DNA of 24,213 bases from a virus (taxonomy: Duplodnaviria > Caudoviricetes). The notes under the pieces were generated by a model. The model ran no database searches. It saw only the letters and a list, made by a program, of their open reading frames with translations, and was not told the origin of the DNA. The DNA lies in IMG/VR virus record IMGVR_UViG_3300037420_000514, positions 1 through 24,213 of that record; one strand, given 5' to 3'. The translations under genes were made by a program, and so were the position numbers. Position 1 is the stretch's first letter; every line of letters starts with the position of its first letter. This document shows, in pieces, positions 1 to 24,213 of the stretch.

Positions 1-35
1 AACGAAATTAGAAATGAGTTAACGGTCACACGTAC

Positions 36-317
36 ACCTATTTTTACACCGTTCCTGCCCAACATAGCCAACTTGTCAGCCCACTGCTGGGGTTAAACAG
101 CACTGAGGCGGCTATGGTCACTTTTCCGTAGGCAGCTGACCGCAAGCTGTTAAGGAACGGATCGCGGCGGCCACTCCCTTGCCGAAACTCAAAAGGGAGA
201 TATCTACATAGAGGGCAGCTGTCGCGAACCGGTGGTGCGAGGAGTGGATAGCTGCCTTCTTATAGGTATAACCTTTAAACGTACCATGCCCCACTGGGGC
301 GGTCAATGGAAATAGGT
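36..317 (+). ncRNA. Candidate large structured non-coding RNA, family not recognised
   Basis: Nested helices found by eye: closing 11-bp stem 36-46/307-317; 49-56/153-160; 63-69/110-116; 76-79/103-106; 85-89/98-102; 131-137/145-151; 174-180/193-199; 201-206/263-268 plus a 14-bp stem 210-223/247-260; 288-292/296-300. TGACCGC (137-143) is complementary to GCGGTCA (299-305), a possible pseudoknot. Several pairs are G-U on the + strand, which supports that orientation. No credible ORF. Confidence 0.55.
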
Positions 318-549
318 TCCAGCCGCCAAGACGGTTTATGCAGGAATTTTGGGAAATGGATGCGAACACCGGCCACAAAAAGGCTGATTTACCGCCAATG
401 TATAGAAAAATTCATAATCGTATTTTTTGATAACCGCGAAAACGTTGATTTGGCGGGCTTTTGGCGTGGGTAAAAAGTGCGTAAAAACTTTATTTTACGT
501 AATTATATGGAATTTTTATGCAAAAAAGCTGCATATTGCCGTTTGAAAA

Positions 550-619
550 GCAGGGAAACTTACACCTCACATTATGCAAGGCTGACAGCGGGCTTTCCGA
601 CCCGCTCCCTTGCCCCTGC
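550..619 (+). other. Nested stem-loop element upstream of the first gene (leader or sRNA candidate)
   Basis: GCAGGG 550-555/CCCTGC 614-619, GCAAGG 576-581/CCTTGC 608-613, AGCGGG 587-592/CCCGCT 601-606, with a 20-nt unpaired bulge (556-575). Flanked by TTTGAAA at 542-548 and 621-627. Confidence 0.4.
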
Positions 620-647
620 CTTTGAAATGGTGATAGGAGGATGCTGG

Positions 648-812
648 ATGGATAAACAAAAGGTTCTGCTCAAGATGGATTTACGCATGGCCTGGCTGGA
701 GGAAATGGCAGCACGCGATTACGACGGCGGCTTGCACAATTGGATAGCCATGTACCGCGAGATCAAATATTGGAAGGAAGCAATCGAAAGGGGGGAGTTC
801 GATGGCAAGTAA
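648..812 (+). CDS. Hypothetical protein, 54 aa (MDKQKVLL...)
   Basis: In-frame ATG of track ORF 477..812, with RBS AGGAGG at 635-640. Its end overlaps the start of the next gene. Confidence 0.7.
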   Translation: MDKQKVLLKMDLRMAWLEEMAARDYDGGLHNWIAMYREIKYWKEAIERGEFDGK

Positions 813-1059
813 GTATAGGAAAAAACCCGTAGTAATTGAAGCACTCCAATGGACCGGCGACAATTGGCTGGAAATGGATGCGTTCCTGACGGCCCATCAT
901 TCGACGTTCCCAAAGGACGGCTTCCTTATCATCCACACATTGGAAGGTCCCATGAGGGCGGATAATGGCGACTACATCATTAAGGGCATCCAGGGTGAGT
1001 TCTACCCTTGCAAGCCGACCATATTCGAATCGACATACGATAAGGTGGCGGAAGAATGA
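802..1059 (+). CDS. Conserved small phage protein (KYRKKPVVIEA...TLEG...GDYIIKG..GEFYPCKP family); possible Acb4-like nucleotide sponge
   Basis: The motif set is recognisable as a widespread phage family. G-rich RBS upstream; ATGA coupling to the next gene. The sponge assignment is from recollection only. Confidence 0.8.
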   Translation: MASKYRKKPVVIEALQWTGDNWLEMDAFLTAHHSTFPKDGFLIIHTLEGPMRADNGDYIIKGIQGEFYPCKPTIFESTYDKVAEE

Positions 1060-1298
1060 ATAAGCTGGTGGAGATTGACGGAGAACTGACCGCCATAATC
1101 GACGGCGTGGAATATCAAATAGGAGACGACGTTTCCTATATGGACCTTCATTGGTCCAGCGACTGGAACGGCGACGAGGTGGGTTACGATGATATCCCTG
1201 TTGTCGGCCTCTATTCCTTTAAAGGAACCGAAATCTACATATACCTCAACACGGAGGACGGAACCATCCTGGACATGTGGGAGGATGAGGACGAATGA
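1056..1298 (+). CDS. Acidic hypothetical protein
   Basis: 80-aa ORF with ATGA overlaps at both ends; strongly D/E-rich. Confidence 0.75.
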   Translation: MNKLVEIDGELTAIIDGVEYQIGDDVSYMDLHWSSDWNGDEVGYDDIPVVGLYSFKGTEIYIYLNTEDGTILDMWEDEDE

Positions 1299-1777
1299 AG
1301 TATACCTTCCATTTAGATGCGCCGAGGAAAAACTGGGCTAAACCGATTCAGTACGCCATCAACGAAAAAGGCTGCTGGCATTGTGTCAGCCATACGGGAA
1401 TCCAAAGCGGGTATGTCCAGGTAAGGATAGAAGGAAAACTGGAACTCCTGCACCGCCTTTCTTACGAGCAGCACAAAGGCCCCATACCGAAAGGAATGGA
1501 AATCTTGCACTCCTGCGACAATCCAAAGTGTTTCAACCCGGAACACCTGGAATATGGCACAAAGCAGGAAAATCTGAAGGACCGCGACCTAAAAGGGCGG
1601 CAAGCCAAAGGAGAGCAGAATGGACGCGCCAAGCTAAAGACGCATGAAGTCAGGCAAATAAGGAAAGATCGGCGTTCCAACAGAATGATAGCGCTGGAGT
1701 ACGGCGTGACTGCTCTAACTATTAGAAGGGTGAAATCTCTAAAGACGTGGGTCCACCTAAAGGAGGAAGCGGAATGA
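1295..1777 (+). CDS. Free-standing HNH endonuclease (HNH_3 type) with C-terminal HTH-like DNA-binding segment
   Basis: GCW...GY...HRLSY...GPIP...ILHSCDNPKCFNPEHL..GT..EN, followed by GEQNGRAKL and a helix-turn-helix-like tail. Confidence 0.9.
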   Translation: MKYTFHLDAPRKNWAKPIQYAINEKGCWHCVSHTGIQSGYVQVRIEGKLELLHRLSYEQHKGPIPKGMEILHSCDNPKCFNPEHLEYGTKQENLKDRDLKGRQAKGEQNGRAKLKTHEVRQIRKDRRSNRMIALEYGVTALTIRRVKSLKTWVHLKEEAE

Positions 1778-1992
1778 CCTTCCAAGCGGCGTATTCCTAT
1801 ATAAAGAGAGGCCATGACATCAAGCTGCCGGAATGGGGCGGGTTTTGGACCTGGAACAAGGAACAGGGCACCATCATGATACATACACGGCACGGCGAAG
1901 TGCTGGACATTCGCGAGACAAAGGACCTCGACTATACCATCGGTTTCCTTTTTCGGAATGACTGGCAGCTCGTGGAAAGGAAGGAACTCTAA
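1774..1992 (+). CDS. DUF2829/Tad2-like small protein (72 aa)
   Basis: Start moved to ATG 1774 (RBS AAGGAGG, ATGA overlap with the HNH stop). Pattern MTFxxA...KxG...LPxW...DW. Confidence 0.6.
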   Translation: MTFQAAYSYIKRGHDIKLPEWGGFWTWNKEQGTIMIHTRHGEVLDIRETKDLDYTIGFLFRNDWQLVERKEL

Positions 1993-2180
1993 TGACCTTT
2001 CTTGATGCCGTGGAACACCTAAAAGAAAAAAACCGAGTGAAACGCGCCCACTGGACCGAGGACTACCTGGAACTGTTGGCCGGTTCGTTCCTTCACTATT
2101 CAAAAAAGGATGCTGCCGTGTGGGAAACCATGCTGGAGGACGTTCGTGCTGACGATTGGGAGGTAATACCATGGATGTAA
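1992..2180 (+). CDS. DUF2829/Tad2-like small protein (62 aa)
   Basis: MTFLDAVEHLKEKNRVKRAHW...W....EDVRADDWEVI fits the family pattern M-x-F-x-x-A...V-x-R-x-x-W...D-x-x-A-x-D-W. TAATG coupling to the upstream gene. Confidence 0.7.
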   Translation: MTFLDAVEHLKEKNRVKRAHWTEDYLELLAGSFLHYSKKDAAVWETMLEDVRADDWEVIPWM

Positions 2181-2509
2181 CCCTGTACCCCATCTACCAA
2201 AAAGCCCGTGACCTGTTTGAGAGGACCCAGGAACAGCAGATCGTCAAGGGGCTTCATAAATACGAAGGGCCGTTGAATCCGGCCGAGTGGACGGCCATGG
2301 AACTGATTGACCATGCGATGCAGGAATTGGTCGATGGTGTCCATTACTTGACCGCTTTAAAGGAAAAGGCGGCGACCCTGGAAACCGATAAACAGCTGTT
2401 TGAGGCAAAGCTCATTATCAGCGAGTGGAAAGCGGAGAAATTGCGGCTGGAAAACGAACAGCTAAAAGAGGAAAACAAGCGGATGATACAGCGGTACAAC
2501 GTCCTGTAA
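2171..2509 (+). CDS. MazG-like/all-alpha nucleotide pyrophosphohydrolase-like protein with coiled-coil tail
   Basis: Start at ATG 2171 after GGAGGT. Motif KGxxKY...L...HAMQELVDGVHYL, then a heptad-rich C-terminus. Confidence 0.55.
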   Translation: MDVTLYPIYQKARDLFERTQEQQIVKGLHKYEGPLNPAEWTAMELIDHAMQELVDGVHYLTALKEKAATLETDKQLFEAKLIISEWKAEKLRLENEQLKEENKRMIQRYNVL

Positions 2510-2513
2510 ACGG

Positions 2514-2539
2514 AAAAAACCGCCTGTTTCCGCAGACGG
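2514..2539 (-). terminator. Intrinsic terminator on the minus strand
   Basis: Minus strand reads CCGTCTG-CGGAAA-CAGGCGG-TTTTTT. One pair is G-U only on the minus strand (C-A mismatch on plus). Confidence 0.65.
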
Positions 2540-2606
2540 CTTCCTTGGTATTTGTCTCGAATAGGTATTAAAACCAACTAGACACTGACCTAGACTAGAT
2601 AGAGTT
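2514..2606 (-). ncRNA. Candidate ~93-nt small RNA
   Basis: Lies between a minus-strand sigmaA-like promoter (2613-2641) and the terminator at 2514-2539. No RBS-plus-ORF seen. The 5' end is estimated. Confidence 0.4.
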
Positions 2607-2612
2607 ACTTCT

Positions 2613-2641
2613 ATTCTACTAGCGTGGGAATAGTCCGTAAA
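2613..2641 (-). promoter_or_regulatory. Putative sigmaA-type promoter TTTACG-N17-TAGAAT
   Basis: -35 at 2641-2636 (4/6 match), -10 at 2618-2613 (5/6 match), 17-nt spacer. Confidence 0.4.
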
Positions 2642-2670
2642 TAGATTGGCAGCAAGTGAGATAAAAAGAC

Positions 2671-2706
2671 AAAAAAAGAGAGAACGGGGTAGAATCGTTC
2701 TCTTTT
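2671..2706 (-). terminator. Intrinsic terminator, possibly bidirectional
   Basis: AGAGAACG/CGTTCTCT stem. U-tract of 7 on the minus strand (A-run 2671-2677) and a shorter T-run on the plus strand. Confidence 0.6.
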
Positions 2707-2734
2707 CAACAGGGATAGTTATTTACAAAGATTT
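2671..2734 (-). ncRNA. Candidate ~64-nt small RNA
   Basis: Lies between the minus-strand promoter at 2741-2769 and the terminator at 2671-2706. The 5' end is estimated. Confidence 0.4.
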
Positions 2735-2740
2735 ATAGAT

Positions 2741-2769
2741 AGTATAACCGTTATAAACAGTTCTGTCTA
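2741..2769 (-). promoter_or_regulatory. Putative sigmaA-type promoter TAGACA-N17-TATACT with overlapping palindrome
   Basis: -35 at 2769-2764 and -10 at 2746-2741 (both 5/6), 17-nt spacer. Perfect inverted repeat TATAAC-C-GTTATA at 2743-2755 overlaps the -10. Confidence 0.55.
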
Positions 2770-2796
2770 TGACAAAGTATGGAAAGGAGGGTCCGC

Positions 2797-4340
2797 ATGT
2801 CGCAGATCAACTTTAAATGGAAACAGCAAGCCCGCCAAATGACGTTTCTGCGTGCAGCGGGCCTTTCTTATGCCTTAGAGGGTGGTACTCCCCAGCCTGC
2901 CAAAGCCAAGGTTATTGCCTATGGCGGCGCCGCTGGGGGAGGTTAGGTAAGAGTGATGCTCTTATCATGGGTGCGATTATTGCGTGTCTCACGTATGAAG
3001 GGATTGCCGTGGGCTATTTCCGCCGCAAGTTCACGCAATTGGAGGGTGCCGGTGGTGCCATCATGCGTTCATCCATGTTATTAGGTCCCTTAGTCGAGAA
3101 AAAGCTGGTCAAATGGAACGGTTCACTGTACAGGTGGACCTTTTTTAATGGCAGCGTGATTCAATTCGCCCATTTAAACACCGAGGATGATGTACAAAAC
3201 TATCAATCTCAGCAATTTGACATCATCTGTTTTGATGAAGCGACCCACTTTAGCCGTTTTCAGTATCGTTACATGCTGTCCCGGAACCGTTCCAACACGA
3301 AAGCCATGCCGCGCCCTTTCATTATGATGGGGACCAACCCTGGCGGAATCGGCCATACGTGGTTCAAAGACGAGTTTGTGAGAATCGGAGAACCGGAACA
3401 GGTCCATATGGTAGAAGTGGAGCCTGGACGGTACGAGGAACACCTATTCATCCCTGCCAAACTGTCCGATAATGCGGCGCTGGAGGAACGGGACCCGGAA
3501 TATCGGAAGAACCTGGAGAACCAGCCCGAGCACATCCGGCGGCAGCTCCTGGAGGGTGACTGGGATGCGGTGGACGGCGTGGCCTTTCCGGAATGGCGGC
3601 AGGCCATCCATATTATTGACCCGTTTGAGATACCGGAGGAATGGGTGCGGTTCCGGTCTTTGGACTGGGGCTATGCGAAGCCGTATGCCTGCCATTGGTT
3701 TGCGGTGGATTATGACGGCCGTCTGTACTGCTACCGCGAACTGTACGGCTGGGGCGGCCAAGCGGACAAAGGCTCGAAAGAGGACCCGTCTGACGTGGCC
3801 CAAAAGATATGGGAAGCGGAACACTGGCAGGATGAAAACGGCAAATGGCACGGGGAGCATATCCATGATGCTGTGGCGGACGATGCAATTTTTGGCGGCC
3901 GTCAAGATAACAGCAAGGATATAGCGGAGCAATTTGCTGATGCCTTTATCGCGCTTGATAAAAAGCATGGCACCAAAAGCACGTTATGGCGGCGTGTGGG
4001 CAAAGGGCCGAAATCCCGGATTAGCGGACGCCTGGAGCTGCACCACCGCCTGAAATGGGAGAAGGACGAACGGGGAGAATGGACCGGAGAACGCCCGATG
4101 CTGGTATTTTTCAAGAATGCTAGGCACATTATCCGTACCCTGCCGGAACTTCTGAATGACGAGACAAACTGGGAAGATGTTGACACCGAGATGGAGGACC
4201 ACGCCTACGATAGTGTCAGATACGGATGTCAATCACGGCCTCTGACCACCAAAGCAAAACGACCGGAACCGTCTTTGATTAAGCGCCATAAGGACCGCTT
4301 ATCGAAAGAGCGGGTGTTTAAACGCGCCCGGATTATGTAA
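2797..4340 (+). CDS. terL: Terminase large subunit, reading frame interrupted in Walker A; probable join(2797..2943,2949..4340), 512 aa
   Basis: RBS AAGGAGG at 2784-2790 and ATG 2797 give MSQINFKW...VIAYGGAAGGG then TAG (2944-2946). The other frame continues KSDALI...; Walker B ICFDEA, GTNPGG, nuclease motifs SLDWGY and EDHAYDSVRY. The track N-terminus (2817-2945) is off-frame. Confidence 0.92.
2935..2966 (+). other. Candidate translational recoding site (matched GGT codons around a TAG stop, G-run, downstream hairpin)
   Basis: GGG GGA GGT TAG GT AAG, with a 9-bp hairpin GGTAAGAGT-GAT-GCTCTTATC at 2946-2966. Confidence 0.5.
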
Positions 4341-4365
4341 ATTTACACAAAAAGGAGAGATTTGC

Positions 4366-4734
4366 ATGAGTAAATTTGGTTTGTACCCGACAGATATGAA
4401 AATTTCCTGTTCGACGTTCCAATGTTACGGACGCGCGGCCTACTACCTGGGGAAAGATGATTCCCCGAACGGCACCACGACGATTATTTGCCAAGAATGC
4501 GCCGACAGCCTGATAGGAAACATCGTGCTGGAACATGCGAACCCGATACCGCAAGAATTGCCGTTCGAACCAACGAACGAAGAACTGGCAGAACCGGCAG
4601 ACATGCTGTTTGACCGCCCTGTATCTGACTGGACGATTGCCGAACTGAAAGAAAAGGCCGCTGAACTGGGATTAGAGGTCAAAAGCAAAATGAACAAAGC
4701 GGACCTCGTTCACCTGATTGAGGGAGCGGTATGA
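4366..4734 (+). CDS. Hypothetical protein with N-terminal Cys cluster and C-terminal Rho_N/HeH-like domain
   Basis: RBS AAGGAG; CSTFQC...CQEC; C-terminal WTIAELKEKAAELGL....MNKADLVHLI. Confidence 0.75.
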   Translation: MSKFGLYPTDMKISCSTFQCYGRAAYYLGKDDSPNGTTTIICQECADSLIGNIVLEHANPIPQELPFEPTNEELAEPADMLFDRPVSDWTIAELKEKAAELGLEVKSKMNKADLVHLIEGAV

Positions 4735-4997
4735 ATGAAATGATGCTTCTCGCCCAGCTTGCCATTAACGTTGCGGCCATCCTGTACCTGAACCGCATGG
4801 TGAGCGAATACCGCGAGGAAATCACAGAAATCCATGAGGCCTACCGCGAGGAACGAAAAGAGCTTCTCGACCGCATCATGGCCAACAACATTACCGAATT
4901 CAAGACCGCGCGTCAGGAAACGGACGTGAAACGATCTGGGAGCGGTAATTTTTTGCTTGACCGCATGACCAAACACGCGCCGCACGGCGATGAATAA
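4731..4997 (+). CDS. Hypothetical protein with hydrophobic N-terminus and charged helix
   Basis: ATGA coupling with the upstream gene; LLAQLAINVAAILYL followed by an E/R-rich helix. Confidence 0.7.
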   Translation: MNEMMLLAQLAINVAAILYLNRMVSEYREEITEIHEAYREERKELLDRIMANNITEFKTARQETDVKRSGSGNFLLDRMTKHAPHGDE

Positions 4998-5011
4998 AAG
5001 GGGGTGCTTGA

Positions 5012-7048
5012 ATGGACCCATTGGAACAGCGCGACGAACTCCGGTTCAATGAGGAACTGGCGGATTTTGTCAACAAGGAGTACGAACGCCGCCGCATCGA
5101 GCGGAAGCCTTTTGAACTCCAATGGCGGATGAACATGGAATTTTTGAACGGGAACCAATACCTCGACATTGATACCGAATCCATGAGTTTAATAGACGTT
5201 CCGCGCATGTATTGGTACCAGGAGCGGGAAGTCTACAATATGATTTCAACCATTGCGGAAACCCGTATTGCCCGCCTGACGCGCCAAAAGCCCATCATGA
5301 AGGTGCGCCCTGCCTCAAGCGAGCAAAACGACCTCTCAAGCGCCAAAGTGTCCTCCATGCTGCTCAATTCGACGTGGTATGACGAGGATATGGACCGCAA
5401 ATATGAAAAGTTCATCGCATGGCTGGAAACGACCGGCACCGCCTTTTTCAAACCCATCTGGAACAAGGACAAAGGGAGAATCCTTCAGGAAGATATTGCC
5501 GAGAAGGAACCCCAGGAGCTTGTGAAAGAGGAAGAAAAGAAAGAGGAAGGGCACCAAAAATACAACCTGAACGACCCGTTCCAAAGCGCCGAGAAACGCA
5601 TTATCCTGCGCGAGGGCGATGTGGAGACGGAAGTGTGCTCCGCGTTTGAGGTCTACCCGGACAATTCGCACGGGGACTTTGACGACTGCAAATCCGTGAT
5701 TCACGCGCGGGCCTATCATGTCGATGATATCGAGGATTGGTGGGGCGAAAAAGTAGAGGAAGAAAAAGTCGATGTGGTCACGCTGCAAAGCGGCACCAGC
5801 GGCATTGGCGGCCTTGGGTATCAGGTCGGAAGTTTTCGCTATACCACCCAATCCTTGAAAAAACACGCGCTATTAAAAGAATATTACGAACTGCCTTCCA
5901 AACGTTATCCGTATGGACGGCTTATTGTCGTGGCCGGAAACAAGACTTTGTACGCCGGTGTGCTTCCCTACAACATCGGGGAGGACGCGGACCCTTACTT
6001 TCCGTTTGTCCGTGCCGTTTCCATTCCGGTTGTGGGGAGTTTCTGGGGAAAAAGCATCATTGAACGCTGTATTCCCATACAACGGCGTTACAACGCATTA
6101 AGGAACCGAAAAGCTGAATATCTGAACCTAGTAACCGTGGGCCAATGGTATGCGCCCGAAGGGGTGGTCGAGGATGAAAGTGTGCTTAACAACGAGCCAG
6201 GAAACATCATTCGTTACCGAAACCTGGGCAATGGCATCAAGCCGGAGCCGGTGGTGTTCCCGTCTTTGCCGTCCAGTTTCGAAATGGAATCACAGACCCT
6301 TATGCAGGAGTTTACCGCCGTAAGCGGCGTCTCCGAACTCTCCCGGTTCTCAGAAGCGCCGAGCGGCGTGAAGTCGGGCGTGGCCTTGTCGATTGCCTCG
6401 GAACAGGATGATTCCCGGATTGGCCTGACCGCGAACCAATTGGAGATCGCAAGCGTCGACCTCGGCAAGAAATGGCTGCGCCTCTACCGCCAGTTTGCGA
6501 TGGAGCCGCGCATTATCCGGTATGTCGGCAATTCCAATGAGATTGACGTGCTGTATTGGGAAGCGTCAGACCTCAGAAGCGACGACGTGATTGTCGATAA
6601 TTCAAGCGCATTGGCAGAAACACCGGCACAAAGGCGCCAAATGGTGTTTGACCTTATCAACACCGGCATCTTTAACCGTCCGGAAACCAACCCGTATACG
6701 TCAGAGGGCGTCCGCAAAATCCTTGAAATGCTGGAATTCGGAGCCTGGGAAGGCGGCGTGGATGAAGATAGCGAGCTTCAGGAATCCAAAGCGAAGCGCG
6801 AAAACCGCCAAATGCTGGATGGCACCCTGCTTCCGGTCAATGAGTATGACGATGATGCGCTCCATATCCGTGAGCACTATCGCTTCATGATGTCTACCGA
6901 TTACGAGGAAATCATGCTTAGTGAGGAAGGACCGCAGATTGATGAGCTGTTCAAGGCCCATTTAGATGCCCACCATCAGCGTTTGCAGTTTATCCAAATG
7001 CAGCAGCAGATGGCCGCACAACAGCAGCAAGAACAGGCGAAAGCCTGA
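5012..7048 (+). CDS. Portal protein (long, P22-like podovirus type)
   Basis: 678 aa between terminase and scaffold. Portal-like segments TGTAFFKPIW, YFPFV, FWGKSIIERCIPIQRRYN, PGNIIRY, SGVAL; Q-rich C-terminal helix. Confidence 0.88.
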   Translation: MDPLEQRDELRFNEELADFVNKEYERRRIERKPFELQWRMNMEFLNGNQYLDIDTESMSLIDVPRMYWYQEREVYNMISTIAETRIARLTRQKPIMKVRPASSEQNDLSSAKVSSMLLNSTWYDEDMDRKYEKFIAWLETTGTAFFKPIWNKDKGRILQEDIAEKEPQELVKEEEKKEEGHQKYNLNDPFQSAEKRIILREGDVETEVCSAFEVYPDNSHGDFDDCKSVIHARAYHVDDIEDWWGEKVEEEKVDVVTLQSGTSGIGGLGYQVGSFRYTTQSLKKHALLKEYYELPSKRYPYGRLIVVAGNKTLYAGVLPYNIGEDADPYFPFVRAVSIPVVGSFWGKSIIERCIPIQRRYNALRNRKAEYLNLVTVGQWYAPEGVVEDESVLNNEPGNIIRYRNLGNGIKPEPVVFPSLPSSFEMESQTLMQEFTAVSGVSELSRFSEAPSGVKSGVALSIASEQDDSRIGLTANQLEIASVDLGKKWLRLYRQFAMEPRIIRYVGNSNEIDVLYWEASDLRSDDVIVDNSSALAETPAQRRQMVFDLINTGIFNRPETNPYTSEGVRKILEMLEFGAWEGGVDEDSELQESKAKRENRQMLDGTLLPVNEYDDDALHIREHYRFMMSTDYEEIMLSEEGPQIDELFKAHLDAHHQRLQFIQMQQQMAAQQQQEQAKA

Positions 7049-7173
7049 TTATGATAAAAAACTTTGACCAGGGATAAGTACCCCGACCAAGTAACCCCAG
7101 GGCTATCTTTCATTACAAAAGAGAGTACAGGGTGAAACAGGGCGAACGTTACAGTCACAAAGGAGAAAAACAC

Positions 7174-8040
7174 ATGTCTAACTTGCTTTTAAAACTCGAT
7201 TTGCAATTCTTTTCAGCCGACGGCGGCGGTGAATTCGGCGCGTATGACCCATCCAGCGCCTTTGAAGGAATCGGAGCGGAGCCGGTACAGCCGGAAGGCC
7301 AGGGCCAAGTTCCATACACCGAACCCCAACAGCCGGAACTTCTTGATTTTGGCGGGCGAAAGCTTCAAGCCAACGAGGATTTAATGGGTCTGCACAAGGA
7401 TTTCACCGAACAGCAGCGTTACATCACGTCTCTGCAAGAACAAGTCAACGCGTACAAACAGCTGGCGCAAACGGTCCAGACACCGCCGCAGGTACAGCCG
7501 CAAGCCCAGCCGCAGGAAATCAGCTCCAACGTGAATGAATGGAATGAAGAAACCTGGCAGCAGTTTTACGACAAGCCGCAGGAAGTCATCGGCCAGCTCA
7601 TTCAGCAAAACGTTCAATCCTATATCGAACCGATTATGAAAGAACGCCAATGGAATGATGAAATCCAGCGCATGTACTCGTCGTATCCGGATTTCGACCA
7701 ATATATCGGCGACATTCAAGGCCTTGTTCAGCAGTTTCCGGATAAGTACGCAAACGGCGGACTGGAAGATGCGTATTACCGAGCGAAAGCAACAAAGGCG
7801 GCGGACCCGGCGGCACTTGCCCAGGACCCGCAATTTTTACAGCAATATGTCATGAATAACCCACAGGTCCAGCAACAGGCCGTGGGCCAGTATTTTCAGC
7901 AAAAACAACAGGTGAACCAGCAAATCCCAGCGGCAATGGGCCGAGGGATGGGCGGTTCCACCCCTCTGACGCCGGATGCTTCCCCCACTACGTTGAGAGA
8001 GGCGTCTAGGCAGTTTCTCAAACAATTAGGAATCAGATAA
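7174..8040 (+). CDS. Capsid scaffolding protein with N-terminal Prp-type cleavage motif
   Basis: RBS AAGGAG and ATG 7174; MSNLLLKLDLQFFS; Q/P-rich helical protein immediately upstream of the capsid gene. Confidence 0.8.
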   Translation: MSNLLLKLDLQFFSADGGGEFGAYDPSSAFEGIGAEPVQPEGQGQVPYTEPQQPELLDFGGRKLQANEDLMGLHKDFTEQQRYITSLQEQVNAYKQLAQTVQTPPQVQPQAQPQEISSNVNEWNEETWQQFYDKPQEVIGQLIQQNVQSYIEPIMKERQWNDEIQRMYSSYPDFDQYIGDIQGLVQQFPDKYANGGLEDAYYRAKATKAADPAALAQDPQFLQQYVMNNPQVQQQAVGQYFQQKQQVNQQIPAAMGRGMGGSTPLTPDASPTTLREASRQFLKQLGIR

Positions 8041-8055
8041 GGAGTGAAGTAAACG

Positions 8056-9465
8056 ATGGCATGGTTAAATATGACCGCTGCATCCGAAGCCTTAAAGATC
8101 AACTATCTTCCGGCATTGCGATACCAGCTAAACACAGCGAACCCGATTCTATCGGTAATTGAAAGAAACTCTGAAAGTGTAGTAGGTTCAGAGGTTAGGA
8201 TGGCCCTTAGATACGGCCGTCAAGGCGGCGTGGGCAACCGCGCAGAGGACGGAATTTTGCCTCAGCCTAACAGCCGTAAAACAAAGCAGGCAAAGTTCGA
8301 AACAAAGAACTTGTTTGCTAGAATCCAAATCTCAGACAAAACGATGAAAGCCTCCCGTTCCCGTGACGGCGCGTTCGTTAGTTTGCTAGAGGCGGAATTA
8401 GAGGACGCACAAGCAGACGCCAAGGATATGATGGCCCGCCAGGTATTCGGCGATGGCACAGGAAAATTGGCAACGTTCTCCGCTGCCACGACTCAGAACA
8501 CTCTGACCGTATCCAGCACGCAATACTTTGTCGAGGGCATGTTCATTGACATCATGGACAACGCCAACTCCGTGAAAGTATCCCAGCGCGAAATCACAGC
8601 GGTGGACGATGTGGCCGGAACGATCACGATTTCCGGTGCAGCGGTGACGACTGTTTCGACTGACTATGCGGTTCTTTATGGCAACTACAACCAAGAGCTG
8701 ACTGGATTTGGGGCGGTGTTCCAAAATGACAACACCATTTACGGCATCAACCGTGCGCAAAACAAGTGGTTCAACCCAACATTAAAATCAAGCGTGGGCG
8801 CGATTTCTGAAGTCGGCATCCAGCAATTGATTGATGATGTGGACCGCAAAGCGGGGGCGAAAACAAACTTCCTGCTTTCTTCTTACGGCGTTCGCCGCGC
8901 GTACCAAGACTTGCTTTTGGCTACGAAGCGTACAACAGACGTCATGAAATTAAAAGGCGGCTATGAAACCCTAACGTTCAACGGAATGCCGTTTGCGGTT
9001 GACAAGTATGCTCCGGCAGGGACTTTATACGGCCTTGACCTTTCCACTTGGAACCTGTACCACATCGAGGACTGGAACTGGTTAGAAGAGGACGGCGCGG
9101 TTCTTAATCGTGTGGCAGACCGTCCGGTTTGGGAAGCTTCGATGGTTTAAGTATTAGACCCTATATGAAGCGATTCGTATAGCAAACCCCTCTAATTGCT
9201 GGGAACCCCTAACGTATAAGACGAGGGCAATCAGCAGCGAAGCCTGTGAAAACAGGAACGTTCAACGACTAGGATTTATTCCGTAGGGCGCAAGGGCGCT
9301 CGAAATGGGGGGCATCTCTAGTAGATGATGATATAGTCTGACCTCTATGGAAACATAGAGAGATTGTACGGAACCGGTGCAATCGTAACATTAGTGCGAT
9401 ACTGCGACCTGGGATGTTCAAAACCAAAAGGCAACTTCATGGCTACAGGCATTACAGAAAGATAA
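8056..9465 (+). CDS. Major capsid protein, spliced: join(8056..9147,9397..9465), 386 aa
   Basis: Position after the scaffold; HK97-fold-like segments (ARQVFGDGTG, IYGINR, LTFNGMPFAVDKYAP). Removing the intron joins ...WEASMV in frame to RYCDLGCSKPKGNFMATGITER*. Confidence 0.88.
9148..9396 (+). mobile_element. Group I self-splicing intron (IA-like, no ORF), 249 nt
   Basis: P AATTGCTGGG 9194-9203, Q AATCAGCAG 9229-9237, R TTCAACGACTA 9261-9271, S GATATAGTC 9330-9338. P1 is GGTT|TAA-GTA-TTA-GACC with U-G at the 5' splice site. P7 GACTA/TAGTC, two extra hairpins between P7 and P3', P8, P9 CTCTATG-GAAA-CATAGAG, terminal G9396, P10 GTATT/GATAC. Confidence 0.93.
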
Positions 9466-9477
9466 TAACAACTAACG

Positions 9478-9517
9478 AAAAGGGGGGAGTGCCAATAGCG
9501 GTACCCCCCCTTTTTTT
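9478..9517 (+). terminator. Intrinsic terminator after capsid exon 2
   Basis: GGGGGG-a-GTGCC / GGTAC-CCCCCC stem followed by T7, starting 13 nt after the exon-2 stop. Confidence 0.85.
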
Positions 9518-9534
9518 GTAAAGGAGTGGAAAAA

Positions 9535-10785
9535 ATGGCAGCTTATGATGCACAAGACGATATGCTGAAAGTCAAATCGACCCAAAAAAAATTCCGTGAC
9601 AGCTTTGCCGGTTCCTCATTGGACACGGAAAAATGGGATGTGGTGGCGGTAACAGGCGCCCAAATGAGTGTGACTGTTTCAGGCGGAAACTTGACCTTTG
9701 GGTCTGGAACGACGGCCAATGCGGAAACACAAATCATTTCAAAAGAACGCTTTACCGTACCGTTTCGCATTTCGTATGGTCTGACGTTATCCCAGCGTAT
9801 TGCCAATGCTACATTCATTGTAGAAGCCGTTTCGATTGACCCGAACACCGGGAAGGTGGACAACAAAAACATTGTCGGGATGGTCCATGACGGAACCACA
9901 GCAACAAGCATCAAGTACCGCGTGGCAAATGGCGGAACGGCGCCGGTGGATACGTCCAATACATTCCCGACCACCGCTGCTGGCGGCGTGTATGAAATCG
10001 AGCCGTTTGCCGATGAAGCTTGGTTTCACGGCGGCACAATAGATTCCAACGTGGCCCGAGCGAACAGCTATCGCCGTCATTCCAACATTCCGGACCCGAA
10101 CCAATATTACAAAATCCGGATTCGCTGGCTGAACGGCGGAACAGCGCCAGCTTCCAACACCAATGCCGTCATGGCGTTTATCGCCTGCCAGGACTATGCT
10201 GAACTGACGGCTGAAATCACGGCCGGTCGCGGACAGTCAACTGCGGGTCAGGCCATCGGTGTTCAAGTGGTGGGCGGAAACTTGACTTCCCCGCAAGCTA
10301 TAGGCGGGCAATATGCACATGACACAGCAACCGCAAACAATCCTGTCACCATCGGAGCTAGGGCCATTAACGTGGCGCCGACAGCGGTCAGTACGACTGG
10401 CGACGTGACGAACCTATACGCAACAATGGTCGGAGCGCTCATTTCCAAGCCTTATGCCATTCCGGAAGCCGATTGGCAATATGCCTGCGCGGCACCGGTT
10501 ACGGTCACGACCGACCAGGCGGTGAAAGCGGCAGGAGCGGCAGGCGTCCGAAATTACATGACAAATATCCAATATATGAATACCAACGCAACGGCGACAG
10601 AAGTTGTCGTGAAAGACGGCTCTACTGTCATTTGGAGAGGGTATGCCCCTGCCAGCATGACCACGCTGATCGACGTGCAATTCCCGACACCTTTAAAGGG
10701 GACAGCGGCGACCGCGATGAACTTTGCCTGCATTACAACCGGAGCGAACGTGTATATCAACGCACAAGGCTATATTGCGCCATAG
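9535..10785 (+). CDS. Putative virion structural protein (beta-rich; head decoration/spike candidate)
   Basis: RBS AAGGAG and ATG 9535; T/A/G/V/N-rich, 416 aa, directly after the capsid gene. Confidence 0.65.
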   Translation: MAAYDAQDDMLKVKSTQKKFRDSFAGSSLDTEKWDVVAVTGAQMSVTVSGGNLTFGSGTTANAETQIISKERFTVPFRISYGLTLSQRIANATFIVEAVSIDPNTGKVDNKNIVGMVHDGTTATSIKYRVANGGTAPVDTSNTFPTTAAGGVYEIEPFADEAWFHGGTIDSNVARANSYRRHSNIPDPNQYYKIRIRWLNGGTAPASNTNAVMAFIACQDYAELTAEITAGRGQSTAGQAIGVQVVGGNLTSPQAIGGQYAHDTATANNPVTIGARAINVAPTAVSTTGDVTNLYATMVGALISKPYAIPEADWQYACAAPVTVTTDQAVKAAGAAGVRNYMTNIQYMNTNATATEVVVKDGSTVIWRGYAPASMTTLIDVQFPTPLKGTAATAMNFACITTGANVYINAQGYIAP

Positions 10786-10796
10786 GAGGCTGACAT

Positions 10797-10988
10797 ATGG
10801 ATATTATCGCCATTCAATGTCTGGAGATTAACGACTATTCGGCAGATGGGTATTATCTGGTAGTGTTTGCCGTTTCTTCCAATGACCCGGAAATGTACAC
10901 AAGCGCCACCTTCAATTTGACGATGGCTGATGCAAGCGGGCTGGAAGTGGGAAAATTTTATGACCTGAAACTGAATGAAATCATTTAA
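10797..10988 (+). CDS. Small acidic hypothetical protein
   Basis: RBS AGGAGG; 63 aa. Confidence 0.7.
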   Translation: MDIIAIQCLEINDYSADGYYLVVFAVSSNDPEMYTSATFNLTMADASGLEVGKFYDLKLNEII

Positions 10989-11002
10989 AAAGAGGTGAAA
11001 AC

Positions 11003-11236
11003 ATGCCAAGCTGGACACCGAATTTGGGCCTGGAAACCTCCGAATACGGAGTGGACCGGGTAAACAGAAACTTTGAAATCATTGACGAAGCCCTGGCTGG
11101 TATTGGCGGCGGCGGGGTGGAAACCGGAACTGCTTTTCCGACCGACAACCTGACATCCGGCCGTTTGTTTTACCGGACCGATGAAGAAAAACTTTATGCC
11201 TACAACGGCACCGCCCAGGCGTGGGTAGAGAAATAG
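11003..11236 (+). CDS. Short fibre-like/adaptor protein
   Basis: RBS GAGGTG. TPNLGL...NRNFEIID resembles fibre N-terminal anchors; ends with a FP....G.LFYRTD...LY.YNG...W fibre motif. Confidence 0.6.
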   Translation: MPSWTPNLGLETSEYGVDRVNRNFEIIDEALAGIGGGGVETGTAFPTDNLTSGRLFYRTDEEKLYAYNGTAQAWVEK

Positions 11237-11252
11237 AAAGGGGTGACACCTT

Positions 11253-12254
11253 ATGGCTTTCCCAATTAACCCGGCGGATGGGACGAAATTCACGTTCGGG
11301 GAATGGCAATATCAATTTGACGCGCTGAACAAGGCGTGGAAAAAATATACACCGGCGATTGCGGGGGTTCCCTTAGAAACGGAATTGGGGATGAATCAGC
11401 CGCAGATACAAGGATTTGATACCGTGGTAGCTGATAGAGGGGTACTGTTATGGACCGACACCCCGTCTTATAACTCGTGGATCGGCTATGACTTTAAAGT
11501 AACAACCGACAAAATGCTGGTTGCTATTAGGTTCTTTGCCTTATCTAGCACATCAAAACTCGGCATTTGGGATGTGGCGACAAAAACTAAAATAGCGGAT
11601 TGGGCTGCAACCGGCACAGGCGACTGGGTGGATTTCACCTTGCCGACACCCGTTACATTAAAAGCTGATGTAGCCTATTTTCTCGGAACTTATACCAATT
11701 CCTCGCCGGGACATCCTTACTATTTGGGTGTAGGGTCCGGTTACACCAAAAATGGTATTGTTTTTATCGACGGACGCACCGCGCTTGCGAACGGGGACGT
11801 ATGGCCGATCAACAATGGCGGCGGCAGCATGTATTCCAGGCTGCATCCGGTTGTAACAGACCTATCGTTATCCGCAAAAGTGACAGATTTATCGTCAACA
11901 GCCGGAACCAAAACCCGTTCCATCGCCTTTCACCTTCACGGCGACCAGGCGGCAGAAACGGGGGCGGTCAGCTTTATTGCACCGCAGGCCCTGACCATTA
12001 CGGACATCCGTGTTTCTGTCGACACAGCACCGGCAGGAGCGGCCTTGACCATTGACGTGAACAAAAACGGCACGACGATGTACACGACCCAGGCCAACCG
12101 CCCTTCGATTGCAGCGGGGGCGACAAGCGCAACGGCGACCTTGCCGGATGTGAAAACCATGGCTTTGGGTGACAAAATCAGCATCGACATTGACCAAGTG
12201 GGGTCGACCACGGCAGGGAAGAACCTGAACGTGACGCTGATCTGTACGGAGTAG
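11253..12254 (+). CDS. Fibre protein with DUF4082-like central domain
   Basis: N-terminal FPINPADG...QYQFD...W fibre motif; central IGYDFKV..DK.LVAIRF...W...LPTPVTL; C-terminal ALTIDVNKNGTT...DIDQVGST domain. Confidence 0.6.
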   Translation: MAFPINPADGTKFTFGEWQYQFDALNKAWKKYTPAIAGVPLETELGMNQPQIQGFDTVVADRGVLLWTDTPSYNSWIGYDFKVTTDKMLVAIRFFALSSTSKLGIWDVATKTKIADWAATGTGDWVDFTLPTPVTLKADVAYFLGTYTNSSPGHPYYLGVGSGYTKNGIVFIDGRTALANGDVWPINNGGGSMYSRLHPVVTDLSLSAKVTDLSSTAGTKTRSIAFHLHGDQAAETGAVSFIAPQALTITDIRVSVDTAPAGAALTIDVNKNGTTMYTTQANRPSIAAGATSATATLPDVKTMALGDKISIDIDQVGSTTAGKNLNVTLICTE

Positions 12255-12265
12255 GAGGGGGGAAA

Positions 12266-13174
12266 ATGGCTACCTTAACCGAAACATTTGACGGAGGGCA
12301 ACCGACCCTCCCGTTTAGCGGAACGTGGATTACGACAACCACCTCTCCGTACAGTGGAACACATTGTTATACCAATAACGACATTGGTGCCAACGAAACC
12401 GCTACGACTACGCTAAAAATCAAATTTATTACTGACGGTTCCATTTCCTTTTGGGTCCGTACCAGTACGGAATATACCTATGACAAGCTCCGGTTTTACA
12501 TTGACGGTGTCCAGCAAGGAAGTTATAGCGGACCTAACGGCTGGCAACAGGTGTCCTTCAATGTGACCGCAGGATACCATATCCTTCAATGGAAATATTC
12601 AAAGGACGGTTCCGGTGATTCAGGTGAGGATGCGGTCTTTATCGACGAAATAGTTATTGTCGGCGACGTGATAATGTATAAAGACATAACACCTGTCATG
12701 ACGGGCAGTTCAACGCCATCACCATATGTTGTATCGGCATCAGGTTTCACCGCGCCGAATGACCCGTGGAAAGCGTTCGACGGAAGTTTATTGACCCGAT
12801 GGCAAGCAAACGATAATACCGGAAATATCACACTTGATTTTGGCACATCCAAAACGATAAAAAATTACAGCGTCACTCCTTTTGACGCCGCAAATGGCGG
12901 AAGGCCAACCGCCTTGAATCTGGAAGGCTCCAATGACAACAGCACATGGACGACATTGGATAATAAAAGCGGACTGACTATGACGGACGGTGCCAATGAC
13001 TACCTCATTGACAACGCAACCGCCTACCGCTATTACCGCCTGACGGCATCGAAATTAGAAAATAGTCTTTATGTGGAAATGAAAGAAATTAATTATTACG
13101 AAAATTACGAAACAGAAACAGCACCCGTAGAAACAAGCAATCCAAAACGATACGCATACGCACTATTCATCTAA
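12266..13174 (+). CDS. Carbohydrate-binding virion protein (N-terminal jelly-roll plus F5/8 type C discoidin domain)
   Basis: ISFWVRTSTE..YDKLRFYIDG...W.YSKDGS...FIDEI, then WKAFDG...W...ITLDFG...LEGSNDNSTWTTL...YRYYRL. Confidence 0.75.
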   Translation: MATLTETFDGGQPTLPFSGTWITTTTSPYSGTHCYTNNDIGANETATTTLKIKFITDGSISFWVRTSTEYTYDKLRFYIDGVQQGSYSGPNGWQQVSFNVTAGYHILQWKYSKDGSGDSGEDAVFIDEIVIVGDVIMYKDITPVMTGSSTPSPYVVSASGFTAPNDPWKAFDGSLLTRWQANDNTGNITLDFGTSKTIKNYSVTPFDAANGGRPTALNLEGSNDNSTWTTLDNKSGLTMTDGANDYLIDNATAYRYYRLTASKLENSLYVEMKEINYYENYETETAPVETSNPKRYAYALFI

Positions 13175-13192
13175 AGCCTTCTGGCTTTTTTT
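13173..13192 (+). terminator. Weak intrinsic terminator
   Basis: AAAGCC-TTCT-GGCTTT followed by more Ts; short stem. Confidence 0.4.
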
Positions 13193-13205
13193 ATTTGAAG
13201 GAGGA

Positions 13206-13658
13206 ATGAACATGGAGGAAAACATCAAAGTCACCGGCCATATTTGGGTCCATAAAAACGGGGAATTGGTGGCAGAACGCCCGAACATCGTCACAACCGC
13301 CGGGAAAAACTCCCTCGCCACTCTTTTAAACAGCGCAAGCGCCGGAACGAGCGTTGTCACCCATATGGGATTTGGCACATCGAGCACAGCGGTGGCCGCA
13401 GGGGATACCGTACTTGGCACTGAGCTTGTCGGAAACGGCTATGCCCGTGTGGCGGTTACGCGTTCGAACCCAAGCGGCAACGTGGTCCAGTATGTCGCCA
13501 CGCTGACCGGCATTACAGCCTCCGTCACCGTCCAGGAAGCTGGATTGTTTAACGCGGCTACATCCGGAACTTTATTCGCCCACCAATTGACAGGGGCGGT
13601 TGCCTTGAACAATTCGGCGGATTCTTTGCAGATCACTTGGCAAATCACCTTCTCGTAA
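13206..13658 (+). CDS. Virion protein resembling tail-collar/fibre N-terminal domains
   Basis: RBS AAGGAGG; NIVTTAGK...HMGFGT......DT.L..E...EAGLF pattern. Confidence 0.65.
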   Translation: MNMEENIKVTGHIWVHKNGELVAERPNIVTTAGKNSLATLLNSASAGTSVVTHMGFGTSSTAVAAGDTVLGTELVGNGYARVAVTRSNPSGNVVQYVATLTGITASVTVQEAGLFNAATSGTLFAHQLTGAVALNNSADSLQITWQITFS

Positions 13659-13671
13659 GGTTGTGATGTAA

Positions 13672-15207
13672 ATGAATGTCGTACAAACCCTTACGAATAA
13701 CGGAACGTCCTCAACCGTTTCCGTCACGATAACCCCGGGCGCCAACAGTTCCCTCGTGGTCTTTGTCGGGGTCCGGGCCGGAAGCTCCAGCAATACGACG
13801 AGCCTTTCGGATAACCTGGGCACGGTCTACACGAAGCATCAGGAATTGCGAAATTCCCTGAATGCCACCTTGGCGGCCTATTCCGGCAAACCAAACGGGA
13901 CTGTTACCTTGACCGCCACCTACGGGTTGTCGGGCAAGGAAATGCAGCTGATTGTCGTGGAAGTGTCGGGCCTCGGGGCGTTTGATGCGGTCGGCGGCGA
14001 TACCAGCTCCAGTACCACTCCGTCCATCACGACGACCAAAGGCGGCATCGTGCTGGGAACCTTTTTTGTGGCGGATGCGAACAACGCCCATACCTTCACG
14101 GCAGGGACGGGGTACACCGTGGCGGCGACCCGTTATGATGCCGCTATGTATTCCCTGGCGGAATACCAAATGACAGGGGCGGCAGGCACCTACAATGCGA
14201 CGGCCACTATGGGCGGTTCCACCGGCCTGACGTACCCTGTCAACTGCATCATCGGGTTTCAGACCGGTTCTACCGCCTATACGGTATCGCTGTCTGACAG
14301 CATTGCTTCCGGCGATTCCCTGACCAAACAGGCGTCAAGGCGGCTGAATGACACCACAACGCTGACGGATACGGTTGTAAAGGCGTTTTCTGACCGGCTT
14401 TCCGACAGCATGAGTTTGACGGATACGGAATCCGAGCGGGCCTCCAAGGCGTTCTCGGACGCCATTTCGGTGCTTGACAGCATCAGCCAGATGAGCGGGA
14501 CCCAGAAAACGGCGTCTCTCTCTGACGGAATCACCATCAGCGACACCCTGACCAAGCGTCTTACCTGGGGCAGGCAGCTGTTTGATTCCGTCGCCGTGAC
14601 CGATTCGCTCTTTAAGAAAAAAAGCAAGACCCTGAATGATTCCGTCACCGCCTCTGATACCGCCATTTCCAAACAGGTGAAGGCGCTCAAGCAAGACATC
14701 ATCAGCTTCACGGAAAACAAAATCGCCCGAATTAACCGGGTGATCGGCGATGTCCTGTTCACGACGGATTCGGCCAGAATCATGATTGACCCGCTCGTCG
14801 GGACGATTCCGCTTGACGGGGAGTTCTCCTTGTATGTGTATCTGCTCGGAGAAGGAGATTCCCTCATTCAGATTGACTGTTTTACGGAAGGAGGTCCCAA
14901 CTTGACCGCCACACACCAAAACTTTTCAATGTATCAAGGGGAAAGCAAAAACCTTTTGATTACCATTTACGGGGAAAATCTTTCCCTGACGGGTTCTGTT
15001 ATTACGTGGTCTTTAAAAGACAAAGTGACCAAAACAACGGATAACGGCATCACGATCTTGAACGAGACACAGTTCCAGGTATCCATTACGCCGGAGGACA
15101 CGCGGAACCTTTCGCCCGCTACCTACCCGCACCAAGCCTATATGGTGGACACCCGGGACAACGAAACGGTCCTCTTTGTCGGGGACATTGAAGTATTAAA
15201 AAGATAG
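13672..15207 (+). CDS. Fibre-like structural protein with repeat shaft and BppU-like C-terminal domain
   Basis: T/S/G-rich N-domain, (L/F)xDxxxxxD repeats, C-terminal MYQGESKNL...FQVSITPEDT..L...Y domain. Confidence 0.65.
   Translation: MNVVQTLTNNGTSSTVSVTITPGANSSLVVFVGVRAGSSSNTTSLSDNLGTVYTKHQELRNSLNATLAAYSGKPNGTVTLTATYGLSGKEMQLIVVEVSGLGAFDAVGGDTSSSTTPSITTTKGGIVLGTFFVADANNAHTFTAGTGYTVAATRYDAAMYSLAEYQMTGAAGTYNATATMGGSTGLTYPVNCIIGFQTGSTAYTVSLSDSIASGDSLTKQASRRLNDTTTLTDTVVKAFSDRLSDSMSLTDTESERASKAFSDAISVLDSISQMSGTQKTASLSDGITISDTLTKRLTWGRQLFDSVAVTDSLFKKKSKTLNDSVTASDTAISKQVKALKQDIISFTENKIARINRVIGDVLFTTDSARIMIDPLVGTIPLDGEFSLYVYLLGEGDSLIQIDCFTEGGPNLTATHQNFSMYQGESKNLLITIYGENLSLTGSVITWSLKDKVTKTTDNGITILNETQFQVSITPEDTRNLSPATYPHQAYMVDTRDNETVLFVGDIEVLKR
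14281..14775 (+). repeat. Degenerate ~18-22-aa protein repeats
   Basis: LSDSIASGDS, LNDTTTLTDT, LSDSMSLTDT, FSDAISVLDS, LSDGITISDT, LFDSVAVTDS, LNDSVTASDT, KQDIISFTEN, IGDVLFTTDS. Confidence 0.7.
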
Positions 15208-15221
15208 AAAAGGTGACAAAC

Positions 15222-15623
15222 ATGAACATGCGTTTTGAACAGTCGGTTCGGGAACGGATAGAAAAACGCCCGTATCTCCTGCCGATTTTTTCCCATATCC
15301 ATGATATCCCAAGACGCGTCCGTGATTACGATGCGTCTTTTTTCGTGGTCTTTAACAAGAACAGCCAGAAATACGAAGTTCACTCCCTGGACTATCCGGG
15401 AGACGATACCCACAGCCTGACGGTCCCGTTTGAGGAACTGGACGCCCGTACATTGGAGCATATTTGGACCAATGACATCCGCGTCCACGGGAACGAGATT
15501 TTCAAACGCCTAGAATTATCCGAAGAAAAAGCAAGAATCCGGCGGGAGCGCGAGGAAAAAAACTTCCGCCGCGATTTTGCGATAGAACACCAATCCGCCT
15601 TCGCGAAAGACGCGTGGGCATAG
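15222..15623 (+). CDS. Hypothetical phage protein
   Basis: Track ORF 15213..15623; ATG 15222 preferred because AAGGTG serves as its RBS. Confidence 0.75.
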   Translation: MNMRFEQSVRERIEKRPYLLPIFSHIHDIPRRVRDYDASFFVVFNKNSQKYEVHSLDYPGDDTHSLTVPFEELDARTLEHIWTNDIRVHGNEIFKRLELSEEKARIRREREEKNFRRDFAIEHQSAFAKDAWA

Positions 15624-15633
15624 GAGGGATACG

Positions 15634-16155
15634 ATGTTTAACCAAAACTTTTACCAGCGCTTTCAGCAGCAGTTTCCGGATTTTCAGTCGCGGATGCCCA
15701 ATTGGCAGGGGCAGATCGAACAGATAAAGGCCCAGTATCCGGAGTACCAGCAGCACATGCACGACGCCCAAGCAAGATTGGGGGATGTCCGCGCCAATGT
15801 AGACCAGCGGATGGGGGATGTGCGTGCCAAATTGGATACGCAAATGCAGAACATGAAAGCCCGCCAGTCGGAAAACATGCAGAATCTTCAGAACACCCTC
15901 CGCCAGTACCAGCCGAACCCAAGCACAGGGGCCGCCGGAAGCGCAGGCGGAACGGGAGGAAGCACCGGAATGGCCAATCAGTTCCAATTCAACGGCCAGG
16001 ATGCCTTGCAATTCGCGCAGGACGCCTTATCCAAATGGCAGGCTGCCAGCCAGGACGGCGGCCCGCACAGCGCTTTTATTCAGTCAGCCTTAAAAGAAGG
16101 GTTTGACCCGGATACGGTAATGGGGTTCATCCGCAGCAAAATAAATTTGGGGTGA
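15634..16155 (+). CDS. Gln-rich hypothetical protein with 11-aa helical repeats
   Basis: RBS AGGAGG; ARLGDVRANVD/QRMGDVRAKLD repeats; Gly-rich linker. Confidence 0.7.
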   Translation: MFNQNFYQRFQQQFPDFQSRMPNWQGQIEQIKAQYPEYQQHMHDAQARLGDVRANVDQRMGDVRAKLDTQMQNMKARQSENMQNLQNTLRQYQPNPSTGAAGSAGGTGGSTGMANQFQFNGQDALQFAQDALSKWQAASQDGGPHSAFIQSALKEGFDPDTVMGFIRSKINLG

Positions 16156-16159
16156 TAGC

Positions 16160-16516
16160 ATGAACGTCCAGGAAATTTTACAGGATGCGGATTTGCTGGT
16201 GAAAAATTCGTATCCGACCGCACTCAAAATCGGCTGGATGAATCAGGCGCAAAAGCAGATTTACAAGGAGCTGCCGGGGGTTTTTTCTTCGCCCCCGCCT
16301 GATTTGAAAGCCGATCAGTTAACATTCGTTCCACGGCTTCCGGCCGAATACCATGAACTGCTTTCGCTCGGTGCCGCGAAACGGATAGCGGAGCGGGTGC
16401 AGGACTTTAAGCTGGCGGAACAGCTGGAGGTCCGATACCAGAACCTTCTGCTGGATGCAAAGAAATACACCGCGCCCAAGCTGAAAAGCATCGTAAGAAG
16501 CCGGGCGTGGAACTAA
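16160..16516 (+). CDS. Head-tail adaptor-like protein (short paralog)
   Basis: MNVQEILQDAD...GWMNQAQ...LPAEYHELL..G; located upstream of the nozzle. Confidence 0.65.
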   Translation: MNVQEILQDADLLVKNSYPTALKIGWMNQAQKQIYKELPGVFSSPPPDLKADQLTFVPRLPAEYHELLSLGAAKRIAERVQDFKLAEQLEVRYQNLLLDAKKYTAPKLKSIVRSRAWN

Positions 16517-16528
16517 GGAGGGGAACCT

Positions 16529-17074
16529 ATGAATATACAGCTTATTATTGACGAGGCCGACACAAGGATTCCAAATGCGTTTTCCACGGCCCAAAAGGTG
16601 GATTGGCTGAACGAGGTCAATTTTGAATTCTTTGACATCGTCAAAATCCCAAAAGCGTATTCCTCAACAGCCAACGGCTCGACCAGCACGTTTACCCTGC
16701 CGACGGACGCACGGGAGAAAAACATCAGGAAAGTCGTGGTAGGCTCCAACTATTACCGTTCGATGGCCTATGAGGACATCACGGCGGCCTTCAATTACTT
16801 TACACTGGACGACGCGACCCAAATCATGACCACGACACCAGCGCCGCCGTCGGGGCCTATTGTGGTGGTGTATGACCGTGTCAGCGGGACTTCCTTCACA
16901 TCGGGCAACTTGACCGTAAGCCCGGATGCGCCGACAGAGTATCACTGGATTTATGTGCTCGGGCTTTGCACAAGGATTGCCAAGGCCATGAACGATGTGG
17001 TGCTCGCGAACAACTACGACGCGGATTACAAAAATAATCTGTCCGTTGCCCAGCAGAACTATGTGAGGGCGTAA
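16529..17074 (+). CDS. Head-tail adaptor/gatekeeper-like protein
   Basis: MNIQLIIDEAD...DWLNEVN...FTLP.D...APTEYHWIYV.G; RBS AAGGAGG. Confidence 0.7.
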   Translation: MNIQLIIDEADTRIPNAFSTAQKVDWLNEVNFEFFDIVKIPKAYSSTANGSTSTFTLPTDAREKNIRKVVVGSNYYRSMAYEDITAAFNYFTLDDATQIMTTTPAPPSGPIVVVYDRVSGTSFTSGNLTVSPDAPTEYHWIYVLGLCTRIAKAMNDVVLANNYDADYKNNLSVAQQNYVRA

Positions 17075-17077
17075 GCC

Positions 17078-18643
17078 ATGCGAAAGATCGAACTGAAAGC
17101 CACCCAGTGGAGAGGGTCGGAAAAACCAAAAGAAACCCGCCTTATCCAAATCCAAAGAGGCGAATGGCAGGGGGAACCGAAACAGACGGGGCTGAAAACG
17201 GCAGGCCCCGTCAAGATGGAACAGACCCAGTGGACGGAACTCTCCGGCATCCAGGAACCGAATGTGCTGCGCCAGTTTGACGGGATGAACCTCATGGACC
17301 CGTTTGCCATCAAGGACAACTTTGCGACCCGAGTCAAGAACTTTTCAACGAAATCGTATCCGGCCTTGAAGGTTCGGGGCGGAAGCACCTTTGTGAACTC
17401 CTTTACGGACCAGACGCGAGGGATTGTGGAGTATAACGGGAATCTCGTCGTCGCCACCCAAAACAACCTATGGGTTGATTCCGGCGGATTCACAGCCAAA
17501 AACCCAGGCTGGACGGCCAATGACATGAGCTTTGCGGTGTTCAAGGGGAGTTTCTCCCAGGCGATGCTCCTTATGACAGACGGCGCCATGAACCCGAAGA
17601 AGTTTGACGGCACCACGATTTCGGATTTGGCCGGAGCGCAGGCAGGCGGGAATTATGTCTGTGTCCACGCAAACCGCGTCTACATCGCCAAAAACGACAT
17701 GCTGTATTTCTCGGCGCTGCGAAAAGCGGAGGACTGGACCACGGTCAACGATTCCGGTTCGATCACCGTTGAATCGGTCGAGGGCGGGAACATCACGGGC
17801 ATGGTGCCGAACAACCAGCGCCTGACGATTTTTAAGCACAACAGCGTCCATGAGCTGTACGGCACGAACCCGTCGAACTTCACCTTAAAAAGCGTCACGG
17901 AAACCATCGGCTGCCCGAATGCGAAAACCATCCAAGTCATTGACGGCTACGTCTATTTCCTGTCGCCGGATGGACTGTTCCGCTATGCGGGAGGCACCTT
18001 GCCGGAGAGCGAATTCTCCTTACAGGTCCGCCCGTTTTTGGATGCGCTCAGTTTTACGTCGGCACAGATGGCGACCTCCTGGACGGACGGGAAACGCTAT
18101 TACATTTCCTTTCCGTATCAGACCACAAACAAAATTTTAGAATACGACACGGAGCTGAATACCTGGAACGCGTGGGACATGAGCTACAACATCATGACCG
18201 CCGGAAGCAAGCAGGATGATTTCGTCAAGAAAAAAGTGTATGTGTCGGCCTTTAACAGTGTCACGGCCAAATACGACCTGACCCTGCTCGACGAAACGGG
18301 ACAGGACTATACCGGCGGCACGACCAAAACCATCGCGTATGAGTGGGTGTCAAAACCGTTCACATTCGCGTCGATGGCGGCGAAAAACCGCTGGCTGACC
18401 GTTTGGCTCACCGCCTCGGTCCCGTCAGGTTCCGCCCTTAGAGTTCATGTGTCAGGGGATGAAACCGGCGAAACATGGACACAGGTGGGAAGCTTTACCT
18501 CCAGTTCTTCCCTGCAATCGCTCAAATTCCCGATTCCAAATGACGTGATCGCGAACCGGAACTGGGTGCGGGTGAGGGTAGAGGGGACCGGACCTGTCAC
18601 CATCCATGAGATTACCAGACAGGAACGGACATTGAACATGTAG
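17078..18643 (+). CDS. Podovirus tail nozzle/DNA stabilisation protein (P22 gp10/T7 gp12-like beta-propeller)
   Basis: 521 aa beta-rich; HANRVYIA...LYFSAL, LTIFK..SVHELYG, IGC....TI...GYVYFLS.DGLFRY, YD.ELNTW; follows the adaptor. Confidence 0.75.
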   Translation: MRKIELKATQWRGSEKPKETRLIQIQRGEWQGEPKQTGLKTAGPVKMEQTQWTELSGIQEPNVLRQFDGMNLMDPFAIKDNFATRVKNFSTKSYPALKVRGGSTFVNSFTDQTRGIVEYNGNLVVATQNNLWVDSGGFTAKNPGWTANDMSFAVFKGSFSQAMLLMTDGAMNPKKFDGTTISDLAGAQAGGNYVCVHANRVYIAKNDMLYFSALRKAEDWTTVNDSGSITVESVEGGNITGMVPNNQRLTIFKHNSVHELYGTNPSNFTLKSVTETIGCPNAKTIQVIDGYVYFLSPDGLFRYAGGTLPESEFSLQVRPFLDALSFTSAQMATSWTDGKRYYISFPYQTTNKILEYDTELNTWNAWDMSYNIMTAGSKQDDFVKKKVYVSAFNSVTAKYDLTLLDETGQDYTGGTTKTIAYEWVSKPFTFASMAAKNRWLTVWLTASVPSGSALRVHVSGDETGETWTQVGSFTSSSSLQSLKFPIPNDVIANRNWVRVRVEGTGPVTIHEITRQERTLNM

Positions 18644-18653
18644 GAGGGATACC

Positions 18654-19154
18654 ATGCCGATTGTCAACTTGCCTTCGGTATCGAGGGTAAAGACACTGAA
18701 AGAACTGATCGACCAGGTGGAGAACATGCGCAAGGAGCTGGAATTTGTCCTGTCCACCCTGGATATAGACAATTTAAACAGCAAATATGTATCCGTGGTG
18801 GAATCCGGGGCGAATGCCAACGGCTATTACCGGAAATTCTCGGACGGAACGATGGAATGCTGGCAGTCCGGTTCGGACGTGGTGAGTAATTTAGCCTGGT
18901 CCACGGCTGACGTAGGGGGAGGCACCTATTACTATGTTTACGCAAACTGGTCCTTCCCGGCCCCGTTCAAGGACGGGGAAATGGTGAACCTTTTCGCATC
19001 AGGCGATATCGGGGGCGCGGCACCGGAGACACACACCGCCTTTCATGTCAGCAACACCTATTGCCAGTATGAACACGGCATTTTTGGGCTGGATGTGCGG
19101 ACATCCGGCAACAGTCTGACCTATTCCCTGCTGGCCCGTGGCAAATGGCAATAA
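18654..19154 (+). CDS. Short tail fibre-like protein
   Basis: RBS AGGAGG; ESGANANGYYRKFSDGTMECW...FPAPF...ARGKW is typical of fibre C-terminal domains. Confidence 0.7.
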   Translation: MPIVNLPSVSRVKTLKELIDQVENMRKELEFVLSTLDIDNLNSKYVSVVESGANANGYYRKFSDGTMECWQSGSDVVSNLAWSTADVGGGTYYYVYANWSFPAPFKDGEMVNLFASGDIGGAAPETHTAFHVSNTYCQYEHGIFGLDVRTSGNSLTYSLLARGKWQ

Positions 19155-19224
19155 AAGATGATGAAAAGATGCAGATTATGGGGATTGAAAATCCCTTATA
19201 CTAGTAGTATCAGAAAGTAACGGC

Positions 19225-19255
19225 AAAAGGTCCTTTGAAAAAGGGGCCTTTTTTT
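19225..19255 (+). terminator. Intrinsic terminator
   Basis: GGTCCTTT-GAAA-AAGGGGCC stem (GNRA loop) followed by T7. Confidence 0.75.
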
Positions 19256-19277
19256 ATTGCAAAAGGAGCGTGAAAAC

Positions 19278-20321
19278 ATGGTTCGAATTTCAGAAGGGGG
19301 TTCAGGCGGAGGCTCTACCCCGTATGATGCCAAATGGAAGAACCCCGGCACCCGTGCAACAGCCCTAGCGCCGAAAGCCATCCCGACAAGGGTTCCGGCG
19401 GCCACTCCGGCCCCAGCTGCCAAAAAGACAACGGCATCAGCGCCGAAATCTTCCGGGGGTTCCTCGTACAAAAGCTCAGGCGGCGGAGGGGGTTCTGCAC
19501 CGGCGGCGGCCCCTGCTTATACGCCTCCTGTATACGACCCGATGAAGGACCCGGCCTATCTCGCGTCTGTTGCCAAGCTGAATGACTTATGGAATCAGGC
19601 AGGCGGCTACAAAACGCAGATTGACGACATGATGAAAGCAGGGTTTACCTATGACCCGAATAGTGATGCGTCGTATAAATCCTTGTCGGAACTCGCAAGC
19701 AAACAGGCAAAAGTCGCCGGAAAAGAAGCGATGGAAACCTTGAATGACCGGGGGATCTTAAACTCGACTATCACCGGGGACCGGGTGGCGCAGATCGAGC
19801 AGACGGCCCAGGACGCTGTGACAGCGCAGGTTCCGACTTTGCAGAATGCGGCATATGGCCGGTATATGGATAAACTCAATACCTTATCGAACATGTGGAA
19901 TTCGATGGTCAACCAGGCGCAGGCGGAGCGGGCCTTTTCCGAGGACAAGAGGCGCTGGGAGCTTGGATATGACATGGATAAGACGAAGTTTAATACAGGC
20001 GTCAGCCAGTGGAATCAGGAGTTTGCGTATAAACAGGCGCAGGATTCGATCACGAATGCGATTGACCGGCAGCGCCTGACCATCCAACAGGTGGCGGCAT
20101 TCCAGGATGCGGCGGGCTATAAGGATAAAGCGCAGACAGAAAAGGTATTGGGCGAACTGCTGCAATTCACCGACCCGGCGAAGGCGTATGAGTATTTGGC
20201 GAAAAACTCCAATACCTACGCCCAAAACGGCGTCAGCATGAGCGACCTAGTGGCCTCATTAAAGGCCCGTTTTCCTGGCTACGACTTTGACGGGACCGGC
20301 GGCGGAACCGTCTTGAAATAG
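19278..20321 (+). CDS. Putative internal virion/ejection protein
   Basis: RBS AAGGAG and ATG 19278; P/A/G/S-rich N-terminus, helical body with FTYDPNSDASY and RGILNST; typical position after the podovirus tail genes. Confidence 0.65.
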   Translation: MVRISEGGSGGGSTPYDAKWKNPGTRATALAPKAIPTRVPAATPAPAAKKTTASAPKSSGGSSYKSSGGGGGSAPAAAPAYTPPVYDPMKDPAYLASVAKLNDLWNQAGGYKTQIDDMMKAGFTYDPNSDASYKSLSELASKQAKVAGKEAMETLNDRGILNSTITGDRVAQIEQTAQDAVTAQVPTLQNAAYGRYMDKLNTLSNMWNSMVNQAQAERAFSEDKRRWELGYDMDKTKFNTGVSQWNQEFAYKQAQDSITNAIDRQRLTIQQVAAFQDAAGYKDKAQTEKVLGELLQFTDPAKAYEYLAKNSNTYAQNGVSMSDLVASLKARFPGYDFDGTGGGTVLK

Positions 20322-20331
20322 GAGGGAGAAC

Positions 20332-20862
20332 ATGGTGGATTATCTTTCTTCCCTATCGAAACTGAATGACATGTGGAAACGGCTGCAAGACGCTCCCGCC
20401 ATCGAACAGGACAGCACCCTGCTCATGGACGGGATAACCAACACCGCAGAAGCGGCGGCGGACCGCAGAAGGGCAGAATGGGCGTCTCAGGCGCCTATTG
20501 CTGTTCCGGAGGCCGTAAGTGCCGGACCATCGAAACCATACAGCGGAGGCGGTACGCAGGGCTTTAATCAAGACCTGGCAGCCGCCTTTTCCCGTTCCGG
20601 CTTTCCGGCTGAATGGGCAGGCGCTTTGACGGAACTCGTTAGACGGGAATCGAGCTTCAATCCGAATGCGAAAAACCCGAAATCGACGGCGCACGGCTAC
20701 GCGCAGTTCTTGAACTCGACCCGCGCCAATTACGAAAAGAAAACCGGGCTTTCGTATGACGACCCGGTGAACCAATTAATCATGATGATGCAATACGTCC
20801 AGGACCGATACGGGACGCCGGATGCGGCCTTGTCGTTCTGGGATAAAAATAAATGGTATTAG
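20332..20862 (+). CDS. Lytic transglycosylase (SLT/lysozyme-like) domain protein
   Basis: ELVRRESSFNPNAKNPKSTAHGYAQFL...YVQDRYG....AL.FW....WY with catalytic Glu in the ES motif. Confidence 0.85.
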   Translation: MVDYLSSLSKLNDMWKRLQDAPAIEQDSTLLMDGITNTAEAAADRRRAEWASQAPIAVPEAVSAGPSKPYSGGGTQGFNQDLAAAFSRSGFPAEWAGALTELVRRESSFNPNAKNPKSTAHGYAQFLNSTRANYEKKTGLSYDDPVNQLIMMMQYVQDRYGTPDAALSFWDKNKWY

Positions 20863-20872
20863 GGGTGTGGAT

Positions 20873-21484
20873 ATGAACCTATCAGACTTCACTTCCCAGC
20901 TAGGAAACTTGTGGGATAAAGGGCTGAACAAGGTGGGAGAGGCGGCGAAACGCTTCCAGCCCACTGTTCAGCAAAAAAGCCTGGAGCTGTTAGGCACCCT
21001 AAAAGACACCACCCAAAAACGGGAAGAACAAAGAAGATCAGAGTGGGCGGCAGGACCGTCCGCTCCTTCTGTTTCTGCCGGATTCGGGATGCCGACCAAC
21101 AATGTGGGCATGGCGGCGGCCAATTTAGGGAGCCAGTATATCGGAAAAAGCAAATACGTGTGGGGCGGCGGACGGTCCGCAGAGGATATCGCAAACGGCC
21201 GTTTTGACTGTTCCGGGTTCGTGAACTATGCGTTCGGCCAAATGGGGATTAACCTCGGCGGCGGCAACACGGACACCATCGCCAAGCAAGGCACCAGGGT
21301 GGACCCAGGCAACATGCAGCCGGGCGATATTGTGTTTTTTGACACGTACAAAAAAAACGGGCATGTGGGGATTTACATGGGCGGAGGAAAATTCATCGGC
21401 GCACAAAGCGGCGGGGTGGGGGTAGCTGACATGTCAGACGGCTATTTCGCCAAAAAGTTTGCTGGATATGTAGTCCGTGTCTAA
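20873..21484 (+). CDS. NlpC/P60 (C40) peptidoglycan endopeptidase
   Basis: YVWGG...FDCSGFV...QPGDIVFF...HVGIY; start moved to ATG 20873 after GGGGTG. Confidence 0.9.
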   Translation: MNLSDFTSQLGNLWDKGLNKVGEAAKRFQPTVQQKSLELLGTLKDTTQKREEQRRSEWAAGPSAPSVSAGFGMPTNNVGMAAANLGSQYIGKSKYVWGGGRSAEDIANGRFDCSGFVNYAFGQMGINLGGGNTDTIAKQGTRVDPGNMQPGDIVFFDTYKKNGHVGIYMGGGKFIGAQSGGVGVADMSDGYFAKKFAGYVVRV

Positions 21485-21496
21485 GGAGTGGAGTAA

Positions 21497-24213
21497 ATGG
21501 CGTACAACAGTAAAAACGACGAAGAATTACAGAGGTATATAGAATACCTGAAAGAACGCATGAACCGGCCGGATTACCAGCCAAAGAACTTATATCAGCC
21601 ACCGGCGAAACCGAAATCGGTTACGGTGAAGCAGGATACATCGAAAAAACATACGCTTTTAGACACCCTGAAAGACAGCTACAAGCGGGCGCAAGGGGAT
21701 AACGGAAAATGGGATTTAGGCGATGTGGGCCGGATGGTCAACTCCGATTATAACCCGTTTATGTCACCGACGCTAAGAATGCTTCAAGGGGCGATCAATC
21801 CCAACGATGCCAAACAATCCACCGGCTCGAACGGATTCTTAAAACAGTCCGGAGCAAGCCTTGTGGCCGGAACCGGGGATTTGGTCAAAGGACTAGGCGG
21901 AACGGCGCAATGGCTTTCAGACAAAGGAATTGGCAATCAATTTACCGCAGATTTAGGGGAGAAACTCTCCGATTTCGCCCAGGATAAGATGATCGACCCG
22001 TATGAAATGCCGACCTATGAAGGGGAATTCGGCTGGAAAACATTCGCGGACCCACGATTCTATTCCTCCAGTGTCGCACGGAGCATTCCGTTTGCCGCAA
22101 GCATGTTCATTCCAGGTATGGCCGGAGCGAAAGCGGGTGCCGCCATCGGGGGAGCTGCCGCAAACGGCATGAAACTCGGAGCCATCGGCAAGAACGTCCT
22201 GCGTTTAGTGGGCGGAGGTTTAGGCGCACACGCAGCGACCGGTCCGATGGAAGCGGCCTTTGAAGCCCAGGATGTGTACCATCAGGCATTAGAGGCAGGA
22301 CACGACGAAAAAACCGCTGACCAAATGGCGACCCAAGCGTTTTGGGATAACGAAAAAGTCTTAGCCGCGTCTCAAACACCGGAATTCATGATGATGTTCG
22401 GACCGTTATTGCGAAATAGTCCAGCCGGAAGTGTCGCCTCCAGCTTACTCAGCCGGATTGGCAAAGCAACAGGTGCCATCGCCGGTTCTGCCGCATTAGA
22501 GGGCGGGCAGGAATACGTCCAGCAAGGGATACAGGATAAAGCGCTTGGCAAGACGGACAGCATGTTTAAGCCTGCCGATATGAATTCAGCATTAGAAGCA
22601 GGAGCCGTCGGTGCGTTACTCGGCGGAGTGATGGCGGGGGCGGGCCGTTTTACGGAAGGGCGTCACCCAAACAATCCGACCAATCCAAACAATCAGCAAC
22701 CAAATAATCAGCAACAACCAAATACTCAGCAGGCGCCAAATCAACAACCGAACCAACAGCAGGCATCAAATAATCAACAGCAACCGAATACTCAGCAACA
22801 GCCAACCCAGCAGAACCAACAACAAGCGCCGAACCAGCAACAACCGACCCAAAAGGCACCGAATCAGCAACAGCCGACCTGGCAGCAACAATGGCAGCAA
22901 GCCCAGCAGGCCCTTGGCGGAGCGGACCCGCAAACGGTCCTTCGAAATAATATCCGCCAGCGTTTGTCCGCCGACTTGCAGGATGCCGTGGACTTCACGC
23001 GCGATCAGCTGGAAGCAGATAACCGTTACACGCCGGAAGAAATCGAGGATAAACTCGACGAATTTATCTTGCAACAGCCGGAAGGCCAAACACTGTTGGC
23101 GGAAGAATTTGCCCGCCTGAATGAACGGGTGAACCAAACCCAGGCGCCAACCAGCCCAACCCAGGCAGAAGCGGCAGTCCAGCAGGCTCAGCAAGCGAAT
23201 GCAGACCTGAATGCCCAGCTTCAACAGAACTTACAGCAGTTACAGCAAGCCGCGCAGGCCCAGCAAACCCAGGTGAATCAAGTGGTGGGGCAAGCGGACC
23301 AAATGCAACAGCAAGTGATGGGGCAACAACCACAAAAGACCGGCCAATTATCCGAGGACGCCGAAGGTATCGCCAATCTATTCAATGCGATGGGGTCTGG
23401 ATTCAAGGAAGCGGCAGACAAGCAACGAAATGAATTGCTGAAAAAAGACGGCTATTTGGAATATAAAAATCCCGCCGCGATTGATTTGTTCCGCCAGCAA
23501 AACCAAGGGTGGAGAGAAGAACCGCAGGCAGACGGCACGATTCGTTTTTATCCGCCGAAAGAAGCGGAACAAGCTGCCGATTTCCAAAAAGGCGATACGA
23601 TCACCAACGCATCCACCGGAGCTGTAGGGACTTATGACGGGGAAGCGAACCCGAAGAACGACAAACTATTTAAAGTCACCTTGCCGGACGGGAAAGTGCA
23701 GTTTTGGTCTAAGGGCAATATGCGCAAAGGCGATGTGTCCAGCAAGTTAGTGGAACCAAAAGACTTTGGGGATGTAGAACCGGATACAAGCGACTTAACC
23801 GAGGAAGAACAAGCGGCATTCCAAGCGGAACAAGAAAAACAAAAAACAGACCGCGAAGGGGAGACATTCCCGCTCGGTTCCAAGGTTAATGTCAAAAATT
23901 TAAGCGGCGAGTTCGAAGTCATGAAAAACCACGACGATGCGACCTTGACCGTAAAAGGGCCAAAAGGTAATGAGTTTACTGTCGGCCGTGCCGGGGCGAC
24001 ACCGGTACAGAAAGAAGCACCGAAACAGGAAGCGCCGAAAACAAAAGACGAAATGGAACGCAACCATCCAAATAAAGCGAAATTGTATGTTGGGGATAAA
24101 GTCGTCTTGAAGTTTACGAAGAAAAACGAGCCGCTTATCGTGGTATCAAAAGAAGATACGGGCTTTATGTCGCGATATGCAGACGAACCGCAAGGAAAAC
24201 CGTTTTTTGCCTA
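21497..24213 (+). CDS. Large putative ejection/DNA-delivery protein, partial (>900 aa, runs off the window)
   Basis: RBS then ATG 21497 (MAYNSKNDEELQRYIEYL...). Open at every segment I translated and absent from the ORF track, consistent with no stop before the window end. Gly/Ala hydrophobic segments, a Q/N/P tract, small beta-barrel-like units. Confidence 0.8.
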   Translation, partial: MAYNSKNDEELQRYIEYLKERMNRPDYQPKNLYQPPAKPKSVTVKQDTSKKHTLLDTLKDSYKRAQGDNGKWDLGDVGRMVNSDYNPFMSPTLRMLQGAINPNDAKQSTGSNGFLKQSGASLVAGTGDLVKGLGGTAQWLSDKGIGNQFTADLGEKLSDFAQDKMIDPYEMPTYEGEFGWKTFADPRFYSSSVARSIPFAASMFIPGMAGAKAGAAIGGAAANGMKLGAIGKNVLRLVGGGLGAHAATGPMEAAFEAQDVYHQALEAGHDEKTADQMATQAFWDNEKVLAASQTPEFMMMFGPLLRNSPAGSVASSLLSRIGKATGAIAGSAALEGGQEYVQQGIQDKALGKTDSMFKPADMNSALEAGAVGALLGGVMAGAGRFTEGRHPNNPTNPNNQQPNNQQQPNTQQAPNQQPNQQQASNNQQQPNTQQQPTQQNQQQAPNQQQPTQKAPNQQQPTWQQQWQQAQQALGGADPQTVLRNNIRQRLSADLQDAVDFTRDQLEADNRYTPEEIEDKLDEFILQQPEGQTLLAEEFARLNERVNQTQAPTSPTQAEAAVQQAQQANADLNAQLQQNLQQLQQAAQAQQTQVNQVVGQADQMQQQVMGQQPQKTGQLSEDAEGIANLFNAMGSGFKEAADKQRNELLKKDGYLEYKNPAAIDLFRQQNQGWREEPQADGTIRFYPPKEAEQAADFQKGDTITNASTGAVGTYDGEANPKNDKLFKVTLPDGKVQFWSKGNMRKGDVSSKLVEPKDFGDVEPDTSDLTEEEQAAFQAEQEKQKTDREGETFPLGSKVNVKNLSGEFEVMKNHDDATLTVKGPKGNEFTVGRAGATPVQKEAPKQEAPKTKDEMERNHPNKAKLYVGDKVVLKFTKKNEPLIVVSKEDTGFMSRYADEPQGKPFFA
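22666..22910 (+). repeat. Low-complexity Q/N/P coding repeats
   Basis: Encodes NPNNQQPNNQQQPNTQQAPNQQPNQQQASNNQQQPNTQQQPTQQNQQQAPNQQQPTQKAPNQQQPTWQQQWQQ. Confidence 0.8.

Follow-up and report, generated by a model that had tools for sequence, protein, structure and literature searches.

We describe here a real and apparently undescribed family of structured RNAs with a well-supported fold and with members in phages, prophages and chromosomes of spore-forming bacteria. Comparison of the members establishes a core built as a three-way junction with two stacked pseudoknots and an optional third, together with the strand of the RNA, about a dozen invariant unpaired bases and a location upstream of packaging or head genes, in sense orientation to them. 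As for function, we lean, if only slightly, towards the family being either the first bacterial xrRNA, that is, a protein-free knot with which phages of spore-formers would stop RNase J1, or else a self-cleaving ribozyme of a new class, built on a tandem-pseudoknot core.

The window, by which we mean the whole stretch of DNA analysed (24,213 bases), is a linear IMG/VR entry carrying a packaging and head module with genes for the terminase large subunit (terL), the portal and the major head protein. A near-identical record (L083, G001) overlaps positions 3-175 and provides the upstream DNA missing from the window, and the gene ending about 100 bases ahead of the window is that of the terminase small subunit (terS; Pfam PF03592). 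The flagged stretch is non-coding and sits after terS, ahead of a series of small ORFs that lead to terL; a scan of window 1-900 returned neither sigma-70 promoters nor terminators. Contigs of 11 runs from soil or rhizosphere contain it, with no RNA datasets among the holders listed, and position 48, an A in the window, is a G in most of the run contigs examined and in the near-identical phage. The same records offer several observations in their own right: positions 480-585, also non-coding, are conserved in a diverged run contig and in other contigs and are possibly a pac or late-promoter region; a group I intron (Rfam RF00028, 104.6 bits) lies at 9138-9360, at the 3' end of the major head protein ORF; the last ORF (21497-24213) runs about 5,080 further codons in G001, giving a giant virion-type protein; and the two records overlap at both ends, which suggests a genome near 61 kb.

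A separate observation concerns terL itself, which is interrupted within its Walker A motif by five additional bases carrying a TAG stop (2941-2955), the upstream frame stopping at GGAAGGG and the next frame picking up at GKS. The same gap is present in 8/8 pattern matches in unrelated phages and in L105, L106, L108, L111 and L154, with terL intact in L107, L109, L110 and L151-L153, and the take-off and landing glycine codons do not always match. A ribosomal stop-hop is the likely explanation; the Hau3 terminase offers a comparison (PMC10732093). The idea that the RNA excises or guides this gap in trans was rejected, since ten gapped loci have no RNA match and the carrier G005 has an intact terL.

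The original prediction had proposed a unit of about 280 nt at 36-317, and its five pairings are all present in the sequence: a closing stem (36-46/307-317, 11 bp including two G-U), a 14-bp stem (210-223/247-260), two pseudoknots (137-143/299-305 and 91-95/269-273) and an alternative pairing (171-177/241-247). Folding was more stable than expected on the + strand (z -3.27, 0/200 shuffles as stable) and not on the - strand (z -0.70). Perfect helices of at least 7 bp numbered 8 against 1.8 in shuffles (0/200 as high); those of at least 5 bp gave no clear excess (36 against 29, 17/200 as high). The minimum free energy fold contains 11 G-U among 89 pairs, and the argument that such pairs favour an RNA on the + strand held up across the family, where G-U pairs outnumber A-C pairs 43 to 5, which points to the + strand RNA as the folded molecule. 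Covariation across the collected relatives strongly supports a structured RNA and thereby upholds the broader claim, a pseudoknotted + strand RNA of a Bacillota-type phage that has no Rfam family. The predicted extent and details have to be revised. A structured RNA is indeed there, but conservation is confined to 44-199, about 155 nt; pseudoknots exist in the family, but they differ from the two proposed, as loop 138-144 pairs with 164-167 instead of 299-305, and 90-93 pairs with 57-60 instead of 269-273. The noted pseudoknots, the closing stem and the 14-bp stem are present but private to the source phage. An RNA of the large GOLLD or ROOL kind, which had also been considered, does not fit, the conserved unit being too small.

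Downstream of the core lies a lineage-specific extension containing the 14-bp stem, a complement of the P3 loop at 299-305 and the 3' arm of the closing stem. Window 200-330 had no nhmmer match downstream of 27 other members, and a 6-base complement of the loop L3 occurs downstream in 1/28 members, namely the window. In isolation, the 7-bp pairing of L3 with 299-305 is stronger than the conserved PK1 (-11.2 vs -5.0 kcal/mol); it would exclude PK1 and may thus serve as an off-switch private to this phage. In the near-identical phage the heptamer is present a second time, at 22-28. The G005 copy is followed by a long imperfect hairpin (L115 2124-2216) that is unrelated to this extension.

Several search strategies returned little. 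In blastn comparisons against annotated phages and plasmids nothing useful and no plasmid match was obtained, a pattern made from the two pseudoknots of the original prediction hit 0 IMG/VR contigs, and exact window motifs matched only the near-identical phage or chance coding sites. Two diverged copies are known from a low-depth contig of one run, in which the loop and the next 21 bases are kept and stem pairs are changed, and from the related phage record G005, where the RNA directly follows terS. A degenerate pattern built from the window and these two copies gave 57 IMG/VR matches, of which 15 were kept with full stems and 42 were dropped for missing stems. Alignment A5, with 13 distinct sequences including the window, has 99.5% of its cells paired and 26 double changes against 5.8 in shuffles. 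Model R1 holds P1 and P3 only, and neither R1 nor R2 holds pseudoknot pairs; R1 scored members at 80-151 bits and everything else in 99 sources at 24 bits or less, as it did those of the dropped pattern matches that were given to it. Genome searches with R1 found new members in 4/11 and 9/151 genomes, and those with R2 found members in 11/151 (class-wide sample) and 8/41 (one genus). With only the top candidates scored, R2 yielded 0/151 in a phylum-wide sample, a model search of a further four genomes 0/4, and pattern samples of 401 genomes each yielded none, one chance-like hit without model match and one true member, respectively.

In all, 54 members from the pattern and covariance-model searches were aligned. 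Alignment A8 omits L159, L209, L218, L223, L224 and L226 as duplicates, truncated or N-bearing, and among 26 later matches 22 were anchored by a sequence rule alone; L245, L251, L252 and L263 could not be anchored. Judging in part from a host kinase at about 80% identity, the carriers are probably Bacilli, in part Paenibacillus-like. Genome G842 has eight copies and G991 five matches, and the minimal member measures about 100 nt. Two observations on subgroups may be added: L220, L222-L226, L239, L246, L247 and L250-L252 belong to multi-copy cassettes, each about 370 bases long, that carry the RNA with the same flanks at chromosomal sites unrelated to one another and may be a small mobile unit, and L174, L180, L202, L204 and L240 share a second conserved internal-loop hairpin module just upstream of the core.

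Table. Parts of the RNA in window coordinates, with the evidence for each.
Feature	Positions	Strand	Evidence
Conserved RNA core	44..199	+	model R1 match 41-204, 102 bits (training sequence); 54 aligned members
5' single strand UUAC-N	44..48	+	A46 invariant 41/41, C47 40/41, position 48 variable
P1, 49-56 with 153-160, closes multi-way junction	49..160	+	219/224 cells paired (28 members), swap null 183
Optional PK3, 57-60 with loop bases 90-93	57..93	+	co-occurrence of halves, not base swaps
P2 domain, variable insert	63..116	+	P1-to-P3 distance 18-101 nt, depending on the member
Pyrimidine-rich joiner before P3	117..130	+	often CCUCCUUU in relatives (alignments A5, A8)
P3 hairpin, 7-nt loop L3 138-144	131..151	+	109/112 cells paired
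PK1, loop 140-143 with 164-167	140..167	+	paired 112/112, then 88/88 in later matches
PK2, 168-171 with loop bases 181-184	168..184	+	paired 105/112; 83/88 in later matches
P4 hairpin, A-rich loop	174..199	+	pairing and alignment
Lineage-specific 3' extension	200..317	+	z -3.76; no counterpart in 27 other members

The fold was tested on 28 members, 13 from training and 15 found by R1, and 0/2000 partner swaps, which ignore relatedness, matched the observed pairing of P1, P3, PK1 and PK2. In the same set the highest mutual-information pairs were the known helices, with no further helix, and in the 22 later anchored matches the counts for PK1 and PK2 given in the table compare with about 65 of 88 by chance. 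Across lineages with cores 53-75% identical to that of the window, PK1 takes no fewer than four pair types; P1 and P3 covary, and P2 is sometimes branched or nearly absent. From the co-occurrence of its halves (of 41 members, 14 have both, 24 have neither and 3 disagree; Fisher p 5e-8) we infer PK3 to be a third, optional pseudoknot. Conservation starts 4-5 nt before P1. Unpaired bases invariant in 41 non-redundant members are A46, then G138, A139 and A144 in L3, A152 after P3, U162 and C163 in the P1-PK1 linker (161-163) and a single A in a loop; C47 and a further two loop As are nearly invariant. Among paired positions, the PK2 pair G170-C182 is invariant.

That the RNA might be undescribed, as had been suggested, is borne out so far as the catalogues searched go. 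Against Rfam 15, the window and L115 gave only weak unrelated matches at E up to 10, and searches of other loci (11 at E<=5, 20 at E<=1 and 15 at gathering thresholds) gave no match on a member; its motif strings were not found in an RNA context in the papers searched. Other ornate RNAs of Bacillota and prophages, such as raiA, ROOL, GOLLD and the DUF3800 motif RNAs, differ from the family in that it matched none of them in Rfam at permissive thresholds. Screens from the Breaker laboratory published in 2021-2024 could list the family unnamed. The searched part of the supplements of Fremin 2023 held no match, and an anonymous listing there is possible (PMC10690425). ROOL, moreover, averages 581 nt in the part of its description available to us, making the present RNA much shorter (PMC5737381).

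Genomic context bears directly on function. At 11/12 other phage loci, annotated terminase, portal or head genes lie on the same strand within 3 kb; at four of the twelve the RNA stands behind an activator- or sigma-like gene, at one after terS as in the window and at two just after the portal gene; in one prophage terS is preceded by two copies. Genomic copies occupy prophage-like sites beside recombinases or YolD genes as well as scattered chromosomal cassettes. Adjacency to terS, terL or portal is what would recommend a phi29-like packaging RNA or virion part, as had been raised for this sequence, yet the RNA is missing from 81/84 sources compared, close terminase relatives included, it co-occurs with unrelated terminase families (phrog_2, 9, 38 and 979) and many copies sit at non-phage chromosomal sites, so that we regard such a role as very improbable. 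The RNA is evidently dispensable, since L002, with 72% terL identity and a complete terS-terL interval, lacks it. In this relative the interval holds a non-coding, structured-looking stretch with a tRNA-like piece (L002 1650-2330), with a weak folding z of -1.27 and no Rfam or ARAGORN match; in a more distant relative it is filled by a DUF3800-VII RNA (L105 3375-3464) and tRNAs.

Within these loci the RNA tends to stand at transcript boundaries. A terminator-like hairpin lies within 40 nt upstream in 8/27 cases (0.4 expected; three are near-identical copies), and CATA occurs 8-14 nt upstream in 13/43 (2.3 expected; the best of 256 four-mers, chosen after inspection), with no -35 element emerging upstream of members. 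Downstream, a terminator-like site follows within 200 nt in 4/28 (0.4 expected), in 13/28 the start of an ORF with a ribosome site lies no more than 100 nt away, and the genes share no common function and no expression platform. Some copies have terminators on both sides.

Because of these boundaries, and because conservation starts near the halt distance of xrRNAs, we place first, as a tentative reading that we consider possible and no better than that, that 44-199 acts in cis near the 5' end of a transcript by mechanically blocking the host 5'-to-3' exoribonuclease RNase J1. The bacterial group that carries the RNA uses RNase J1, and we know of no bacterial xrRNA. The RNA would be transcribed as part of a late or moron mRNA; pairing of L3 with the strand just after P1 would encircle the 5' strand with a ring of some 18-20 nt, the arrangement of flaviviral xrRNAs, PK2 would lock that strand further through the P4 loop, and the nuclease would halt near the conserved UUAC, stabilising the mRNA behind the RNA. 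Unrelated downstream genes suit such a portable stabiliser. Counting against it, the terminator-like sites downstream in 4/28 would leave little mRNA to protect there, and about 450 nt separate the RNA from the next ORF in the window.

In the available part of their description, class 1 xrRNAs share with the family a three-way junction, pairing of L3 with a strand 3' of P1 and conserved bases before P1; they bring the nuclease to a halt 5-6 nt before P1, and bacterial RNase J1 is shown to be blocked by an xrRNA (PMC5760640). The likeness is topological only: the family resides in bacterial DNA phages and chromosomes, has no sequence likeness, has a longer P1 (8 bp) and adds an optional third pseudoknot, and PK2 stacked with the P4 loop has no counterpart in that part of the description. 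In class 1 xrRNAs two 5' bases pair into the junction and a base triple is formed (PMC5760640); for A46 and C47 the possible partners U162 and G138 are all invariant, so the paired fraction equals chance.

The dozen or so invariant unpaired bases would suit a catalytic or binding pocket equally well, and this leads us to a nearly as probable alternative, a new small self-cleaving ribozyme class that would cut near its 5' edge (A46-C47, variable 48) and process late polycistronic RNA. The compact double-pseudoknot core with invariant G, A, C and U in loops and joiners, the freely variable peripheral insert and the patchy, multi-copy, phage-intergenic spread all recall small ribozymes such as pistol, twister and the HDV-like class, which have similar size and pseudoknots; pistol ribozymes, in the available account, have about ten conserved bases and lie near phage genes in Firmicutes (PMC4604425). 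Connectivity nevertheless differs and cleavage in the family is hypothetical. No known ribozyme family matches, no other self-cleaving ribozyme occurs in any member locus scanned, and all members found have the same open-P1 form, although the models could not have found permuted forms; if the 5' end is a start site in some members, a cut there would free only a few bases. Two specific candidates were rejected. Pistol pairs its P1 loop with the P2-P3 junction, as far as its available description goes, and has no Rfam match here, and an HDV-type P2, between the strand before P3 and that after P4, fails the swap test (own duplex -1.68 vs swapped -2.15 kcal/mol, 272/300 swaps as good).

Less probable again, and in itself unlikely though still a close rival, is a cis RNA antiterminator that would load onto RNA polymerase where the late operon begins and allow read-through of the terminators of inserted morons. 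The sense position heading the packaging operon, the four activator- or sigma-like genes and the downstream terminator-like sites would agree with it, and the start-of-operon position is true of most phage loci, though not of the scattered chromosomal cassettes that make up many copies. Terminators, however, are found just upstream more often than downstream, window 200-12000 shows no surplus of terminator-like sites (13 vs 15.3), a relative with a 72%-identical terminase lacks the RNA, and no plasmid match was found. At L265 5805-7580 and at L266 5399-7174, two outward-facing copies flank genes for a YkuD peptidoglycan-binding protein and DUF1657, near a cell wall hydrolase. An analogy of such divergent pairs (G754, G1228) with putL/putR of HK022 was not supported, the genes between them including no repressor. 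EAR, put and conAn2 are all cis RNAs near the start of a mobile element's long operon; EAR is an Rfam family, which members did not match in Rfam searches. By the available parts of their descriptions, put of HK022 is a 65-nt double hairpin, unlike the family (PMC8632103), and conAn2 stands at the start of long Gram-positive conjugation operons, is accompanied by a gene for a partner protein and is poorly conserved in sequence (PMC8191782). A conAn system was rejected for the family, which has no constant upstream or fixed partner gene and no plasmid match in blastn.

Slightly lower still, and doubtful, is a riboswitch-like leader that would bind a ligand or a protein, or else a separate small RNA with a promoter of the late or sporulation type. 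The invariant bases look pocket-like, the pyrimidine tract is one we take to resemble an anti-Shine-Dalgarno, CATA is the -10 of sporulation sigma factors, and some copies are bounded by terminators. Against this stand the lack of a shared downstream gene function or expression platform, the missing -35 element and the joiner, which has no partner 3' of P4 and for which swapped downstream sequences are as good pairing partners as its own.

It is rare for a new RNA fold to combine two or three pseudoknots with a dozen invariant bases, and any of the leading functions would be notable if true. Self-cleaving ribozyme classes are few, about ten, and exonuclease-proof RNA knots have so far come from eukaryotic viruses. 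For RNA antiterminators, the available part of one account lists only put, EAR and conAn2 (PMC8191782). The motif is short, exists in dozens of natural variants and is present in culturable Bacilli; should the family indeed block RNase J1, it would also amount to a portable mRNA stabiliser for Bacillus.

Follow-up and report, generated by a model that had tools for sequence, protein, structure and literature searches.

How does a phage produce its large terminase when the gene is broken by a stop codon inside the Walker A motif and the rest of the protein is encoded in another reading frame? This question is raised by the terL gene of the virus record IMGVR_UViG_3300037420_000514, whose 24,213 nt were analysed as a whole (hereafter, the window); the record is about 41% complete and carries the head-tail module, with the genes for the portal and major head protein coming after terL. 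The parts of the gene that matter for the break are as follows.

2783..2792, + strand: Shine-Dalgarno sequence of terL, GGAAAGGAGG, just before the ATG at 2797
2797..2943, + strand: terL ORF1, 49 codons ending in the Walker A sequence YGGAAGGG, where 16 of 17 homologous short proteins stop at the same residue
2941..2943, + strand: GGT, the final sense codon of ORF1 and the putative take-off codon
2944..2948, + strand: 5-nt coding gap TAGGT, comprising the in-frame TAG (2944-2946) and the putative landing GGT (2946-2948)
2949..4340, + strand: terL ORF2, 463 codons that begin with the Walker A Lys (resume codon AAG), running to the stop and encoding the remaining ATPase and the nuclease

The second GGT overlaps the G of the TAG stop, and ORF2 begins with AAG AGT GAT (KSD) in a frame that differs from that of ORF1 and stays open to 4340. 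ORF2 belongs to Terminase_6N (PF03237, 51 bits against a cut-off of 22). The coordinates and the translation confirm the description in the first-pass annotation of a 49-codon ORF with a strong ribosome-binding site that ends in YGGAAGGG, the remainder lying in another frame. Its statement that a 5-nt skip restores GGAAGGGKS was borne out as well: close relatives of this terL (68-81% identity) are uninterrupted proteins of 510-513 aa carrying exactly that motif, so that precisely 5 nt are extra here. A search of the PDB by sequence with the terminase gave no match.

The stretch is contained in 11 DNA sequencing runs, no RNA run being listed, and in all four of the runs compared the contigs crossed the junction without an indel or a substitution, at depths of 17.6-75.7; these were contigs, not reads, possibly including the source of this DNA, and rare variants would be invisible in them. 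The unchanged junction in the contigs of four runs, together with its recurrence in relatives, led to rejection of the assembly error that had been put forward as a mundane alternative. Stop-codon reassignment was also rejected, given that TAG terminates 9 of the 29 ORFs listed and that most of the gaps described below are out of frame; no tRNA genes were found within the 24,213-nt window. The break in terL is real and conserved. Since the record is only about 41% complete, a second, intact terL may be present elsewhere in this phage.

Uniformly continuous relatives had been named beforehand, together with a lack of full-length TerL, as a reason to abandon recoding, and they are not what was found: L003, which is about 72% identical to this terL and was found by protein homology and not by a junction pattern, reads GGT-TAGGC-AAG, and many other terminases are split at the same codon. 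When IMG/VR was scanned for 1-31 extra bases within the motif, with the stop left free, 12 loci were obtained, and in 12 of 12 a stop stood immediately after the third Gly. A TRR triplet was demanded in the other scans for split genes in IMG/VR, GTDB, and the metagenomes. In IMG/VR, the third Walker A Gly followed by TRR gave 73 matches, 65 of them terminases, and the intact motif approximately 19,000 matches (estimated from 1/64 parts), all 120 of those sampled being terminases; the split share of the motif class is thus about 0.3%. Moving the stop along the same motif in IMG/VR gave seven matches but no terminase when it followed the Walker A Lys, and no match at all for TAA or TAG after the Ser/Thr. 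The metagenome scan contributed 7 terminases among 14 matches. At least three were recognised among the 120 listed of about 400 GTDB stretches, most of which were chance matches, namely L200 (from a Pelotomaculum MAG), L255, and L274; a further GTDB terminase, L197 (Megasphaera MAG), was recognised by eye and is cut by its contig end. Scanning of viral contigs with a single protein gave two distant loci only, the alignment-based scan gave distant relatives among the matches listed, and similarity searches of the phage collection at the DNA and protein level did not turn up any cultured phage that has this junction or a close split relative. Several short non-terminase phage genes (L130, L158, L421-L427) naturally end in YGGAAGGG or YGGAAGGGK and were false positives of the scans.

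Pooling of the records with a true stop gave 88 terminases out of 159, as judged by a profile of intact homologs among the matches listed, where one contig may appear more than once. These 88 records represent at least 61 distinct sequences, which fall into at least 43 clusters at 70% identity and at least 12 at 50%, and the split sequences are 27-70% identical to this terL. In 87 of the 88, reading resumes with K-S/T in the frame of the profile (the exception, L129, has Asn-Thr); this resumption is encoded by 18 different hexamers, and no internal Met is common to the set.

The protein databases carry the same signature, without recourse to any DNA motif. A search with the 49-aa ORF1 peptide returned 10 of 10 candidates, and after the addition of cluster members, 16 of 17 short ORF1 homologs proved to end exactly at GGAAGGG and one a Gly earlier; P0144, which is uninterrupted at the site, and P0151, an unrelated EF-G, were left out of this count. 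The single deviating fragment, P0140, ends in GGAAGG, one Gly before all the others. Judging from equal lengths of their longest contigs, five ORF1 fragments appear to pair with N-truncated terminases (P0137/P0125, P0138/P0012, P0142/P0123, P0135/P0127, and P0145/P0019), and a sixth such pair, P0150/P0015, was confirmed on DNA (L003, L420). Because of this pairing of fragments with truncated terminases, the sister proteins of this terL on the tree (P0012, P0009, and P0123-P0125; support 0.89) are likely to be split as well. In P0046 and P0116, the N-termini of the database terminases resemble wrong-frame Walker A codons followed by KSD, and both are likely further misannotated split genes. Intein or endonuclease domains were seen in six other terminase relatives (P0017, P0048, P0056, P0065, P0072, and P0078) at sites other than the Walker A motif.

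The gaps themselves, each counted once per 70% cluster (56 units), were found to measure 1 nt (6 units), 4 nt (8), 5 nt (22), 6 nt (12), 7, 8, and 9 nt (2 each), and 59 nt (2); they are distributed over the three frames as 14/16/26 and open with TAG in 22 units, TGA in 19, and TAA in 15. Gap length and frame vary even inside 70% clusters. The triplet preceding the Lys codon, scored in 50 units, encodes Gly in 26, Ser in 14, Arg in 5, Asp in 4, and Cys in 1, and its middle base is G in all 42 gaps of 5 nt or more. Among 100 matches to homolog motifs, 97 are properly framed (three are wrong-frame or spurious), and not one of these 97 carries extra loop residues. As the triplet is not a Gly codon in about half of the units, reading through the gap would break the Gly-Lys pair there, besides making the loop longer in every unit, and only skipping restores it. 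At the same time, this triplet is the best or tied-best match to tRNA-Gly within offsets +1 to +12 in 47 of 48 units (2000 sets of random inserts: mean 17.6, maximum 29), L274 alone failing even this tied-best test, and the third base of the triplet varies together with the take-off codon (p=0.015; the split clusters are kin, so that this and the other p-values given below overstate independence). The 24 non-Gly landing triplets of the 50 (AGC, GAC, CGA, AGT, and others) match tRNA-Gly at two positions only. A set in which non-Gly triplets are nonetheless the best tRNA-Gly matches cannot be explained by one frameshift or by readthrough and can be explained by a hop. The earlier proposal of a +5 hop between Gly codons across UAG is thus well supported by comparative evidence, and, judging from these sequence comparisons, ribosomes most probably make full-length TerL by hopping over the 5-nt stop-led gap.

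Two kinds of gap lie at the ends of this range. Five loci (L101, L131, L139, L140, and L165) carry a 59-nt hairpin gap of a size resembling that of T4 gene 60 at the same Walker A codon (GGG-TGA...GGT-AAA), the 3' end of which, CAAGGT, is identical to that of the 9-nt gap in L096. The 1-nt gaps read GGG-T-AAG or GGC-T-AAR (L108, L109, L134, and L162; L083, L090, L417, and L152); they are kept within a family under purifying selection and are candidates for natural +1 shifts at a stop, not sequencing errors.

Three elements of the RNA around the junction could serve as signals for the proposed hop.

2888..2941, + strand: predicted upstream stem-loop and likely stimulator, in which CUCCCCAGC (2888-2896) pairs with GCUGGGGGAG (2932-2941), reaching up to the take-off codon
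2935..2939, + strand: GGGGG run that ends 6 nt short of the landing codon and supplies GGG as the third codon ahead of the stop; possible hairpin arm and/or internal Shine-Dalgarno sequence
2946..2966, + strand: 9-bp downstream hairpin, -8.3 kcal/mol, with 1 of 200 shuffles as good; not conserved

The predicted upstream fold amounts to -30.8 kcal/mol (z -2.8) in this terL and -34.2 kcal/mol (z -3.7) in L003, against -15.4 kcal/mol (z +0.7) for the same region of the intact relative L429, and a CCCCAGC:GCUGGGG pairing is present in the two split genes, in differing codon registers, and absent in L429. Relative to synonymous shuffles, split genes form more stable folds in the 72 nt leading up to the stop (z -0.87, n=43) than intact genes do (z -0.05, n=116; p=3e-4), for a region that was picked after folds had been seen and that includes the Walker A codons. 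Folding of positions -63 to -12 alone did not distinguish split from intact genes (p=0.28), the pairing of the G run itself showed no significant excess over shuffles (p=0.85), and the upstream stem was not recovered in an RNAalifold consensus of four junctions; the register of this stem shifts between lineages. The peptide [ST]PA, which is able to supply the C run, occurs in 16 of 17 ORF1 fragments versus 5 of 21 intact proteins of the near family, whose members are kin and not independent, and the one exception is this terL, whose C run comes from another register. A GGG codon three codons before the stop was found in 28 of 43 split clusters versus 13 of 120 intact genes and 10 of 50 GC-matched intact genes (p=2e-5 against the split clusters), while at the first two Gly codons of the motif GGG is used by 3/43 and 4/43 split clusters only. 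Synonymous change is low in the 20 codons before the stop (62 of 215 against 368 of 877 downstream in 12 split pairs, p=4e-4), a suppression that was absent from 46 pairs of intact genes (p=0.70). The upstream hairpin and the GGG three codons before the stop are the recurring candidate signals. The downstream hairpin, to which the first-pass annotation had given a part in the hop, does fold here with the stated 9 bp; it is not conserved in the split relatives, so that the comparison of related terL DNA suggested at that stage yields a recurring insertion without a recurring hairpin. As a common signal it was rejected, because split genes are less structured after the landing site (z +0.37, 42 clusters) than intact genes (z -0.33, n=116; p=9e-5).

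The gap might instead be cut from the mRNA by an endonuclease and ligase or by a trans-acting ribozyme, leaving translation to proceed in the ordinary way. Deletion of the bases after GG would yield Gly-Lys whatever the landing triplet and would thereby cover the non-Gly cases; the G two bases before the Lys codon in 42 of 42 gaps of at least 5 nt would suit such a process, and a group I intron is present in the capsid gene of this phage. However, the gaps of 1-9 nt are alike only in their leading in-frame stop, which removal would not need, and four TGAC gaps do not have the G. Group I introns are cut after U and end at G, and by these rules no frame-restoring excision can be drawn here; there is no Rfam match at the junction, the only one in the window being that at 9138-9360 (RF00028). 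Moreover, the homologous case of phiHau3 has been assigned to bypassing in the available text of its report (PMC10732093). RNA removal is therefore considered very unlikely.

Slippage by -1 on the G run, or some other simple frameshift, would join the frames with an added Arg-Leu before Gly-Lys-Ser; the -1 frame is open across the junction, GGGGGA stands before the stop with a hairpin 5 nt later, and the landing codon is indeed a Gly codon in this terL. Against it, no X-XXY-YYZ slippery heptamer is present, none of the 97 framed homolog motifs has added residues, and L092, L146, and L164 have the TAGGT gap but lack the G run. Neither the frame change nor the 3' structure is conserved in the relatives, whose gaps span all three frames and often place Ser, Arg, Asp, or Cys before the Lys: a different frame would be needed in 30 of the 56 units, and in 24 of 50 the Lys would no longer be preceded by Gly. 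The slip on GGGGGA, offered in the first-pass annotation as a second form of recoding, has accordingly been set aside and can be given only a very slight chance.

If the gene were dead, or if the terminase were borrowed from a helper, the gap would be no more than a scar, as had also been suggested for this locus. Splits are rare in the motif class and patchy on the tree, and the virus record is incomplete, which would be in keeping with such an origin. In diverged pairs among the 17 split-gene pairs, however, dN is far below dS downstream of the stop, and upstream as well where it is measurable, for example 0.03 versus 0.51 for L091/L094, 0.02 versus 1.02 for L120/L137, and, upstream of the stop, 0.13 versus 1.46 for this terL and L003. 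Both halves of the split terL are under purifying selection, among genes at saturated synonymous divergence, and both are open. The breaks are confined to one codon, the stretch is present in 11 runs with a depth of 18-76 in the four compared, and long open frames encode the head and tail proteins further downstream, the group I intron aside. Inactivation is disfavoured by these data and must be regarded as highly improbable. Least credible of all is that ORF1 and ORF2 are two separate chains that assemble after re-initiation at a downstream Met. The start of ORF1 is strong and an ATG at 2967 is where gene callers begin ORF2 (P0003), but the Walker A Lys-Ser would be lost, although all 61 distinct sequences that can be resumed retain K-S/T and encode it with differing synonymous codons. 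The position of the first Met varies from 4 to over 99 codons downstream, no Shine-Dalgarno sequence stands at normal spacing before 2967, and the alternative ATG at 2817 has none either and is followed by a stop in L003.

The distribution of the split state was followed on a FastTree phylogeny of 18 split sequences (from the nearest families, out of 61), 90 intact ones, and 16 truncated ones, the last being kept outside the count. Split status changes 7 times on this tree, against a mean of 16.9 and a minimum of 12 in shuffles, which means that the state is inherited within clades and has also been gained or lost several times. The intact P0126 and the apparently split P0127 are identical at 455 of 458 residues after the gap, and, of the 49 residues compared between P0135 and P0126, the 4 that differ are confined to the stretch that holds the 5' arm of the hairpin in this terL. 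The gap and the hairpin arm appear to have been gained or lost repeatedly as a small cassette. It is tentatively proposed, with some reserve, that a cassette of about 60 nt (upstream hairpin, GGG run, and stop-led micro-gap) recombines among terminases and makes the junction between Gly and Lys a natural minimal stop-hop, at which tRNA-Gly lands even on near-cognate triplets.

Among known systems, the closest precedent for the proposed hop is provided by the g6/g7 terminase of phage phiHau3, where the junction follows QRLKGW and reads GGC, then the 10-nt gap TTACTCCGGT, then AAG. We take the KGWGK of phiHau3 to be its Walker A motif; the phiHau3 break lies in the same gene class and at the same junction as here, between the last P-loop Gly and the Lys (KGWG/K). 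In the main text of PMC10732093, the word Walker occurs as an author name only. According to the available part of this source, full-length product is made in Streptomyces, and a UUA->UAA version bypasses in E. coli, where the junction peptide was identified by mass spectrometry (PMC10732093); a stop in place of UUA was therefore functional, and in this terL a stop occurs naturally. The two systems share Gly take-off and landing codons, a gap of few bases, a Shine-Dalgarno-like run, and nearby structure. They differ in that a rare UUA follows the take-off codon in phiHau3, while TAG does so here and TAG, TGA, or TAA in the relatives, and in the TerL family, which is of the GGAAGGGKS type here. 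The matched Gly codons of phiHau3 have a counterpart in the GGT/GGT of this terL; across the wider set, just 26 of 50 units have a Gly codon as landing triplet. As far as the source is available, 3 bypass terminase genes among 100 were described, tied to UUA (phiHau3 and prophages StrepC.1 and S. catenulae; PMC10732093), compared with 43 clusters and gaps of 1-59 nt here.

The parallel with T4 gene 60 that had been drawn at the outset stands for the Gly take-off codon, the UAG next to it, and the presence of structure, although phiHau3 is the nearer precedent. In the accessible parts of the gene 60 reports (10.1101/2022.08.31.505936; 10.1101/2024.12.09.627546; PMC11194080), a matched landing codon is likewise described, as are a 5' stem-loop upstream of the take-off site (predicted only in the present case), a G-rich mini-Shine-Dalgarno sequence 5-7 nt before landing (the putative counterpart here, GGGGG, ends at 2939, with landing at 2946), and insertion at an invariant residue with a patchy spread among relatives. 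The gene 60 gap is, by contrast, one of 50 nt with a take-off stem-loop, against 5 nt without a stem-loop here, and it interrupts a topoisomerase, not a terminase; among the relatives, a gap with a hairpin is seen in the 59-nt L101 family. A nascent-peptide stimulator, another gene 60 feature, would here coincide with the conservation of TerL itself. The main text of 10.1101/2022.08.31.505936, in which the gene 60 cassette is viewed as a shield of a conserved site from nuclease, makes no mention of terminase. Lacking the UUA and the features of the 50-nt gap, this terL is classed as a variant, not a member, of the phiHau3 and gene 60 types.

A third relationship is to the synthetic stop hops and shifty stops of E. 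coli and to RF2 +1 frameshifting, in which, as described in the available parts of PMC5009743 and PMC10732093, matched codons flank the stop and, in RF2, the Shine-Dalgarno geometry is that of the GGG here, which ends 6 nt before the stop. The 6-nt gaps of the present set (e.g., GGT-TAA-GGT) would be textbook in-frame stop hops, and the 1-nt gaps are reminiscent of +1 shifting at stop codons, with the difference that the genes involved here are natural ones, kept by selection. The 2016 review, in its available part, stated that no natural in-frame stop hop was known (PMC5009743). The mostly open literature covered contained no description of gaps that open with a stop in this family of terminases; cases might be listed in the bioRxiv supplements or in the supplement figures of PMC10732093.

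The hop would start with a pause of the ribosome while peptidyl-tRNA-Gly sits on GGU and UAG occupies the A site. The majority of ribosomes would terminate there and release the 49-aa peptide, while in a fraction of them the tRNA would detach, the ribosome would slide by 5 nt, the tRNA would re-pair at the second GGU, and decoding would restart at AAG (Lys). The upstream hairpin, closing behind the ribosome, and/or pairing of GGGGG with the anti-Shine-Dalgarno sequence would be likely to push or hold the ribosome. The accuracy of landing is unexplained by the triplet match, which strictly beats every earlier offset in only 19 of 48 units (null mean 2.6), and 1-nt gaps such as GGC-T-AAG provide a poor re-pairing site. 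The dose of TerL would then follow from the competition between the release factor and hopping, and such a throttle could be tolerated or even useful if, as is supposed, little TerL is needed. A throttle on TerL and a tolerated cassette protecting a conserved site against nuclease are about equally probable as the reason for the split.

Several other features of this genome were recorded. A free-standing HNH_3/His-Me endonuclease gene lies at 1295-1777, 1 kb upstream of terL, and a linked homing endonuclease belongs to the gene 60 type of cassette; HNH genes are common near terL, and a weak single-query search gave no HNH_3 match beside 29 split and 40 intact loci. The 287-nt intergenic stretch before terL (2510-2796) contains CTAGA repeats and A/T runs, and neither PHROG nor Pfam pointed to a small terminase gene in the ORFs upstream of terL. 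The group I intron (RF00028, 104.6 bits, 9138-9360) is located at the 3' end of the major capsid gene, whose ORF at 8056-9150 ends at a TAA near the 5' end of the intron; a short second capsid exon, some 32 codons long (YGTGAIVTLVRYCDL...), is likely to begin at about 9367. At 20332-21484, the listed starts make a lysozyme/SLT ORF and an NlpC/P60 ORF overlap by 41 nt, and the true start of the latter may be a later ATG with a better Shine-Dalgarno sequence. Finally, an open-ended ORF of at least 905 aa (21497-24213) has a weak match to the virion RNA polymerase family (E 4.6e-5).

To our knowledge, natural translational bypassing comprises a handful of cases, namely T4 gene 60 and its homologues, the yeast mitochondrial byps, and three Streptomyces terminases. 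If the proposed hop is correct, dozens of diverse phage lineages would hop across a genuine stop at a single codon position in an essential gene, and the gaps of 1-59 nt would form a natural allelic series joining +1 shifty stops, in-frame stop hops, and long bypasses. Such a series makes it possible to test the minimal signals for take-off and landing and the tolerance of landing to mismatches. Splitting of terL also accounts for a set of database terminases annotated as N-truncated and suggests an unrecognised control point on phage DNA packaging.
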